Of a stretch of DNA of 64,000 nt, positions 1 to 64,000 are shown piece by piece. The notes under the pieces are model-generated. The model was not told the origin of the DNA and searched no databases. It was given only the letters and a program-made list of their open reading frames with translations. The stretch is from contig OZ223265.1 in the NCBI GenBank assembly GCA_965140585.1, positions 64,001 through 128,000 of the forward strand, written 5' to 3'. Origin of the DNA: Spirochaetia bacterium (GTDB lineage: Bacteria; Spirochaetota; Spirochaetia; UBA9216). How positions within the stretch are numbered: position 1 is the stretch's first letter; each line of letters opens with the position of its first letter. A program made the position numbers and the translations under genes.

Positions 1-262
1 CAGTAAAAAACGGGAGAGTCGACATTAAACCGGCAAGATGTTTAGCCTGATCGATTTGAGAGTCAAGTTTCAGCTTGATTGCTGTACCCGTTTCATCAAA
101 TAGATTTTCCGCCTTATCTTCGCTTACCTGCCTGCTGATTGAGAGGACGGCAAATATTGTCGAGAATGATGTGACAGCCAGTACCAGGAATATTATAAAA
201 ATAAGACTGACCTGAAACCTGATATGTATTTTCCCTGTAGATAATCTAATACTCTTTTTCAT
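1..262 (-). CDS. Partial membrane-anchored sensor/signalling protein (N-terminus only, runs off window)
   Basis: Hand translation from ATG at 262: MKKSIRLSTGKIHIRFQVSLIFIIFLVLAVTSFSTIFAVLSISRQVSEDKAENLF..., open to window edge; basic N-terminus plus TM helix. Confidence 0.65.
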   Translation of the reverse strand, partial: MKKSIRLSTGKIHIRFQVSLIFIIFLVLAVTSFSTIFAVLSISRQVSEDKAENLFDETGTAIKLKLDSQIDQAKHLAGLMSTLPFFT

Positions 263-320
263 ACCCAGATCAGAATTATAATTCATACATTCAAACACCG
301 CAAATCACAAATTTTTAAAT

Positions 321-363
321 AACAGAAAAGAGGAGTCTAATAAAAACCCCTCTCTTCCTGTTT
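321..363 (-). terminator. Intrinsic terminator after rsgA-like gene
   Basis: Minus strand AGAGGGGTT-loop-GACTCCTCT stem followed by TTTCTGTTATTT. Confidence 0.6.
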
Positions 364-1446
364 TTACTTCTTGAATTGCCTGGCAAGTTTCGCAATGTTT
401 TTCCACTTTTCCTTCTCTTCCCTGGCAAGTTTTTCATCTGTTCTTCTGTTCAGATACCGTATTTCCTTCTGAAGACTCAGAAAACTGTCATACCTGCGGG
501 CATCAAGCTCGCCGGCAGCAAGTGCAAGCTGAACGGCACAGCCCGGTTCAGCCTGATGTGAACAGTCGCTGAAACGGCATTCAGAGGCAAGTTCAAGGAT
601 GTCCTGAAAGGTCTCATTAAGCGAATCCTCGCCAGCCCATAACTGAATCTCTTTCAGCCCCGGAGTATCGATAAGTATAAGCCCCGATGGCAGCAGAAAC
701 ATCTCACGGTGTGTTGTAGTATGTCTGCCGCGCAGATCCCCCGCTCTGGGAGCGGAAGTCCTCTGAAGATCATTCTCAAGCAGGTAGTTAATTATTGTGG
801 ACTTTCCTACCCCCGACGGCCCGGTTAGCGCTACAGTAGCCCCCGGCTTTACAGAGCGGGCAAGACTGTCCAGTCCCTCACCGGTCACTGCACTTATCGG
901 ATAAATATCAACTCCGGGCGCCGCATTAAGCGCCTCGGCAATCACCTGCTCGCGGTATTCATCGCTGCACAGGTCTGCTTTGTTCAGGATAATAACAGGG
1001 ACCGCACCGCTGTTCCAGGCAAGCGTCACGTAACGCTCCAGACCTCCGGATGTATAGTTACGCCCTCCGTCCAGTCCGAAAACAAGAAATATTACATCTA
1101 TATTTGATGCAACAATCTGCTCGTCTGTACGGGCGCCTGCGGTCTTTCGTGAAAATTTTGTCCTCCGCGGAAGTACATGCTCTATGACAGCAGTTGATTC
1201 TGACGCAGGTCTGAAAGCCACCCAGTCTCCTGTAACCGGAAAATCAGAGGGCACCGCGGTTCTGTATTTAAAAGAACCGGAGACCTCTCCGATAAGAAAA
1301 TTATCAGCTGCCTCCTGCTCAATATCGGCAATCGTATAGATATGGCGGCTTTCCTTTACAACACGGCCCGCATGCAGGCCCTGCTCCCTGAAAGGAGCAT
1401 ATTCTTCTTCAAGGAGGCTGTTCCAGCCCCATTTGAAATTATTCAT
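364..1446 (-). CDS. rsgA: RsgA-family circularly permuted GTPase (long paralog type)
   Basis: NKADL, GPSGVGKS, GRHTTT, DTPG and Zn-finger CRFSDCSHQAEPGC motifs; start moved to 1446 (GGAG SD). Confidence 0.93.
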   Translation of the reverse strand: MNNFKWGWNSLLEEEYAPFREQGLHAGRVVKESRHIYTIADIEQEAADNFLIGEVSGSFKYRTAVPSDFPVTGDWVAFRPASESTAVIEHVLPRRTKFSRKTAGARTDEQIVASNIDVIFLVFGLDGGRNYTSGGLERYVTLAWNSGAVPVIILNKADLCSDEYREQVIAEALNAAPGVDIYPISAVTGEGLDSLARSVKPGATVALTGPSGVGKSTIINYLLENDLQRTSAPRAGDLRGRHTTTHREMFLLPSGLILIDTPGLKEIQLWAGEDSLNETFQDILELASECRFSDCSHQAEPGCAVQLALAAGELDARRYDSFLSLQKEIRYLNRRTDEKLAREEKEKWKNIAKLARQFKK

Positions 1447-1813
1447 ATTTACTTCTCCATAACTGCTCAACTGGAAACGGAAGCATTGAAATCGGCTTTA
1501 CAGCCAGTTTCAGAAGCATAGCATCATTATCATCTCCCGCAATCCTGTTAAGGCGGATAAATCCGCACATAATACATCTGTGAATGACAGACCATTCTCC
1601 TGAAGGTCTGCACCAGATTGAAATCGGCTCCATTAATCCCCTGCAACCGCAGCGTCTGTCTCCCTTTTTTAAATCAACATGGAGACTGTACAGGCAGTGC
1701 GGGCAGTGATTACGATGTTCTCCCCCGTATTCGGGAGGACTTACTGCGTTTCCGCAGTTGCTGCATATAAAAGTTTCATGATACTCAATATTATTCTGGA
1801 TAGATCTCGACAT
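1439..1813 (-). CDS. RNHCP domain protein
   Basis: FICSNCG...HRNHCPHCLYSLHVD...GDR..CRGLM...HRCIMCG...NRIAGDDN signature; overlaps rsgA start. Confidence 0.9.
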   Translation of the reverse strand: MSRSIQNNIEYHETFICSNCGNAVSPPEYGGEHRNHCPHCLYSLHVDLKKGDRRCGCRGLMEPISIWCRPSGEWSVIHRCIMCGFIRLNRIAGDDNDAMLLKLAVKPISMLPFPVEQLWRSKYE

Positions 1814-1923
1814 ACATTCCCTTTTAAAGATTGAGATAAATGTACGTGATGTCCTGTTCGATTAGAAATTTAGTTTTAAAAAGATTTTTCCGGAGGGATG
1901 CTTAGACTGGTGTTTTAAAATTT

Positions 1924-1977
1924 TCAGCAGTCAAAATTTCCCTGAACAGGAACATCTTTAACAACAATATCCAACAT
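1924..1977 (-). CDS. Putative leader peptide MLDIVVKDVPVQGNFDC
   Basis: Strong SD GAGGAGG at 1983-1989, ATG 1977, TGA 1926-1924; first ORF after the promoter. Confidence 0.7.
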   Translation of the reverse strand: MLDIVVKDVPVQGNFDC

Positions 1978-2008
1978 TAACGCCTCCTCAGGTAATTTAA
2001 GATAATTA

Positions 2009-2037
2009 AATATATGTGCATATTTAAAAGCTGTCAA
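2009..2037 (-). promoter_or_regulatory. Sigma70-type promoter of leader-RNHCP-rsgA operon
   Basis: TTGACA-17 nt-TATATT on minus strand. Confidence 0.75.
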
Positions 2038-2039
2038 GT

Positions 2040-2768
2040 TCAATCTGTGAGAAGCCGGTACAGTTCAGCTTCGATAGCCATGAGTTTCGGATGATCCGGA
2101 TTTCGTTCAGATATTTTCAACGGGTTTTCAATGATCTTTCTGATGACGGCCGGGCGTCTTCCCGACAGAACTATAATTTCATCGCCAAGAATCAGCGCCT
2201 CATTGATGTCATGGGTAACAAAAACTGCAGTCCGGTTATCAGCCGTCCAGAGCTTCAAAAACAGACTGGTCAGTTCCAGCTTAAGACGAAGATCCAGAGC
2301 CTGAAAGGGTTCATCCATAAGTATCATGCCGGCGGGGTAAGCAAAGGCTCTCGCAATAGCAACACGCTGACGCATACCGCCGGAAAGTCTTGTAGGATAG
2401 TATTTTTCAAATCCCGACAATCCAACTGCGTGAAGAAAATAGGCAGCTATTTCCCTGCAATCTTTCGGGGAGTGATCGACTTTTAACACAAGTTCAATAT
2501 TCTGCATTGCAGTCCGCCAGGGAAGCAGCCTCGGCTCCTGAAACAGATAGCTTTTACGCTTCGATTCAGCACCGACTTCAATATTTCCTTCCTGCGGCAG
2601 AAGAAGTCCGTGAACAAGATTCAGAAGGCTGGTCTTACCGCATCCGGAAGGACCGAGTATCGCGGTAACTGATGATGCTTTCAGATTCATGCTGAACCCA
2701 CTGAATATAGGCTCTGTGCTGCCCGGATACCTAAAACTGACATTTGAAATCCTTACTGCAGCATCCAT
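2040..2768 (-). CDS. NitT/TauT-family ABC transporter ATP-binding protein
   Basis: GPSGCGKT, FQEPRLLPW, LSGGMRQR, MDEPF, FVTHD. Confidence 0.93.
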   Translation of the reverse strand: MDAAVRISNVSFRYPGSTEPIFSGFSMNLKASSVTAILGPSGCGKTSLLNLVHGLLLPQEGNIEVGAESKRKSYLFQEPRLLPWRTAMQNIELVLKVDHSPKDCREIAAYFLHAVGLSGFEKYYPTRLSGGMRQRVAIARAFAYPAGMILMDEPFQALDLRLKLELTSLFLKLWTADNRTAVFVTHDINEALILGDEIIVLSGRRPAVIRKIIENPLKISERNPDHPKLMAIEAELYRLLTD

Positions 2769-3529
2769 CAGGCACCTCCCCTGATAAATCCTGCCGAAAT
2801 GAAATCAAGTATTTTTTCACTCAGCCAGCTTAGAATAATTGCTGTCAATGTCCAGGCAATAACCTCGGCAGTTTCAAGGTTCATCTGGGCAAACTGCATC
2901 CCGGAACCTATAGCCCTTACCGGCTGGCTTAAGACCTCAGCTGCAATTACCGATTTCCAGGCGACACCCACACTGGCCCGTACACCCGAAAGAATAAAAG
3001 GAACCACCGATGGAACAGTTATATGCAAAAGAATGTCCCGGGAGGAGAGCCTGAAGACCTGGCCCATCTCAATCAGTGCCGGGTCAATGCTCCTTATTCC
3101 TTCGGTTACATTAGCAGTTATTATTGGAAATACCATCAGAAAACAGACAAAAACCGGCACCATATCCGTTTTAAACCATATCATAGCCAGTATTATAACC
3201 GACATCACAGGAACAGTTCTGATTATGGTTATTAAAGGCGAAAGAGCAGAATTAATAGTCCGGTTTGAGCCGCAGGCTATTCCGGTTACGAAGCCGGCAG
3301 CAAATGAAATGAGAAATCCCAGCAGTGTTCTCAGCGCTGTATTGCCTACGGCTTCATGGAATTCAGCCGTAACTGCAATTTCCGAAAGCCTTTTTATAAC
3401 AGCTTCCGGTGCAGGAACAATGATGGGAATATTTATTCTGACCGCAGCAAGCTTCCATATTACAAGCAGAACCGCAGCGGTCAGAATTCCTGGTATAAGT
3501 GTCTTTTTACTTGAAGTAAAAGCCTTCAT
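2768..3529 (-). CDS. NitT/TauT-family ABC transporter permease
   Basis: Hydrophobic, EAA-like loop, WKSVIAAEVL..GSGM; likely start MKAFTSSKK at 3529. Confidence 0.9.
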   Translation of the reverse strand: MKAFTSSKKTLIPGILTAAVLLVIWKLAAVRINIPIIVPAPEAVIKRLSEIAVTAEFHEAVGNTALRTLLGFLISFAAGFVTGIACGSNRTINSALSPLITIIRTVPVMSVIILAMIWFKTDMVPVFVCFLMVFPIITANVTEGIRSIDPALIEMGQVFRLSSRDILLHITVPSVVPFILSGVRASVGVAWKSVIAAEVLSQPVRAIGSGMQFAQMNLETAEVIAWTLTAIILSWLSEKILDFISAGFIRGGA

Positions 3530-4490
3530 CAGGCAGGGAGCCTCCAAGGGATACTGGATCAAGTTCCATGAACATTCCAAGAAAATCAACTACATCAGCC
3601 ATTGCATCCTGTGCAGATATATACTTTATACCCGTAAGAGGAATTGCGCTCGCAGCAGTTGACGCAGCCATTATACCGTATTTCTCTATAACCTGCCCGG
3701 CGGCCTTTGGATCTTCAAGAACCCAGTTAATTGAACGCTCAAGCGCTGCAGAAAGGGCTCTCGCCGCTTCGGGGTTTTCAACAGCAAGACGGGGGCTTAT
3801 TACAAAGGCTGTAAAAGGAAAGGCTTGCTCCCCTCCCCTTAAATCTTTGAGTTCTTCCTGTGGGTCCAGGACATTTTTTACTGCGGGATTTTTCATTCCC
3901 GTCTGCATAACAAAGGGCTGCGGAATAAAAGCAGTATCAGCTTTACCGGCAATCAGCAGCTGGGCGACCTGCGGAGCCTGTGCTGTGAAATCAAGAGTAA
4001 CATCACGATCGGGATTAAGCCCGTTCTTTTCAAGAATATACCTTAGCAGGTAGTCGGGGGTTGCACCCTTTCCTGTTATATAAATCTTTTTTCCTTTTAG
4101 ATCTGCCCAGTCTTTTACGTCCGGATCCGATGAAACCATGTACAGTGAGCCGAGTCCGCTTACAGCGGCAAGTTTAAAACCGGGCCCCTTTGAATAAAGC
4201 TTTGCTGCAGTATTTACCGGCAGAAATACACCATCGGCCTGTCCGCTTGTCATTTTGGCTATCGCTTCAACAGGCGATGATACAATTATGTATTCGGCCC
4301 GTACTCCGTAGCCTGGCTGAAAATTCTCATTAAGCAGCCCTGCGGCAGCAAAACCTGAAGGCCCCTTTAAAGCAGCCACTGTCACTGTAATATCCTCGGC
4401 AGCAGCAGGCAGAACAGCTGCCGCAGAAAGAACTGCAGTCAGCAGAACAGTGAGTATTACTTTCTTAATACCTGTTTCTCCTCGTGTCAT
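3507..4490 (-). CDS. NitT/TauT (SsuA-like) ABC substrate-binding protein
   Basis: Signal peptide, VAALKGPS, DLKGKKI..GKGATP, PQPF motifs. Confidence 0.88.
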   Translation of the reverse strand: MTRGETGIKKVILTVLLTAVLSAAAVLPAAAEDITVTVAALKGPSGFAAAGLLNENFQPGYGVRAEYIIVSSPVEAIAKMTSGQADGVFLPVNTAAKLYSKGPGFKLAAVSGLGSLYMVSSDPDVKDWADLKGKKIYITGKGATPDYLLRYILEKNGLNPDRDVTLDFTAQAPQVAQLLIAGKADTAFIPQPFVMQTGMKNPAVKNVLDPQEELKDLRGGEQAFPFTAFVISPRLAVENPEAARALSAALERSINWVLEDPKAAGQVIEKYGIMAASTAASAIPLTGIKYISAQDAMADVVDFLGMFMELDPVSLGGSLPDEGFYFK

Positions 4491-4511
4491 TCGATCATCC
4501 TTTAAAATTTT

Positions 4512-4784
4512 TTATTCCGGTTCAATCGTTTTGCTGATACCGGTTTTAACAGTTACCCCGTCAATTCTACCGAGTTTACCTGTAAATGCACCTATTTCGT
4601 CTGTATTGGCATGGAGGATAAGAGTAATTATTGAAAGTTTCCCGGTATCTATATTAGGAAGGCCCATTCGGCCCATTATAATAGTAGAAAATTCAGAAAT
4701 TATCTGCTGCACGGCAGATGCACTTTTTTCCCGTTCCTGAATTATAATTCCGGTAAATGCGTATCGTTTTTCCGACAGGCTCAT
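4512..4784 (-). CDS. TM1266-family (iron-only hydrogenase system) putative regulator, ACT-like fold
   Basis: GIII...VQQIISEF...IMGRMGLP...IGAFTGKLGRIDGVTVKT. Confidence 0.85.
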   Translation of the reverse strand: MSLSEKRYAFTGIIIQEREKSASAVQQIISEFSTIIMGRMGLPNIDTGKLSIITLILHANTDEIGAFTGKLGRIDGVTVKTGISKTIEPE

Positions 4785-4862
4785 CTTTCCTCCTTCTGGA
4801 GGAAGGTTATTGAAGTGATGTTCATTTTACACCTCAGGTCAGTAAAACCTTCCATCAGAGCC
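4785..4862 (-). promoter_or_regulatory. Structured 5' leader with alternative SD-sequestering hairpin
   Basis: UUCCUCC-AGAA-GGAGGAA hairpin over SD competes with GGAAGGUU/AACCUUCC stem; inner hairpin UGAGGUG/CACUUCA. Confidence 0.6.
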
Positions 4863-4867
4863 TCTAC

Positions 4868-4896
4868 AGGATATTATCAAAAACTGCATCTGTCAA
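4868..4896 (-). promoter_or_regulatory. Sigma70-type promoter of TM1266-ABC operon
   Basis: TTGACA-17 nt-TATCCT. Confidence 0.65.
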
Positions 4897-5639
4897 TCAG
4901 ATAGATTTTTTATAAATTCATTCATCCCAGCATCGAGAGAACTGTGAATAAAATTGTACAGAGCTCGCTGATTTTCAGCATCCATATTGCGATCGAAGAT
5001 CATGACATGTATTTTTCTGCCGGTAATCTTGCGTTCAAGATTCTTCATTGCTTTAAGATAGAGGTGATCCTCTCCAAGATCCAATCTTATTTCCAAAAGT
5101 TCATCTGAGACAGGGATCTCGCTTTGATCCGGAAGGCTGCAGGATAATCCGAGTGAACTTATATCATGAACATGACCTTCAGCAACCATCGTCGGCAGAA
5201 TAACCTTGATACCGGCTACAGTTTCACCGTACCCCCCGTATCTTACAAAATTTCTCCGGCCTTTGCCTCCGAAACTCGTAAACGTATTGCGCAGATCCTC
5301 TATAACCGTTTCAGGATCCCCGTGGCAACAGACTGAAGCATCCCAGAAATCAGTTTCAGGCGGTAGATCTTCATAGAGGGAAATCATGGTTATCTTGTGT
5401 TCATATTCTAAATCAGATAGCTGATCGTAAACATCCTTCGCAAGCCAGTTGAAATCGTTTTTAATCAGATTTATACATAGGATACTGCCCGGATAGAATT
5501 CCATCAACACACGTATTTTTTCATGATCTGATAAATAGTATATTTCAAACTGGTCTCTCAAGTAGCCGTGAAATATTTTATCCCTCAACTGTTTATCTGG
5601 GTAAAGAATAAATATTTTTTTTCCGGAAAAATCATCCAT
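4893..5639 (-). CDS. PilZ-domain protein with N-terminal receiver-like domain
   Basis: RRNFVR (RxxxR) and DISSLG (DxSxxG) c-di-GMP-binding motifs. Confidence 0.75.
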   Translation of the reverse strand: MDDFSGKKIFILYPDKQLRDKIFHGYLRDQFEIYYLSDHEKIRVLMEFYPGSILCINLIKNDFNWLAKDVYDQLSDLEYEHKITMISLYEDLPPETDFWDASVCCHGDPETVIEDLRNTFTSFGGKGRRNFVRYGGYGETVAGIKVILPTMVAEGHVHDISSLGLSCSLPDQSEIPVSDELLEIRLDLGEDHLYLKAMKNLERKITGRKIHVMIFDRNMDAENQRALYNFIHSSLDAGMNEFIKNLSD

Positions 5640-5722
5640 ATATATAGATTATGAAAAACAAATGAGCTTAGCAAATTAATATTGGACTAATATTAATTTT
5701 TCTGCTAAATTATCACTTGAAG

Positions 5723-5823
5723 TAAAGGGGAGTAGCTGACAGGAGACTGTTTTAACTGTTCGTCAATACGGCAATAAAAGCCCGGGCAGTTAATTCCTTA
5801 TTCAGGAAATGCAAGACCTTTAT
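5723..5823 (+). ncRNA. yybP-ykoY (Mn2+) riboswitch aptamer
   Basis: UAAAGGGGAGUAGC...CGUCAAUAC...GCAAGACCUUUA hallmark motifs. Confidence 0.9.
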
Positions 5824-5864
5824 CCATGCATAAGTTTTGTGCAGGGATAAAGGTCTTTTTTTTT
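5814..5864 (+). terminator. Riboswitch expression-platform terminator
   Basis: AGACCTTTATCC...GGATAAAGGTCT plus T-run; 5' arm overlaps the aptamer P1 3' strand. Confidence 0.88.
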
Positions 5865-5906
5865 AGGTATTAAAAAGCTAATATTAGAGAGAGGGAGTAA
5901 TTTTTT

Positions 5907-6896
5907 ATGGAAGAATTTCTGGCGTCTTTTATCCACGGACAGGCTGTTGTAGTCCTGTTTATCATCATAGCTGCAACACTGTATGTGCTGGGAAAGGGTG
6001 CTGATATTCTGGTTGATGAGGCTGTCAGCCTTTCAGTCAGATGGGGCATTCCCAAACTGCTGATAGGGGCTACTATAGTAAGCCTGGGCACTACCCTGCC
6101 GGAAGCATCCGTATCGGTATTAGCAGCACTGCAGGGAAACCCTGATCTAGCACTTGGAAACGCAGTAGGGTCCATCATATGTGATACCGGGCTGATAATC
6201 GGCATTGCAGCGCTTATCTCACCACTTGTTCTTGATAGACGGATTGTAAACCGACAGGGCTGGATTCAGTTCGGAGCCGGACTGCTGCTTGCCGCAGCAG
6301 GACTTATAGCCGGAAATATATCCCGGATATTCGGGTTTATACTTATCGCATTGCTTGTTATTTACATGGTTATTTCCATTAAATGGTCAAAGAACGGCAC
6401 TGTTGATGAAGTGAGTACCGAAACAGCCGATGCATCACCTGTACTGATAGTACTTCTGAAACTAGCCCTTGGTGCGGCACTCATAATAATTTCATCAAAG
6501 GTTCTGATTCCTACAGTTGAAGAAACCGCAAAAAGAATAGGAATTCCCGACAGCATAATAGCTGCAACCCTAGTTGCCTTCGGGACTTCACTTCCTGAAC
6601 TTGTCACCGCGATATCGGCAGCAAGAAGAGGCCATGGAGACCTGGCTATAGGCAATGTCATAGGAGCGGATATACTTAACGTCCTCTTTGTTGTAGGCGC
6701 TGCTGCGTCGGTAACACCGGAAGGTCTTCATGTTCCGGTATACTTTTTCAAATTGCAGTTTCCCGTAATGATTGGAATCCTGCTGGTATTCAGACTCATC
6801 ACATTATTCTCAAAGACCCATGTGAAGAGGTGGCACGGTTTACTGCTTTTAGCGCTTTATGTTGCATACACTGTCATCAGTTACGGAATAGTCTGA
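5907..6896 (+). CDS. Calcium/sodium antiporter (CaCA/YrbG family)
   Basis: Two alpha repeats GTTLPE...GNAVGS and GTSLPE...GNVIGA. Confidence 0.92.
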   Translation: MEEFLASFIHGQAVVVLFIIIAATLYVLGKGADILVDEAVSLSVRWGIPKLLIGATIVSLGTTLPEASVSVLAALQGNPDLALGNAVGSIICDTGLIIGIAALISPLVLDRRIVNRQGWIQFGAGLLLAAAGLIAGNISRIFGFILIALLVIYMVISIKWSKNGTVDEVSTETADASPVLIVLLKLALGAALIIISSKVLIPTVEETAKRIGIPDSIIAATLVAFGTSLPELVTAISAARRGHGDLAIGNVIGADILNVLFVVGAAASVTPEGLHVPVYFFKLQFPVMIGILLVFRLITLFSKTHVKRWHGLLLLALYVAYTVISYGIV

Positions 6897-6969
6897 ATGG
6901 AAGGGCGGAAACTTGATAACAGCTTCCGTATCATTTAATCTTTATATATAAAGTATTAAGGAGCATAAC

Positions 6970-8253
6970 ATGGATTTCAGCCTTCACCATCCCGCAGAAC
7001 AGCTCATAATGATAATGGACAGAATTTACGGATACGGTATGACCACAACATCCGGAGGCAACCTCTCCATTATGGATGAAAACGGCGATGTCTGGATAAC
7101 TCCTGCCGGGAAGGACAAGGGTTCTCTGGTAACCGAAGATATAGTCTGTATAAAACCCGACGGAAAATTTATCGGAGCTTTAAGACCGTCTTCCGAGTAT
7201 CCGTTTCACCTGGCGGCCTATAAAAGCAGACCCGAAATAAAAGCAGTGCTTCATGCCCACCCGCCGGCACTTGTCGCCTACAGTATAACCAGGACAATTC
7301 CCAATACCCGCATAAACCCGACAGCCTACAGGGTCTGCGGAGACATACGAATGGCACCGTATGCTACTCCCGGAACCGAAGAACTTGGAGTAAATATAGC
7401 AGCAGAACTTGAAACCGGAGCAAATATTATAATGCTGGAGAACCATGGAGTTCTGATTGCCGGCGAAACACTCTTTGAAGCTTTTGAAAGGTTTGAAACT
7501 CTGGACTTCTGTGCGCGTCTTCAGATAAAAGCCGCCCGAATGGGAAAGGCAGTTGATCTAACTGATGAACAGTTATCAATGAATAAGGCGGAATTAGCTG
7601 TTCTTCCTGAATTCACACCGGCATATCACAGTTCGGAAGAAAAGCGGCAGCGTCGTGAGATGATAACCCTTATACACAGGGCCTATGATCAGAAACTTTT
7701 TACCAGCACCGAGGGAACATTCTCCTCAAGGACAGGTGATGATTCATTTATCATTACTCCCTACAACAGAGACAGAAAATATATCGACATTGATGACCTG
7801 GTTCTAGTGAATGAAGGAAAAAGAGAATCCGGAAAGAATCCAAGCCGTTCTGCGGTGCTTCACAGACTGATTTATCAGAGGAATCCTGAGATAAACTCTA
7901 TAATAATAGCGCATCCGCCCAATATAATGGCCTTTGGAATTACCAACACCGAATTCGATACAAGAACTATTCCGGAGTGCTATGTAATGCTCAGGGATAT
8001 CCCGCTGATGCCATACGGCTCATCTTTTACCGATCGCGAGGGGGTTGCCGATAAAATATCCACCAAATCTCCTCTTATTATTTTTAGAAATAATTCACTG
8101 CTTGTCACCGGAAGCAACCTGTTGAATGCCTTTGATCGTCTAGAGGTTGCAGAATTCAGTGCAAAAGCAGTTCTGGCCGCAAAAAAACTTGGAGAAATAG
8201 TTTTCATCAGCGATGAGCAGGTTGAGAATCTAAAGACAGCATTCGGATTATAA
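6970..8253 (+). CDS. Class II aldolase/adducin protein with two tandem domains
   Basis: GGNLS, PSSE, HAHPP, ENHG in domain 1; EGTFS, PSRS, AHPP in domain 2. Confidence 0.88.
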   Translation: MDFSLHHPAEQLIMIMDRIYGYGMTTTSGGNLSIMDENGDVWITPAGKDKGSLVTEDIVCIKPDGKFIGALRPSSEYPFHLAAYKSRPEIKAVLHAHPPALVAYSITRTIPNTRINPTAYRVCGDIRMAPYATPGTEELGVNIAAELETGANIIMLENHGVLIAGETLFEAFERFETLDFCARLQIKAARMGKAVDLTDEQLSMNKAELAVLPEFTPAYHSSEEKRQRREMITLIHRAYDQKLFTSTEGTFSSRTGDDSFIITPYNRDRKYIDIDDLVLVNEGKRESGKNPSRSAVLHRLIYQRNPEINSIIIAHPPNIMAFGITNTEFDTRTIPECYVMLRDIPLMPYGSSFTDREGVADKISTKSPLIIFRNNSLLVTGSNLLNAFDRLEVAEFSAKAVLAAKKLGEIVFISDEQVENLKTAFGL

Positions 8254-8263
8254 TCAGACTCTA

Positions 8264-8385
8264 TAAATAAGCCAGGCGGCCATCAACGAAGGCCGCCTGT
8301 CAGGAGAAAAACTATTTCTTTCACGGCGCCAAGCCCGATTGAAAGAAAAATCGTATACGCATTACCACTTAGCAATGCTGAGAAT
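8264..8385 (-). ncRNA. Candidate small RNA (three hairpins, exposed anti-SD)
   Basis: Stems GCATTGC/GTAATGC, TTTCTTTCA/TGAAAGAAA, CAGGCGGCC/GGCCGCCTG; linker TTTTTCTCCT. Confidence 0.45.
8273..8299. terminator. GC-rich hairpin after aldolase gene
   Basis: Perfect 9-bp inverted repeat CAGGCGGCC/GGCCGCCTG. Confidence 0.7.
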
Positions 8386-8411
8386 AATATATACTCAATT
8401 CACAATTCATG

Positions 8412-8439
8412 TGTAAACAGAATGTAAATTAAGCGTAAA
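8412..8439. promoter_or_regulatory. Three direct repeats with 11-bp period (OmpR/PhoP-type box candidate)
   Basis: TGTAAA 8412, TGTAAA 8423, CGTAAA 8434. Confidence 0.5.
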
Positions 8440-8487
8440 TTTATATAAACTTGCTTAAATTGTGCTACATTTTTGGTGGAGACAATA

Positions 8488-8967
8488 ATGGCGGAAAGCA
8501 AAAATTCAAAAAACAGCCTGGCTGGTAAACTTCGTAAAGAACTTATTGAACTTGTACCTCAGATTGAAGAAGAAGGTCTGGTATTTCTGCTACAACAGGC
8601 AAATACGATTATTCACAACCAGAGAGTGGTTGAACTAAACCGTGATCTGCAGGAAATCAGCAGTTCTTCTCCAAAAAAAAATACCGGCGAGAGCGTCGGC
8701 TTTGAAATTGAGATAGACCGATCAAGTAACGGCAAAACATATTATTTTACAGTTAACGGCAGAAAACATTTCATGGATGTTGCTGAGACAAGGAAAATTG
8801 TGGAACTATGCTACCGACCACCAACAAAGAGCAAGGCTTTGAGGTTTTTATATCAGTACTTTCTGAATGAAAGAGATGAAATTCTGTCTGAACATAAAAT
8901 CAAATCAGAAAATAGTCCTTTTTTTGTAGCATTATTCAAATCTGTCAGAGAAAATTTTTCTCTTTAA
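8488..8967 (+). CDS. Hypothetical protein
   Basis: Open ORF with GGAG SD before ATG 8488. Confidence 0.7.
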   Translation: MAESKNSKNSLAGKLRKELIELVPQIEEEGLVFLLQQANTIIHNQRVVELNRDLQEISSSSPKKNTGESVGFEIEIDRSSNGKTYYFTVNGRKHFMDVAETRKIVELCYRPPTKSKALRFLYQYFLNERDEILSEHKIKSENSPFFVALFKSVRENFSL

Positions 8968-9000
8968 CTCCTGCACTTTTTACTTAGCTTTTCTCTTCTA

Positions 9001-9020
9001 ATATATTATATTTATTATAT
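9001..9020. promoter_or_regulatory. Pseudo-palindromic operator candidate shared with thioredoxin gene
   Basis: ATATATTATATTTATTATAT, 17/20 identical to 34293-34312; overlaps a -10. Confidence 0.45.
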
Positions 9021-9031
9021 AGGAGTTCAAT

Positions 9032-9229
9032 ATGAAAAACGTTGGTAAAACAGACAGGATAATTCGAGTTGTTCTTGGTTTCATTCTGGTTGCAGCTGCT
9101 GTAATTCTTCAGATCAGTATAGGCAGACTCTGGTGGATCGGTATACTTGGACTTATTATGCTAGGTACTTCAGCTCTGTCATTCTGTCCATTGTATATTC
9201 CTTTTAAAATCAATACACGGTCCAATTAG
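9032..9229 (+). CDS. DUF2892 (YgaP-like) membrane protein
   Basis: NVGKTDRIIR...FCPLY..FKINT. Confidence 0.9.
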   Translation: MKNVGKTDRIIRVVLGFILVAAAVILQISIGRLWWIGILGLIMLGTSALSFCPLYIPFKINTRSN

Positions 9230-9237
9230 AAGTGATA

Positions 9238-9270
9238 TTACCGGAACCTGATAGATTCAGGTTCCGGTAA
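9238..9270. terminator. Bidirectional terminator hairpin
   Basis: Perfect 14-bp inverted repeat TTACCGGAACCTGA/TCAGGTTCCGGTAA between convergent genes. Confidence 0.8.
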
Positions 9271-9328
9271 ATATTTTGATGGATTATAAATAAATTAAAA
9301 GTTAAACACGTTCAGGAAGACTTAATCT

Positions 9329-11257
9329 TTAATCCTCTCTATTCAGAGTTCTGTCTCCTGTATTGAAAAAATCCATCTGATCTCTCAGTTCCTGTGCCTG
9401 AGCATTCATTTCTTCCGCAGTTGCTGCAAGTTCTTCTGATGAAGCGGCGTTAGCCTGAACAGCTGTATCCAGCTGAACGATGCTCTCACTTATCTGGTTA
9501 GTCCCAATTTCTAGTTCTTTCATTGCCGAACTCATCTCATTAATCAGTTCTGATGTCTTTTTAATATCAGGGACAAGAATATCCAGATTCTCACCTGCTT
9601 CTTTAGAAACGGTAACAGCATCTGCAGAAAGCTGACTGATTTCTATTGCGGCAGTTTTGCTGTTAACCGCCAGTTTTCTTACTTCACTTGCAACTACAGC
9701 AAACCCTTTTCCGGTATCGCCGGCTCTTGCAGCTTCGATAGCAGCATTTAACGCAAGAAGATTTGTCTGATTAGCAATACTTTCAATCAGCTCAGTTTTT
9801 TCTAAAATCCTATCCATCATCTCTATAGTATTGTCCACTGACTGCTTTGTGCTTCCGTCGTTCTCAACTACTTTATTTGATAATTTTTCTGTAACAAAGG
9901 CATTTTCTACAGTCTGTTTAATATTTGAGCTCATCTGCTCAATTGATGCAGAGACTTCCTCAATTCCTGAAGCCTGTTCCTCTGAACCGGAAGATACAAT
10001 TTGAGAACTCGAGCTTATCTGCTGACTTGCTGACGCCACATTCCCGGCTGTAACAATTATATTGGATATGATTTCTCTGAATTTTCTCGCCATAGAGATT
10101 TCCGACAAGACAAGCTGTCCAATTTCATCACTGGAAACCCGATCTATATCCTCATATGTTGTCAGCTCTCCTGCTGCAAGTTCCTGCGAAAGTTTCAATC
10201 CCTTCAGAATATTACGATTAATACCAAGCGCAATGAGGACAACCGAAACGGTTGTAAGAATTACAGCTGATGTAATAAAAATTATATATAGCATGATTGA
10301 AGTGCCTATGCCTTTAAACAGATCGTTTATTATTGATTCAATCTTTTTCTGTTCAGACTCCCCAAGCTGATTAATCTTCTCCCTCATAGCCTCAAAGGAT
10401 TCCAGCATGGTTCCGGCCTGTGTACTGATGAAAAAATTATCATCAAAGTTTATATCCGCAATAGAGGCTATCTCATCAGTCAGCATCTTCCATTGGGCTT
10501 TCTCAGTATCAAAATTGTTTGACAGATCCTGAACAGCTGCTCCGAAAATATCCGCTGAGACAGAAACTCTTTCAAGAACCTGTTCAACATTTTCAGAATA
10601 GTCTTCAAGATAACGGGTTAGTTCAGCATCATTTTCAGCACGCCCCATCAGCAGTGCAGCTGTATATGCCTGATAAAGGTCACGGTCTCCGTTTAATACA
10701 AGCGATAAAGCCTGTTCAAGAGCTCTGCGCCTTGACGCAGAGAGATTTCCGGAGAGCTGCTGATCTATCAGTTCCCCCAGCCGGTTTATGATATCATGTA
10801 CATTATCAAACGATTTGATAGCCTCATACTCCAGCTCATCCCGCCTCTGATTAGCTTCAGAGACATTCAAAGCCTTGTTTATAATCTTAAAACTGATATC
10901 CTTCCATTTATCAAAGTCAGTTTTAAATGCGCTAAAGATTACGGCCATTTCAGGACTGAACCTCGATTCTCCTGTACCAACTCTGTTTAATGTCTGTTCA
11001 GCGTTTTCCTCATAATCTGAAAGCGCCTTTCTGACATCCGCAACACTGAGAGCCCCCGTACTGTTCATTTCAGAGACCAGGGCCCGATATGCATCACGAT
11101 CTGCTTCGCTGATCATAATTCGGTCATTCTGAAGTTCCAGAACCTCCTGAATATCTGTTTTGATATTCAGAAAGTTAATGATACCAACCATAAAAATTTC
11201 GAATATTGAAATAATCGGTATCGCAACAATAATCGAAAATTTTGTTTTTATTAGTAA
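9329..11257 (-). CDS. Methyl-accepting chemotaxis protein (tandem helical sensory domains, HAMP, MCP signal domain); start codon non-canonical
   Basis: [32 protein letters not shown]; frame extends 22 codons upstream of ATG 11191 through TM1 to TTA 11257 behind AAGGAG. Confidence 0.85.
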
Positions 11258-11535
11258 TTCTTCTCTCCTTATCTATTTTAAACTATGATTTCAGCGAACA
11301 TAAAAATCAAGTAAAATGGTCAAATATAGATAATTATGAAGAAAATTCAGCCAAAATATTAGAAATCCAATTATCCTTTCTTAAAGAGTTTCAAACTTCC
11401 TCCCTGGAAAACATTTATTAGATAAAAAATAATGGATTTAACATTGTTAAAATATCCTATTGTGAGATCCGTCAGGTAGGAAATATAAATTTCGGCCTGA
11501 TTTTATTCCAAAATCGAATAATGACGCAAGCGGTA

Positions 11536-12428
11536 TTATAAAAGTACTGTTTTTATCTTTTCAATAAGAGATTTAATCTGAGGATTCTTAGTCCCCGAAT
11601 GCCAGGATAGGCACTGCATTGAGTGTTTTGTATGAGCATTGTAAGGCTTCAAAAGCACGTCCGGATAGGCTAAGGTTAATACACTTGAAGGTACAGTACC
11701 TACCCCCGAGCCAGCCTGAACATTAAGCAGGACATCAAGAGAAGTTCTGACATGTTCAATATTTAAACCGTGAAACATTTCAGAAAAGCTCTTCCAGTCT
11801 ACGTTATAAAGTTTTGTTTTATCTTCATCAGGTCGAATCATATAAAAAATGTCATCTTTAAAATCGGCCGGGATCAGATCCGGTTTATCCACTAAATAAT
11901 GATTTTTGTTAATAGCCAGTACATGTTTTACGGGAGTTAACTCGATAAAGCTGATGTTTTTATCCATTCTGATATTATGATCAGTAGTGATAGCCAGATC
12001 ATATTCTCCGGATTTCAGCTTATTTATCAAAGGAACAAAATTGTCATACGAAAATTTATACCTCTGTCTTCCTTCCGGCATACTGTTGTACTAATTGAAA
12101 ATTTCATACAGATCATCAGACAGGCATTCGCCGAAAGACAGCCCTACATTGACCATTTCATATTTGAGCTGTGAGTTTTTTTAACCTTGTCAATTGCGCT
12201 TGTAAATATGTAATACAGATCATAGGTAGAGTTAAAAAACTTTTTGCCGTCATCAGTAAGTTTTACATGGTGAGTACTTCAATCGAACAGTTTGAAATCA
12301 AGTTCATTCTCAAGAGCTTTGATGTATTAACTAAGATTAGGCTGTGAAATGAATAAATTCTGCGCAGCCTTCGAGAAACTTTTGCACGAGGCAACTTCAA
12401 GAAAACATCTTATATGTTCATATGTCAT
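11536..12428 (-). pseudogene. LysR-family regulator pseudogene
   Basis: MTYEHIRCFLEVASCKSFSKAAQNLFISQPNLS*YIKALENELDFKLFD*STHHVKLTDDG: in-frame TAA (12329-12327), TGA (12281-12279), then frameshift; effector domain in ORF 11536-12081. Confidence 0.9.
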
Positions 12429-12576
12429 CACTTATCCGTGACTGTGATTTTATCAGAGCAGGTTTATTATTTCAATATTTATTCGTTTTATGCATAACAA
12501 ACGGCACAAATTTATATTTCAAATATTCCGGGATTGCCTATAGAATGATGTCTGAATTTTTTCAGGAGGTAATCCC

Positions 12577-14482
12577 TTGAGCGTACACTATTCAAATATC
12601 TTTTCACCTATTAAGGTTAAAAATATAATTCTTAAAAACAGAATTGTTGCATCGAACTCACTCCCGCATTTTCTGATAGGTCCGGAAAAGCATCCAACAA
12701 CAGATCTTATAGAGCTCCTGGCGAACAGAGCAAAAAACGGCGCAGCCGTAGTAACCCTTGCGCACACCTACGCTCCGATCGGAATGAAAGGAATGAAAAT
12801 TGGTTTTGATACTGACCACTTTCCTGTTTTTGATATGTATGAACCGACACACCAGAACTATCTTATTATGCTCTGTGACGCTATTCACTATTACGGCGGC
12901 AAAGCATCATTGAATATTACACGCCCCATAATGCCGGAGTGGGATGTTATTGACCGGCCCGAGAAGAAGGCTAAGGCTTATACAAAAGAAATTATTGATT
13001 AGTTCATAGATGCATATGTGGAGCAGGCTGTGATTGCCAGGAAACTTGGCTTTGATATGGGGTCAATCCATTTTGCATACCGCAGTTCATTTGCCGGAGC
13101 ATTCTTCTCTGCAATCACAAACACAAGAACCGATGAATACGGCGGAAGCCTTGAAAACCGTTCAAAAGTTATTCTTGAAATTTTTAGAAGAATTAAGGCC
13201 GAAGTCGGAGAGGATTTTGTACTCGAAGGCCTTTTAAGCGTTAAGGATCTTCCCGGCGGATACACTTTTGAGGATACAAAGAAATTCGCAAAGATGTCAG
13301 AGGGGCTGATTGATATTCTTCAGCTGAGAATGGAAGACGGTGATATCTCACACCCTATGGGATTCCACATGCCTAATCCCACACTGGAATACGCTGAAGA
13401 GCTTAAAGCCCTTAACCTTAAAACCTTTATCGAGCCGATAGGTGGGTTTCAGGATCCTGATGTAATGGAAGAGGCACTCGCCACAGGAAAAGCAGACCTC
13501 ATCGGTATGGCAAGACCTTTTATCTGCAATGACGAGTACGGAACTAAGATGCGTGAAGGACGGAAAGAAGACATTGTTCCGTGTGTTCGCTGCAATAAGT
13601 GTCACGTTATAGGGCACCATGTCCCCTACCGCAGCGCTTGTACAGTAAATCCTGATTTCGGAATAAATGCATATCTGCACAGAAAAGAAGAGCCGGTAGC
13701 CGCAGCTAAAAAAATAGCTGTCATAGGAGGCGGCTCTTGTTGCTGCAAAACGGGGACACAATGTAACAATTTTTTAAAAAACCGGAAGCCTCGGAGGACA
13801 GATGATTCCGGGTTCAGTACCTTCCTTCAAATGGCCTGTAAAGAATTTTCTCGACTACATGGTAAAACAGACTGAAAAGAAAGTAATGGATGTCAGACTT
13901 AACACTGAGGCGACTCCAGAACTGCTTGAAAAAGAAGGATTTGATACCGTATTTATTGCACTCGGAACCATTCCGGTATTGCCTCCTGTGAAGGGAATAG
14001 ATTCAGGCTGTGTTACTACAGCACATTCAGCCCTTGTTTTTCCTGAAAAAGTAAGGGGTGATGTTGTAATCATAGGAGCTGGTGAAGTAGGCATGGAAAC
14101 CGGAATATTTCTAACCGATGCGGGTCATAAGGTTACAATACTTTAAATGAGGAAAGAAATTGCACCAGAGGTTAACCCTATTCACTACCATGAAACCTTT
14201 GACGAAGTATGGAAGAGCAAGGGAACTCTCAGCGTAATTACTGAAGCTGCCGTAACCGAAATTGCGGACGGTACAGTGGTTTATAAGAAGGACAGCAAGG
14301 AGATTACTGTAAAAGCTGACACGGTAATATCTGCCTCCGGAACAAAACCATTAACAGACAAGGCGCTGGCCTTCTATAATAATAATAATAAAGCTAATTA
14401 CTACATTATAGGTGACTGTGATCAGGGAGGAACAATTATAACTTCAATGCGTTCAGCCTATGCGGCAGCAAGCCAGATTTAA
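12577..14482 (+). pseudogene. NADH:flavin oxidoreductase (2,4-dienoyl-CoA reductase/BaiH-like) pseudogene
   Basis: Four fragments: LKNRIV, NTRTDEYGGSLENR, CVRCNKC..CTVNP, FAD domain; TAG 13000, frameshift/deletion after VIGGG near 13735, TAA 14144. Confidence 0.9.
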
Positions 14483-14564
14483 AATATATTAATTCAGCCT
14501 TATGAAAACAGCAATGGGAAACTACGTTATAAATATGTTTATACAGGTGTACAATGCTGCCTTC

Positions 14565-15980
14565 TTAACGCAGTAGGTGAAGAATATCTTCATTATATAC
14601 GTCTCCCGATTTCATCACAGAAACAGGCTCTCTGAGAACGCTCAGATCATCAAGCGGGTTTTCAACTGTAAAAACAAGATCTGCTGTGTATCCTGCTTTA
14701 ATAAAGCCCCTCTTCTGTCCAATCCCCATCTTTATATATCTCTCAGAAGGATTAAGCGTTGCAGTCTGCAAAGCCTGAAGATTGCTGTATCCGTTTTCAG
14801 TCATTATGCGCATCTCATCGTGAAGAGAGATCCCGGGAGCCAGGCCGTACCATGACTGCTGGGAGAGTTCAGTCCCTGCAAGCAGAGTAATTTCATATTC
14901 ATGAAATAGTTTCAGCAGGAGTCTGTCGAGTCTGTAACGGAATATTACATGCTCAGGGACAGCCTCAAGTCTGAAATGATCACCATAGACCTGTCTGTTA
15001 AAAATAAAAATTCGGTCACGATACTTGGGAAGTTTATATTTCTCCGCATATTCAAGATATTTATCCGGTGATGTAATTTTCATTGCTGATATTTCATCTG
15101 CTGCAAGACAGGTAGATAAGGCAATATCATTTGACGCCATGGTTCTAAGCACTTCATCAAGCTTATCCTTAAGAATTTCTATCAGTTCCGTATCTGTAAG
15201 CTGATAATACTTTGAGTAGTATTCATCCATCGTTATCCAGGCTTCTTCTTCATCTATCCAGTTCACACGGTCTGAAGTTTCCTGCTCCATTAAAAGTAAA
15301 CCGATAATTGCAGTCTTATTAATCTCATCAAGTCCGAGTGATACGGCAGTGTAAAACTCTCCAATCGAATACAAGGTAGCTGAGGAATAAATATTCTGCT
15401 CTTCTGCATACTTCAGAATATTCTCAAATTCTGGCGAACCTATCTTTCTCTGAAGTTTCATATAACCTGCATTCAGAGCTTCGATATCATTACTGACTGA
15501 TTCATAATATTTGGCTGTACTGTAGTTCACATACAGGCATGGTACAATATCAGGACCGGAGGTTTTATCGCCCCTGTACTCATCAATATTCTCTATAAAA
15601 TCGGCTGTTATCCCCTTAAGACCGCCCTCCCTGATGCCTGTAACCCCTGCGGCGATCAGCCGATCGCCTGTATGGATTTTCCAGAACTCAAGGTCTGCAG
15701 ATTTACTGTTGAAATATACATACATGTCGGTGAGTCCGGGGGAAACATACATTGATTTACCATCAGTTACTTCGGTAAGCGCGCCGGGTAGTTCAGCCAT
15801 ACTGCCGATCCTGCTGATAATTCCGTGATTTATTTCAATAAACTGGTTTGTTATAATATTTCCGGTCTGAACGTCAACGATATTCACATTGCTTACATAC
15901 TGAAGCTCATCTTTCTCACAGCTGAACAACAGCAATGCTGCTGCAATCAGCAGAATAACTTTTTTAAAAACCATAAACAT
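14565..15980 (-). CDS. Amidohydrolase-fold lipoprotein with degenerate metal site
   Basis: Lipobox LFSC; PGLTDMYVY, AGVTGIRE, LAGTE, ALQTATLNP, GFIKAGYTADLV..NPLDDL. Confidence 0.8.
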   Translation of the reverse strand: MFMVFKKVILLIAAALLLFSCEKDELQYVSNVNIVDVQTGNIITNQFIEINHGIISRIGSMAELPGALTEVTDGKSMYVSPGLTDMYVYFNSKSADLEFWKIHTGDRLIAAGVTGIREGGLKGITADFIENIDEYRGDKTSGPDIVPCLYVNYSTAKYYESVSNDIEALNAGYMKLQRKIGSPEFENILKYAEEQNIYSSATLYSIGEFYTAVSLGLDEINKTAIIGLLLMEQETSDRVNWIDEEEAWITMDEYYSKYYQLTDTELIEILKDKLDEVLRTMASNDIALSTCLAADEISAMKITSPDKYLEYAEKYKLPKYRDRIFIFNRQVYGDHFRLEAVPEHVIFRYRLDRLLLKLFHEYEITLLAGTELSQQSWYGLAPGISLHDEMRIMTENGYSNLQALQTATLNPSERYIKMGIGQKRGFIKAGYTADLVFTVENPLDDLSVLREPVSVMKSGDVYNEDILHLLR

Positions 15981-15991
15981 TATCCTTACTT

Positions 15992-16735
15992 TTATTTTTT
16001 ATACTTCAATTCATTTGTCTTTCTCATTCCATGTTCAAGCAGCATCAGCAGGCTTTCCGCAAAAACCGGATTCTGCTTCCTGATATCGCTTTTATATTTT
16101 CCAACATCATATGCTGCTTCCCTGAATATAAATTCAATCTCCCGGCCGGTTTCAATTATTCCATACCTTGTCATATCCGATATATCATAGTGATAGCCTA
16201 CCGCTCCGAAGTTTGTGAACCGCTTTCCGGCGTATTCAAACTGCTCACTTATATGAGTATGGCCGCAGATGATATCGTGCTCAGGTTCATTCTCAAGCTG
16301 ATTTAAGAGCATACTGAGATCATTATCTTCGAGGGTAAGTTTATCCTTGAATGACCAGGGACTGCCGTGGCAGAAAAGAAAATCAGTACCGTCAAATGCC
16401 TGTTTTTCAGAAATTTTCCAGCTTTTAAGTTCATCTTTGAACTCACTGCTTATCCGTGCATCGGTAAATTCTATCATAGAATACAGGCTGCGTTCAAAAT
16501 CGTTTTGAGGCTTGAAGTCAGAAAATTCTTCAATATTTGAATCGGTATTTCCCTTAATGCATATATAAGGGTTAAGAGTTTTCAGAAGGTCATAGCATTC
16601 CATGGGATATAAACCGTTAAAGACAAGATCTCCCAGAAAGACTATAAAATCGGGTTTATCAGCTTTTAATTCCGCTGCAGCCTTCTCAAATGCATAAATA
16701 TTACCGTGAACATCACTTATTATTCCAATCCGCAT
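15992..16735 (-). CDS. Metallophosphoesterase (YfcE/MJ0936-like)
   Basis: SDVHGN, GDLV, GNTD, HGSP, GHTH. Confidence 0.92.
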   Translation of the reverse strand: MRIGIISDVHGNIYAFEKAAAELKADKPDFIVFLGDLVFNGLYPMECYDLLKTLNPYICIKGNTDSNIEEFSDFKPQNDFERSLYSMIEFTDARISSEFKDELKSWKISEKQAFDGTDFLFCHGSPWSFKDKLTLEDNDLSMLLNQLENEPEHDIICGHTHISEQFEYAGKRFTNFGAVGYHYDISDMTRYGIIETGREIEFIFREAAYDVGKYKSDIRKQNPVFAESLLMLLEHGMRKTNELKYKK

Positions 16736-16760
16736 AGGAATTATTATATCCCTATTACTG

Positions 16761-17492
16761 TTATTCCGGCTGAGCTCTTTTTAAATTTTTCATATAACTT
16801 GATTCTGCCGACAGAGCACCATATTCTTTTCTAAGATAACTGATTCCATAGCCGACAGTATGGTTTTCATCATTCTTAATCCATCGCTTCACTACAAGTA
16901 CAGGCTCCCCGGCACTGCAGTCAATAAGCTTTTCGCTCTCGCTATCAAATACCCCCGGAGAGATTTCAAGTTCGCAGTGAAGTTCAAAATGAGTTGCTTT
17001 TCTGTCAACTAATTCAGGAAAATCTGCATAGTGAATAAGACTTTCTATGGTCGGAAAACCCTTCCGGTACGGAAGATATTTGTTTTCATATCCTACTGGA
17101 AAATTATTATGCAGCAGTATGATTTGTATCATTACAGCTACATTATCTTCAAGAGAAAGAAGTTCCTTGATTTCCTCCGACACCTTAATTATCTTCAATT
17201 TGTTAATTTTAACCTCATGCTCAGGCTTAATCAGATCAAACTGCAGCAGAAAGCGGTTATATTCGGGCTGGCGTACAAAATAGCCCTTTCCCTGGTGGGA
17301 ATAAATCAAATCCTCATTACAGAGAACATTTAAAGCCTTACGTACTGTTACCCTGCTTGTTTTATACTGTCGGGCAAGTTCATTTTCTGTTGGCAGATTG
17401 TCACCCGGGAGAAATTTTCTGGATATTACAGCCTCGCGTATAGCGTCGGCGATTTCTTCATTTAAAGGCCGCTTTTGAGAACTCATTTTCAC
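16761..17492 (-). CDS. GntR-family regulator, HutC/UTRA subfamily
   Basis: LPTENELARQYKTSRVTVRKAL...QGKGYFV; length and C-terminus fit UTRA. Confidence 0.9.
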   Translation of the reverse strand: MKMSSQKRPLNEEIADAIREAVISRKFLPGDNLPTENELARQYKTSRVTVRKALNVLCNEDLIYSHQGKGYFVRQPEYNRFLLQFDLIKPEHEVKINKLKIIKVSEEIKELLSLEDNVAVMIQIILLHNNFPVGYENKYLPYRKGFPTIESLIHYADFPELVDRKATHFELHCELEISPGVFDSESEKLIDCSAGEPVLVVKRWIKNDENHTVGYGISYLRKEYGALSAESSYMKNLKRAQPE

Positions 17493-18133
17493 TCACCCTG
17501 AATAAAATATCTGCATAAATCAAGGCATTCAAGTTCATCCTTCCCATATGCATCAGTACCGGAAATCCTGTAATTCTTAATAAAAACACTCTTTCCGGCT
17601 ACAATTATCTTTACATTATACTGAAGTCCGCGATTATTCTTAATTCTCTGAATAGCCCTGGAAAGGTCTTCATTTTTACTGAAAATGGCGCAGTACAGGA
17701 TAATGATCTCCGGTTTATGTTCAGTTATTTCGTAACTGTCCCAGTTCAATCCGGTATTAAGTTCAATTACTTCAAATCCGTTATTTCTAAGTGTATATGA
17801 AATTATGTTCTTGCCGTTTTCATCCTGATCTCCGCTCATTGAGCCGATAACCACCCTGCCTGCAGCCTCTGCAGCTGAATTTTCAAGCTTCATTTCTTCA
17901 AAAAGAAGTACGTTATAATAGATGTGTTCGGCATATAGTAAATCGGCCATGAAATATTCCCCGGAGCGGTAAAAACCATCAACAAGATTCATTCCTACAC
18001 TTATGCATCTTTGTATTTCGACCTGCGAAAGCCCCTGCTTCAGAAAATCAAGAACCATGGAATATACTTTTTCTTCATCGAGAGTACTTACTGCATTTGC
18101 TAATTCGAGTATTTTATCATTCGGAATGCTCAT
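17489..18133 (-). CDS. Cobalamin-binding-domain protein lacking the DxH histidine
   Basis: Cap motif GEYFMADL; GRVVIGSMSGDQDENGKNII..L..NGFEVIEL. Confidence 0.8.
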   Translation of the reverse strand: MSIPNDKILELANAVSTLDEEKVYSMVLDFLKQGLSQVEIQRCISVGMNLVDGFYRSGEYFMADLLYAEHIYYNVLLFEEMKLENSAAEAAGRVVIGSMSGDQDENGKNIISYTLRNNGFEVIELNTGLNWDSYEITEHKPEIIILYCAIFSKNEDLSRAIQRIKNNRGLQYNVKIIVAGKSVFIKNYRISGTDAYGKDELECLDLCRYFIQGE

Positions 18134-18145
18134 CTGCCGGGACCT

Positions 18146-19486
18146 CTATTTGATATCATCATGCATTTCTGCAATCATTTTATCATCAAGTTTGTAAAAT
18201 AGGAATATTATTACCCCGAACAAAACAAGCACCGCAGGAATAAATGACATAAGAAACTGGATTCCATCAGCAGTTGAGCTGCTCACCGCCATATTGTTTT
18301 TATACCCTATAAGCACCAGTCCGAAAGATGCTATTCCTGAACCAATTATTTGCGATGCATGTATGGCAAGCTGGCCGAATGAAAAGGTTATAGCCCGGAT
18401 ATCCTTCTCATACCTGAATTTTATAAATATACTTACATCATTAAAAAATGAAGGAACCAGCACTGTCCCGACAAACATAAAAAAACCGTTTACAGCCATA
18501 ATTATCAGAAAACCGTTTTTAAGATTACCCCAGAAAGCAAGAGAGGCCAGCATCAGACAATTAAGAATTCCGGTTGATATATATAAAACCCGTTTATCTA
18601 TGTATTTTACTGCTATTTTTGAAGCAAAAGCTCCAGCGAATGCAGTTACAGACATGATTAGAATATATGATGACATTAGTGAGACATCTTTTATAACGAT
18701 CTTCAGGTAATAGATCATCAATGCTGAAACTGCAACAGGAACTGCAGAACGAAGCGCAATCGAAACAAAAAGAGGAATTGTAGGCCCCTTAAACACAAAG
18801 AATAAATTTTTTATATCCTCTTTTATCCCGATTCCAGCTGTTCCGGAACGCTCTTTATCATAGGGTTTTGAGGTTATGAATACTATAAGGATACATACAA
18901 CCATGATTATTCCGTATCCCACAGCGTTCAGGCTGTATACTATCGGCCGCTCCGCGTATTTTAGCAATATCCTGATACCTAAATTTGCAAACAGCAGACT
19001 TGCCACGGTTCCTAGTTGAAACCCCGTAGTACTCAGACTTACTGCATCATATGGAATCTTGCCTATACATCCCAGCAGACTGCGGTAGGAAATCCACATC
19101 ATGGTATAGCCCCAGTATACAAGCAGATAGATAACAGAAAATATAACAGAATACAATGATGCCGGAAGCGACAGCTTTGTAAAGAGCAGACTCATCGAAA
19201 CCGCACATATAAGAGCACCGGAAATCATCCATTGACGATACGGTCTGGTAGATCGGTTGATCAAAATTCCTGAAACAAGTACAGCGAAAACTTCAAACCA
19301 TTGGCATAGGGTAAATATGACGGCGGCTCTTGCGGGGGCAAACATCAGAACATCAGTAAGGTAATACATGAGGTAGTAGGCAAGATATATTAGGAAGAAA
19401 GTAAAACCGAACTCCCCTACGGCATACCCTAATATCTTTTTAAATGAAAGAGTTGTCTTTCTCACCGGTATGCTTCCAATAGACAT
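18146..19486 (-). CDS. MFS transporter, GPH (MelB-like) family
   Basis: GYAVGEFG, YLMYYLTDV, about 12 TM, FYKLD C-terminus. Confidence 0.88.
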   Translation of the reverse strand: MSIGSIPVRKTTLSFKKILGYAVGEFGFTFFLIYLAYYLMYYLTDVLMFAPARAAVIFTLCQWFEVFAVLVSGILINRSTRPYRQWMISGALICAVSMSLLFTKLSLPASLYSVIFSVIYLLVYWGYTMMWISYRSLLGCIGKIPYDAVSLSTTGFQLGTVASLLFANLGIRILLKYAERPIVYSLNAVGYGIIMVVCILIVFITSKPYDKERSGTAGIGIKEDIKNLFFVFKGPTIPLFVSIALRSAVPVAVSALMIYYLKIVIKDVSLMSSYILIMSVTAFAGAFASKIAVKYIDKRVLYISTGILNCLMLASLAFWGNLKNGFLIIMAVNGFFMFVGTVLVPSFFNDVSIFIKFRYEKDIRAITFSFGQLAIHASQIIGSGIASFGLVLIGYKNNMAVSSSTADGIQFLMSFIPAVLVLFGVIIFLFYKLDDKMIAEMHDDIK

Positions 19487-19511
19487 ATAATCCCCATATT
19501 CGAAAATTTAT

Positions 19512-19552
19512 AATGCATATCTATAAAGTGCAAGCAATAATAGATATGCATT
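19512..19552. terminator. Intercistronic hairpin between MFS genes
   Basis: 13-bp inverted repeat AATGCATATCTAT/ATAGATATGCATT. Confidence 0.55.
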
Positions 19553-19561
19553 TTTATGAAA

Positions 19562-20938
19562 CTAGCTCACGGCAGCCTCTTTTTGACTTCTGTATTCATC
19601 CAGCTTCTTCTCATCTACTTTATAGAAAATAAAGATAGCTGCAGAAAGGAAACTAACAAGAGCAGGACCGAAAGCCATCATGTAGGTGATTCCGTTTATC
19701 AGTTCAGGCGTCATTTCAGCGCCCTTTTCATATCCTACAAAAGCAAGACCGAAGCTGGCTGCCATACCTGAAATAACAGCACCTAGTTTTATAGCAGTAC
19801 CGCCCATGGACTGCGTAAAAGCCCTTGCAGATTCTCCGCCGTTCATTTCACTGTGATCTGAAACGTCATTTGCGATAGCGGGAAGAAGAACTCCTATAAA
19901 AGATCCCATAAAACTAACTGCAACACGAAGAATCAGAAACGGCAGTGAGGTTCTACCGATAAAAGAAATAAGCGCATACAGAATACCTGTGATTATCATC
20001 ACAAATATCCAGACGAGTTTCTTACTGTATTTCTTGCATAAGGGTTTGGCGGCATAGGCACCGACTACAGCACCCACAGAACCCAGAGTGATAGCTAAAC
20101 CGAAGGCCTTCGGATCATTGAGAACATACTTGGTAAAATAACGAAGAAGTGCCATAAAAAATCCGAGCTGAGCATTACCGATTATCATTGCAAGAAAAAA
20201 CGGTATCATCGGCCCTTTCAGATTTTTTATCAGTTTTATTATGCCTATCCGTTCTTTTTTCTGTGTAGCATTGGTAACGGCAGCCTCCCCTTTAGCCCTG
20301 GATGGTTCGTATTTCTTTGTAATTGCACCGAATATTATACAGCCTACAACTATGAACAGACCATACAGAATTGCAGTAAAAGTATATCCCCTCTGTTCTG
20401 AACCGCCCCACATCCCAAGGAAGGTTGCACCGACAAGACCGTAAACAATACCGCCCAGTGAAGACATCATCTGTGCAGATGAGGTCAGTGCAATAGCGTC
20501 ATTATTAGTTTTTGCCATCTTACCAAGCATTGCCCGCTGAGAAACCCAAAGAGCACTGTATCCGAACTGTGCTATAGCATATAGAATAAGAAATACGGCT
20601 ATCGCAACAGCCTGACTGGCAATATTGAGGTCAGTGAAAAGCAGTGTTGTCCCAACCAGAAGTATCAACGCACCAAGATATACCCAGGAGCGGTATTTAC
20701 CCCAGCGAAGATTTGTATTGTCTATAACGATGCCGGATGTAACAATGGTACCTGTTCTTATCCACATGGCAGCACTGTAAACAACAGCAGCTACGATAGG
20801 CGGAATTCCCCAGACATTTGTAAGGTAATACAGTAGATAGTATGCCAGGAACATTAAAAAGAATGTATTTACAAACATTCCTGAAAAACCATATCCGTAT
20901 ATTTCCCAGAATTTTAAGGCGCTTTTTTTCTCTTTCAT
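19562..20938 (-). CDS. MFS transporter, GPH (MelB-like) family
   Basis: IDNTNLRWGKYRSW, YYLTNV, FYKVD. Confidence 0.9.
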   Translation of the reverse strand: MKEKKSALKFWEIYGYGFSGMFVNTFFLMFLAYYLLYYLTNVWGIPPIVAAVVYSAAMWIRTGTIVTSGIVIDNTNLRWGKYRSWVYLGALILLVGTTLLFTDLNIASQAVAIAVFLILYAIAQFGYSALWVSQRAMLGKMAKTNNDAIALTSSAQMMSSLGGIVYGLVGATFLGMWGGSEQRGYTFTAILYGLFIVVGCIIFGAITKKYEPSRAKGEAAVTNATQKKERIGIIKLIKNLKGPMIPFFLAMIIGNAQLGFFMALLRYFTKYVLNDPKAFGLAITLGSVGAVVGAYAAKPLCKKYSKKLVWIFVMIITGILYALISFIGRTSLPFLILRVAVSFMGSFIGVLLPAIANDVSDHSEMNGGESARAFTQSMGGTAIKLGAVISGMAASFGLAFVGYEKGAEMTPELINGITYMMAFGPALVSFLSAAIFIFYKVDEKKLDEYRSQKEAAVS

Positions 20939-20962
20939 TCAAACTCCTTTTTAACCTGAAAT

Positions 20963-21200
20963 TGATGTTTACAACACTAACACACAATTTTTAAGTTGTA
21001 AATACAAATTATCACTACCTCAATACTCTAAATGCAAAATATGGCTGCTCAACTCTGTCTTTATCTATATATTACTAACTTTTTTCACCCTTTAGACCAT
21101 ATTATAACAACTTTATAGTTTATTTGTGTTTACATATGGGGTATTCCATTTTATATTTATAACCATCTTTCTAATTTTATCTTTCTACTTGTATATACAG
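20963..21200. promoter_or_regulatory. Cluster of HutC-type GntR operator candidates
   Basis: TTGTAAATACAA 20996-21007, TTGTGTTTACAT 21124-21135, TTGTATATACAG 21189-21200, weaker TGATGTTTACAA 20963-20974. Confidence 0.65.
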
Positions 21201-21208
21201 GAGGGTTT

Positions 21209-23098
21209 ATGTTTAGCTATGCAGGGAAACTTCTTTTTATAGATCTAACAACATCAACAATAAAAACTGAGGATCTGTCTGAGGAAATGGCAGATCTGTA
21301 TCTGGGAGGATACGGGATAGGAGCAAAGATACTGCTTGAGAGAATGCCGGCTCATGCTGATGCCTTCTCAGAAGAAAGCATGCTGGGAATCATATGCGGA
21401 GGACAGAATGCCACCAATGCCGGTATAATGGGCAGGTACACAGTTGTACACAAATCTCCTGTAACACAGGGATTCAACGACGCAAACTCCGGCGGATTCT
21501 TTGGAAATGAGCTCAAGAAAGCAGGCTTTGACGGCATCTTTGTATCAGGAATCGCCCCAAAACCGGTATATATCTGGATAAATGACGGAAAAGTGGAACT
21601 CAGGAATGCAGAGGCTTTCTGGGGACTTGACTGCAAAGATATCTGGGACGCCCTTAGAAAAGACACAGGAGAGCCGAAACTCAGGTATGCGGCAATAGGT
21701 CCGGCCGGAGAAAACCTGAATCTCTATTCATGTATAATCAACGATGGTCACCGCGCCGCAGGAAGAGGCGGATGCGGTGCGGTAATGGGTTCAAAAAATC
21801 TCAAGGCAATCGCAGTCAGGGGGACCCAGAAAATTGAAGTAGCTGATAAGTCAAAAATCACAGAATTAAATCGTGCTGTAACTAAAATTATCAGGGAATC
21901 TAAACCTCATGAATATCCAAACTTTTTTTCAAGACTCGGAAGTACATCAGAAACAGCTAACAGTGCTCTGTCGGGGGATTCCCCTGTAAAGAATTGGGGC
22001 GGTGTGGGAATAAGGGATTTTGGAGAGGAAAATGCCGAAAAGGTAAATCCCCGCCGCTTTGATGATATCTATAAAGTAAGAAAATATTCCTGCGGAAGCT
22101 GTTTAATAGGCTGCGGTGCAGAATACGAGGTTACTGACGGCAGATGGCCTATCGGAATCACCGATCGTCCCGAGTATGAAACCCTTGCTGTTTTCGGCTG
22201 CAACTGCATGAACGCAGAGCTTGATGCAATCTTTAAATGCAATGAGATATGCAACCGGGCCGGAATGGACGTTATAAGCTGCGGCTCAACAATAGCCTGG
22301 GCTATGGAATGCTATGAGAATGGAATACTGACAGCAGATGAGCTTGACGGCCTGGAAGCCAACTGGGGAAATGCGGAAACCATGGTTGCTCTGACCCAGA
22401 AGATTGCTGATAACGAAGGTGTTGGCAAAATCCTGGCCCTGGGACAGCAGGGAGCAGCTGAAGCAATGGGAAAAGGGCATGAATACGTCATGACATGCAT
22501 GGGCATTGAGCCTCCAATGCACGACGGCAGAAGGGCTCAGGGATATGCAAGGATGTATCAGTTTGACCCCACCCCCGGACGTCATGTAAAAGGTGGACAG
22601 AGGGCAGTTGCCGTAGATAATCCTGAGAAAACAAACTTTGATTTCACTCAGAAGATGCCCTACTTCAAGATGTCCAACGTCAATAAACTAGCCTATCAGG
22701 AAGTAATGAATGCAGCAGGAATGTGCATGTTTTCAAATTTCATTATTCCAGACAACTGGCTGAATGATCAAATAGAAGCGGTAACCGGAAAAGAGTTTTC
22801 ACCTGAGAAGCTATATTACACAGGCCTTCGTCTATTTATGCTCAGACATGCATTTAATATCAGAGAAGGTCTGATTAGAAAGCATTTCACAATGTCTCCG
22901 CGCCTTCTGGGCAATCCTCCGATGGATACAGGGCCTTTCGAGGGAGTTACTGTACCAAACGAGAAATACGGCGATATTTTCTTTGAGCAGATGGGCTGTG
23001 ATGTTGAAACCGGCATCCCCAAAAAGGAAACTCTTGAAAGAATTGGCGGCCTGCAGGATGTAATAGATATTATAGACGGAATTGAACTCGCAGTATGA
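21209..23098 (+). CDS. Aldehyde:ferredoxin oxidoreductase family (tungstopterin) protein
   Basis: YLGGYG, KSPVT, IGPAGEN, AGRGGCGAVMGSKNLKA, CGSCLIGC, PEYET, GMDVIS. Confidence 0.93.
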   Translation: MFSYAGKLLFIDLTTSTIKTEDLSEEMADLYLGGYGIGAKILLERMPAHADAFSEESMLGIICGGQNATNAGIMGRYTVVHKSPVTQGFNDANSGGFFGNELKKAGFDGIFVSGIAPKPVYIWINDGKVELRNAEAFWGLDCKDIWDALRKDTGEPKLRYAAIGPAGENLNLYSCIINDGHRAAGRGGCGAVMGSKNLKAIAVRGTQKIEVADKSKITELNRAVTKIIRESKPHEYPNFFSRLGSTSETANSALSGDSPVKNWGGVGIRDFGEENAEKVNPRRFDDIYKVRKYSCGSCLIGCGAEYEVTDGRWPIGITDRPEYETLAVFGCNCMNAELDAIFKCNEICNRAGMDVISCGSTIAWAMECYENGILTADELDGLEANWGNAETMVALTQKIADNEGVGKILALGQQGAAEAMGKGHEYVMTCMGIEPPMHDGRRAQGYARMYQFDPTPGRHVKGGQRAVAVDNPEKTNFDFTQKMPYFKMSNVNKLAYQEVMNAAGMCMFSNFIIPDNWLNDQIEAVTGKEFSPEKLYYTGLRLFMLRHAFNIREGLIRKHFTMSPRLLGNPPMDTGPFEGVTVPNEKYGDIFFEQMGCDVETGIPKKETLERIGGLQDVIDIIDGIELAV

Positions 23099-23331
23099 TT
23101 AAGCTTAAATATATGCTTCCGCAAAAAGAGGCTCTTCCCGATAATGCAGAATACCGGGAAGGCATCACAGTCAATGATTTGATTGAAGATTTGAGAGATG
23201 AACTAAAACCGCTGATTGAAATATCATTCTCTGAACTGACTTTTATATCAAACCACAGAACTATCAGCAAAGAAACAAAATTATACGACGGGCAGGAACT
23301 GCTGATTCTCAAACCGACCTCGGGAGGATGA
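23095..23331 (+). CDS. MoaD/ThiS sulfur carrier protein
   Basis: 78 aa ending PTSGG, overlaps AOR stop. Confidence 0.85.
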   Translation: MIKLKYMLPQKEALPDNAEYREGITVNDLIEDLRDELKPLIEISFSELTFISNHRTISKETKLYDGQELLILKPTSGG

Positions 23332-23335
23332 AAAT

Positions 23336-24169
23336 ATGACAATAAAAAACAGCATAATTCATAAGAATGTAGAGCTTGCAGGAGTTAAAACCTCAATCAG
23401 AATCAGAACCGGCATGGCTCCGGCCCTTATATGCATCCACGGGAGCGGTCTTGGACAGGATACTTTCACAGAGCTGTTTTCGGAAGAATTACTTCAGGAG
23501 AACACTCTCATTTCATATGATTTGCCAGGTCATGGTTTATCGGGAATGCCTGATGAACCTGACAGAATTTTTTCATATCAGGGATATTCAGCTCACCTGC
23601 GCGAACTAATTGAATATCTAAAGCTGGATAGTTTCATCCTGATAGGACACAGCCTCGGCGCACATATCGCCCTGCAGTACTCAGCTCTTAGAGACTCTCC
23701 AAAATCCGAAGGACTGTTCCTTGTCAGTGCGGTTCCGATTTCTGATCTTGGGTCAGCAGCCATGTCCCATAAAACACCTCCGCCGCCTCCGTACAGTGAG
23801 GATGAAGCCACACCTGAGAGGATAACAGACTATCTTGCATCTTTATTTACTGATGACAGCACATTCCGGAAACGCTTAAAGCCGATACTTTTGCAGACAA
23901 GGACAGAAGCAAAAACAGTTTTTTTTAAAAATCTTAATCAATTCGGAATGCAGAATGAACTGCAGCTTCTGAAAAGTATTCCCTGCAAAGTCAGCTTTGT
24001 TCTGGGTGAAAACGACAGGATTATTGATACCGGCTATATTAAAACTACAACCGGGCCTGAATTGGGCAGCACAGATATCAGTTTCAATATTATCAATAAT
24101 TCAGGACACATCCCGATGTGGGAAAACCGGAAAGAGTTCAATAAATTACTGAAATCATTTCTGCTTTAA
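23336..24169 (+). CDS. Alpha/beta hydrolase
   Basis: IHGS, DLPGHG, GHSLG, GEND, SGH. Confidence 0.9.
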   Translation: MTIKNSIIHKNVELAGVKTSIRIRTGMAPALICIHGSGLGQDTFTELFSEELLQENTLISYDLPGHGLSGMPDEPDRIFSYQGYSAHLRELIEYLKLDSFILIGHSLGAHIALQYSALRDSPKSEGLFLVSAVPISDLGSAAMSHKTPPPPPYSEDEATPERITDYLASLFTDDSTFRKRLKPILLQTRTEAKTVFFKNLNQFGMQNELQLLKSIPCKVSFVLGENDRIIDTGYIKTTTGPELGSTDISFNIINNSGHIPMWENRKEFNKLLKSFLL

Positions 24170-24209
24170 CTACAATTACAGATTCCATAAAACATCCGGC
24201 GAAATGGTA

Positions 24210-25568
24210 TCATAATTTACCGCTTTCGAGCCGTTTCAGCTGCCTCAACTCAAAAGACATTACAACAAGTGAAATTGTGATCGATAAGAAATCAGATGAA
24301 GGAAAGGCCGCCCAGATCCCGTCAACACCTATAAACCTCGGCAGGATGAGGACAATTGGGATAAGCAGAAGAAACTGCCTTGAAAGACCCAGAAGCAACG
24401 ATGCAATTCCCTTCCCGATTGCCTGAAAATATACGCTTGCAATGATCTGTATACTCATCAACGGCATAGCAAGCGACATGATTTTAAGAGCCCTGGAACT
24501 GCTTGCTATAAGATCAGCATCCACGGTAAATAATCCTATAAAAAAATCCGGAAACGTTCTTATTAAGAAAAAGAAAAAGGATGACACTGATATGGAAGTT
24601 CCGGCAGCCAGAAAAAGAATCCGTTTTACCCTTCCGTACTCACGGGCACCGAAGTTATATCCCGCTATTGGCTGGAATCCCTGGGCCAGACCAATCATCG
24701 GCATAAAAACAAATGAGAGCAGCCGGTGAAGCATTCCATATGTAGATATCGCCAGGTCTCCTCCAAGCAGCCCCAGTGTATTGTTTACTATCACCGCAAG
24801 TATACTTATCCCTGCAGACTGAACCGCATTAGGTAGCCCCAACACCAGCATTTCACGCAGAAAAGCTCCTTTAATATGCATATGGCCGCGATCAAGTCGA
24901 ATAGAGCTTTTCTTTGTGAGATAAAAAAGAGCAACCCAGACAAACGAACAAAACTGGCTAATCACAGTTGCAAGGGCGGCACCCTGAATTCCCATATCAA
25001 GTACAAAAATAAAAATCGGGTCGAGGATTATATTCAGCCCCATACCTATGAGCATGGTACCCATGGCAGTCCTGGCCTTCCCTTCGGATCTGATCATATT
25101 ATTACCAGCCATAGAAATAGCAATAAAGGGAAATCCGAAAATAACATTACGCAGATATTCAACAGAATAAGGCATAATAGTTTCGGTAGCGCCGAAAAGC
25201 GATAGTATCGGTCTGAAAAAGGCAGCAATACCAATAACAATCACAATAGAAAATATGGCGATAGAAAGAATAGCTGTCCCAAGAGCAAGGGAAGCTTCAT
25301 CGTAATTCTTTTCACCGAGCTTTCGGGAGATAATTGAAGCAGCGCCTATACCGATCATCTGACCTACAGCCTGAACAATCATCTGAATAGGAAAAGCTAT
25401 TGACAGCCCGGCAATGCCAAGCGGTCCTACACCTCGACCTACGAAAATAGTATCAACTACATTGTAAAGTGCCGCGGCCATCATACCTATTATTGCAGGT
25501 ACAGACATTTTCATTAGTAAAGGAAATAGTTTTTCTGTCCCGAGAAAGGACGATCTATTCTGCTGCAT
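24210..25568 (-). CDS. MATE efflux transporter (MepA-like)
   Basis: YNVVDTIFVG, NIILDPIFIF..MGIQGAALAT, QPIAGYNFGA. Confidence 0.93.
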   Translation of the reverse strand: MQQNRSSFLGTEKLFPLLMKMSVPAIIGMMAAALYNVVDTIFVGRGVGPLGIAGLSIAFPIQMIVQAVGQMIGIGAASIISRKLGEKNYDEASLALGTAILSIAIFSIVIVIGIAAFFRPILSLFGATETIMPYSVEYLRNVIFGFPFIAISMAGNNMIRSEGKARTAMGTMLIGMGLNIILDPIFIFVLDMGIQGAALATVISQFCSFVWVALFYLTKKSSIRLDRGHMHIKGAFLREMLVLGLPNAVQSAGISILAVIVNNTLGLLGGDLAISTYGMLHRLLSFVFMPMIGLAQGFQPIAGYNFGAREYGRVKRILFLAAGTSISVSSFFFFLIRTFPDFFIGLFTVDADLIASSSRALKIMSLAMPLMSIQIIASVYFQAIGKGIASLLLGLSRQFLLLIPIVLILPRFIGVDGIWAAFPSSDFLSITISLVVMSFELRQLKRLESGKL

Positions 25569-26019
25569 TATCTTCTCTCTTTTCCATCAGGTTAAGACTA
25601 TCGTGAATAACTTTAAGCGCGCTGATAATTTTACGCCTCTGTTCTTTAGAAAAAACACTCAATATAGATTCAGTATGCTCGATAAGATTCTCATCAAGCC
25701 TGTCTGTCATACTCAGCCCTTCAGCTGTAATTGAAACAAGGACTGTACGCCTGTCATCAGCGGCTCTTTTACGCTCAACCAGTCTGGCTTCAACCAGTGC
25801 ATCAACAACCTGGGTCAGAGAACCTTTTACAATCCCTGTGAGCCGGCCGAGAACATGCATTGAAACAGCACCCTGCTCCCGAAGTATCAGGAGTGTATGA
25901 GCCTGCGTCTGGTTCACAGATATATCATCCGAGAGAGTCAGATTCTTTTTCATGGCATTATAAAATCTGTACGGGGTCCGGATAAGCAAAAGAGCCTCAT
26001 CCATCGTTATATATTTCAT
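25555..26019 (-). CDS. MarR-family regulator
   Basis: VDALVEARLVER..DDRR..VSITAEG winged helix. Confidence 0.9.
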   Translation of the reverse strand: MKYITMDEALLLIRTPYRFYNAMKKNLTLSDDISVNQTQAHTLLILREQGAVSMHVLGRLTGIVKGSLTQVVDALVEARLVERKRAADDRRTVLVSITAEGLSMTDRLDENLIEHTESILSVFSKEQRRKIISALKVIHDSLNLMEKREDNAAE

Positions 26020-26055
26020 TTATAAATCGCTTAAAGTATTTTGTCGTAAACCAGA

Positions 26056-26073
26056 TAGTCTTTTATCAGACTA
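26056..26073. promoter_or_regulatory. MarR operator candidate
   Basis: TAGTCT-6-AGACTA inverted repeat upstream of marR-MATE. Confidence 0.5.
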
Positions 26074-26159
26074 ATTATGCATAAAACAAAACATATAATC
26101 AAGATATAAATCTTCAATGAGCTATTACTTAAATCCATATTTTACTGCTAAACTAAATT

Positions 26160-26387
26160 ATGGAATATGAGGAAGCTGAAACACTGCTTGAACTTGCAAA
26201 TACTAAAATGCCCTTCGGAAAATATTCAGGACGGTACCTGATTGATTTACCTGAAACATATGTGCTTTGGTTCAGAGATAAGGGACTGCCGGGCGGACGT
26301 CTTGGAGAACTGATGGCAATACTGGTTGAAATCAAGATAAACGGCCTGGAAAAACTGATACGGCCTCTAATTAAGAAAAGCTACTGA
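26160..26387 (+). CDS. DUF3820-family protein
   Basis: MPFGKYSGRYLIDLPE.Y..WF...EIKINGLE. Confidence 0.88.
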   Translation: MEYEEAETLLELANTKMPFGKYSGRYLIDLPETYVLWFRDKGLPGGRLGELMAILVEIKINGLEKLIRPLIKKSY

Positions 26388-26399
26388 CTTATCCGATTA

Positions 26400-27500
26400 T
26401 CAGATACTTTCAACCCAGTTCTCAAAATCGGTTATATATAAATCAAGATTACTTCCGTATATTTCTACAGCATTTTCATAGCTCTGGTCACTCAGCAGAA
26501 GTATAAGCTTATCAACCCCTGCCTTTTTAACGAGATATTCAATAAAAGCTCCACCAACAGGATATCCAACATTCTCGGTATAGCTTCCCCAGTTTGCCCA
26601 CATATCCTTTATATCAAGATTCTTTCGCGCTTTTTTACTGACTTGCTTTACTCTTTCTTCGAAAGTAAATCCTGTATTCTGATCAAAATATACTGCTCCG
26701 CCTTCGTTTATCAGACCGGTCACTTCTCCTCTATCTTTATAAAGGTGATATATGATTGAATGAGCGATTTCATGACCTACAGACTGATCATCAGCCGAAT
26801 GAATTATCCCCTCGCTTGACATACTGAAGCCAAGCGTCTTACCGTATTCTTCATAAAATTTATCCCTATCATGCCAGACATAAAAATCAATACTAAAATC
26901 AGGCTCCACTTTCAAAGTTGAGCATATTTTAACAAAGGCAGTCTCTCTAACTTCCGTATATACTGCAGGATTGCTGATGCTCTGAACGTCATTAAAATAA
27001 AAGTTGATATGCTCTGTTCCAATGAATGTAAAATCCGCTTTATTCTGAGCAAGCTGCAATTTTTCCATCTTAGCCCAGCTTGCGGAATTAGAGGTTTTAT
27101 TCAGTTCAATGACCTTGTCGAACATCTGCAAAGCCAGGCTTCTGTCTGTCTCAGAATAATAGCTGCCCAGATACAGATAGCTCCAGCTTGAAATGTAGCT
27201 TTTTTCATTATCAAGCTTAATTGCTTTCTCCAGGTAAGCAAGGGCTTCTTTTCCTCTTTTCGAATCGGATAAAGCTCTTCCAATACAATGATTTACAAAA
27301 GCGTCATCAGGATTTTCTTTCAGATATTCAATAGAGAGCAGGATAACTTCCTGGTAGTTTTTATGAACGTAGTAATCTCTGATTTTTTCCTGCTCAGCAT
27401 CAAGCGGATTGGAAGTCATGCAGGATACTAAAAAAAAAGTTAACAAGATCAGAATTGAGAATTTCATTCTGGAGATTTGATTTATTCTTTCCATTTTCAT
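26400..27500 (-). CDS. TPR lipoprotein with C-terminal gluzincin-like metallopeptidase domain
   Basis: Lipobox LVSC, TPR helices, HEIAH and NEG motifs. Confidence 0.75.
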   Translation of the reverse strand: MKMERINQISRMKFSILILLTFFLVSCMTSNPLDAEQEKIRDYYVHKNYQEVILLSIEYLKENPDDAFVNHCIGRALSDSKRGKEALAYLEKAIKLDNEKSYISSWSYLYLGSYYSETDRSLALQMFDKVIELNKTSNSASWAKMEKLQLAQNKADFTFIGTEHINFYFNDVQSISNPAVYTEVRETAFVKICSTLKVEPDFSIDFYVWHDRDKFYEEYGKTLGFSMSSEGIIHSADDQSVGHEIAHSIIYHLYKDRGEVTGLINEGGAVYFDQNTGFTFEERVKQVSKKARKNLDIKDMWANWGSYTENVGYPVGGAFIEYLVKKAGVDKLILLLSDQSYENAVEIYGSNLDLYITDFENWVESI

Positions 27501-27535
27501 TTTCCTTTTTAAAATATATTTATATAAATTTTTTA

Positions 27536-28312
27536 TTAATAATCGTAATTATAAACATTATCTGAAAAATCATACAACAGGAGTCCATCCCTGGTTTCGT
27601 TTTCAAAAACACGGCTCAGATAATAGACGGACATATTATTATATTCTGTCAGCCTGTCAATAAATCCAGGCTCATCTGTAATATTCTCTGAAGGAAGGCC
27701 TGAACGGGTAAGTTTTTCTATGAGCTTGTCGGCTCTTTTTCGAACATCAAAAAAATAATCCGCAACGCTGCTGTAAGGAGGATGTCCATAAAACCTGTTT
27801 TCATTAACAAGGAGATGCACAAGCATTCTTGGATCAGTCTTTTCAAGTTTACGGGCTTCCATAAAGTAGTCAGGAAAACCATATGGCTCCAGAATCCACT
27901 TATCAAGGAAGGTAAGAATAATCAGAATTATACGCTGGACTTCCGGAGCTTCATGCTTTCCTTCCACCAGTCCATGGACTTCCCAGAGAATGATATTAAT
28001 CCGCTCAAGTATTTCCTCACTGCTGAACTCAGTCTTTCCTGAAAGCACGGACCTTCCCCGGCCGGCCGGCATCCTGACGCGTTTGAGATAGGTACTTTTA
28101 CTCAGAAATACATCATATTCCTTTCTTCTATCATCATCAGAAAGAACCTGGTAGGCGTCAAGAATGATTCTGAATATCTGATTTGATTTCAATGAACCGT
28201 CATTTTTATCAGGATGATATTTCATTGAGAGCCTGCGGAATGCCTGCTTTATCATTGATAAATCTGAATTTTCAGAGACGCCGAGTATCTGATAGTGATT
28301 TCTATAGCTCAT
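27536..28312 (-). CDS. J-domain protein with unrecognised C-terminus
   Basis: HYQILGV, YHPDKN, AYQVLSD. Confidence 0.85.
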   Translation of the reverse strand: MSYRNHYQILGVSENSDLSMIKQAFRRLSMKYHPDKNDGSLKSNQIFRIILDAYQVLSDDDRRKEYDVFLSKSTYLKRVRMPAGRGRSVLSGKTEFSSEEILERINIILWEVHGLVEGKHEAPEVQRIILIILTFLDKWILEPYGFPDYFMEARKLEKTDPRMLVHLLVNENRFYGHPPYSSVADYFFDVRKRADKLIEKLTRSGLPSENITDEPGFIDRLTEYNNMSVYYLSRVFENETRDGLLLYDFSDNVYNYDY

Positions 28313-28393
28313 CCAATATTATACAACCTTTTATACTGAATATATTTATAATTCTTTATATAATACTATACAATTTATTTTCAGGAGAAACTA

Positions 28394-29506
28394 ATGCCGC
28401 AGGAAATAATGACATCAAAAGAAGGCTCCTTTGCAAGGTTTACAGTTCTCAACAGATTCCCCGATATTCTTAATGATCTGATAGCAGGAAATAAATTTCC
28501 AACCGGAATAGAAAAAGGACTTAGAGCGCTGTTAAACTCAATTCCTGAAAATAATTTAACCCCGCTTAGTGATGAATATCCCTTTGCTTCTGATATAAAC
28601 CGGGTTATCGAGAATAATCCCCAGTACACCTGGCTTAATGCTCCTTTCCTGTTCATTGAAAACTATCTGTATCACAGAATTTGTGATGTCTGTGACTACT
28701 ATTCAAACGGTTTTGATTTTTTCAAATACAAAAAAGAAGCTGAAATAATAAAAGGCATGAATAAATTCTCCGGCAGTCTCAAAAAGCTGAACTCCATTAC
28801 CTCCTTTTCTGAAATATCCCTGCTCAATCTGATGGGAAATAAATCAGATCTAAGCCAAAGCTCCTCATACTACTCCGAAGGATCTGCGTTTGAACTGCTC
28901 ATAGATCACCGTGAGAAAGCAGATGTAAAAGTCCGCAATTGCAGCAGAATAGATTTCATACTGGATAATTCAGGTGATGAGCTGTTCTTTGACTTACTAA
29001 TGGCTTACTGGCTGCTAAAAAATACCGGTGTTCAGAAGATTAAGCTTCATTTCAAACAAATCCCCTATTTCGTCTCTGACGCATTAATCACAGATTATCG
29101 TTTTTTACTTGGCAGTCTGTCCCATAACAGAGAGTTACAATGGTTCACTGATGATATGAATAATTTTGAATCTGATGGAAAGATGGAACTCCTTGCCGAA
29201 CCTTTTTTTTCAAGCGGAAAACTTTTTTCTTATATGCCCGAAGAGCTGAAGACGGAATTGTGCTCATCAGATCTGCTGATTTTCAAAGGCGATTTAAACT
29301 ACAGAAGACTAATAGATGACTGCTATCGGCCATATGAAACTGAAACTTCTTCACTGCTTAAATACTTTACAACAGATATTTTAATAAACCGGATACTTAA
29401 ATCTGAAATAATTGCAGGACTGACATCTGCAAAAATCCCCGCCAGAGACAGAACCGACTGGATGTTCAGCGGAGAATATGGACAGATTGAGTTGATTGAA
29501 GCTTAA
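28394..29506 (+). CDS. ARMT1/DUF89 damage-control phosphatase
   Basis: GNKSDLS, DNSG.E..FD, PYFVSD, KGDLNYRRL. Confidence 0.9.
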   Translation: MPQEIMTSKEGSFARFTVLNRFPDILNDLIAGNKFPTGIEKGLRALLNSIPENNLTPLSDEYPFASDINRVIENNPQYTWLNAPFLFIENYLYHRICDVCDYYSNGFDFFKYKKEAEIIKGMNKFSGSLKKLNSITSFSEISLLNLMGNKSDLSQSSSYYSEGSAFELLIDHREKADVKVRNCSRIDFILDNSGDELFFDLLMAYWLLKNTGVQKIKLHFKQIPYFVSDALITDYRFLLGSLSHNRELQWFTDDMNNFESDGKMELLAEPFFSSGKLFSYMPEELKTELCSSDLLIFKGDLNYRRLIDDCYRPYETETSSLLKYFTTDILINRILKSEIIAGLTSAKIPARDRTDWMFSGEYGQIELIEA

Positions 29507-30077
29507 TCTGCTGAGTTTTCATCACTGCTCGAAAAAAGGGTAAGTTCAGATGATGCATTATTTCACGCAGCAACAGCACTCGGGCATATTTCTCATTGCT
29601 CATCAGCTCATCAGCTCATCAGCTCATCAGCTCATCACCGTAAACCGGCAGCCGGCTAATTGTAATAAAAGCGTATTTCGTAAATATTTCCTCGATTTCT
29701 TCTCTTGAAACTCTATTATTCTCTAGCTGAAAAGGATTCAACAGATCTGCAGCATATTTTTTATCCATATACAAGGCATCATCTGTGTTTACCAATTCAT
29801 TATTACTCATAAGTTCATCTTCAATAAAATTTATTGCATATTCGATCACTGATTCGCTTGGCACATTCTTCTGAAAAAAATTATCTGTTATATTCTGATA
29901 ACCAAAACCAAGTTCAATTATTCTATACATGCCATTGCTGCTTACACAATTAAATACAGTTTTCTGAGTAGCCATTTCCAGAATTCGAAATGACTCAGGT
30001 ATACCGATTCGACATATGATTTCATCTAAATCCATAATGATATCCTCTGTATAAGAGTATAATACATTCTTTTTCAA
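29466..30077 (-). pseudogene. Hypothetical protein truncated by octamer repeat
   Basis: ORF stops inside (TGATGAGC)5; same frame resumes NEKYARVLLLREIMHHL. Confidence 0.6.
29598..29637 (+). repeat. Tandem repeat (GCTCATCA)x5
   Basis: Five perfect 8-bp units read directly. Confidence 0.97.
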
Positions 30078-30167
30078 TTCTATATGCCTTTAGTTTATTG
30101 TAATTATTATTAAAAGCATATAAAATGTGTTTTGCGCTGTTTTAAGCAGCTTTTTTTGGAGTAAAAG

Positions 30168-30719
30168 ATGAATAGAGGCAAGAAAATAGTTGTTATCGCA
30201 CATTGTTATTTAAATCAAAATGCCAGGGTCAAGCCGTATGCAGGTCATAAGGGTGCATTTAAGGCTCTGCTTGAACCATTAATCAGCAATGACTTTGGTA
30301 TCATTCAGCTCCCCTGCCCTGAAACAACAGGATGCGGCTTAAACCGCTGGGAAGCCGTAACAGAGCAGTATGATAATCCCAGTTTCAGACGGCACTGCAG
30401 AAGCATCCTGCAGCCCTATGTTGATCAGCTGCTCGAACACCAGAAAGTCGGCGATAAGATTTATGCAGTAATAGGAGTACCTTTCAGCCCCTGCTGCGGT
30501 ACGCAGTTCAATCCTTCAAATCCGTACTGGGGCGGTCCCGTCCTTGAAGAAAAAGCTCCACCGCTTGAGATTGTTCCCGGTCCTGCAGTTTTTATGCAGG
30601 AATTGATGAAAATGGCAGAAGAGGCAGGTGTAAAACTTGATTATATGGATATTTCAGAATCTGCGGACATGTTTCCGGAACTTCAGCCGGAGATTGTTTT
30701 AGGTAAAATCCTGAATTAA
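30168..30719 (+). CDS. CD3072/TudS-related (DUF523-like) putative Fe-S desulfidase
   Basis: HCYLNQN, IQLPCPE, SPCCG. Confidence 0.8.
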   Translation: MNRGKKIVVIAHCYLNQNARVKPYAGHKGAFKALLEPLISNDFGIIQLPCPETTGCGLNRWEAVTEQYDNPSFRRHCRSILQPYVDQLLEHQKVGDKIYAVIGVPFSPCCGTQFNPSNPYWGGPVLEEKAPPLEIVPGPAVFMQELMKMAEEAGVKLDYMDISESADMFPELQPEIVLGKILN

Positions 30720-30723
30720 TAAT

Positions 30724-32256
30724 TTATTCAAAATACTGTCCAGATTTGTACAGCCACTCCTCAGAAATATTATCTCCTTCAAGGTCAATAATATACTTCC
30801 TTTCTGAGTCAGTTAATTCATCCAACCGCTCACTGCAGATCTTTCCGTTATTTACCTTGATATACCTCTCTTCATACAAGTAGTCACATCCGAATTTGCA
30901 TAATGGCCAAACTATTCTCGGATCGATTCTTTCATTTTCATTACACACTGATCTTTTTTTCTTGTGAGCAGTTACAAGAGATTTAGTTTTAAATTTTTTC
31001 CCGCAGATGGCACACTCCAATTCATTCGCGTCCTTAAAAAGATAGTCCTGCAGTATTCTCTGCTCAGCGCGCCTGAAAGAATTTATTTCTTTGTCGGTAT
31101 TATTGAAGTGCTTAATCAATTTATTGCGATAAAGTATATACTTATCTTCAACCAGCGTGTCTTCTGTCTCAAATTCTGAAACAAATATTAACCGATAATT
31201 CTTCCGTCCGGCTGATTTATCGACAAAAATAAACGGAGAATGATAGCAGTTTTTAACTGCATTTGCATCAGAGTAGTTATTGAGTAGAAACATTTGCTTC
31301 AAATCATTATAGACTGCTTCAGAAATATTTCTGTCTTTAAAGTAGCTGATTATTATATTGTCGGATTCAGACAAAGTCGGTATTTCAAGGTTCTCTTTAA
31401 AATAAAGAATCTCTCCCTTAACATCAGTATAAACCGAGCTTTCCAGATACTTCCTGATTACTCTTACGGACGGGTATTCGTATTTTGAAGTTCTGGCAGT
31501 AACAATCTCATGCAGTATGTCAGCAAGCTTATCAATATTACAGTTGGAAATTTGTGATTTGATTTTTCCTATGCTATTAATAAAAACATTGTCCCTGTTC
31601 TCAAAGGTGTACCACAAACTCAGTCCGTCAGAATATGTATACGAACCTCTGTACTGCATTATAATATATTTAATCATTTCATAAGGCATGCCGTTTTTCG
31701 GATCAAATATTTCTGAAAGAGTTATCAAGCCTGAATGTCCGGGTAGTGTGAAAACCTGCTTCAGGATTTTTTTAAAATGGTTTATTTTATCCTTTTTAAT
31801 AAGAAGAAAATCATCAAGACTGTAAAAATCTTTTCTATCAGCCTTCTTCATTTCAAAATTAAAAATTTCATATGGATAGTTAATATCAAAATATGTTACA
31901 AAATTATTAAATCCGTAGGCATTCATATCGCTGATATCAAAACCTTCATTTAATAAAATATCCTTGATATCTTTAAAAGTATAAATATCACGCTCTGTGA
32001 CAGCCGTTAAAAACTTTTCAAACCTGCTCTGATCGGATTCTGATACAGCATTTGAAACTTTGCTCTGTATTCTCTGCCGTATATATTCTCTGGAGACGCT
32101 GAATTCATCTCCGACAGTCTGACCGTTTGGATAACGGTTATCGGAGAATCCAAAAAACATGGATACAATACTTATATCTCTTTCAATATTGAGTTCGTCG
32201 CGTTTATTATTTTCTGTTTTTAATACAAGCTCATACAGGTAGTTCTGAAAATTCAT
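30724..32256 (-). CDS. Putative nuclease: sigma region-4-like HTH plus C-terminal HNH-type domain
   Basis: QTVGDEFSVSREYIRQ; RAEQ..L..CAICG..AHKKKRSVC..CKFGCDYLYE; AT-rich. Confidence 0.75.
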   Translation of the reverse strand: MNFQNYLYELVLKTENNKRDELNIERDISIVSMFFGFSDNRYPNGQTVGDEFSVSREYIRQRIQSKVSNAVSESDQSRFEKFLTAVTERDIYTFKDIKDILLNEGFDISDMNAYGFNNFVTYFDINYPYEIFNFEMKKADRKDFYSLDDFLLIKKDKINHFKKILKQVFTLPGHSGLITLSEIFDPKNGMPYEMIKYIIMQYRGSYTYSDGLSLWYTFENRDNVFINSIGKIKSQISNCNIDKLADILHEIVTARTSKYEYPSVRVIRKYLESSVYTDVKGEILYFKENLEIPTLSESDNIIISYFKDRNISEAVYNDLKQMFLLNNYSDANAVKNCYHSPFIFVDKSAGRKNYRLIFVSEFETEDTLVEDKYILYRNKLIKHFNNTDKEINSFRRAEQRILQDYLFKDANELECAICGKKFKTKSLVTAHKKKRSVCNENERIDPRIVWPLCKFGCDYLYEERYIKVNNGKICSERLDELTDSERKYIIDLEGDNISEEWLYKSGQYFE

Positions 32257-32341
32257 GGTCGGTGTTATATCAGTTCTTTCAATTTAAGGGGAATATAATG
32301 TCTTTTAAATCAAATTGACAATTTTAGAATTAGTTCATTAT

Positions 32342-32628
32342 ATGAAAAATGAACAACTATTAGTTAGTTTAATACAGACTTTAAACTCAACAATCAATAT
32401 ACCGCTTAAGTATTAACCATATTATCTAAAATGGGCAAAAGAGTTTTTAAAATACTGTAATGAAAAAAATATCAATGATTGATTAAAGAATTTCTTACTT
32501 TCTCTTATAAAGACTCCGGAACAGTAACAGATCAGAATGTAAGTGCAACCATAATTTATACTCATGTTGCATCAAAAAACAATCTTGGCGTTCAAAGTCC
32601 GCTGGATCAACTTAGGGCGTCAAAATAA
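32342..32628 (+). pseudogene. intI: Integron-integrase remnant with large internal deletion
   Basis: N-part IPLKY*PYYLKWAKEFLKYC...NFLLSL; C-part (32530-32628) DQNVSATIIYTHVASKNNLGVQSPLD. Confidence 0.75.
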
Positions 32629-32667
32629 CCGAAAACAGTAGACAAACGCCATATTTTTTTTATAATA

Positions 32668-33603
32668 ATGAGTGTGAAGCAGGAAATTATTCGTTTTAAC
32701 ATTGAGAGACAGGATAAAACTGACCTGGATGTAAAAGCTTACCTTGCAAGAATAGGCATCATCGAAATTCCCGAACCGACGCTTGAGAACCTCAGGCTGT
32801 TGCAGAGCAGTCATCTGCTTCATGTCCCCTTTGAAAACCTGAATATTCATATTTTCAGTCGTCTGTCACAGGATCCCCAGGAGCTGTTTGAGAAGATAGT
32901 GCTTCAGAGACGGGGCGGTATATGTTATGAGCTCAACCTGATGTATATGCTCCTGCTTCAGAAAATCGGTTATGATGTAACATATCATGGAGGCCGGGTT
33001 ACAGACGAAGGAACGTTCTTTGACCACACCTTTATAATAGCTAAAATTGACGGAGCCAAATACATTACCGATGTCGGTTTCGGTGATAATTTTATGTATC
33101 CGATGAAATTTGAAGCAGATTTACTTCACAAAGATCCAAAGGGCGATTTCATGATCGACTATGAAGGCGGCGGTTACTATGCTCTATGGAAAAAGACTCC
33201 GGGAAAACCTGTAAAAGGCTATACTTTTACACTTAATATCCGCAAACCGTCGGATTTTACAGAGCGTAGAATCTTCTACACAACTGATCCTTCATCACCT
33301 TTTCATAAAAACCTTATATGTTCCATTGAAAAGAGGGACGGCCGTGTATCATTAAAACAGTCAAAAATAATGATTACCAACGGTTCACAGCGGTCCCAGC
33401 GTAAAATAGATAACTTTCACCATTATATTACACTTTTGTATGATAACTTCGGAATTGTCTTATCGCCGGATGAAAGACGAAAACTAAAAAAAAGCAGATT
33501 TTGGAATAAAAAGTATAATCAGAGAAAAACTCATGCATTGTTAATGGCCAGTTCTATCCAGCAGACCTTCATCAACAAGATGGGAACTCTGCTGGGAGGA
33601 TAA
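32668..33603 (+). CDS. Arylamine N-acetyltransferase
   Basis: AYLARIG, HVPFENL, RRGGICYELN, DH, DVGFG (Cys-His-Asp triad). Confidence 0.92.
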   Translation: MSVKQEIIRFNIERQDKTDLDVKAYLARIGIIEIPEPTLENLRLLQSSHLLHVPFENLNIHIFSRLSQDPQELFEKIVLQRRGGICYELNLMYMLLLQKIGYDVTYHGGRVTDEGTFFDHTFIIAKIDGAKYITDVGFGDNFMYPMKFEADLLHKDPKGDFMIDYEGGGYYALWKKTPGKPVKGYTFTLNIRKPSDFTERRIFYTTDPSSPFHKNLICSIEKRDGRVSLKQSKIMITNGSQRSQRKIDNFHHYITLLYDNFGIVLSPDERRKLKKSRFWNKKYNQRKTHALLMASSIQQTFINKMGTLLGG

Positions 33604-33604
33604 A

Positions 33605-34243
33605 ATGTGGTTCGGAACTTCCGCCAACACAGCTGCTGCTGATATTGCAAATCAGGCAGTACGCGACAGTTCTAATTTTGACTGGACATTCATCGCGATA
33701 TTTGCCGTTGTCGTATATATCTATGCAACGGAAATTAAAAATAAAAATTACCGCTCAGTTGCTGCAGGTCTTGCGCTGTACACAGTTCACTGGTTTTATG
33801 AAATCCTTAATGCCATAATTGCACACTTCTCCGGTTATGCGCTGTGGACAGTATCTCCGGAAAGCACAAGTTTCATCCTTTTGATAGGTGTAAGCTGGGA
33901 ACTTTCGATGATGTTCAGTGTCGCAGGTATAGCACTTTCAAAACTGCTTCCTGAAGACAGGTATATGAAAATACTTGGCATAAACAACCGAATAGCTTTT
34001 GCTGTAGGAAATGCTGCTTTTTTCTCAATATTTGAAGTCTTCCTTGCATCTACGCCGGCATTTATATGGGTCTATCCCTGGTGGGGAGCTGTTCCGGTTT
34101 TTATAACTACATATATCCCGTTTTTCCTGGCCTCATTTCTTGTTTTTGATCTGCCCGGAAAAAAACAGAGACGATTTATAATTTCTGCAGCCCTACTTGA
34201 TGCTCTACTGCTCGCAGTCCTTATTCCAGCCGGAATAATTTAG
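33605..34243 (+). CDS. Hypothetical integral membrane protein
   Basis: Several TM helices, GGAGG SD, 1 nt after NAT stop. Confidence 0.8.
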   Translation: MWFGTSANTAAADIANQAVRDSSNFDWTFIAIFAVVVYIYATEIKNKNYRSVAAGLALYTVHWFYEILNAIIAHFSGYALWTVSPESTSFILLIGVSWELSMMFSVAGIALSKLLPEDRYMKILGINNRIAFAVGNAAFFSIFEVFLASTPAFIWVYPWWGAVPVFITTYIPFFLASFLVFDLPGKKQRRFIISAALLDALLLAVLIPAGII

Positions 34244-34270
34244 TGTATTAAATAATCATGTAAATATTAT

Positions 34271-34319
34271 TTGACAAGAACTCTACTCTCCTATATATTA
34301 TCATTGTTATATATAGGAG
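34271..34319 (+). promoter_or_regulatory. Sigma70 promoter with overlapping operator/inverted repeat
   Basis: TTGACA-17-TATATT; CTCCTATATAT/ATATATAGGAG inverted repeat covering -10 and SD. Confidence 0.7.
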
Positions 34320-34328
34320 TATTTAAAT

Positions 34329-34730
34329 ATGACCGCCATAATTGCTGTAATAGCAGGAATCGCAATTCTTTTTTTCGGATCTCAATATCTTATCGTCCTG
34401 AAAATGAAACTTAAAAAAGGTAAATCTGCACCTGAATTACCAGGCGTTTACGGAAAGGCTGTAAAGAATAAAAAAACATCGCTGTTCTATTTCTACAGCC
34501 CGCAATGCGGAGCATGCAGAACGATGACTCCGCTTGTTGAGCAGTACACAAAAAATAATTCAAGATGTTTTAAGATCGATATTACCAAAGATTCAAAAAC
34601 AGCTTCAGCTTTTGGAATAATGGCTACTCCATCAACTGCAGTAGTAGAGGACGGGATAATACGTGATTTTATTGTTGGACCGAAGCCTCAGTCGGATTTT
34701 GTGGAGCTGCTTGAGCAGACCAGAAGCTGA
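34329..34730 (+). CDS. Membrane-anchored thioredoxin-family protein
   Basis: N-terminal TM, FYSPQCGAC, GIMATP. Confidence 0.88.
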   Translation: MTAIIAVIAGIAILFFGSQYLIVLKMKLKKGKSAPELPGVYGKAVKNKKTSLFYFYSPQCGACRTMTPLVEQYTKNNSRCFKIDITKDSKTASAFGIMATPSTAVVEDGIIRDFIVGPKPQSDFVELLEQTRS

Positions 34731-34795
34731 ATCGGCTCTAATTACATGGCCATCCGTTTTCAGACCCTCGCACCTCTGAGAACATATCCAAATAG

Positions 34796-34827
34796 AAAGA
34801 GCAGCCCCTTCATAAGGCTGCTCTTTC
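34796..34827. terminator. Terminator of glyQS-tyrS (possibly bidirectional)
   Basis: AAAGAGCAGCC/GGCTGCTCTTT inverted repeat. Confidence 0.75.
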
Positions 34828-34854
34828 TCCTTTATATTCATTCCATGTAAATTA

Positions 34855-36099
34855 CTAACCGGCAATCACTCTGAAATATCTTTTCTTTCCTGCTTTCAGC
34901 AGTATCTCACCATCATTAACTGAATCAGCATTGATTACAGCATCAATATCGGTAATCTGAACATCATTGACTCTGGCACCTCCCTGCTGAACAAGTCTTC
35001 TGGCCTCACCCTTTGATGAACAAAGGTCGGTTTTTGCAAAGAGATCCATAATACCGATTCCGGCTTCAAGCTCTGACATCGGAATCGTAACAGAAGGAAT
35101 GGCATCCTTGTCAGCAGCTCCGCCTCCACTTGTAAATGCGGCCTTTGCAGCTTCAAGGGCCTTATCAGCCTCTTCGTCACCATGGATCAGCTTTGTCTGC
35201 TCATAGGCAAGTCTTTCTTTTGCCCTGTTGATATCGGAACCTTCAAGCTTTTCAAGCTCATCAATCTCCTCGATAGGCAGAAATGTGAAGAACTTCAGGA
35301 ACTTGCCAACATCGGCATCTGCCACATTTCTCCAGTACTGAAAAAACTCATATGGGCTGAACATTTTCGGATCGAGGAAAACCGCGCCCTTCTCTGTCTT
35401 GCCCATCTTCTTTCCGTCAGATCTGGTCACAAGCGGAAAAGTGAGTCCAAAGGCCTTAGCCTCTGCGCCTTCAACACGTCTTATAAGCTCCATACCTGAA
35501 ACAATGTTGCCCCACTGATCGTCTCCACCCATCTGCAGAGCACAGCCGTAATCCTGATGAAGCTTCAGGAAGTCGTATGACTGAAGCAGCTGGTAGTTGA
35601 ACTCAATAAAGTTGAGCCCCTTCTCCATCCGCTGCTTGTATGATTCAAAACTGAGCATGCGGTTAACCGAGAAATGGATTCCTATATCCCTGAGAAATTC
35701 AAGGTAGTTAAGAGGGCCAAGCCAGTCATAGTTATTTACCATGATAGCCTTGCCTTCAGAAAAATCTATAATTTTACCAAGCTGATCCTTGATTGATGAG
35801 GAGTTCTGCTGAATCTGCTCGATGGTCAGCATCTTTCTCATGTCTGACTTTCCGGAAGGATCGCCAATCATGGAAGTTCCACCGCCTACAACAGCGATGG
35901 GCCTGTGTCCGGCAGCCTGCAGGTGATGCATGGCAAAAAAGGGAACCATGTGACCTATATGAAGGCTCGGTCCGGTGGGGTCGACACCGACGTAGAGAGA
36001 AATACTCTCTTCAGACATCAATTTTTCAAGGGCGTCAATATCAGTACACTGCTGTATAAAACCCCGTTCTCTAAGTACTTCAAGGCCTGATTTAGCCAT
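34855..36099 (-). CDS. tyrS: Tyrosine--tRNA ligase
   Basis: HIGH, QMGGDDQWGNI, KMGKT, C-terminal S4 domain. Confidence 0.97.
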   Translation of the reverse strand: MAKSGLEVLRERGFIQQCTDIDALEKLMSEESISLYVGVDPTGPSLHIGHMVPFFAMHHLQAAGHRPIAVVGGGTSMIGDPSGKSDMRKMLTIEQIQQNSSSIKDQLGKIIDFSEGKAIMVNNYDWLGPLNYLEFLRDIGIHFSVNRMLSFESYKQRMEKGLNFIEFNYQLLQSYDFLKLHQDYGCALQMGGDDQWGNIVSGMELIRRVEGAEAKAFGLTFPLVTRSDGKKMGKTEKGAVFLDPKMFSPYEFFQYWRNVADADVGKFLKFFTFLPIEEIDELEKLEGSDINRAKERLAYEQTKLIHGDEEADKALEAAKAAFTSGGGAADKDAIPSVTIPMSELEAGIGIMDLFAKTDLCSSKGEARRLVQQGGARVNDVQITDIDAVINADSVNDGEILLKAGKKRYFRVIAG

Positions 36100-36112
36100 A
36101 TTTTTTTTATCC

Positions 36113-37462
36113 TTATACTACGCGTTTGTAATTTTTAATCGCGGCTTTGATAGTCGGTACGAGCTGATCGATTCCGACACGGACCTGCTCCATCGAATCA
36201 CGGTATCTGAGGGTAACTGTCTTGTCTTCCAGAGTGTCGTAGTCAACAGTTACACAGAATGGTGTTCCGATTTCGTCCTGACGCCTGTACCTTCGGCCGA
36301 TGGCGCCGGACTGGTCATAAAACGTGGTGAAATCGTCACGCAGTTCTTCTTCGATACTGCGAGCCAATTCCGCAAGCCCGTCCTTTTTAACAAGAGGGAA
36401 TACACCGACTGTAACAGGAGCAATATTCGGATGAAATCTCATCACTACCCTGCTGTCCGGATTACCCTTCGAGTCTTCACCGAGATCCTCTTCTTCGTAT
36501 GCATCTGACAGAACCATCAGAACACTTCGGGTAAGTCCCGCGGAGGTCTCAATTACATATGGAATATATCTTTCCTTGGTTTCTTCTTCTAAATAGTTAA
36601 TTTCCTTTCCGCAGTATTCACTGTGCCTTGAAAGGTCAAAATCAGTTCTGTTATGAACACCCTCAAGTTCAGAAAAACCGAAGGGGAAATCAAATTCTAT
36701 ATCGTATGCATCTTTCGCGTAATGTGCAAGTTCATCGGGTCCGTGCTGGTGCCACTGAATCTTTGCAGGATTGATACCAAGCTTGTTGACGTAGTAGTTC
36801 CAGCGCTGTTCTTTCCAGTATTCAAACCATTTCTCATCTTCACCGGGCTTAACAAAAAACTGCATCTCCATCTGTTCGAATTCACAGGTTCTGAAGATGA
36901 AATTCTTGGTGGTAATTTCATTTCTGAATGCTTTTCCCACCTGGGCTATACCGAATGGAATCTTTACGCGGCTTGACTGAACAACATTCTTAAAGTTGAC
37001 AAAAATACCCTGAGCTGTTTCCGGTCTCAAATAAACCACTGAACCGGCCTCTGCAACCGGACCCAAATGAGTCTTAAACATGAGATTGAACTCACGGGGC
37101 TCGGTAAATGTGCCCTTATTTCCGCAGACAGGACAGGCGGCTTCAAGGTCTATATGGTCAGCACGAAAGCGGCTTTTACATTCCTTACAGTCTACCATAG
37201 GGTCGGAGAAGTTCTCAACATGTCCTGAAGCTTCCCAGACACGGGGGTGCATCATAATGGCCGCATCAATACCTACGATATTGTCATGCAGCTGGGTCAT
37301 CTCTTTCCACCATACCTTCTGTATGTTTTTCTTGAGTTCTACACCCAGCGGACCGTAATCCCATGCAGAGGAAAGACCTCCGTAGATCTCGCTTGACTGA
37401 TATACAAAACCCCTTCTTTTACACAGGGATACTAATTGATCCATAGTTACGTTATTTGCCAT
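36113..37462 (-). CDS. glyQS: Glycine--tRNA ligase (alpha2 type)
   Basis: [38 protein letters not shown]. Confidence 0.97.
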
Positions 37463-37495
37463 GTTTTACACCTTTTCAGTGGATTGTGTTGTTGG

Positions 37496-37521
37496 AAAAA
37501 CATCCCGTATCTAAGCGGGAT
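37496..37521 (-). terminator. Hairpin plus U-run between antiporter and glyQS
   Basis: ATCCCG/CGGGAT stem followed by GTTTTT. Confidence 0.5.
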
Positions 37522-37567
37522 AGACAATAAAATATAATAAATTCACCATTATTTCAAGCTGTAAGTA

Positions 37568-39265
37568 TCAGCCGAGGTCTTCCGCCTTCTTGTTGAGTTC
37601 AGCCAGTTTCTTTGAAAAAAGAAGCTGGATACCCCTTTCTTCTATTATTCCCTTCAGCGAACCGTCCTTTGACAGAACAGGGATGTAGTCAACGCTGTAT
37701 TTACGGAAAAGCATCTTGACTTCATCGGCCGGGGTGTCTTCACTGCAGGTAACTACCGAAGGTTTCATAATATCGTGTGCTAGCAGAAAGTCTGAAAGCT
37801 CAGCAGCCATAAAGGTGTTTTTCAGGTCGTCAATGCTGATAACTCCGGCAAGACTGCCGTCGTTCTGGGTTACAGGAAAGCAGAGTGCTTCATTCTCACT
37901 GAAGATATGAAGAATCCGGCTTACCGGAGCTCCCTCAGGTATTGTGGGAAGGTTATGAAACATAAGATCTTTTGCACTGCTCTGCTTAATAAGATCCTCT
38001 TCTGTAATGTTCAGCCCGGTTTCACCTGCTTTATCCACTGCAAACTTTACACTGATGGGTCCGAGCAGCTGAACAACAAATGTAGTCGCTGTAACTACAG
38101 TCACAATCAAATCACCGATTGGGCCGGTAAAGCTGTCCCCGGCTACAATTGAAAGACCGATTGCAACACCGGCCTGGCTCAGCAGACAGAATGGAAGGTA
38201 CTTATAAACAGTTTTCGGAGCCTTGCTGATAAAGGCACCGGTCTTTGCTCCTATAAACTTACCGCCCGTTCTTCCTACAAGAAAAACTCCGGCAAGAACC
38301 GCAACAACAGGCGTTATCGACCATATATTAAGCTTTGCGCCTACCAGCACAAAGAACAGAACGTATATGGGAGGAGAAAACTTCTGTACAAGAGCAAAGG
38401 TTTCACGGCTTTTACGCGGAGCAAAGTTGGTCATAAAGAATCCCATCGACATAGCCGCAAGAATCATATCTATATCAAGGGCAACACAAAGGCCGCTTAA
38501 AAGCATTATAGCTCCAAGCGAGAATGCAAGAATACGCTCCTCGTTTATAAAGCCCCGGATAAGTTTGCTCAGCAGGTATCCCACTGCAGCTCCTACACCG
38601 ATCGACATTACAATCTCTATTACTATAGAAAGGAGCTGTGAAGCCACCGAAATATCGGCACCCGCGGCGACATCAAGAAATCCGGCCGCGATACTTGTGG
38701 CAAAGGCAAAAAGCAGAAGCGCAACAGCATCATCCATGGCTACAATGCCTAAAACAGTGGTTGTGAGAGGGCCCTTGGTCCGATTTTCCCATAGAACATC
38801 TGTTGTTGCGGCCGGAGCTGTGGCTGAAGATATTGCCCCCAGAAGCAGGCCCAGTGAAATGGCTGTCCCCTGATCCTTCGTTATAATCAGAACAGCAGCA
38901 TATACAAGCAGGCCTACAACAATAAAAGCTGTAATCGCCTCAAAAACAAGAATATATGCGAACTGCTTACCCCGCTGCTTCAGCACCGAAATCTTCAATT
39001 CACCGCCGATTGAAAAACCAATCAGCGAAAGCGCAACAGTACTTACCGGAGCCATCTTTGTAACCATATCGGGACCGATAAACTTAAGCCCCGACTGCCC
39101 AAGAATTACACCGATAACTATGTAGCCTACAACCTGGGGAATCTTTATTTTCTGAAACAGTCTGCCGCCCAAAGCTCCTCCGAAGAGAACGATTCCAAGG
39201 AACAGAACCATATTTACATGAGTAGTTGAAACTGTATTGAATATACCGGAGAAAAAATCAGCCAT
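37568..39265 (-). CDS. Cation:proton antiporter (CPA2) with C-terminal CBS pair
   Basis: PQVVGY, SATAPA, MDDA, SQAGVAIG; CBS repeats. Confidence 0.9.
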   Translation of the reverse strand: MADFFSGIFNTVSTTHVNMVLFLGIVLFGGALGGRLFQKIKIPQVVGYIVIGVILGQSGLKFIGPDMVTKMAPVSTVALSLIGFSIGGELKISVLKQRGKQFAYILVFEAITAFIVVGLLVYAAVLIITKDQGTAISLGLLLGAISSATAPAATTDVLWENRTKGPLTTTVLGIVAMDDAVALLLFAFATSIAAGFLDVAAGADISVASQLLSIVIEIVMSIGVGAAVGYLLSKLIRGFINEERILAFSLGAIMLLSGLCVALDIDMILAAMSMGFFMTNFAPRKSRETFALVQKFSPPIYVLFFVLVGAKLNIWSITPVVAVLAGVFLVGRTGGKFIGAKTGAFISKAPKTVYKYLPFCLLSQAGVAIGLSIVAGDSFTGPIGDLIVTVVTATTFVVQLLGPISVKFAVDKAGETGLNITEEDLIKQSSAKDLMFHNLPTIPEGAPVSRILHIFSENEALCFPVTQNDGSLAGVISIDDLKNTFMAAELSDFLLAHDIMKPSVVTCSEDTPADEVKMLFRKYSVDYIPVLSKDGSLKGIIEERGIQLLFSKKLAELNKKAEDLG

Positions 39266-39743
39266 CTGCGTTTTCCCCGACTGAATCACCGTTACCTGAA
39301 TTTAAAAGCAGGCTGCATATTTCATCACCATCAACGGCTTTCAGAAGCGCTTCCTTGACACCTGGCGCCTTAAGACGTCCGACAATCATTGAAAGCAGCC
39401 TGATATGCTCCTTGTGCTGATCCTTTCCGACAATAATCATCACTACAATTTTAACGGATTCCCCATCCATTGATTCATAGTCGGAAATACCTGCCGGCTG
39501 AACGCCGATCAGGATAACTGGCTTGCTTATACCCGCAAACCGGACATGAGGTATTGCTATGCCTAGCCCTATACCGGTACTCATCAGCTGTTCACGGTAG
39601 AAAAGCTCCTTCTTGAGCAGTTCGGTATCTATTTTGCGCTTATATTCACCGAGTCTGTCGGCAAGTTCAATTATTGCCTCAGTCTTGGTCTTCTCTTTCA
39701 GTACACAGGAACATTCCCTGTCGAGTATATTATTAAGATCCAT
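39258..39743 (-). CDS. PTS EIIA (Fru/Ntr type) protein
   Basis: REQLMSTGIGLGIAIPH. Confidence 0.92.
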   Translation of the reverse strand: MDLNNILDRECSCVLKEKTKTEAIIELADRLGEYKRKIDTELLKKELFYREQLMSTGIGLGIAIPHVRFAGISKPVILIGVQPAGISDYESMDGESVKIVVMIIVGKDQHKEHIRLLSMIVGRLKAPGVKEALLKAVDGDEICSLLLNSGNGDSVGENADG

Positions 39744-39944
39744 TAGATTCTCCTACGATATAGCTTAATAAGAGAGCCCCTTTGCTGTCAAGTCCCCTAT
39801 AGTCCATTATAGTCTGTTGTTTAATATTATATGCTTACAGTCTGCCCGCCAGATAATCTACTTTATTTAATCATTGATGATTCTCTCTGCTTTATCTATC
39901 CTGATTAAATTTTAAAAATCTCAAATTAATAAATGTATGAGCAA

Positions 39945-39981
39945 TAAAAAAGCTGAATGCAAAAGTAATAATGCATTCAGC
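39945..39981 (-). terminator. Terminator after gltX
   Basis: AGCTGAATGCA/TGCATTCAGCT inverted repeat, U-run on minus strand. Confidence 0.75.
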
Positions 39982-40009
39982 TGAATTTGAGTTGATTGTT
40001 CTCTATGGT

Positions 40010-41473
40010 TTAGAGTTTATTTATCGCCAGATCAATCCTGCCAAGAGCCGTATCAAGACCAAGCAGCCTGATAGATGCAAAAAGAGGCGGCGACACCCGG
40101 CTTCCGGTAACTGCAACACGCAAAGGAGCAAGCAGATCCCCCAGCTTGTAGCTGCTTTCCTCGGAAAGAGACTTAAAAGCTTCTTCAAGCTGTTCATCAT
40201 CAAGCTCTCCAACCTTCTCTATAAGCGGACGACCAAGCTGTAGAATCTCTTTTGTAGATGCGGCATCCTGCTTTTTAGGGATAAGCTCCTCAGCTTCGTA
40301 GCCTGAAATGTCCTGAAAAAGGAAGGCAGTCATCGGAACAATGTCGGAAAGAAGCTTCAGCCTCTCCTTAACAATCGGAATAAGCCCATTAATCAGCTCA
40401 CTCTGCCCGGGTGCAGGCGGATTCTCCAGGCATCCCGCTTCAGCGAGGTAGGGGATAATCTTTGCTTTAAGCTCATCATCGCTCAGTTTTCTTATGTACT
40501 GACCGTTAAACCAGTCGAGTTTCTTGTAGTCGAACACCCCGGGAGCCTTGTTCAGCTTGGTAATTGTAAAAAGCTCTTCAAGCTCTTCTTTTGTGAAGAA
40601 CTCACGTGAGTCGTCATAGGACCAGCCTATAAGCGATACATAGTTGATGATTGCCTCCGGCAGGTAACCCTGTGCAATAAAATCACGAAGACTTGTTGAA
40701 CCATGACGCTTCGACAGTTTCTGTCCATCCTTTCCCATAACCATCGGAAGATGGCAGTAAAGCGGCGGCTCCCATTCAAACGCCTTGTATAAAAGTATGT
40801 GAAGCGGTCCTGAGGGAAGCCACTCCTGAGCACGCAGGATGTGAGTAATATTCATATGATGATCATCAATGATATTTGCCAGATGATATGTAGGAAAACC
40901 ATCCGACTTCAACAGTACCGGATCTGGGTTGATATCACGGGTTTTACGCTTAACATCTCCCAGAAGCTCATCATGGAATACAACCATTCCATCCAGAGGT
41001 ATTTTAAAACGTATTACAGGTTTTATCCCCTGTTTCTCATACTCCGCTCGCTGCTCGGCGGTGAGGTCGCGACAGTGCCTGTCATAGCCCTGCTGGGATT
41101 TTTTATCCTTCTGCTGCTCTTCTCGAAGCTTATCAAGTCTTTCAGGTGTGCAGTAGCAGTAGTAGGCCTTCCCCTCTGCAACAAGTTTCTCGGCATATTC
41201 CTTGTACATTTCAAAGCGCTCACTCTGCACATAGGGTCCGCAATCTCCGCCTTTGTCCGGGCCTTCATCCCACTCAATTCCGAGCCACTTGAAAGTATCA
41301 TACAGGTCCTGAAGCGATTCGTCGCTGTAGCGGACCTGATCGGTATCCTCTATTCTGAGTATGAATTTACCGCCCTCGCTGCGGGCGAAAAAATAGTTAA
41401 AAAGTGCTGTTCTAACACCGCCGATATGCTGAAGCCCGGTCGGTGAAGGTGCGTATCTGACTCTTACACTCAT
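40010..41473 (-). CDS. gltX: Glutamate--tRNA ligase
   Basis: RYAPSPTG..HIGG, RIEDTD, KLSKR. Confidence 0.97.
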   Translation of the reverse strand: MSVRVRYAPSPTGLQHIGGVRTALFNYFFARSEGGKFILRIEDTDQVRYSDESLQDLYDTFKWLGIEWDEGPDKGGDCGPYVQSERFEMYKEYAEKLVAEGKAYYCYCTPERLDKLREEQQKDKKSQQGYDRHCRDLTAEQRAEYEKQGIKPVIRFKIPLDGMVVFHDELLGDVKRKTRDINPDPVLLKSDGFPTYHLANIIDDHHMNITHILRAQEWLPSGPLHILLYKAFEWEPPLYCHLPMVMGKDGQKLSKRHGSTSLRDFIAQGYLPEAIINYVSLIGWSYDDSREFFTKEELEELFTITKLNKAPGVFDYKKLDWFNGQYIRKLSDDELKAKIIPYLAEAGCLENPPAPGQSELINGLIPIVKERLKLLSDIVPMTAFLFQDISGYEAEELIPKKQDAASTKEILQLGRPLIEKVGELDDEQLEEAFKSLSEESSYKLGDLLAPLRVAVTGSRVSPPLFASIRLLGLDTALGRIDLAINKL

Positions 41474-41507
41474 AAAAAATCCTGCCTTGGTTTCTATTAT
41501 CCGTATT

Positions 41508-42728
41508 TTACTTTTCCTGACGATATCCCGACAGAAAATCTGTCATCTCTGCAGCAGCCCTTTCAAGTTCCTTCACGACCGGAAGAAAAACCAGCCTGAA
41601 ATGATCCGGTTTTTTCCAGTTAAAACCGGTTCCCTGAACAAGAAGAATGTGTTTACTTCTCAGAAAATCAAGAACAAACTGCATATCATCAGTAATATTA
41701 AATTTCTCAGTATCAATTTTGGGGAAGCAGTATAGCGCCCCTTTGGGTTTCACACAACTGATCCCCGGGATTTCATTAAATAGCTTCCAGGCTGCGTTGC
41801 GCTGCTCATAAAGCCGGCCGCCCGGAACAATAAGTTCGGTTATACTCTGGTAACCGCCCAGGCTGGTCTGAACTGCAAACTGGGCCGGAACATTCGCGCA
41901 TAACCTCATATTTGAGAGGATGTTAAGCCCTTCAATATAGTCAGCCGCAATCCGCTTGTTTCCGCTTAAGATCATCCACCCTGCCCTGAATCCCGGAGCA
42001 CGGTAGACCTTAGACAGCCCACCGAAAGTAATAAAAAATACATCATCAGCCAGTGAGGCCGGAGATATGTAAAAATCCTGATCGTAGATGATCTTGTCGT
42101 AGATCTCATCAGAAAAAATGATAAGCTCATGCTTTCTGGCAAGTTCTATCATCTGCTCAAGAATCTCCGGCGGATAGACCGCTCCGGTTGGATTATTCGG
42201 ACTGATTATAACCATTGCCACTGTACTGTCGGTGATCTTCGATTCCATATCGGCAATATCCGGATACCAGTCCGATTCTTCATCACAGAGGTAGTGAACG
42301 GCTTTACCTCCCGACAGAGTGACGGATGCGGTCCAAAGCGGGTAATCAGGCATTGGAACAAGGACTTCATCCCCATTATTTAAAAGACCGTTCATCGTCA
42401 TTGAGATGAGCTCGGACACGCCGTTTCCAAGATAGATATCATCGACATCAACACCCTGAATCCGCTTCTGCTGACAGTTGTGCATTACCGCCTTCCGTGC
42501 AGCGAAAATACCCTTTGAATCAGAGTACCCCTCTGCGTCACGAAGATTCATTATCATGTCACGAACAACTTCATCAGGGGTAAACAGCCCGAAGGGTGCG
42601 GTATTACCGATATTCAGTTTAAGAATGTTAGCGCCTTCAGCCTGAAGTCTTTCGGCCTCAGCCATGATAGGCCCTCTGATGTCGTAGCACACGTTGTCAA
42701 GCTTTGCTGATTTACTGAACTTTCTCAT
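41508..42728 (-). CDS. alaA: PLP-dependent aminotransferase class I (AlaA-like)
   Basis: CYDIRGP, LNIGN, PNNPTG, DEIY, GLSK. Confidence 0.88.
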   Translation of the reverse strand: MRKFSKSAKLDNVCYDIRGPIMAEAERLQAEGANILKLNIGNTAPFGLFTPDEVVRDMIMNLRDAEGYSDSKGIFAARKAVMHNCQQKRIQGVDVDDIYLGNGVSELISMTMNGLLNNGDEVLVPMPDYPLWTASVTLSGGKAVHYLCDEESDWYPDIADMESKITDSTVAMVIISPNNPTGAVYPPEILEQMIELARKHELIIFSDEIYDKIIYDQDFYISPASLADDVFFITFGGLSKVYRAPGFRAGWMILSGNKRIAADYIEGLNILSNMRLCANVPAQFAVQTSLGGYQSITELIVPGGRLYEQRNAAWKLFNEIPGISCVKPKGALYCFPKIDTEKFNITDDMQFVLDFLRSKHILLVQGTGFNWKKPDHFRLVFLPVVKELERAAAEMTDFLSGYRQEK

Positions 42729-42729
42729 T

Positions 42730-43515
42730 TTATTCTTTGTACATCCATTTTAAAGCATCATTTATTATGCTCCGCAGAAAGAGAATCTGAATATTCTCTT
42801 TTTCTCTTTCAATATGCTTTGCAAAGTCCCCGGCATTCATTGCACTGCCGAGTTTATCTTTTTCCGCTGCAAACTGCACAGAATCAAGTTCATTTTCAAA
42901 GGTTGATGCAAGATACAGCGATACAAGTCTCAGGACAGGATCCTCGGATAAAAACAGGCCTGAAATGATTTCAAGAGCCTCTGTACGCTCGCCAAGCTGC
43001 AGAAGTGCAAAACCAAGATCCCACTTAAGCCAGCCGCTGTTTTTTCCTTTGACATCAGTGTATCTGCTGTAGAATGTCTTCATTGCAGCGGCATCCTGCC
43101 CCAACAGATAGGGAATGCCAAGCTGAACAGCCCATTTGTCGTCTTTTCCGGCATCTAAAAGAGGTTGTTCAAGTTTTTTGAGATCTTCAAGAGATGACGT
43201 TGCAATACAAGTACTGACGTATAGTTTGATGTACAGTCCCAAAAAACGCTTTTTAACAAGCAGCTTGTCTTCAAGATAGCTTTTAAGTGCTGGCCAGTTC
43301 TCGGTTTCCAGGTAATCAAGAAGCTTCCGGTTCATAAAATAAATGATGTTTATGGCGACAAGCAGGACAAAAAAGATCACAGCCAGGTACCAGCTGTCCT
43401 TCCAGAAAACACTTCCGAAATCGCTTCCAAGCATTATTCCCGGCAGCAGAAATATGAGCAGAAATGAAAAAACAATCAGAATATTAAACGAAATAAAAAT
43501 TATCTTAAATTTCAC
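42730..43515 (-). CDS. Hypothetical membrane protein
   Basis: Two N-terminal TM helices; adjacent to aminotransferase. Confidence 0.75.
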   Translation of the reverse strand: MKFKIIFISFNILIVFSFLLIFLLPGIMLGSDFGSVFWKDSWYLAVIFFVLLVAINIIYFMNRKLLDYLETENWPALKSYLEDKLLVKKRFLGLYIKLYVSTCIATSSLEDLKKLEQPLLDAGKDDKWAVQLGIPYLLGQDAAAMKTFYSRYTDVKGKNSGWLKWDLGFALLQLGERTEALEIISGLFLSEDPVLRLVSLYLASTFENELDSVQFAAEKDKLGSAMNAGDFAKHIEREKENIQILFLRSIINDALKWMYKE

Positions 43516-43634
43516 CTTAAAAACTCCTATAATAAAAAGAAGGGGTACTTTCTGCTCTTTTGTAAAAAATTTACTATAATATTATCAGTAAAGATATTAC
43601 TTTAATATTATAATGGGGTCAACGAGGAATAACA

Positions 43635-44789
43635 ATGAATGAGATATCAATCGGCAACCTGCCTGAAAGGGCATTCACTTCGGAACCAATCTTTCTGGAC
43701 AAGAATTATATACTTCTCAGTCCCGAAACTCCTCTCATTCCCTCGCTGAAAAGAAGACTTGAAGAATGGGGCTTTGCCGCAGTTTACGCAGACATTGAAC
43801 CCGAGTTTACAGAACTTTCAATAAATGAAGAAACAGAAGGTCTCCTTCTTAAAAAGGCAGCTGCAGAATCTGAAGAGGAAAATGAAGCAGTTGTATTCTA
43901 CAGGGAACTGACACAGTTCATGATGTCAATGTTCAATGTTGAAGATCGTAAAGACCCTAAACTTGTCCCGGTAACTGATAAGGTTAAAAAGCTTATAGCC
44001 ATGATGAAAACCCACAAGGAATTTCTTCTTAATCTTGCAGATTTCGGCGATACCGAGGGAGATTACAGTGTTTCCCAGAGTGTGAAAACGGCGATCCTTG
44101 CAATTGCCATGTCTGAAACCCTCAGGTTTCCGGCACACAAGCAGATGGATCTTGGAGTTTCAGCGCTTATGCATCGTATAGGTGTAATGCAGATACCACG
44201 GGAACTCTTCTTTGCTGACCGGGCACTCACCCCCGAAGAAAGAAAAAATATCTCACTGTTTCCGGTTTTAGGATACCGGACACTCAAAGCTGCAGAATTT
44301 CCCCTGCCAATCATCCTTGCGGTTCTTGAGCATCGTGAAAATATTGACGGCTCCGGCTATCCGCGTGGCCTGACAGGCGATAAAATAAGCCTCTATGGTA
44401 AAATCCTGGCTGTCGCCAGTTCCTACTGTGCTGCAGTTTCCAAAAGACCTTTCAGAGAAAACATGGACGGTCATTCCGGAATCATTGATCTGCTTAAAGA
44501 CCGAGGAACCAAGTATGATGAAAAAATACTCAGGGTGCTGCTGCTTACCCTTACGGTCTACCCTATCGGAACCTATGTACGCATGAGCGACGGTTCCATC
44601 GGTATTGTTTACCAGACCAATTCAGAAGAACCCAAATTCCCGGTACTCAAGATGCTCTTTGACGCCAACAGCAGGCTGTATGCCGAAATGCCGATACTTC
44701 ACACCAGTGCGGCCGATGAGGTACAGATAAAGAGAGCCCTGACAAAGGATGAAGTTGAATCTCTCAGACTTGATATTGAAAAAAAATAA
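43635..44789 (+). CDS. HD-GYP domain protein, degenerate HD
   Basis: HRENIDGSGYPRGL present; MHRIG replaces LHDIG. Confidence 0.85.
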   Translation: MNEISIGNLPERAFTSEPIFLDKNYILLSPETPLIPSLKRRLEEWGFAAVYADIEPEFTELSINEETEGLLLKKAAAESEEENEAVVFYRELTQFMMSMFNVEDRKDPKLVPVTDKVKKLIAMMKTHKEFLLNLADFGDTEGDYSVSQSVKTAILAIAMSETLRFPAHKQMDLGVSALMHRIGVMQIPRELFFADRALTPEERKNISLFPVLGYRTLKAAEFPLPIILAVLEHRENIDGSGYPRGLTGDKISLYGKILAVASSYCAAVSKRPFRENMDGHSGIIDLLKDRGTKYDEKILRVLLLTLTVYPIGTYVRMSDGSIGIVYQTNSEEPKFPVLKMLFDANSRLYAEMPILHTSAADEVQIKRALTKDEVESLRLDIEKK

Positions 44790-44890
44790 CAGGCAGTTTT
44801 CAAATCTATATTGACGATATGCCTGATTTTAATTAGCCTGTATCTCCGAATTAACGGTAAAACGATAATCAACCAATTACGAGGTCTCTG

Positions 44891-45883
44891 TTGTTGAACA
44901 CCACTATAAATGATGTTATGGCAGAAATAATCGCTCCTGCAACTTCTGAACTGACAGATCCTGAGATTTTGATAATCAGAGATGCGTTTGAAGCGGTAAC
45001 TAACGGAATGCATAATCCGGAAGCCCTTCAGGCTCTTGATTCAGATGTTGCACGTGATGATCTGATGCCATGGAAATATATAATTCATGCTATCCAGTCT
45101 TTCTATGATCGGGATTTTCCCGAAATGGAATCCTACCTTAGCATGGTCGATGATAAAGCTCCTCCTGCACAGCTTAAATCGCTGCTGTTTCATATGTCGG
45201 GGCTTAAGGCTTTTGAACATGAACCATGCTACCGTGAGGAATCTCTGCTTAAAAAAATTACCCGTGAAAGCAGCTACATTTCAAATGTTTCATTAAAACT
45301 CAGGAAAGCTCTTCAGCAGAATGCAGAAGTATTCGCAGAAACCGCCTCCCTGATAATAAAAGAGCTTAAATCACAGAACTTTGAAGCATCAAGAAAGCTG
45401 GCTCTGTGGAGCTTTCGTGAATGTCTTGCACGAGAAATAGATGAGGAACCGCTTGCCGATAATATACTGATGATATTCGGCCAGGCGGAAGGGCTCAGGC
45501 TGATTGCCCTCGGCCTGCTTGAAGAGGATCCGGGTTCATCATTGATCTGTTTCATGCGCTCGCTTGTTAATCGGCTCTCAGAGCGGAATATAACCTCTGA
45601 AGAAACACAGGCATTCCTTGATGTGCTCTGTTCTCTTGCCAATCACTGCAGCACTGATGATTCTGTTATCAGTGAAATTAGCGAGCTGGTCAGACTGCTC
45701 GAATCTGAAATCAGAATCAATTTCAGCATTAGCACAGCCGCTGAATCAGATTCTGCCGTCGAATTGCTTGTCCAAATACGGGAAGCCTTTGATACAGATG
45801 AGCTATATGACTACAGCATCTGTAAACCGGAAGCAGAGAGTCCTGTACAGACAAGGGCTCCGGTTCAGCTGGAATTATTCTGA
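44891..45883 (+). CDS. Hypothetical protein
   Basis: 330-aa ORF, GAGG SD, ends QLELF. Confidence 0.7.
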   Translation: MLNTTINDVMAEIIAPATSELTDPEILIIRDAFEAVTNGMHNPEALQALDSDVARDDLMPWKYIIHAIQSFYDRDFPEMESYLSMVDDKAPPAQLKSLLFHMSGLKAFEHEPCYREESLLKKITRESSYISNVSLKLRKALQQNAEVFAETASLIIKELKSQNFEASRKLALWSFRECLAREIDEEPLADNILMIFGQAEGLRLIALGLLEEDPGSSLICFMRSLVNRLSERNITSEETQAFLDVLCSLANHCSTDDSVISEISELVRLLESEIRINFSISTAAESDSAVELLVQIREAFDTDELYDYSICKPEAESPVQTRAPVQLELF

Positions 45884-45891
45884 GGTTAGCA

Positions 45892-46095
45892 ATGAAATAC
45901 ACTAATTTGGATTATGCAGATCTTTTAGACATACACAGAAATCCGGAAGCCAACGCAGGCAGTACAATTCTAAAAGTGCTTTCTCCGGGGCTGCTTGAAA
46001 AACCGGAAGACCTTGAGAAAATGGTATCAGCAAAATACCGTTATACCGGACCGGGAAAATGGTACCGAGTGATAAGGGAAAAATACACAGAATAA
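45892..46095 (+). CDS. Small hypothetical protein
   Basis: 67-aa ORF with GAGG SD filling the intergenic space. Confidence 0.6.
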   Translation: MKYTNLDYADLLDIHRNPEANAGSTILKVLSPGLLEKPEDLEKMVSAKYRYTGPGKWYRVIREKYTE

Positions 46096-46139
46096 AATAT
46101 CATTTGAGTTTCAGCTGAATTTGTCCAATAATTAACATT

Positions 46140-47798
46140 ATGAAAGAACTTAATGTTATCCTGCCGGATAAATCCGAAATAAAGGCTGCAGCCGGGACAG
46201 ACTTTTATACACTTTTAAAAGATCACGAAATGCTTGGCAGCGGAGATGAAACTGTTACAGCCGTCCTCGTAAACAACGAGCTTCAAAGCCTGGCCTCTGC
46301 ACTTGTCACAGACTCTGAACTTACCCCTGTTCTGATAAAATCAAACTCCGGAGCGAGAGTTTACCGGAAAACTCTCACTGCGCTTGTCTCAATGGTCTGC
46401 GAACAGCTGTATCCTGATAAAAGGCTTATAATTGGACATTCTCTAAGTACTGGATATTTCTGCTACTTCGATAATGAAACCCAGGTTACAGAAAAACAGC
46501 TGCTGGATATCGAAAGAGAAATGAACAAGCTCATTGAGCAGAACCTGTACATCATTCCGGAACTTATGAACTATCAGGTTGCAGAAAAACTTTTCAGCGG
46601 AAATGAATCAAAGCGCCTGCTTCTTAAATACAAGAACGACGCAGTTCTGCCAGTAATCCGCATTGGAGACTGGGTGGATCTGTCATTTGAACCGCTAATG
46701 CCTCTGACCGGAATGCTTACAACATTTGAAATAATGAGCAATCAGCCAGGCTTTGTACTTCGCTTCCCGCACGCAGGGGCCCCGGGCTGCATCGACACAT
46801 TTGAGGACAATCCCCTGCTCCGTGATATTTACACTGAATACAAAGCCTGGGGAAAGATACTAAATGTGGACAGTGCAGGTAAGTTAAACAGTATTGCAGG
46901 GACAAAGGATGTGCAGCAGTTTATCTGGGTAGCCGAAGCCCTGCATGAGAAAAAGCTTTCGCAGATTGCAGATCAGATAAATGAAAAGCGTGAAGATCTG
47001 CGTGTTGTTCTTATTGCCGGACCTTCATCCTCCGGAAAAACAACATTTACCAAAAAGCTGGCTATTCACCTGAAGGTGCTCGGCTTCAATCCCCTTTTGA
47101 TATCGCTTGATGATTACTACGTTCCGAGGGAACAGACTCCCCGTGACGAAAACGGCGACTACGACTTCGAAGCCCTTGAAGCAATCGATATCAAACTGCT
47201 CAACGATGATCTGCTCTCATTATTCGCCGGGAAGGAAACTGAAATTCCGACCTTTAATTTCAAGACTGGTGAGCGCGAATACAAAGACCACAAAATTCAG
47301 ATGGAGCACAGAAATATTCTGCTTATCGAAGGTATTCACGGCCTGAATGACAGGCTTACCGAACGTATTCCCGCAAGGCAGAAATTCAAAATTTACATCT
47401 CTGCACTGACTCAGCTTAATATTGATGATAACAACCGGATTGCCACTACCGACAACCGGCTTCTCAGGCGTATAGTCAGAGATTCTCAGTTCAGGGGTTA
47501 CGATGCTCTTAAAACACTGGGAATGTGGGGTTCGGTAAGACGGGGTGAAAAGAAGAATATCTTTCCATTTCAGAACAACGCTGATGCAGTTTTCAATTCA
47601 GCCCTTGATTATGAACTGCCGGTTCTTAAAAACCTTGCTATTCCGGTTCTCAAGGCAGTTAAACCCATGAACCGCGAATATGCGGAAGCTGTAAGACTAA
47701 TTTCATTTCTGGATAACTTTATTACAATACAGCCTAAATATGTACCGATGAACTCAATACTCAGAGAGTTCATCGGCGATTCAGGTTTTAAATACTGA
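46140..47798 (+). CDS. Nucleoside (uridine) kinase with N-terminal ThrRS-like domain
   Basis: AGPSSSGKTT, LDDYY, EGIHGLN, RRIVRD, FPFQ. Confidence 0.9.
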   Translation: MKELNVILPDKSEIKAAAGTDFYTLLKDHEMLGSGDETVTAVLVNNELQSLASALVTDSELTPVLIKSNSGARVYRKTLTALVSMVCEQLYPDKRLIIGHSLSTGYFCYFDNETQVTEKQLLDIEREMNKLIEQNLYIIPELMNYQVAEKLFSGNESKRLLLKYKNDAVLPVIRIGDWVDLSFEPLMPLTGMLTTFEIMSNQPGFVLRFPHAGAPGCIDTFEDNPLLRDIYTEYKAWGKILNVDSAGKLNSIAGTKDVQQFIWVAEALHEKKLSQIADQINEKREDLRVVLIAGPSSSGKTTFTKKLAIHLKVLGFNPLLISLDDYYVPREQTPRDENGDYDFEALEAIDIKLLNDDLLSLFAGKETEIPTFNFKTGEREYKDHKIQMEHRNILLIEGIHGLNDRLTERIPARQKFKIYISALTQLNIDDNNRIATTDNRLLRRIVRDSQFRGYDALKTLGMWGSVRRGEKKNIFPFQNNADAVFNSALDYELPVLKNLAIPVLKAVKPMNREYAEAVRLISFLDNFITIQPKYVPMNSILREFIGDSGFKY

Positions 47799-47802
47799 GA
47801 TG

Positions 47803-47827
47803 AGAGCAGGAGACTATCCCCTGCTCT
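47803..47827. terminator. Hairpin between convergent genes
   Basis: AGAGCAGG/CCTGCTCT inverted repeat. Confidence 0.6.
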
Positions 47828-47832
47828 ATCTG

Positions 47833-48582
47833 CTAATCCCAGGTATCATCTTCACTATCGTGCTGTTTTATTGATCCCAGTCCGTCTTTTTCAACATCCA
47901 GACGTCTTACATCACCGGAATATTCCAGTCGTCCAAGACCGCTGATGCGTCCGGCAAGTGTTCCTCCGTCCATATTGATTTCAACATTTCCGGCGCCGTC
48001 AAGGGTGACATCAGCATTCACAATATCACAGCGTTTAAGATCAACGTTCACAGCACCTTCAGATACAAGGTTAAGATTTTCAATTCTAGAATCTTCGCCG
48101 TGAACATTGGCAGCACCTGCAACAACAACATTCAGCTCATCCAGTTCGTAGCCTTCAAAGTTAGCATTGGCTATTCCTTCTACATCAAGAAGTTTCAGAT
48201 CAGGCATATGGATAGTCATGGAAATGCCTGAGTTGGTGTTGTACGGCGGCTTGATAGCCAGAAGAAGTTCATCACCAGATTTTTCAACCCTGCTCTCCTG
48301 TTCATCTTTTTCACTGAAATAGCCGCTTACTGAAAACTCATCATCCTTAATAATAAGAACATCCCAGGCGCCTTCCATTTTAATACTGTCAAAACCGTCA
48401 ATATCAAAAACCTTCTCAGTCTTATCTGTATCCTGATGAAAACTGAACTTTCCGCCTGAGTTTTCAGTCTCTTCAATAACCAGGTATTCTTTTACTATTC
48501 CCCGCAGCGATATCATAAATATCAGCATTACAACAAGCAGCGCAGCTGCAAGAATTAAAATATACTTATTGGAGTTTTTCAT
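47833..48582 (-). CDS. DUF2807/GIN-domain (adhesin-head-like) protein
   Basis: N-terminal TM; repeated GA/GLG beta-helix pattern, I.MPDL. Confidence 0.78.
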   Translation of the reverse strand: MKNSNKYILILAAALLVVMLIFMISLRGIVKEYLVIEETENSGGKFSFHQDTDKTEKVFDIDGFDSIKMEGAWDVLIIKDDEFSVSGYFSEKDEQESRVEKSGDELLLAIKPPYNTNSGISMTIHMPDLKLLDVEGIANANFEGYELDELNVVVAGAANVHGEDSRIENLNLVSEGAVNVDLKRCDIVNADVTLDGAGNVEINMDGGTLAGRISGLGRLEYSGDVRRLDVEKDGLGSIKQHDSEDDTWD

Positions 48583-48953
48583 TCCGCATCCTCCTGAAGT
48601 TTGTAATCTTCAAACATCACCTTTAATTCATCAAAATCTATCTTCAGCATCTTCAATATTCTGAAAAAATACGGAAGTTCATTCTTTATAAAATCATCCT
48701 TTTTCATTTTTGCAATCAGCTCCCTGGAGTTTTCTCCAACAAAATATCCGATACCCCGTTTATTGAAAATAATTTCTTCATCCTGCAGGTACGAATATGC
48801 CCTCATCACCGTATTTGGATTAACCTCAATCTCAATAGCCATCTCACGTACTGACGGAATACGGTCTTCTTCTTTCCAGCTTCCATTCATAATATTTTCA
48901 CAGATATAATCTGCTATCTGAACATATATCGCTTTCTTTTCCTTAAACTCCAT
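48579..48953 (-). CDS. GntR-family regulator, YtrA subfamily
   Basis: IYVQIAD, IPSVREMA..VNPNTVMRAY, KRGIGYFV; 124 aa. Confidence 0.92.
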   Translation of the reverse strand: MEFKEKKAIYVQIADYICENIMNGSWKEEDRIPSVREMAIEIEVNPNTVMRAYSYLQDEEIIFNKRGIGYFVGENSRELIAKMKKDDFIKNELPYFFRILKMLKIDFDELKVMFEDYKLQEDAE

Positions 48954-49743
48954 CTGAAACCTCCAGTTCTCTAAGTTTCAGCCATGAGCCGAACCAGCAA
49001 ACCGGAGCGAGAAGTCCGAAGTACAGGATTTTTGAGAACAGTGCAAGACTTCCAATAAGTGATTCAAGTCTTGCCGAGTCAAAACCATCAGCCATGGTTA
49101 TATTGAAATCAAAATGACCGCGCATAAGAATCCAGAAATAATCATTAAAAACCAGCCAGCCTACAAGTGACCCCAGTATGGATATTGATATTGAAATCAC
49201 AGCAATCGCAAGTACAGTTTTTATCAGGTTATGGCTCTTAAACCATGCTGCACCGAGCACAAATACTGACTGAATAATTATGTAATGTCCCATAAGTTTC
49301 CAGATAAAGGGATCAAACGGGTTAAACATTGGAAAAGGCTCACCCAGAATAACCCTGACAACAAGAAGTGAGAGCAGGCTGAAAAGGAAATAAAGAACCA
49401 GTGTCAGCAGCAGAAACACAACTGTATGCATGAGAAGCCTTGAAAGGAACTTTTCAAGGGTTGACGCCGGAAGCATCAACCACTCATGGTTTTTAAGTTT
49501 CTTATGTGATTCCCTGAAGGCCGAGGCTGTCGCAATTATCCCAACAACAAAGATCAGGTTAGCCATGAACCCCCTGTGCATTGAGGGATCAAGAGTCTCG
49601 GTTTTTGCACCGATTATTTCCGCCAGAAGATAAAAACCGAAAAACGCACCAATTGTAATAAGATAAACCTTCCAGTTTTTACTGATGTCCTTTTTTATAA
49701 GCCAGTAAATTCTTACCGGATTTAAATAATTATCGAGTGTCAT
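48943..49743 (-). CDS. ABC-2-type permease
   Basis: Six TM helices, LMLPASTLEKF. Confidence 0.82.
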   Translation of the reverse strand: MTLDNYLNPVRIYWLIKKDISKNWKVYLITIGAFFGFYLLAEIIGAKTETLDPSMHRGFMANLIFVVGIIATASAFRESHKKLKNHEWLMLPASTLEKFLSRLLMHTVVFLLLTLVLYFLFSLLSLLVVRVILGEPFPMFNPFDPFIWKLMGHYIIIQSVFVLGAAWFKSHNLIKTVLAIAVISISISILGSLVGWLVFNDYFWILMRGHFDFNITMADGFDSARLESLIGSLALFSKILYFGLLAPVCWFGSWLKLRELEVSDGV

Positions 49744-50579
49744 TTTGCACCTCCACCAATAATTGTCTCAAGTGAATCACTGCAGCTGATCACCATATTA
49801 AACAGAAACTCAAGATCAAATTCCCTTCCGCTGCCTTCACCGGATTTAACAGCACAAAGCCATCCTCCAAGTACTTTTTCTGAATATACCGCCTCACCTT
49901 CACCGGGCTGTTTATCAGTCAGTACAAGATCAAGTGAGGAGGTGACATCTTCCATAGTGTGATTAAAGATAATCTTACCATCTTCAACTATAACAATAGG
50001 ATCTATCAGATTTTCCATATCACGTACCTGATGAGTTGAAACCAGAATCAGTCTCTCATCAGATGCCCCTGCAGCAACAAGCCGTCGGAACTGGCTCTTC
50101 GAAGGGATATCAAGCCCATTAGTCGGCTCATCCAGAAGCAGGATGCTTGACCAGGTTGCCAGGCCGAATGCAATCATGAATTTCTTTTTCTGCCCGTATG
50201 ACATAGTGCTTAGTTTCTGCGATGCAGATACTTCAAACTCAGCAGCGCACTCATTAAAAAACTCCCTGCTGAATCTCGGGTAAAAGGGTGAGTATGATTC
50301 TATATACCTGTCACCGGACATTGCCGGGAGATCGAATTCTTCTGGCAGGTAATAAATCTCTGAAAGCATCATAGGACTCCGCTTTCCGGAATCATATCCG
50401 GCAGCCATGCATTCTCCGCCGTGTCTGAAAAGTTCCCCGGCAATCAGTTTAAGCAGACTGGATTTACCGGCGCCGTTTTTGCCAAGAAGGCCGTAGAGTC
50501 CGGGTTCCAGTTCAAGGTTCAAACCGGAAAACAGCTTTTTCTTTTCATAGGAAAAGGAAAGGTCTCTGATTTGTATCAT
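49740..50579 (-). CDS. ABC transporter ATP-binding protein
   Basis: GKNGAGKS, MSYGQKKK, LLDEPTNGLD. Confidence 0.93.
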   Translation of the reverse strand: MIQIRDLSFSYEKKKLFSGLNLELEPGLYGLLGKNGAGKSSLLKLIAGELFRHGGECMAAGYDSGKRSPMMLSEIYYLPEEFDLPAMSGDRYIESYSPFYPRFSREFFNECAAEFEVSASQKLSTMSYGQKKKFMIAFGLATWSSILLLDEPTNGLDIPSKSQFRRLVAAGASDERLILVSTHQVRDMENLIDPIVIVEDGKIIFNHTMEDVTSSLDLVLTDKQPGEGEAVYSEKVLGGWLCAVKSGEGSGREFDLEFLFNMVISCSDSLETIIGGGAK

Positions 50580-50589
50580 TACATACTCC

Positions 50590-50623
50590 TTATTAGTGTA
50601 CTATATCTCTATTACACTAATAA
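50590..50623. promoter_or_regulatory. YtrA-type operator
   Basis: TTATTAGTGTA-12-TACACTAATAA perfect inverted repeat just downstream of TTGACA-17-TACGTT (50650-50622). Confidence 0.8.
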
Positions 50624-50687
50624 CGTATATCATCCATTGAAGTTTGTCAACAAATTTCGAAACATATTTGGTAATTTATAAAAGAAT

Positions 50688-51413
50688 TTACTTAAAAAGA
50701 TTCCAGCAGCCTTTAAGGGAATCCGACTGTAAAGATTTTTCAAGAAGCTTCAGAAAGGTTTTTCTGGGTATTTCTTCTGCACCAAGCGACTCAAGATGAG
50801 GTGTTTTAACCTGGCAGTCTATTGCTTTAAAACCTGCTTCCTGAAGTTTCAAAACGAGGCTTATAAACCCGGCCTTTGAAGCATCAGAGACCCTTGCAAA
50901 CATCGATTCACCGAAAAACATGGATCCGATTGAAACACCGTAAAGCCCTCCTACAGGCTCTTCCGGGCACTCACCTGCCGTTGACAGGAATACTTCCACA
51001 GAATGCGCCCAACCAAGCCTGTGAAGCTCTGTATAGGCTTCAATCATCTCAGGGTGAATCCAGGTGCCATCCTCATGGCTTCGTTTTATCGAGGAGCAGG
51101 AGTTAATCACTTTTTCAAAGCAGGTATCGCTTTTTACAATAAACTTACACGAGTCAAGTGTACGCTTCATACGTTTTGAGATATGCAGTCGGTCTGTATA
51201 AAGAATGAATCGAGGATCAGGATTCCACCAAAGAATTTCATTACCTTCTCCATACCAGGGAAAAGCCCCCTGGCTGTAGGCTGAAAGAAGCATCCCCGGA
51301 GACAAATTACCTCCTGCAGCAATTATCCCCTCCCTGATAGAACGCTGAGGTTTGGGAAATTCAAGGAATTCTGATTCAGTCAGATAAGGAAAATCGTTAT
51401 CGGCACTGCTCAT
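50688..51413 (-). CDS. aat: Leucyl/phenylalanyl-tRNA--protein transferase
   Basis: AYSQGAFPW, WWNPDPR, AHSVE, FFGESMF, DASK. Confidence 0.95.
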   Translation of the reverse strand: MSSADNDFPYLTESEFLEFPKPQRSIREGIIAAGGNLSPGMLLSAYSQGAFPWYGEGNEILWWNPDPRFILYTDRLHISKRMKRTLDSCKFIVKSDTCFEKVINSCSSIKRSHEDGTWIHPEMIEAYTELHRLGWAHSVEVFLSTAGECPEEPVGGLYGVSIGSMFFGESMFARVSDASKAGFISLVLKLQEAGFKAIDCQVKTPHLESLGAEEIPRKTFLKLLEKSLQSDSLKGCWNLFK

Positions 51414-53692
51414 AGAACATTGATGGATATTTTTCCGTTGCTAAAGTCAGCCTCGGCTTTTCCACCGTTAACAAGACTTCCAAACAGGACTTCATCGACA
51501 AAGAAAGATTTAATTTCATCCTGAATAAGTCTTGAGATATTCCTGGCACCAAATTCAACCGAATAGCCTTTTTCTGCAAGATGCGCCCTGCATGCAGCAC
51601 TGACTGTCAACCCCACATTCCGGGAAGCAAGCTGATCGATAAAAAGCCCAAGTTCCTTATCAACAATTTTAAGAATAACTTCCTGTGGCAGCCTGTTGAA
51701 GGCTATAACAGCATCAAGTCTGTTTCGGAACTCCGGTGGAAATATCCGATCAACAGCATCATTTATTGCGCTTCCGTTTATCTCACGTTCCCCGAATCCT
51801 ATCATCGGCCGTCCAAGGTCGCGGGCACCGGCATTTGATGTCATTATTATAATAACATTTCTAAAATCAGCCTTCTTTCCGTTGTTATCGGTTAGGGTCG
51901 CATAATCCATTATCTGTAGCATCACATTATAAATGTCCTGATGAGCTTTCTCCATTTCATCAAGCAGCAGAACACAGTGCGGAGTCCGTCTGATTGTGTC
52001 TGTAAGCTGTCCGCCCTCTTCAAATCCAACATATCCGGGAGGCGAACCGATAAGTCTTGCAACTGTATGCTTTTCCTGATACTCACTCATATCAAAGCGG
52101 TGCAGGGGTACCGCAAGCGCATCTGCGAGACACTTTGCAGTTTCTGTCTTACCGACTCCGGTTGGTCCTGCAAACAGAAATGAAGCGACCGGTTTATCAG
52201 GACTGCCGAATCCGGCTCTGCCACGTTTCACAGCCTTTGCTACTGCTGCAACGGCCTCCTGTTGTCCGTAGATGTTGGTAGTAAGTTCGTTTTCAAGTTC
52301 CTTAAGTTTTACGGCTTCACTTGAACTTACACTCTGCTCAGGAACACCGGCAATGCGTGAAACTATCTTTTCAACTTCAGAAGATGTGACCTTATGCGGA
52401 GAATTGTAATGAACCCTCATATATGCAGCTGCTTCATCTATCACATCAATTGCAGAATCAGGATGAAAGCGGTCATTTATAAACTGATGAGAAAGCTCAA
52501 CAGCTGATTTCAAAGCATCTTCGGTATAGCTGACACCATGATGTTCTTCAAATCCCCGCTGAAGCCCCCGCAGGATATCCAGAGTTTCTTCAGGACTGGT
52601 CTCAGGCACATCGATTTTCTGAAAACGTCTAAGAAGAGCCCGCTCTTTTTCAAAGAACTTTCTATACTCTTCATGCGTTGTGGAACCGATACAGCGAATC
52701 CTGCCTGATGCCAGGACGGGCTTCAGAATATTGGCAGCATCCATGGTTCCGCCGGAGACTGCGCCTGCACCTATAATAGTGTGAATTTCATCTATAAAAA
52801 GTATTACCTTTTCAATATTTTCAAGCTCGGAAATAATTGCCTTAAGCCTTTCTTCAAAATCTCCCCGGAATCTTGTTCCGGCAACAACGCTCCCCATATC
52901 CAACGAGAAAACCCTGTAATCTTTCAGGAACTCGGGACAACTATCAGAAACAACCTGCAGCGCAACTCCTTCAGCTAAAGCAGTCTTCCCGGTACCGGGG
53001 TCTCCGACAAGCAGGGGATTATTCTTGTAACGGCGGCACAGAACCTCGGAAAGCCGTTCAAGCAGCTGAACACGTCCGATAAGAGGCTGTACTTTGCCGG
53101 AGGCCGCATCGTCTGTAAGATCCCGCGCATAGGTTTCAAGGAAAGATTTTTTGGCTTTTCCGGTTTCACTTTTTTTCTGATTATCTGTTTCTGCTGAATG
53201 TCTAAGAGGCTCAGAACCATGCTTTTCCGGTTCAAGCTCTGCTGTGTCAAACAGCAAATCTTCATCGTCCTCATAAATTCCATGCGAGATTGTATCCAGA
53301 AGATTGAACCTGTTAAGCCCGGCCTTCTTAAGGTAGTATGAACCGAAAGATTTCTCCTCATCAAAGATGGAGACTAGAATATCGCCTAGATCAAGCATCT
53401 TCTTCTGTGAATCCTCGGTGTGCATCACTGCTCGCTCAATTACATCCTGAAAGCCGACTGTCTGAATGGGCTCACTGCCGTCAGCCACAGGTATATTGAA
53501 TTTGAGATGCTCTTCAAGTTCAAGACGTAGCTCATCCGGCTCAAGACCGCAGCCGCTGATAATTTTACGTGTAAAATCAAAATATAAAGATGCGTATAGT
53601 ATGTGTTCAGGTGTTATATATTCGTGCTTGCGTTCTCTGGCATCAAGATATGCCGCGTTTAGCATACCCTGAACGTCTTCACTGATTTCCAT
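51410..53692 (-). CDS. clpA: ATP-dependent Clp protease ATP-binding subunit ClpA
   Basis: Two AAA modules (GDPGTGKT, GPTGVGKT), no M-domain, GYVGF, directly after clpS. Confidence 0.93.
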   Translation of the reverse strand: MEISEDVQGMLNAAYLDARERKHEYITPEHILYASLYFDFTRKIISGCGLEPDELRLELEEHLKFNIPVADGSEPIQTVGFQDVIERAVMHTEDSQKKMLDLGDILVSIFDEEKSFGSYYLKKAGLNRFNLLDTISHGIYEDDEDLLFDTAELEPEKHGSEPLRHSAETDNQKKSETGKAKKSFLETYARDLTDDAASGKVQPLIGRVQLLERLSEVLCRRYKNNPLLVGDPGTGKTALAEGVALQVVSDSCPEFLKDYRVFSLDMGSVVAGTRFRGDFEERLKAIISELENIEKVILFIDEIHTIIGAGAVSGGTMDAANILKPVLASGRIRCIGSTTHEEYRKFFEKERALLRRFQKIDVPETSPEETLDILRGLQRGFEEHHGVSYTEDALKSAVELSHQFINDRFHPDSAIDVIDEAAAYMRVHYNSPHKVTSSEVEKIVSRIAGVPEQSVSSSEAVKLKELENELTTNIYGQQEAVAAVAKAVKRGRAGFGSPDKPVASFLFAGPTGVGKTETAKCLADALAVPLHRFDMSEYQEKHTVARLIGSPPGYVGFEEGGQLTDTIRRTPHCVLLLDEMEKAHQDIYNVMLQIMDYATLTDNNGKKADFRNVIIIMTSNAGARDLGRPMIGFGEREINGSAINDAVDRIFPPEFRNRLDAVIAFNRLPQEVILKIVDKELGLFIDQLASRNVGLTVSAACRAHLAEKGYSVEFGARNISRLIQDEIKSFFVDEVLFGSLVNGGKAEADFSNGKISINVL

Positions 53693-54003
53693 TAAGCCCT
53701 CTCAATTGTACAGCGCAGCGGGTATTCATCATGTTTTGCCATGCCTTTAACCTGCTCTATCTTGGTAGCCGCTATATCATAGATGTAAACTCCGGCTATC
53801 CCTTTTCCTTTCTTATGGACTTCTAACATAATTTTTGTAGCTTCTGCCGGGTTTTTATGGAAGATCTTTCTAAGAACCTCTACAACAAAATCCATCGGGG
53901 TATAGTGATCATTTAAAAGAATAACCTTATACATATCCGGTGAATCCAGTTTAATACCGGACTCGGTTGCCAGACTGGTGCCTGTATCGTGATCTTCCGT
54001 CAT
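53692..54003 (-). CDS. clpS: Clp protease adaptor ClpS
   Basis: YKVILLNDHYTPMDFV, YPLRC. Confidence 0.96.
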   Translation of the reverse strand: MTEDHDTGTSLATESGIKLDSPDMYKVILLNDHYTPMDFVVEVLRKIFHKNPAEATKIMLEVHKKGKGIAGVYIYDIAATKIEQVKGMAKHDEYPLRCTIERA

Positions 54004-54191
54004 ATATTATAAATAATATCGCAAATCGAAACAATTTCATATAATTTTCCGAATATATCAGATTAAATTCTGCTAATTTGAACCCACAAAAGTTCCATTG
54101 TATTACACATTTAAAAATGGACATAAGTTTGGATACCCCATATAATAAGCAAAGTTTTGCACAGCAATGATTATTAAATAAGGAAGGGAAA

Positions 54192-55877
54192 ATGAAAAAG
54201 AGAGTAAAATTCATGGTTACCGCTTTTCGTGACGGATTCCAGTCCGCCTACGGTGCCAGAGTTTTCACAAAGGATTTTCTACCGGCGGTAGAAGCCTGCG
54301 TTGATGCCGGAATGGATCATTTCGAAGCCGGCGGAGGGGCAAGGTTTCAGTCTCTGTACTTCTACTGCAATGAAGATGCCTTTGATATGATGGATGCGTT
54401 CAGAGCTGCTGCAGGTCCTGATGCAAACCTCCAGACTCTTGCGAGGGGCGTCAATGTAGTAGGTCTTGATTCGCAGCCGAGGGATATCATAAAACTGCAC
54501 GCTCAGCTGTTTAAAAAGCATGGTATTACTACTATCAGAAACTTTGATGCACTCAATGATGTAAATAACCTCATTGACAGCGGAAAGGCTATCCACGAAG
54601 CGGGACTTAAACATGAGGTATGTGTCACGCTCATGGAACTTCCTCCGGGAGCTACCGGAGCCCACACTTCAGATTTTTACATTAATACTTTAAAAGGTAT
54701 TCTGGATGCCGGAATTCCTTACGATTCTGTATGTTTCAAGGATGCCTCCGGAACAGCGGTACCAAGCAAAGTATATGATACTATTAAAAAGGCAAGAGCG
54801 CTTCTGGGGCCTGATACAAACATAGTATTTCATTCTCATGAAACAGCTGGAATCAGTGTAACAGGATACAAGGCGGCACTTGAGGCAGGTGCAGACCAGA
54901 TTGACCTTTCTCTCTCTCCGGTCAGCGGAGGAACCTGCCAGCCTGATGTTATAACAATGTGGCATGCTCTTCGCGGCACCGACTTTGATCTTGGAGTGGA
55001 TATCAACAAGGTTATTAAAGCCGAAGATGTGTTCAAAGACTGCATGAAAGACTATTTCAAGCCGCCTGAGTCAGAAAAGGTTGAACCGATAATTCCATTT
55101 TCACCAATGCCCGGCGGAGCACTCACTGCCAATACACAGATGATGAGAGACAACAACTGCCTAGATAAATTCGGTGAGGTTATACTTGCCATGAAAGAAG
55201 TTGTTGAAAAAGGCGGTTTCGGAACATCAGTCACCCCGGTATCCCAGTTTTACTTTCAGCAGGCCTTCAGCAATGTTATGTTCGGCCCATGGAAAAAAGT
55301 AGCTGACGGATACGGTAAAATGGTACTTGGATACTTCGGGAAAACCCCGGTAGAACCCGATCCGGAAATTAAAAAACTCTGCCAGGAAAAACTTGGACTT
55401 GAACCGACAGACAGAAAGGTTGTAGATATCAATGATGAAGATTCATCAAAGGGAATTGCAGCCGCAACAAAACTGCTTGAGGATGCCAGCCTCCCTGTAA
55501 ATGATGAGAACATTTTTATCGCTGCTGCATGTAAAGAAAAAGGTATAACCTTTCTTAAAGGTGAAGCAAGTACAATGGTCAGAAAAAACACCCAACATGA
55601 GGCGGCACAGCCGGCTGTACAGGCAAAACCGGCAGCCGCAAAAACTGCCCCAAAAGCAGCAGGCGGTAGCAGTATAGTAGCCAGGGTTCCCGGTACTATA
55701 TCAAGAATTTATAAGAAAGCAGGAGACCCTGTTGCATACGGTGAACCAATAATGGTTTATAAGGCAGATAACTTTGAAGTTGAGATACCTTCTAATGTGA
55801 CCGGAACTGTTAAATCTATTGATGTCGCTATCGGAGCCGCAGTAGCCGGCAACAGTCTAGTTGCAACTATAGGCTGA
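54192..55877 (+). CDS. Carboxyltransferase (pyruvate carboxylase subunit B / oxaloacetate decarboxylase alpha-like) with degenerate biotinyl domain
   Basis: FRDGFQS, GGGARF, FKDASG, HSH, MPGG, VTPVSQ; Ala/Pro linker then biotinyl fold without MKM. Confidence 0.88.
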   Translation: MKKRVKFMVTAFRDGFQSAYGARVFTKDFLPAVEACVDAGMDHFEAGGGARFQSLYFYCNEDAFDMMDAFRAAAGPDANLQTLARGVNVVGLDSQPRDIIKLHAQLFKKHGITTIRNFDALNDVNNLIDSGKAIHEAGLKHEVCVTLMELPPGATGAHTSDFYINTLKGILDAGIPYDSVCFKDASGTAVPSKVYDTIKKARALLGPDTNIVFHSHETAGISVTGYKAALEAGADQIDLSLSPVSGGTCQPDVITMWHALRGTDFDLGVDINKVIKAEDVFKDCMKDYFKPPESEKVEPIIPFSPMPGGALTANTQMMRDNNCLDKFGEVILAMKEVVEKGGFGTSVTPVSQFYFQQAFSNVMFGPWKKVADGYGKMVLGYFGKTPVEPDPEIKKLCQEKLGLEPTDRKVVDINDEDSSKGIAAATKLLEDASLPVNDENIFIAAACKEKGITFLKGEASTMVRKNTQHEAAQPAVQAKPAAAKTAPKAAGGSSIVARVPGTISRIYKKAGDPVAYGEPIMVYKADNFEVEIPSNVTGTVKSIDVAIGAAVAGNSLVATIG

Positions 55878-55892
55878 TACTGAAAAATCTAA

Positions 55893-55927
55893 TAAAAAAA
55901 CGCTGCATCTATTTGCAGCGTTTTTTT
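55893..55927. terminator. Bidirectional intrinsic terminator
   Basis: AAAAAAACGCTGCA/TGCAGCGTTTTTTT. Confidence 0.88.
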
Positions 55928-55997
55928 ATTACTAACTGATTCTATTTATCAGAAATAATTTCAAAACTAACCGTGTTATGAAGAAAGCTCATCCTTT

Positions 55998-57494
55998 TCA
56001 GATTAAATCATTTATCTCAGTGAGCAGCTTCTCAGAATCTCTTCTAAACAGATAAACGACATCAAGAGAACCTACAATTTCAGAGGCCGGCTTCACAGCT
56101 TTCATAAACAGGCTGGAAGATATGTATTCGGCTACCCTTTCTTCAGTCGCAATTGCATCAATATTATTCCAGATTAGATGAACCATCCCCTGGATATCAT
56201 TATCAAATTCTACTGGTTCAGCTCCGAGATTAGCAACAATACCGCCAGTAAATGAACCCCGCTGAACACCTACCCGCCTTCCTTTAAAATAATCAGAAGA
56301 GTGGCTGCCGCCTTCTATATTGTAAAATCGCACATTGAACTTTTCATAAGGAATTGAAGCGATCACCGGTTCATTGTCAAAGAAGGTATTAGGCCATCCA
56401 ACATTGAGAAGCATATCAAGTCTGCCGTCCAGAAGCATGGGATACAGTTCACCCCACTGTCCCCCGTAAAAATATGACTGATAACGTCCTTTCTGAAGAA
56501 GACCTTTCAGATGAGCGACACTGATCCCTGCAGCCTCCCCTCCTGATATATGAGTCCATGGCGGATAAGCGATGTCATGTCCAATCCTGATAAGACTTTC
56601 TGTCTCAGAGGTTCCGGCTCCTGATGCATTATCTACATCACCAAGTTCGCCGAGTAGAGTTGAAATCGACTTACCAGCTTCCTGATATACTTTAACTACT
56701 TCGCCGATAAAGGGTGCGTTCTTCTCTGTAAAGACCCCGGTCTGGTGTATAGTCTCAAGTGAATCAAGCAGTGATGAAGTACTCATTGCCTGTTCTTCAA
56801 CAAGCCTGTTGATTGAACCGATTTCATGGTCAATACTCTCCAGCTCGCCGGCAGATTCAGAAAGCCTTGTGTTTGTGGAGCTGATACTATCCAGGACCTG
56901 CTGCTGGTTAGCTCCGTATTCCCGCATGAAGTCTTCTGCATCGTTAATTCTTCCGTTAACTTCTTTAATAACATCAATAATTTCATCAGTATTCACCCGG
57001 CTACGGTCGGCAAGCTTACGAATTTCTTTGGCAACGACCTGAAATCCCTTCCCCTGGGCTCCGGCTCTTGCAGCCTCTATTGCAGCATTAAGAGCAAGCA
57101 GATTAGTAAGTTCGGAAATATCTTCAATTACATCAATTCTGTCTGCAATAGTCTTGATTGATTGATCAAGTGATTCAAACATCTCGACAAGCCGTTTATA
57201 TCCGGAGTCGAGTTTTCCAACAGAATCAGCCGCGGAATTCATTGCAGAAATATTGCTCTGTGATGTTTCAATATTACGCTGAATAGATCCGGAAGATCTG
57301 TTGACAAGCTTAACAACATCACCAGCATTTTCATTTACACTCTTTAAGTTGCTGTTAGCTGAGTCAATAAGCTTTTGAATGGACGAACTTGATTTCAGGT
57401 ATTCTTCCTGAAACATCATAATGATATTAAAAATCTGGTCTGATTCAATAAAGTTACTCTTAAGGCTGTTTGAAATTCCGGATAAATCTTTCAT
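55998..57494 (-). CDS. Soluble chemoreceptor with C-terminal amino-acid-type solute-binding domain
   Basis: [16 protein letters not shown]; no TM; [27 protein letters not shown]. Confidence 0.85.
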
Positions 57495-57611
57495 AGCTAA
57501 ACCGCGCTCTCCAAAGTGGGATATTTAACAACATTTATCAATCTGCAACCTTCAAAGAGTAAGTCTACCTATTATAAAACCCTAAGTCAACTTTTTTAAT
57601 AATCTGAATAC

Positions 57612-57640
57612 AAAAAGGCTGCCTGCAATTCAGGCAGCCT
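57612..57640 (-). terminator. Terminator after PEPCK
   Basis: AGGCTGCCTG/CAGGCAGCCT with U-run on minus strand. Confidence 0.8.
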
Positions 57641-57652
57641 GCTGTTATTTAA

Positions 57653-59641
57653 TCACGAGATCTTCGCACAGTACTTTTTCGCTACGGCATCAGTAAGCTG
57701 TGTCACGGAAACTACTGTACCAAAAGACTCTTTCAGAGAAGAAAGACCTTCTCTCTGTTCTGCATATACAGAGAATATCTTTTCCGGCACTCCTTCCTCC
57801 TTGCGGAAAGCATCTTCCTGCAGGTTTAGCCTTGCAATAATGTTATCTACATAAAAGGAAAACTGCCGGTCATACAGATCCTTGGAATATGATTTTCCTA
57901 TCCCGGCAAAAAGCTGTTTAAGATCTTCGTAATACGGAATATATCCGATAGGGGTCTCTATCGCTTCAACGTCTCCGTTAGCCCGCAGTTCAAGCCAGCC
58001 AAGCCATACCTTCACATCTTTCTTTTCCCCGAGAAGCTTTTTACCCACCCCACCACGGGCTCCTTCTGTCAGAAAATAGTTCAGTCCGGCCATAATAGGT
58101 TTATTTTTAAGCTTCGGACTGTTAAAAAAACGGAATTGGGCATTCATATAATCGCCCAGAGCTCCGGGAATGAAAGGCGCATTGGCCCAGGGTTGTCTTC
58201 TCACCCCTGATGCTCCAACCTCTGTTGCTGTTGCAGCTGAAACAATTGAAGCTCCTATAGCAACTCCGGCATCCATTGTCTTGGCGACCCAGACAGGTGG
58301 CATGGTATCTGCATCTCGCCCTGAATATGTAACAACCTGAACGTGAACCCCCTCAGGACTATCAGCAGCCTCCCTGTTATAATTATCAATAGAATCACAG
58401 ACCAGCGTACATCTTGAATTAGGATGCGACATAGGAACAGGTTTTCCGTTTTTATCTGTTTTGCCCTCAAACCATTCACCCTGAAAGTTCTCTCCTTTTG
58501 AAGGTACCGGTTCTCCATCACCGTTCCATCTGGGCTTGTTGTTTTCGTCTACAAGCACATTTGAAAAAATTACCGTTGTACCTTCCTGCCTCAACCTCTT
58601 CATAAGGAAGGGGTCTCCGGCCTGGTTGACGTCTTCAAGTATGCCGAATATCCCAGTCTCGGGATTAATGGCACGGAGGGTTCCGTTTTCTTCATTTATC
58701 CACATCTGAGCAAGATCATCACCTATGAAATCAGTGCCGACCATTGCAGTTGTGGTCTTTCCGCATCCTGACGGAGCTGCTCCGGCAAAGTAGGTCTTTC
58801 GACCTCCGGGACCGGTCATACCGGTTATAAACATGTGCTCTGACAATTCTTCTTCAATTTTAAAATATGTTGCCCTGTCTACAGCAAATCTGTGATTGCC
58901 CTTCTTTAAAAGCAAAGTATTCCCTGCATAAGTACAGAAAGTTGAGTAACAGGTCTGCCAGCTTCTATCCATATAGATTCTGGCTTTCGGTACATCTTCA
59001 GATCTATTTGTCCCCTGGCTATGAATATTGGTAAAAAAAGTACCGCAGCGTTCTGCTTCAGCATCAAAATCTTTATATACATTCCTGTATAGAAGCTCAC
59101 CTGAAGTCTGAACATAGGTAGAGGATGTTATCATTAAAGCAGGAATGGAAGCTTTAGCTCCTACCGGCCCTCTATTTAGAAAGGCTACATACATAGTAAG
59201 TCCCTTCATAATCCCTTTCATATACTCTCTTACATAATTATTCGCATCAATCCGTGATTCTTTCTTAGCAATCGAGCTGATATCTTCATCCTCATTAACG
59301 ATGTAAAATGTCTGGTCCACAAGACGCCCCTGATCTTCAGGAAGATCAAAATGTATTGTATGTCCCTTGATCTCAAGTTTCTTCTCTTCACCTGTCTTCA
59401 GACTCTGCTCTTTAACATATACAGCATCGTCTTTTGAATCACTTATAACAAAAACAGAATCAGGTTCACACATTGAAATTGCATTTGCAATCTTAAGTAG
59501 AGCATCAGCGTTACTGATTTTATCCAGTTTTGCAAGATTTGAAGCATCCATATTTAATTTGAAAACAGACTTTGCAGTTTCAAGATTATGAATTCCGCCC
59601 ACATCAGAAAGGATATCAATCCCCTCCCTCATTTTTAACAT
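57653..59641 (-). CDS. pckG: Phosphoenolpyruvate carboxykinase (GTP)
   Basis: YAGN, EHM, PSGCGKT, GDD, AINPE.G, HPNSR. Confidence 0.92.
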   Translation of the reverse strand: MLKMREGIDILSDVGGIHNLETAKSVFKLNMDASNLAKLDKISNADALLKIANAISMCEPDSVFVISDSKDDAVYVKEQSLKTGEEKKLEIKGHTIHFDLPEDQGRLVDQTFYIVNEDEDISSIAKKESRIDANNYVREYMKGIMKGLTMYVAFLNRGPVGAKASIPALMITSSTYVQTSGELLYRNVYKDFDAEAERCGTFFTNIHSQGTNRSEDVPKARIYMDRSWQTCYSTFCTYAGNTLLLKKGNHRFAVDRATYFKIEEELSEHMFITGMTGPGGRKTYFAGAAPSGCGKTTTAMVGTDFIGDDLAQMWINEENGTLRAINPETGIFGILEDVNQAGDPFLMKRLRQEGTTVIFSNVLVDENNKPRWNGDGEPVPSKGENFQGEWFEGKTDKNGKPVPMSHPNSRCTLVCDSIDNYNREAADSPEGVHVQVVTYSGRDADTMPPVWVAKTMDAGVAIGASIVSAATATEVGASGVRRQPWANAPFIPGALGDYMNAQFRFFNSPKLKNKPIMAGLNYFLTEGARGGVGKKLLGEKKDVKVWLGWLELRANGDVEAIETPIGYIPYYEDLKQLFAGIGKSYSKDLYDRQFSFYVDNIIARLNLQEDAFRKEEGVPEKIFSVYAEQREGLSSLKESFGTVVSVTQLTDAVAKKYCAKIS

Positions 59642-59831
59642 AATCAGACCCCTTTCATAGAATTGTTTATAGTCAATATTTCACACAATACACTTATGTT
59701 TAGTCTAATTTAGAGTTAACAGATCAGTCAAGCAATTTCTAAACATATTTACACATATTCAGACATAAGTTCAATAAAAGAGATGAGATTGAAATTTTTC
59801 GGTGAATATTTACAGAATTACAGTTTTTGGT

Positions 59832-60701
59832 TCAGGGCTGAACTTCAAATTGGGGCGGCAAAACACTGGTTTCATGAAGATTATTATAAAACCAGGTCTC
59901 CATAGCACTCATCCGCCTGTAAAAGGCATCATAGGGATCGATAAATACTTTAACAAGTTCATCATTCTGCAGGACAGCTCCACAGTAGCCATAAATGAGT
60001 ATACAATCAGAGCACGGAATCACAATAAGAGAAACCTTCATCTCAAGGGCATAAACGACTTTAAACAATATCCCCAGATTCTCCTCATTGGTAAGCGTTA
60101 TCATTAATTCATCGCCTGCAGGCTGATAATCCAGCCTGTAAGTACTCTTGCCCATAGAATTTTCCTGCATAAAAAGATAAACCGAATCATCAAAGGGAAC
60201 TGCCACAGGCTCCGGATCCTCAATCCTGGTACGACTGTCAGGGCTGCTTATTCTGTAGGCTTTTTTAAAAAGAGTATCGTATTTTTTCCTCGTGGCTGAA
60301 TAATACTGAACACCCTCAAAAGTACTTACCTTTCTTGAAAGATTGTAGAGCTCGCGTGATGTATCCCTGCCCGGAGTCATCTCTGCCGGATACTGGACCT
60401 TGAAAAAAGCTTCAACAGTGATTTCAGGAGCAAGTTCTGAATGCAGACTCTTTATTCTACTGCTGAGTACTGAATCAGGCAGATATAAAAGACCATCCCC
60501 TTCTTCATCAAACCTGTAAACCTGCCCTTCCCGCTCAAGAACCGACGCTGCATCTTCCGGTAGACCGTAAATAATGCTGTTTGAATCAGTCATGCCGTAA
60601 TCGGCCCAGACGTTCGGCACGGTAAAAAAAACTGTGAAAAAAATAAATATGCTGAATATATTTCTGAAGTCTACTTTCATTTGAATTTCCACCTTAGCCA
60701 T
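59832..60701 (-). CDS. Exported hypothetical protein (DUF6675-like)
   Basis: Signal peptide; S.FEGVQYYS.TR motif. Confidence 0.6.
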   Translation of the reverse strand: MAKVEIQMKVDFRNIFSIFIFFTVFFTVPNVWADYGMTDSNSIIYGLPEDAASVLEREGQVYRFDEEGDGLLYLPDSVLSSRIKSLHSELAPEITVEAFFKVQYPAEMTPGRDTSRELYNLSRKVSTFEGVQYYSATRKKYDTLFKKAYRISSPDSRTRIEDPEPVAVPFDDSVYLFMQENSMGKSTYRLDYQPAGDELMITLTNEENLGILFKVVYALEMKVSLIVIPCSDCILIYGYCGAVLQNDELVKVFIDPYDAFYRRMSAMETWFYNNLHETSVLPPQFEVQP

Positions 60702-61015
60702 GGTCTGAATTTAATTACATATCCGCATTCTTTCGGCAGAAATCCTGCAAAAAGAGCATGAAAAATTGTCATAGGTATGCAGGTAGAACAGTCTTTAAAC
60801 CTGCTGTTGTAAACCAGACACTGCCCCGTCTCAATATTAAAGAATCTGCAGGTCCTTGAGAAATCTATGAAGTACTTTCGGTTTACCGACAGTCTGCCTT
60901 TCGGGAATTCAGATTCGGATTTGTAAAAAGATTTGGGGTATTTTTCACAGCAGCACTGACCGCAGCCGTTACAGTACGACTCCCAGCGCCGTTTAAACTT
61001 GCCTGGCATTATCAA
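60677..61015 (-). CDS. YcgN/YkgJ-like cysteine cluster protein
   Basis: WESYCNGCGQCC, CRFF, CLVY, LPKECGY. Confidence 0.82.
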   Translation of the reverse strand: MIMPGKFKRRWESYCNGCGQCCCEKYPKSFYKSESEFPKGRLSVNRKYFIDFSRTCRFFNIETGQCLVYNSRFKDCSTCIPMTIFHALFAGFLPKECGYVIKFRPWLRWKFK

Positions 61016-63084
61016 ATTTCCGGTTTATAATATCCTGATTTTTCTCTTCCGCTACGGTTGAAAAGAAAGGCCTCAACCTCAATGGGAATGTAATCATCCG
61101 GAGAGACATTAATAAACATCGACCTGAAACCAAGAGTATAACTTCCATCAGGTTTGCCGTTTATCATCTCGACAAGACCTCTCAGACCTTCAGGACGGTA
61201 AAGATAAATTATTTCCCCACCGGTTTGCTCACACAGATATTGATATCCGGCATCAGGTTCTGTCTTGTTATTCAATGTTATACAGTAAAAACTGATTCCG
61301 TTATTCAGCATATAATCAGCAAGCTCGATAGGATGAAACTGCTCAAATGTATAGTTCGAAGAACCTCCGTCAGTAATATAGACAATCGACCTGCGTCCCC
61401 GGCCGGGAATCAACTCAGAAACAGCATGCCTGAGCCCTAGATCGAATCTGGCATCAGAAGAATAAATCTCAGACTTAGCCACGGAATCAAGCAGATTCCT
61501 CACACCTTCACCCGGATTATTCTCTGTTGCCGGATTGCTTCCTGAAGATATAAGCCGCAGTGAAGCCTGGCCTTCAACCGTGTCATAGAGAGAGCTGACA
61601 GCTTTTACTGAATCATCTACATATGCGGACATTGACTCTCTGCAGTCAAGAAGTACGGCAATATTCGATCTGCTGACAGTGTTCCCGCTGAAAAGAAGAT
61701 TTACATCCGAAGCCTGATAGTTATTATCAGTTAATACAAAATTGTTGGGAAGAAGACCTACAAATGGGACACCCAGTCGATCCTGAACCCTAATATCTAC
61801 AGTTATTTCAGGAAAACGTGAAGAGTCAACCCTGTCAATCTGAACAAAAAGGCCTGAATAAAGGTTTGCCATTTCAGTTAGGACAGTCACAGCATTGCGA
61901 TCAAAGTCAGCGGTAAGAAGATTATTATTTGAATCAACTACAGCCTTCATAACCTTATCACCTTCACCTTCCAGTTCTGAGACCATTGTGACCATACCGG
62001 TTTCGGTGTTCAGATTCATTATTCTGGTTGAATCGGCAACAAAGAGATTATCCGGTGATTTAATCGACAAGCCTTCAGGCTTGTTAAATTTACCCTGAGC
62101 AAGTACTGAAATATAGTTTCCGCTTTGGTCGAATACTGTTACCGAACCGTTTCTGGCATCAGCCACATATACAAAACCGCTGCTGCAGGCAATGCCGGTA
62201 GGATAGCCGAGACCTTTAAAATTATAGGTTTTTGTACCAAAATCAAGTATGTAATTCCCATCGGAATCGAATTTAACAACACGGCGGTTTCCGGAATCGG
62301 TAACATAAAGATAGCCCTTTTCATCGAAAGCCATAAACTGAGGACCAAGAAGCTGCCCTTCACCACGGCCTGTTTCACCGAAACGGATTAATTCCCTGCC
62401 GGAAACCGTACAGCGGGTAATTCGATCCCCATTGAACTCACTGACATACACAAGACCGTTATCGCCAATCAAAACGTCAAATGGATGGTTAAAACCTTCA
62501 AGACCTCCGTTTAGACGTCCGGTAACTGCAGCGTTAGAATTAAATCTGAGAATTTCATTTGTTCCATATGATGAAAGAAAAAAGCCGCCGTTTTTATCGG
62601 GATAGATCGAGGAGGGTCTTTTAAAAAGGCTGTAATCCGGAAGATCACCGCTAAGGTTCAGAGCGTTAAGATATCGTCCGGAGGGGGCAAACGAGCCTTC
62701 TATACCGGTTTTCTGCTCAAGAATATCAAGACGGTTCAAAAGAATGGAATCAGCTTTCCCAGCCGATGAAAGAGTGCTCCATATATTTAAAGCTTCATCA
62801 GTAAATCCGGATCTGTACCAGGACAGACCCAGCCACTGCTGATAATCCGCATTCTCAGGTTTATATGTCAGCGCCCTTTCAAAAGCACGCGCAGCTTCGG
62901 CAAAAATCCCTCTGTGGTAGGCCTTTACCCCCCACTTGAATTCTTCCGAAGCGCTGAGCTGATCAAGATCAATTTTATCCTGTGAGTAAATATTCTGACC
63001 GATTAAAAAAATAGAAAAAATCAGAAGAAATAGAAATCTGCAGCTGCTTGATAATCCGGTTTTTTTCACAGGAAAAGTATACAC
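61012..63084 (-). CDS. Exported TPR + NHL-repeat + vWA-like protein
   Basis: Signal peptide, TPR, YVTDSGNRRVVKFD..G repeats, C-terminal YITDG. Confidence 0.82.
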   Translation of the reverse strand: MYTFPVKKTGLSSSCRFLFLLIFSIFLIGQNIYSQDKIDLDQLSASEEFKWGVKAYHRGIFAEAARAFERALTYKPENADYQQWLGLSWYRSGFTDEALNIWSTLSSAGKADSILLNRLDILEQKTGIEGSFAPSGRYLNALNLSGDLPDYSLFKRPSSIYPDKNGGFFLSSYGTNEILRFNSNAAVTGRLNGGLEGFNHPFDVLIGDNGLVYVSEFNGDRITRCTVSGRELIRFGETGRGEGQLLGPQFMAFDEKGYLYVTDSGNRRVVKFDSDGNYILDFGTKTYNFKGLGYPTGIACSSGFVYVADARNGSVTVFDQSGNYISVLAQGKFNKPEGLSIKSPDNLFVADSTRIMNLNTETGMVTMVSELEGEGDKVMKAVVDSNNNLLTADFDRNAVTVLTEMANLYSGLFVQIDRVDSSRFPEITVDIRVQDRLGVPFVGLLPNNFVLTDNNYQASDVNLLFSGNTVSRSNIAVLLDCRESMSAYVDDSVKAVSSLYDTVEGQASLRLISSGSNPATENNPGEGVRNLLDSVAKSEIYSSDARFDLGLRHAVSELIPGRGRRSIVYITDGGSSNYTFEQFHPIELADYMLNNGISFYCITLNNKTEPDAGYQYLCEQTGGEIIYLYRPEGLRGLVEMINGKPDGSYTLGFRSMFINVSPDDYIPIEVEAFLFNRSGREKSGYYKPEI

Positions 63085-63087
63085 CTG

Positions 63088-63258
63088 TTATGCAAATATA
63101 TCTACCTTCCTCTCCTGACGGTTTACAGGCAGATCACTTCTGATCCCCAGAAATAGAATGGTTTTAATATCATCGGCTGCTACAACTTCTTTACTGTTTC
63201 TTAAAGTCTCAGGAGGTCTGACATATGTACTTATAGAACTTTCTACACGCATTATCAT
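63088..63258 (-). CDS. Small hypothetical protein (56 aa) absent from ORF track
   Basis: GGAG SD; MIMRVESSISTYVRPPETLRNSKEVVAADDIKTILFLGIRSDLPVNRQERKVDIFA; fills the gap between neighbours. Confidence 0.7.
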   Translation of the reverse strand: MIMRVESSISTYVRPPETLRNSKEVVAADDIKTILFLGIRSDLPVNRQERKVDIFA

Positions 63259-63308
63259 GTCTCCACACTTAAATTTTCGACAATTTAATGCATGTGATAA
63301 GTAAAATT

Positions 63309-64000
63309 TTACCTCGCTCTGAGCTTTTTTTTCCGTTCTATATCATCAAGAACTGTACGCAAATGAGCCGAAATTGTTTTATTGCTGCCGGCCAGTTCAA
63401 AAGCCCGCTTTAGATAATGTCTGGCCTCGTCATTCTTTCCCGCTCTGTAAAAAGCCCAGCCCAGTGAATCGAGATACGCAGGATTATCAGGGTTGAGCTT
63501 TACAGCCTTTTTACAGTATTCAACAGCTTGATCGATATTCATTTTTTTGTCAGCAAGAATATAGCCCAGTGAATTAATAGCATTGGCGTTTGTGCTGTCG
63601 AGCTTTATTGCCTTATTCAGGCAGTCTATAGCTTTTTCATGCTTACCGGCTTCAAAATAAATAAAGCTGTAGTTTGCATAAACCTGGGGAGACTCGAAAC
63701 CTTCATCAAGAAGTTTCTTTAACTCAAATTCAGCCAGTTTTATACGTCCGGTGACAGTATAAATATAGCTTAATATCATCCTGCTTTGATATATCCTGAG
63801 AATATTGTCATGATTATTTACTACAGACTCAAGGTACAACAGGGCTTCATCCCAGTCTTCAATCTTTGCATAGCATAAGCCTAGGTAGTAGGATAAATCC
63901 GGAATATCAAGCGGAGTTTCGCTTACTTTTAAAAACGATGAGACAGCCTGACGGTACTTCTGATTTTTATATAACTGCTTGCCTTCCTGAAAATGATCCG
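63309..64000 (-). CDS. TPR protein (5' end outside window)
   Basis: NSLGY..AYLDSLGW; frame stays open upstream of 63839 to the window edge. Confidence 0.88.
   Translation of the reverse strand, partial: DHFQEGKQLYKNQKYRQAVSSFLKVSETPLDIPDLSYYLGLCYAKIEDWDEALLYLESVVNNHDNILRIYQSRMILSYIYTVTGRIKLAEFELKKLLDEGFESPQVYANYSFIYFEAGKHEKAIDCLNKAIKLDSTNANAINSLGYILADKKMNIDQAVEYCKKAVKLNPDNPAYLDSLGWAFYRAGKNDEARHYLKRAFELAGSNKTISAHLRTVLDDIERKKKLRAR

Follow-up and report, generated by a model that had tools for sequence, protein, structure and literature searches.

Organization of the RNHCP-rsgA2 locus

The window analyzed here, a stretch of 64,000 nucleotides from contig OZ223265.1 of a Spirochaetia bacterium (GCA_965140585.1), carries on its minus strand a gene for an RNHCP-domain protein, followed by one for a paralog of the GTPase RsgA. 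Three ABC transporter genes lie upstream, and the gap between them and the RNHCP gene carries the leader that is the subject of this work. The genes and the features flanking them, in the order of the minus strand, are as follows.

4490-3507, minus strand: ABC transporter binding protein, where the layout upstream of RNHCP starts
3589-2768, minus strand: ABC transporter permease
2768-2040, minus strand: ABC transporter ATPase
2039-1814, minus strand: intergenic gap of 226 nt between the ABC ATPase and RNHCP genes, carrying the leader
2009..2037, minus strand: sigma-70-type promoter, with -35 TTGACA (2037-2032), a 17-nt spacer and -10 TATATT (2014-2009)
1439..1813, minus strand: RNHCP-domain gene, 124 aa (Pfam PF12647, 121.6 bits against a cut-off of 24)
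364..1446, minus strand: RsgA paralog (RsgA2), 360 aa (PF03193, 151.3 bits against a cut-off of 30; TIGR00157, 152.1 against 100)
358-324, minus strand: terminator-like hairpin after rsgA2

The ATG of rsgA2 overlaps the RNHCP stop codon by 8 nt. RsgA acts late in 30S assembly, where it checks the decoding centre. Since the same genome has another RsgA gene elsewhere (309 aa, 30% identity to RsgA2), we regard RsgA2 as an accessory paralog. With respect to the RNHCP protein, its AlphaFold model has a pLDDT of 78.7 and matches no PDB fold at E values up to 0.001 (best match, 0.11), and the ESM Atlas gave no usable match.

The leader promoter agrees with the consensus at 11 of 12 positions and scores highest among 8 promoter-like sites in 5 kb, the number of such sites not being above that of shuffled sequences (7.8 ± 2.3). 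Transcription would start near position 2002. A promoter-like site with at least 9 of 12 matches is also found in 31 of 38 orthologous leaders, approximately 30 to 36 nt before the AUG of a short upstream reading frame (uORF), with a mean best score of 9.45 across the 38 compared to 7.92 in shuffles.

Elements and predicted fold of the leader

Within the gap and the first codons of RNHCP, the leader consists of the following elements.

1983..1989, minus strand: Shine-Dalgarno (SD) sequence of the uORF, GAGGAGG
1924..1977, minus strand: uORF of 17 codons plus stop, MLDIVVKDVPVQGNFDC (ATG at 1977, stop ending at 1924)
1944..1956, minus strand: 5' arm of helix P1 (segment 1), GAUGUUCCUGUUC, with one bulged U, at uORF codons 8-12
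1894..1943, minus strand: helix P2, AGGGA..GACUG (1943-1928) with CAGUC..UCCCU (1909-1894)
1862..1891, minus strand: joining segment with a weak hairpin P3, GGAAA (1891-1887) with UUUCU (1868-1864)
1848..1859, minus strand: 3' arm of P1 (segment 2), GAACAGGACAUC, about 85 nt downstream of segment 1
1839..1847, minus strand: anti-start segment ACGUACAUU, directly 3' of P1 arm 2
1808..1826, minus strand: RNHCP initiation region (segment 3), with SD-like AAGGGA (1823-1818), AUG (1813-1811) and codon 2 UCG

The promoter, the SD and the 17-codon uORF had all been called in the original prediction, made from the letters of this DNA, and each is present at the same minus-strand position. The two main contacts that it had drawn also appear in the computed fold. 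P1, proposed as the pairing of 1956-1944 with 1859-1848, is a 12-bp long-range helix of the MFE structure with pair probabilities of 0.99 to 1.0 (one pair, 0.5), and the proposed masking of the RNHCP start takes the form of a hairpin between ACGUACAUU (1847-1839) and AAUGUAUGU (1818-1810), with probabilities of 0.87 to 1.0 (last pair, 0.6). Two lesser contacts fare otherwise: an extension of the stem through GGAAAUUU and AAAUUUCU has a probability of 0 in the window ensemble, as does the pairing of CAUCCCUCC with the uORF SD, the UCCCU pairing instead with the AGGGA 3' of the arm, which is P2 and co-varies in orthologs. P2 contains the last uORF codons together with the uORF stop codon and has pair probabilities of 0.84 to 0.96 in the window ensemble, compared to 0.4 to 0.5 for P3 in the predicted ensemble; in the alignment, the joining segment corresponds to a conserved ACAGAAAAUCUC block of other genera.

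Taken as a single sequence, the window leader folds with a z-score of -1.62, and 14 of 200 shuffles reach an equally good fold. At 9.07, the opening energy of the RNHCP start lies at about the 78th percentile of 149 other genes of the contig, 22% of which are at least as buried, and the idea that this start is unusually buried was rejected. The window sequence alone is thus unremarkable relative to shuffles, and the evidence beyond chance is comparative. No terminator-like site occurs between 1814 and 2040, and no U tract follows P1. Searching Rfam 15 with positions 1300-2600 of the window at E values up to 10 returned only junk (at most 20.8 bits), and at the gathering score nothing was found on the leaders of 13 orthologous loci.

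Distribution across Spirochaetota

Of 61 related genomes, 21 contain RNHCP, at a total of 22 loci, and RsgA2 is adjacent at every one of them (22/22), with RNHCP as the first gene in 17 and RsgA2 as the first in 5. Each of these 22 loci has a short ORF upstream, and the upstream regions of 11 further loci share the uORF start, the arm and its downstream partner. A covariance model (R1), built from 12 leaders and describing P1 only, matched 19 of 151 genomes sampled from the class and 9 of 11 genomes of the window's own order, as well as 19 of 38 and 4 of 6 genomes in two further orders. By covariance model, the leader is found at 46 Spirochaetota loci, almost always directly 5' of RNHCP-rsgA2 or rsgA2 (43 of the 45 matches examined lie directly 5' of RNHCP or RsgA). 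In the window's genome, the model search finds a single copy and none before the housekeeping rsgA. One match (L091, E value of 0.043) was rejected as a terminator-like hairpin rather than a leader.

A scan of 185,579 species genomes with an exact pattern returned 22 stretches, comprising 9 real leaders and 13 chance matches in coding DNA. The records holding these leaders are labelled Spirochaetia, Spirochaetales or Oceanispirochaeta, plus one SAR324 and one "Deltaproteobacteria" MAG. Elsewhere in the phylum, other classes have recognizable versions of the leader, with compensatory changes in the arms, at their RNHCP-rsgA2 loci. These comparisons of sequence support the view that the leader is a conserved, uORF-containing cis-regulatory element of the RNHCP-rsgA operon.

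Conservation of the uORF

The frame set by the uORF AUG is open through the midpoint of arm 1 in all 46 leaders, compared to 18 and 35 of 46 for the other two frames. The uORF is 11 to 18 codons long in this set, its SD reads GGAGG in 41 and GGAG in 45 of the 46 aligned leaders, and its stop codon falls between 1 nt before and 17 nt after the end of arm 1. The distance from AUG to arm 1 is 20 or 21 nt in 44 of 46 leaders; in the window leader, the 5' arm begins 21 nt downstream of the uORF AUG (counted from its A). Footprint data put the front edge of an initiating ribosome at about +15 or +16, which places the beginning of P1 just beyond a ribosome on the start codon.

With regard to the encoded peptide, the N-terminus is conserved as M-x-x-[IF]-[VA], and three C-terminal types (DVPVQ, MFLF and GVLF) are encoded over arm 1. 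Of the leaders, 29 have arm 1 in phase 0 and 17 have it in phase 2, indicating that the RNA, and not the peptide, is conserved there, and no RLR-type arrest motif is common to the uORF peptides. We infer that the uORF is translated, and the feature that appears to have been kept is that ribosomes run over arm 1.

Conservation of P1 and P2

Across the 46 aligned leaders, 96.4% of P1 cells are paired, and 7 of the 12 pairs show compensatory changes on both sides; none of 500 shuffles reached as high a value, and slid registers are 35 to 45% paired. P1 was also assessed in a set of 41 leaders. Conservation of the uORF and of the pairing in orthologs, which the original prediction had named as its own check, is what the alignment displays. 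P2 starts at the AGG right after arm 1 and ends in an "AUCCCUC" block, and its distal part obviously co-varies. The native P2 duplex averages -11.4 kcal/mol compared to -8.8 for cross-locus combinations, with 0 of 5,000 permutations as low, although the orthologs are mutually related and permutation counts here and below overstate independence. From P2 to arm 2, the spacing is 25 to 28 nt in many leaders (approximately 27 nt), often reading ACAGAAAAUCUC.

Two other candidate pairings were rejected by the same procedure: an extension of P1 between uORF codons 2-7 and the anti-SD segment (native, -3.5; permuted, -4.0; 4,841 of 5,000 permutations as low) and a helix between the anti-start segment and the region of the uORF SD and AUG (-6.0 versus -6.27; 4,267 of 5,000 as low). 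These two outcomes also serve as negative controls of the permutation method.

A third segment at the downstream start

When the 3' half of the leader is folded alone, the MFE structure has the GGACAU of arm 2 closing on AUGUCC, that is, on the RNHCP start and codon 2, in most RNHCP-type loci. Inside this GGACAU:AUGUCC pairing lies an anti-SD:SD helix whose sequence differs between genera. The anti-start region pairs better with its own initiation region (-14.8) than with those of other loci (-12.2; 0 of 5,000 permutations as low), and the variable inner part alone behaves in the same way (-7.4 native versus -5.5 cross-locus; 0 of 5,000 as low). In genera other than the window's, it is the equivalent of the anti-start segment that pairs and co-varies with the SD.

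The coding sequence is biased as well: in 30 of 31 genes, the second RNHCP codon is TCC, although only 16% of the remaining Ser codons of these genes are TCC. The single exception is the window's genus (TCG), which has a separate anti-start segment after the arm. In loci lacking RNHCP (L046, L047 and L092), arm 2 reads GGACUCC and matches the SD of rsgA2, with arm 1 changed in step. Furthermore, the five loci in rsgA2-RNHCP order carry a leader of unrelated sequence with the same three-segment layout, consisting of a 14- to 19-codon uORF ending in UCACAGGG, a middle segment UCCCCUGUGA and an SD ACAGGGGA.

Predicted effect of ribosomes on the leader

The effect of a ribosome on the leader was modeled by blocking arm 1 as a ribosome would and calculating the opening energy of the initiation region (-18 to +12) at 37 loci, the folding energies being equilibrium predictions that leave ribosomes and kinetics aside. 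With arm 1 masked, the opening energy is on average 1.8 kcal/mol higher, with 24 of 37 loci going up and 2 of 37 going down by more than 1 kcal/mol, compared to a mean of -0.2 kcal/mol when the uORF start is masked instead. Scoring a narrower region gives +1.2, with 19 of 38 loci up by more than 1. In the other leader classes, arm masking shifts the energy by 0 to +7.5 in 9 of 9 loci, and the five class 2 loci, whose shifts are 0 to +1.4, are a less clear fit. The window's own leader shifts by just +0.5 to +0.9 kcal/mol, which we attribute to its anti-start segment lying outside arm 2 and coexisting with P1. Both states are predicted to leave the RNHCP start partly buried.

Since masking is predicted to close the downstream ribosome-binding site, the passage of ribosomes probably represses the operon. 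The original prediction had read the leader as a ribosome-stalling sensor, with ermC, ABC-F genes and hflXr as precedents, that induces a module for 30S repair or antibiotic tolerance, a role that is conceivable for RsgA2. The conserved uORF leader, with its uORF overlapping a helix arm, stands; a circuit in the manner of ermC or hflXr, with a ribosome halted in the uORF freeing the start, is not supported, arm masking being predicted to move the RNHCP site in the opposite direction. A circuit like that of hflXr also disagrees with the leader's lack of a terminator and with a peptide that is not conserved over the arm.

A proposed three-segment switch

We propose that the leader is a translation-coupled, three-segment RNA switch of the RNHCP-rsgA2 operon that is de-repressed when ribosome flux over the uORF collapses, a reading that we hold to be about evenly balanced between right and wrong. 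Segment 1 sits at codons 8-12 of a uORF that would be strongly initiated, and segment 2 is complementary to it (P1, the stronger partner). In most orthologs, segment 2 and the nucleotides that follow it also match the RNHCP SD and start, which form segment 3, as their complement. On a ribosome-free uORF, P1, stacked on P2, would hold segment 2 and leave the RNHCP initiation region more open. A ribosome elongating across segment 1 would melt P1 and free segment 2, which could then complete the hairpin over the RNHCP start and turn off RNHCP together with the overlapping, coupled rsgA2.

Normal translation would accordingly keep the operon low under this scheme, and de-repression would be expected when few 30S subunits are competent to initiate or when ribosomes are held at the uORF start codon, where the leading edge would stop just short of P1. 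Induction by translation inhibitors that arrest ribosomes at or near the uORF start, or under which ribosomes fail to initiate, is possible. The sign of the regulation and the physiological signal are both inferred.

Alternative explanations

The layout invites comparison with an attenuator of the ermC/cat type, in which a ribosome stalled in the uORF by an antibiotic or an arrest peptide would melt the helix, expose the RNHCP start and induce the operon. A short, SD-led uORF overlapping the 5' arm of a conserved helix, an RNHCP start within a hairpin and conserved N-terminal residues of the uORF all agree with this, and Listeria hflXr, an accessory ribosome factor, is reported to be induced in this way (PMC6310831). 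Here, however, what the uORF arm pairs with is the anti-start strand and not the start, so that freeing it is predicted to close the start (24/37 versus 2/37), and segment 2 is contiguous with the anti-SD segment, which leaves no room for a start-freeing 2:3 pairing of the ermC kind. Adding to this the three C-terminal peptide types, the two reading phases of the arm and the lack of a common RLR-type motif, we consider such an attenuator quite unlikely. It is also conceivable, if very improbable, that the uORF and helices mainly set the stability or processing of the mRNA (for example, through RNase III acting on P1/P2), or that the uORF peptide is itself the product, with the RNHCP start not being switched. 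P1 stacked on P2 does form a long duplex, and the conserved N-terminal residues would suit a functional peptide; yet the C-terminal half of the peptide is not conserved, and the co-varying anti-SD:SD helix, the TCC bias at codon 2 and the recurrence of the layout in an unrelated leader class would all be left unexplained.

Two further explanations concern the helices and what may bind them. Conservation of the P1 arms goes far beyond what base pairing demands, a hint that something else, such as a protein, also reads them. P1/P2 could be an operator, perhaps one mimicking a site in 16S rRNA, to which RsgA2, RNHCP or a ribosomal protein binds. The bound protein would set the balance between P1 and the sequestor or block the uORF, and the uORF would then be a read-out and not the sensor. 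The arms, including the bulged U, are near-invariant across genera whose RNHCP proteins are 50 to 65% identical, the RNHCP model shows a small beta-barrel and CxxC pairs resembling those of a zinc ribbon, and 9 nt of arm 2 are identical to part of the 5' strand of helix 24 in the 16S rRNA of the same genome. This 9-mer is the single identity in the mimicry check, however, with an E value of about 1 and no extension; distant classes retain the layout with entirely different arm sequences, and the leader core is unchanged where RNHCP has been lost. We rate an operator of this kind as unlikely. That the interior (P2, joining segment and P3) is a metabolite aptamer, making the leader a riboswitch with the uORF as its expression platform, is scarcely credible, despite a three-way junction, the conserved ACAGAAAAUCUC block and a constant spacing of approximately 27 nt in many genera. 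The interior ranges in size from a 4-nt tetraloop (L090) to more than 200 nt (L049), with no fixed core architecture, which argues against an aptamer; conservation peaks in the helix arms and not in the junctions; and Rfam provides no match.

Relation to known leaders and significance

Trp-type attenuators and mgtL act through transcription termination and sense charged tRNA, or proline and Mg2+, via specific codons. The switch proposed here resembles them in that unimpeded translation of the leader corresponds to the OFF state and that alternative pairings of a middle segment decide the outcome, but it differs in acting on a ribosome-binding site and in having no conserved diagnostic codons. 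The leaders of ermC and of cat/cmlA are translational attenuators, with four segments in ermC and two in cat. The leader shares with them an SD-led ORF over a helix arm, control of access to the downstream SD and start, and the lack of a terminator; unlike in these systems, the helix partner is the anti-start strand, there are three segments, the predicted sign is inverted and no conserved arrest peptide lies over the arm. Leaders of erm genes are also described in PMC11264731.

In Listeria, the hflXr leader rli80 is described as a transcription attenuator that has an intrinsic terminator and whose 14-aa ORF carries an RLR motif (PMC6310831). Both cases place a uORF leader before an accessory paralog of a ribosome-associated GTPase that exists beside a housekeeping copy, whereas the RNHCP-rsgA2 leader has no terminator or RLR motif and serves another GTPase family. 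In Streptomyces coelicolor, one of two RsgA/EngC paralogs is described as induced with tetracycline via WblC (PMC7157823). This WblC/WhiB7-dependent RsgA is thus the one of the two paralogs whose expression is specific to translation stress; control there is exerted by a transcription factor with a uORF attenuator on its own gene, unlike the leader on the rsgA mRNA seen here. The tetracycline- and WblC-dependent induction of the Streptomyces RsgA makes a response to translation inhibitors plausible for RsgA2 as well (PMC7157823).

Our literature search found no paper on the biology of RNHCP or on an rsgA leader. Judging from the modeled folds, the leader, which no Rfam family covers, would extend ribosome-mediated attenuation by placing within a uORF a decoy of the start region that competes for the anti-start strand. 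To our knowledge, nothing has been published on mRNA-level control of accessory RsgA paralogs. We tentatively go one step further and suggest, as a minority possibility, that the leader is a ribosome-flux meter, its very strongly initiated uORF gauging the number of competent ribosomes that start and run: on collapse of the flux (through immature 30S subunits, cold or drugs trapping ribosomes on start codons), the uORF decoy of the start region would capture the anti-start strand and turn on a back-up 30S-maturation GTPase with its zinc-ribbon partner, this three-segment logic having arisen or been kept in at least two unrelated Spirochaetota leader classes. A leader that ties RsgA2 and a zinc-ribbon protein to ribosome traffic would provide a testable handle on the purpose of this module and on the sensing of translational capacity. 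If the leader does meter ribosome flux, a "stress-inducible RsgA2" would be a general counterpart of HflXr.

Conserved segments of the leader RNA

Arm 2, which pairs with arm 1 inside the uORF to form helix P1, lies at a constant spacing of ~27 nt from P2, the helix directly 3' of arm 1, and this spacing falls at a conserved single-stranded block, ACAGAAAAUCUC (window 1862-1891 and the equivalent positions in orthologs), for which no partner was identified in the window leader or in the orthologs. Together with the base before it (window 1848-1860), arm 2 shows a 9-nt identity to the 5' strand of helix 24 in the genome's own 16S rRNA genes, with an E value of ~1.

Leaders, modules, and cargo genes

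We observe that one genome (G005) carries two RNHCP-rsgA2 modules (loci L022 and L005), with a class 1 leader, that is, one of the window type, at one module and a divergent leader at the other. The divergent uORF encodes the peptide MSVLISGWNR, and GGACAU there forms the uORF's own SD-AUG spacer, from which it could pair with the AUGUCC of the RNHCP start.

At four loci, leaders are retained although their cargo has decayed: only the first codons of RNHCP remain at L074 and L087, RNHCP is degraded at L041, and both RNHCP and rsgA2 are absent at L093. RNHCP is solitary in genus g163 (family f56; L098-L117), being found there without RsgA and without a uORF leader, and its open frames are longer (176-203 aa). 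Among 14 control genomes, RNHCP was found in Deinococcus radiodurans only.

Neighboring features

The following features lie near a leader in another genome (L031) or elsewhere in the window.

L031 1721-1791, minus strand: group II intron domain hit in Rfam, scoring 47.6 bits (gathering score, 40), immediately 5' of that genome's leader
Window 4512-4784, minus strand: TM1266-like putative iron-only hydrogenase system regulator, directly 5' of an NMT1/phosphonate-type ABC transporter
Window 4896-4868: second strong promoter-like site

Leaders outside spirochaete-titled records

The leader and operon were also found in MAGs titled SAR324 and Deltaproteobacteria (L054 and L067), with the L067 leader being almost identical to those of L119 and L120, which belong to one spirochaete family. 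The presence of L054 and L067 in these MAGs could reflect either transfer or mis-binning.

Follow-up and report, generated by a model that had tools for sequence, protein, structure and literature searches.

A leader with two alternative folds

What kind of regulatory device precedes the operon of a TM1266-family gene and an ABC importer in this stretch of DNA (64,000 nucleotides, hereafter the window), and what reads it? A preliminary description of the locus had proposed an orphan riboswitch-like translational switch for an unrecognised small ligand or, alternatively, a binding site for the small protein encoded first. Judged by comparison of its sequence with those of its relatives, the window's leader belongs to a widespread kind of cis-regulatory RNA, not catalogued before, that heads TM1266-led operons, and it is probably an on/off switch for the operon behind it.

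All features discussed here lie on the minus strand of the window. The first gene after the leader (4512..4784) encodes a TM1266-family protein of 90 aa that scores 88.7 bits with PF21699 and 90.2 bits with TIGR03959, exceeding the cut-offs of both profiles (27 and 60.8 bits, respectively). It is followed by genes for an ABC substrate-binding protein of the NMT1 / SsuA / phosphonate-binding type (327 aa; 3507..4490), an ABC permease of the NitT/TauT type (2768..3589, with the true start probably downstream of the listed TTG) and an ABC ATPase (2040..2768), and these profile matches bear out the gene order that had been read from the sequence earlier. The TM1266 family owes its name to the neighbourhood of HydE/HydF/HydG maturases, and its annotation as "putative iron-only hydrogenase system regulators" rests purely on such gene neighbourhood. 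The window gene has the importer genes as its neighbours and none of these maturases, and in this genome (98.49% complete), HydG gave no match at E<=0.001 and HydF none above its cut-off (best 79.5 bits vs 325.55).

A consensus scan detected a -35-like hexamer TTGACA (4891..4896) that lies across the stop codon of the preceding gene (4893-4895) and, 17 nt from it, a -10-like hexamer TATCCT (4868..4873). A sigma-70-like promoter at this place would give a leader of ~77 nt with a transcript start that we infer to lie near 4861, and inspection by eye shows this TTGACA-17-TAnnCT layout in the orthologous leaders L008, L010, L011, L013, L016 and L020 as well.

The minus strand of 4785-4861 reads GCUCUGAUGGAAGGUUUUACUGACCUGAGGUGUAAAAUGAACAUCACUUCAAUAACCUUCCUCCAGAAGGAGGAAAG and then AUG. 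From its 5' end, this leader comprises the 5' strand of a helix P1 with cross-phylum support, UCUG-AU-GGAAGGUU (4846..4859), with the first purine box CUGAUGGAAGG inside it (4858-4848); a linker UUUUA (4843..4847) at the position that hairpin P2 takes in the alignment of relatives; the conserved CUGA junction (4839..4842); the second purine box UGAGGUG (4830..4836), which forms the 5' strand of P3 and is the counterpart of an AGGG box in other phyla; the P3 3' strand CACUUCA (4811..4817); the P1 3' strand AACCUUCC-UC-CAGA (4795..4808) with the anti-Shine-Dalgarno box UUCCUCC inside it (4804-4798); and the Shine-Dalgarno sequence GGAGGAA (4787..4793). P2 covaries in relatives and is reduced to at most one U-A pair in the window.

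Within this leader (minus strand, 4861-4785), the box CCUUCCUCC had been described as having two alternative partners, the Shine-Dalgarno sequence and the upstream GGAAGGUU, and we found all of the named pairings. In the closed state, UUCCUCC (4804-4798) and GGAGGAA (4793-4787) form 7 bp at -10.8 kcal/mol, while in the other state, GGAAGGUU (4853-4846) and AACCUUCC (4808-4801) form 8 bp that are prolonged by UCUG/CAGA (4859-4856 with 4798-4795) to -14.9 kcal/mol in all. The hairpin of UGAGGUG (4836-4830) and CACUUCA (4817-4811) is present as described (-6.9 kcal/mol), but P3 was seen in this form only in the window's genus (L001, L014). Together, P1 and P3 amount to -21.9 kcal/mol vs -17.7 kcal/mol for P3 and the Shine-Dalgarno hairpin. 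The arrangement with two partners recurs in seven further leaders of the window's clade. Among the eight clade leaders examined, the pyrimidine box has two near-equal partners in seven: duplexes with the 5' domain range from -9.5 to -14.6 kcal/mol, those with the Shine-Dalgarno region from -11.0 to -12.5 kcal/mol. L009 is the exception, with weaker pairing to both partners (-10.0 and -7.8 kcal/mol).

Runs rich in purines or in pyrimidines that lie close to a strong Shine-Dalgarno sequence might pair in this way by chance and serve no function, and the single-sequence fold is indeed weak, with a z-score of only -1.68 and 8 of 200 shuffles folding equally well. However, the bipartite sequence occurs just once in the 4.85-Mb genome and 0 times in the reversed control, and the comparative evidence given below speaks against a functionless leader as well, which makes chance an explanation that we find scarcely credible.

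The earlier statement that the leader belongs to no recognised riboswitch class is borne out by Rfam 15, which at gathering thresholds gave 0 matches both in the 64-kb window and in 20 related loci (98,001 bases); the families without a match include TPP, SAM, cobalamin, Moco, FMN, purine, NMT1/xanthine and glycine. Under permissive filters (E<=10), we obtained only chance-level matches of 12-19 bits, far below threshold, to snoRNA, miRNA, sRNA and lncRNA models and to one thermoregulator model. In those parts of the literature that our search reached, no RNA element was described ahead of TM1266 or hydG, though a published candidate list could hold the motif, and the same parts held no paper that gives TM1266-family proteins a mechanism.

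A covarying RNA found across phyla

We built a covariance model of the TM1266 leader motif, R1, from 18 related leaders and searched for TM1266 loci with an 11-sequence protein alignment. R1 matches the window in full at 4792..4861 (48.3 bits; E=1.7e-11 in a search of the window and the metagenomic copy L160) and, over the whole genome, matches this site alone (E=1.1e-9). It matches 41 of 54 TM1266 loci at E<=0.001, each time just upstream of the TM1266 gene and on the same strand, in phyla that include Spirochaetota, Bacteroidota, Omnitrophota, Planctomycetota and others. Over 92 loci, there were 64 matches at E<=1, and 55 loci have a match at the leader.

The common architecture consists of the long-range helix P1 (CCUGNGGNAAGG with a pyrimidine 3' strand), the covarying hairpin P2, the conserved CUGA junction and an AGGG box that opens helix P3. 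Its core is a pair of purine boxes, ..CUG-N-GG-N-AAGG and CUGA-N3-4-RAGG(G), with the small hairpin P2 in between. Among 44 aligned 5' domains, the C of CUGA is invariant and its U and final A are nearly so (>=90%), with the G falling into neither group. The notion of an unrecognised regulatory RNA stands in the form of a conserved, structured, cis-acting leader with covariation and alternative platforms, but the unit is larger and far more widespread than was visible from the window's sequence.

Covariation analysis of TM1266 leaders, which the preliminary description had suggested as a check, indeed found covarying helices, with a score of 0.263 vs 0.182+-0.010 in shuffles that was reached by 0 of 500 of them, and with slid controls at <=0.112. 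In the alignment behind the pair counts, which was fitted to the covariance model, 81.4% of cells are paired vs 74.4+-0.8% in shuffles, and pairs have changed on both sides at 5 of 12 positions of P1, 3 of 3 of P2 and 3 of 4 of P3. When P2 was tested model-free via sequence anchors, 73 of 102 positions were paired vs 42.3+-4.4 in shuffles (reached by 0 of 2000), and its first pair is UA in 11 cases, AU in 11, CG in 11 and GC in 2. P1 complementarity lies above that of shuffles (p<=0.05) in 40 of 52 leaders. G-U pairs are frequent, with 16 and 17 of 41 at two P1 pairs and 11 of 41 in P3, which fits an RNA made from this strand better than a palindrome in DNA. While the partners of the boxes' G residues toggle between C and U, these G residues themselves do not vary; this suggests that it is the sequence of the purine strand that is recognised, and it favours TM1266 as the effector.

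These pairs bear directly on whether the boxes might instead be a DNA operator, that is, direct repeats (CTGA-N3-RAGG x2) at which a transcription factor would bind close behind the promoter. The two similar boxes are indeed spaced by 15-19 nt and fall at about +1 to +30 from the predicted start, as might be expected of such a site. Nevertheless, P1, P2 and P3 covary with many G-U pairs that are sensible only in RNA of this strand, hairpins of up to ~60 nt are inserted between the boxes in L006, L021 and L039, and the 3' strand is tied to terminators and Shine-Dalgarno hairpins, so that we regard an operator as very unlikely.

The element is sparse within genomes, with one credible copy in each of G000, G001, G006 and G042-G045, and no second copy was found ahead of other genes in the genomes searched. 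A strict pattern gave 0 matches in 400 other Bacteroidota genomes and 0 in the control, which likewise speaks against a chance arrangement. We set aside the whole-genome R1 matches G033:C90 and G039:C41, which are weak and plain long hairpins without the CUGA core, as well as three Chloroflexota pattern matches inside a conserved ORF of 201-202 aa and the Omnitrophota pattern matches L234 and L235, which are not motif-like and have no model support. The motif is also missing from some TM1266 genes that apparently start operons (L002, L004, L019 and L024), an observation that counts against TM1266 as the effector.

One sensor with different expression platforms

The same sensor is joined to differing expression platforms according to lineage. 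In the window's clade, the platform is sequestration of the Shine-Dalgarno sequence, and in 17 of 19 leaders of other phyla, the P1 3' strand lies within a terminator-like hairpin. Bacteroidota leaders have their P1 3' end either 10-14 or 62-102 nt ahead of the AUG, mostly without a terminator, and with this layout the ON/OFF direction may not be universal. Three short leaders (L008, L017 and L020) have the two boxes only, the second of which doubles as the Shine-Dalgarno sequence. In other Spirochaetia families, five leaders have CUGAUCC(A/G)(G/A)AGG 8-10 nt ahead of the AUG.

From these layouts, we infer as follows in which direction the switch works and what its effector is. In the free RNA, the first purine box would pair with the downstream pyrimidine strand to form helix P1, and the second box would open P3. 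The anti-Shine-Dalgarno box CCUUCCUCC of the window would thereby be tied up, leaving the ribosome site open and the operon ON. An effector on the purine boxes would set the pyrimidine strand free, which in the window could shut the 7-bp hairpin over the Shine-Dalgarno sequence and turn the operon OFF, and which in Omnitrophota, Planctomycetota and others would enable an intrinsic terminator to form. In the short forms, a factor on the boxes would itself cover the ribosome site, so that binding would mean OFF just as it does in the long forms; this too favours TM1266. The effector that we propose is the TM1266 protein itself, a small ACT-like oligomer whose affinity for the RNA is presumably set by a metabolite, as in attenuation by PyrR, TRAP or HutP.

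This arrangement has features of two kinds of device. A covarying, structured sensor in the 5' leader that serves different platforms is what is found in riboswitches, while the overlap of the target with the antiterminator or anti-sequestor, in other words the alternative folds, is what is found in protein-dependent attenuation leaders.

The RNA travels with the TM1266 gene

In all credible cases but one, the first gene after the RNA is TM1266. What follows this pair differs and comprises at least four kinds of cargo, namely the ABC importer of the window, HydG with an aspartate ammonia-lyase-like gene, HydF-HydG, and a YitT-like protein with a binding protein; if TM1266 is the regulator, its gene has the genetic linkage to the RNA target that is a property of protein-dependent attenuation leaders. 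The earlier placement of the element before a TM1266-ABC importer operon was therefore too narrow, as the RNA travels with the TM1266 gene, which in most lineages heads [FeFe]-hydrogenase maturase genes (hydG/hydF/hydE). Constancy of the RNA-TM1266 pair ahead of differing cargo, also in a genome without HydG and HydF, favours TM1266 as the effector.

Pattern searches that made no use of the protein still reach TM1266, which lies directly downstream in 6 of the 80 metagenome matches listed and in 2 of 4 matches in Omnitrophota; this, like the one credible copy per genome, is in favour of TM1266. About 72 of the 80 listed metagenome matches have no model support and were discarded. The metagenomic copy L160 (28.8 bits) is the case apart: it heads an operon of [NiFe]-hydrogenase-like, radical SAM, NifHDK-like, HypD and HypE genes, and TM1266 was not found on its 10.8-kb contig. 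This copy would suit a metabolite sensor or regulation in trans and speaks against TM1266 as the effector.

TM1266 or another effector

Between a riboswitch and a binding site for TM1266, linkage and anatomy lead us to lean towards the protein. That TM1266 is a ligand-gated RNA-binding attenuator that acts on its own leader through putative binding to the boxes is a reading to which we assign a probability of roughly 45%.

A new metabolite riboswitch is the main alternative, and we would give it a substantial minority chance. The RNA alone would then bind a small molecule tied to TM1266 function and Fe-CO/CN cofactor assembly, with TM1266 as a carrier or buffer of the ligand and not as a regulator. 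Covarying stems and conserved junction bases across phyla, together with a single sensor that serves two or more kinds of expression platform, suit this explanation; strong sequence conservation across phyla and differing platforms are a classic riboswitch signature too, and in this respect count against the protein. TM1266 has no precedent as an RNA binder, the L160 copy heads an operon without TM1266 that is likewise about hydrogenase-type cofactors, and a riboswitch without an Rfam match would be an orphan. Depending on the aptamer, ligand would mean ON if it bound the three-helix P1/P2/P3 fold and OFF if it bound a compact 5' domain. However, the short forms have neither the P1 3' strand nor P3, so that the three-helix fold is not the universal aptamer, and with P1/P3 as the aptamer, ligand would turn the long forms ON but the short forms OFF; the ~35 nt that remain in the short forms make a weak hairpin. 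Furthermore, TM1266 comes next after the RNA nearly always while the rest of the operon varies, unlike the usual spread over biosynthesis and transport genes, no other genes carry a second copy in the genomes searched, and the contexts point to no candidate ligand.

A more specific version of this alternative seems doubtful to us, namely an orphan riboswitch in at least eight phyla for a ligand common to the assembly of [FeFe] and [NiFe] Fe-CO/CN centres, with TM1266 as its dedicated carrier. If true, it would explain the hydG/hydF operons, the HypD/HypE-containing operon and, in a bacterium that has no maturases, the importer.

Instead of TM1266 or a metabolite, the leader might respond to some other trans factor, be it the ribosome, a small RNA or a different protein, or to a physical signal (temperature, metal ions or the like); TM1266 would then be no more than the first gene of the cargo. 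The two states of the fold are almost equal in energy, so that many inputs could tip the balance, and no TM1266 gene lies near the L160 copy. But no other gene is consistently linked to the RNA, the tight RNA-TM1266 pairing across phyla would be left unexplained, and the conserved CUGA and AAGG/AGGG boxes argue for specific recognition, which renders such an input improbable. Several more particular ideas were dropped: CUGA as a C/D-box-like K-turn, as the partner GA is absent outside Spirochaetes; CsrA-type GGA sites, because CUGA is invariant (Bacteroidota are also not known to have CsrA); and a G-quadruplex, for which the window form has too few G runs.

Returning to TM1266 as the candidate effector, its predicted structure in the window (pLDDT 90.4) has an ACT-like / NikR-C-like fold, and the protein is a clear homologue of Thermotoga maritima TM1266 (PDB 2NZC; E=4.2e-13; Foldseek TM 0.84). 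A fold search with this model found no RNA-binding relative, its nearest matches being NikR metal-binding and ACT domains, and this result counts against TM1266 as the effector. With the C-terminal domain of NikR (Foldseek TMq 0.72-0.80), it shares the beta-alpha-beta-beta-alpha-beta fold of the nickel-binding tetramerisation domain, but the window protein has no DNA-binding domain. The nickel site of NikR is His3Cys, which the window protein cannot form since its 90 aa include one His and no Cys. In a further difference from these relatives, the window gene is not beside any hydrogenase maturase. A TM1266 regulon in this genome was considered and dropped, given that single boxes 3-13 nt ahead of ORF starts are not enriched (5 vs 6 in the reversed control).

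Comparison with known leaders

In the Bacillus pyr operon, the gene of the regulator PyrR comes first and has its own RNA target upstream; binding of PyrR to a 5' element chooses between antiterminator and terminator, and a small molecule sets its affinity for the RNA. The leader described here is similar in that a candidate regulator is encoded first behind its own leader, that binding to a 5' element would decide between two downstream folds, and that a small molecule would presumably set the affinity of the protein. PyrR, however, has a phosphoribosyltransferase fold and binds one stem-loop, whereas the candidate here is an ACT/NikR-C-like protein of 90 aa with two purine boxes around a hairpin as its putative target. 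TRAP and HutP are small, oligomeric and amino-acid-gated and read repeated short purine-containing boxes in single-stranded RNA. Depending on the site, each of them either works via a terminator or covers the Shine-Dalgarno sequence, which matches the long and short forms of this leader, but TRAP reads 9-11 GAG/UAG triplets and HutP UAG triplets instead of two (sometimes three) boxes of ~11 nt. Their folds are unrelated to TM1266, and the gene for TRAP does not adjoin the RNA that it targets. With SAM, TPP and preQ1 riboswitches, the leader shares a conserved 5' sensor with covarying stems, interchangeable platforms and a pyrimidine strand common to sensor helix P1 and platform; it differs from them in a gene association almost limited to one small protein, in copies without P1 and in having no Rfam match.

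A conserved structured RNA directly upstream gives the annotation of TM1266 as a regulator a testable mechanism. Either the protein would be an RNA-binding attenuator of a new kind, built on an ACT/NikR-like fold, or the leader would represent a new class of riboswitch for a metabolite of hydrogenase-cofactor assembly, and either outcome would show how H-cluster maturation is controlled in anaerobes of many phyla, which bears on hydrogen metabolism in sediment and gut and on the engineering of hydrogen production. The catalogue of such elements would gain a compact two-state RNA switch. The window's organism also shows the RNA-TM1266 pair to be portable, as it has been moved here onto an importer in a genome without the maturases.

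The leader and its operon

The TM1266-family gene (4784-4512, minus strand; 90 aa) is the first gene of an operon that continues on the same strand with an NMT1/SsuA-type substrate-binding protein (4490-3507, after a 21-nt gap), a NitT/TauT-type permease and then an ABC ATPase, whose ends overlap or abut. A TTGACA hexamer followed by a 17-nt spacer and TATCCT is the sole promoter-like site on this strand of the region scanned and predicts a leader extending from about 4861 to 4785. An upstream ORF of 248 aa (5639-4893, minus strand), for which searches of Pfam and NCBIfam gave no match, ends inside the TTGACA hexamer. Coding sequence resembling its C-terminal part (ending ..EFIKN..) also lies just before the leader in the related genomes of L008, L011, L013 and L016 (L-numbers denote the leaders or loci compared), indicating that this gene order is conserved in the window's family.

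The preliminary description had proposed that the leader can pair in two ways, and every pairing that it named is present exactly in the sequence. The anti-Shine-Dalgarno hairpin UUCCUCC/GGAGGAA is worth -10.8 kcal/mol, the upstream helix GGAAGGUU/AACCUUCC, continued after a 2x2 loop by UCUG/CAGA, -14.9 kcal/mol, and the UGAGGUG/CACUUCA hairpin -6.9 kcal/mol. An open fold combining the long helix with this inner hairpin reaches -21.9 kcal/mol, and a closed fold made of the inner hairpin and the Shine-Dalgarno hairpin -17.7 kcal/mol, while the unconstrained minimum of -29.1 kcal/mol is the closed fold with the 5' end additionally paired to the first codons. The single-sequence z-score of -1.68 is unremarkable alone. 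In the closed fold, GCUC at the start of the predicted transcript (4858-4861) can pair with GAGC of AUGAGC in codons 1-2 (4779-4782, minus strand), as it can in L010, L011, L013 and L016; this pair may help to occlude the start codon, or it may simply result from conservation of a Met-Ser start.

Distribution and consensus of the element

TM1266 homologues were found in 19 of 41 related Spirochaetia genomes, and 12 of 23 upstream regions share, by eye, CUCUGA-N-GGAAGG, a short spacer and CUGAC(C/U)-YRAGG. When species-representative genomes were searched with 11 aligned TM1266 proteins, 334 relatives were obtained, from which 80 loci were kept. Leaders of the same plan occur in Bacteroidota (records labelled Draconibacterium, Sunxiuqinia, Mariniphaga, Odoribacter and others) and beyond them in Omnitrophota, Planctomycetia, Dehalococcoidia, Moduliflexus, Auribacterota, WOR-3, TA06 and Chitinivibrionales; the closest named relative of the window is a marine "Spirochaetia bacterium" MAG with 96% protein identity. 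Forty-four 5' domains could be aligned without difficulty to the consensus AAAUCCUGCGGGAAGG-N7-CUGAC-N-C-N-AGGGGAA, with CUG, the second G of AAGG and the C of CUGA invariant in all of them. The window leader is therefore one copy of a widespread element.

The preliminary description had considered the leader to be either a riboswitch of unfamiliar kind or a binding site for TM1266, and its impression of unfamiliarity holds against Rfam 15, which gave no match at gathering thresholds in the window and 20 other loci and only noise at permissive settings. A literature search over article listings and the openings of abstracts, with few subscription journals among them, likewise turned up no description of an RNA element upstream of TM1266 or hydG.

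Three helices of the leader

Helix P1 is formed by the first 12 nt of the element (CCUGNGGNAAGG; UCUGAUGGAAGG in the window) and a pyrimidine strand 25-180 nt downstream. When this 12-mer was compared with the downstream leader by RNAduplex against 200 mononucleotide shuffles per leader, complementarity was significant (p<=0.05) in 40 of 52 leaders, and the 12 that failed include three short forms without any downstream partner. Matched changes of both strands are seen in CCUGCGGUAA/UUACCGCAGG, CCUGAGGUAAG/CUUGUCUUAGG and CCUGAGGC/GUCUCAGG, and further in CUUGCGGUAAG/CUUAUCGCAAG and UCUGACGGAAG/CUUCCUCAGA. P2 is a hairpin of 2-4 bp directly between AAGG and CUGA that is far longer in L006, L021 and L039. 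Using sequence anchors alone and no model, 73 of 102 P2 positions are paired compared to 42.3+-4.4 in partner shuffles, none of 2000 reaching 73; the closing pair varies between UA (11), AU (11), CG (11) and GC (2), and these figures were obtained despite about a dozen mis-anchored rows. P3 opens at the AGGG box, whose partner is a CCC(U) stretch immediately 5' of the P1 3' strand.

From 18 leaders we built a covariance model, R1, of 81 positions and 19 pairs. Over 92 loci it gave 64 matches at E<=1, with 55 loci matched at the leader by our own count and the other nine matches weak and either on the opposite strand or misplaced; over 54 loci it gave 41 matches at E<=0.001. In the resulting 41-sequence alignment, which was fitted to R1 so that its figures lean towards the structure, 81.4% of cells are paired (74.4+-0.8% in shuffles), and the covariation score lies above that of shuffles (0.263 vs 0.182+-0.010, with 0 of 500 reaching 0.263 and slid partners giving at most 0.112). 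The P2 anchor test and the P1 duplex test are free of this bias. G-U pairs are common, at 16 and 17 of 41 for the two guanines of AAGG and 11 of 41 within P3, which argues for an RNA of this strand and against a DNA palindrome. All three helices, P1, P2 and P3, are supported.

Linkage to TM1266 and its exceptions

The gene next after the RNA is TM1266, and the genes beyond vary. In the window's family an ABC importer follows; Draconibacterium has HydG together with an aspartate ammonia-lyase-like gene, a Planctomycetia MAG has HydF and next HydG, other Spirochaetia have HydG, and L044 has a YitT-like membrane protein with a binding protein. HydF was also identified beside TM1266 in one Dehalococcoidia and one Moduliflexus record. 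The window's genome (G000, 98.49% complete, with the window at C2:64001-128000) has a single TM1266 gene, which scores above the TIGR03959 equivalog cut-off. A search of this genome for HydG found no match and one for HydF only generic GTPases, none above cut-off, so the RNA-TM1266 pair is here uncoupled from hydrogenase maturation; for this organism the family is misleadingly named. In eight records labelled Oceanispirochaeta and other Spirochaetia (L035, L036, L038, L042, L046, L048, L050, L056), TM1266 sits, by eye, directly behind apparent coding sequence and has no leader motif; not every TM1266 gene heads an operon.

Searches made without the protein agree with the linkage. Across the 41 Spirochaetia genomes R1 recovered the TM1266 leaders of G000 and two relatives (G001, G006), and two weak matches were rejected as plain hairpins; among five genomes of other phyla it gave one match in each of four, always the TM1266 leader, the fifth being lost at the candidate filter. 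A strict 36-bit pattern had 0 matches in 400 other Bacteroidota genomes and 0 in the control, and 4 in 151 Omnitrophota genomes, two of them followed by TM1266 and two not motif-like. In a metagenome collection it matched 117 stretches; among the 80 listed, TM1266 lies immediately downstream in the same orientation in six, a contig end interrupts one, and about 72 have no model support, as expected by chance for a collection of this size. A relaxed pattern also hit three Chloroflexota genomes (L227-L229), where the match falls within a conserved ORF (201-202 aa) and is a false positive from coding sequence.

A single context without TM1266 was found, L160 (metagenome contig, 2317-2386, plus strand), which scores 28.8 bits with R1 and has all 12 P1 pairs. 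The motif is intergenic, 40 nt before a [NiFe]-hydrogenase large-subunit-like gene (PF00374, 274.7 bits) that is followed, to about 10736, by radical SAM, NifH-like, two NifD/K-like, HypD and HypE genes, an unusual cofactor-assembly cluster; a TM1266 gene is absent from the 10.8-kb contig. By eye, CCCCUUCCUC has two choices: it can bind GGAAGGGG in the 5' domain or form a hairpin that covers GAGGAGG, an arrangement resembling the window's Shine-Dalgarno platform.

Expression platforms and short forms

The P1 3' strand of the window's clade includes the anti-Shine-Dalgarno box and stops 5-18 nt short of the AUG. This pyrimidine box has two near-equal partners in seven of eight leaders (L001, L010, L011, L013, L016, L006, L021), where its duplex is worth -9.5 to -14.6 kcal/mol with the 5' domain and -11.0 to -12.5 kcal/mol with the Shine-Dalgarno region, and, over the whole leader, the two states lie within about 5 kcal/mol of each other; the eighth, L009, is weaker (-10.0 and -7.8 kcal/mol). 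Among 19 leaders of Omnitrophota, Planctomycetota and other phyla, 17 have a hairpin, followed by a U run, that extends across the P1 3' strand, and by eye the 5' half of this hairpin overlaps the P3 3' strand, so that P1/P3 and the terminator compete. Folded P1/P3 would, on these modelled pairings, be the ON state in both layouts alike. In Bacteroidota (L060-L106) the P1 3' strand ends 10-14 or 62-102 nt before AUG, and most leaders have no terminator-like hairpin.

The short forms L008, L017 and L020 keep the 5' domain alone; in them the second box, AAGGAG, doubles as the Shine-Dalgarno, 4-10 nt before AUG. Leaders of other Spirochaetia families (L005, L007, L012, L015, L018), to which R1 gives no score, have CUGAUCC(A/G)(G/A)AGG 8-10 nt before AUG. 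There it overlaps the Shine-Dalgarno of TM1266-hydG operons from five Spirochaetia families, and L018 carries three box-like units in tandem. The two boxes are alike, CUGAUGGAAGG and CUGACCUGAGG in the window, and since short forms keep them without the three-helix fold, the unit recognised seems to be the purine boxes rather than that fold.

Proposed mode of action and candidate effector

The free RNA would adopt the P1/P3 fold, tying up the anti-Shine-Dalgarno box or the terminator 5' half, and the operon would be expressed. An effector holding the purine boxes would free the pyrimidine strand to close the Shine-Dalgarno hairpin or the terminator, and in short forms it would occupy the ribosome site directly, so that effector bound would mean OFF in all three layouts. 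If P1/P3 were instead a ligand-binding aptamer, the ligand would mean ON in long forms but OFF in short forms.

We rank the TM1266 protein itself, a candidate RNA binder, first as effector, with a probability of roughly 0.45, because the RNA and the gene move together like a cassette, the purine strand keeps a fixed sequence while its partners wobble, and the boxes are repeated. A protein-free riboswitch is a serious rival and only somewhat less probable, given the conservation across phyla, the mixed expression platforms and the L160 context. The predicted model of the TM1266 protein is a confident beta-alpha-beta-beta-alpha-beta fold (pLDDT 90.4) closest to 2NZC and to the C-terminal tetramerisation domains of NikR. 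The His/Cys set of the NikR metal site is missing from the window protein, whose sequence contains a single His and no Cys. The 2NZC entry contains four chains.
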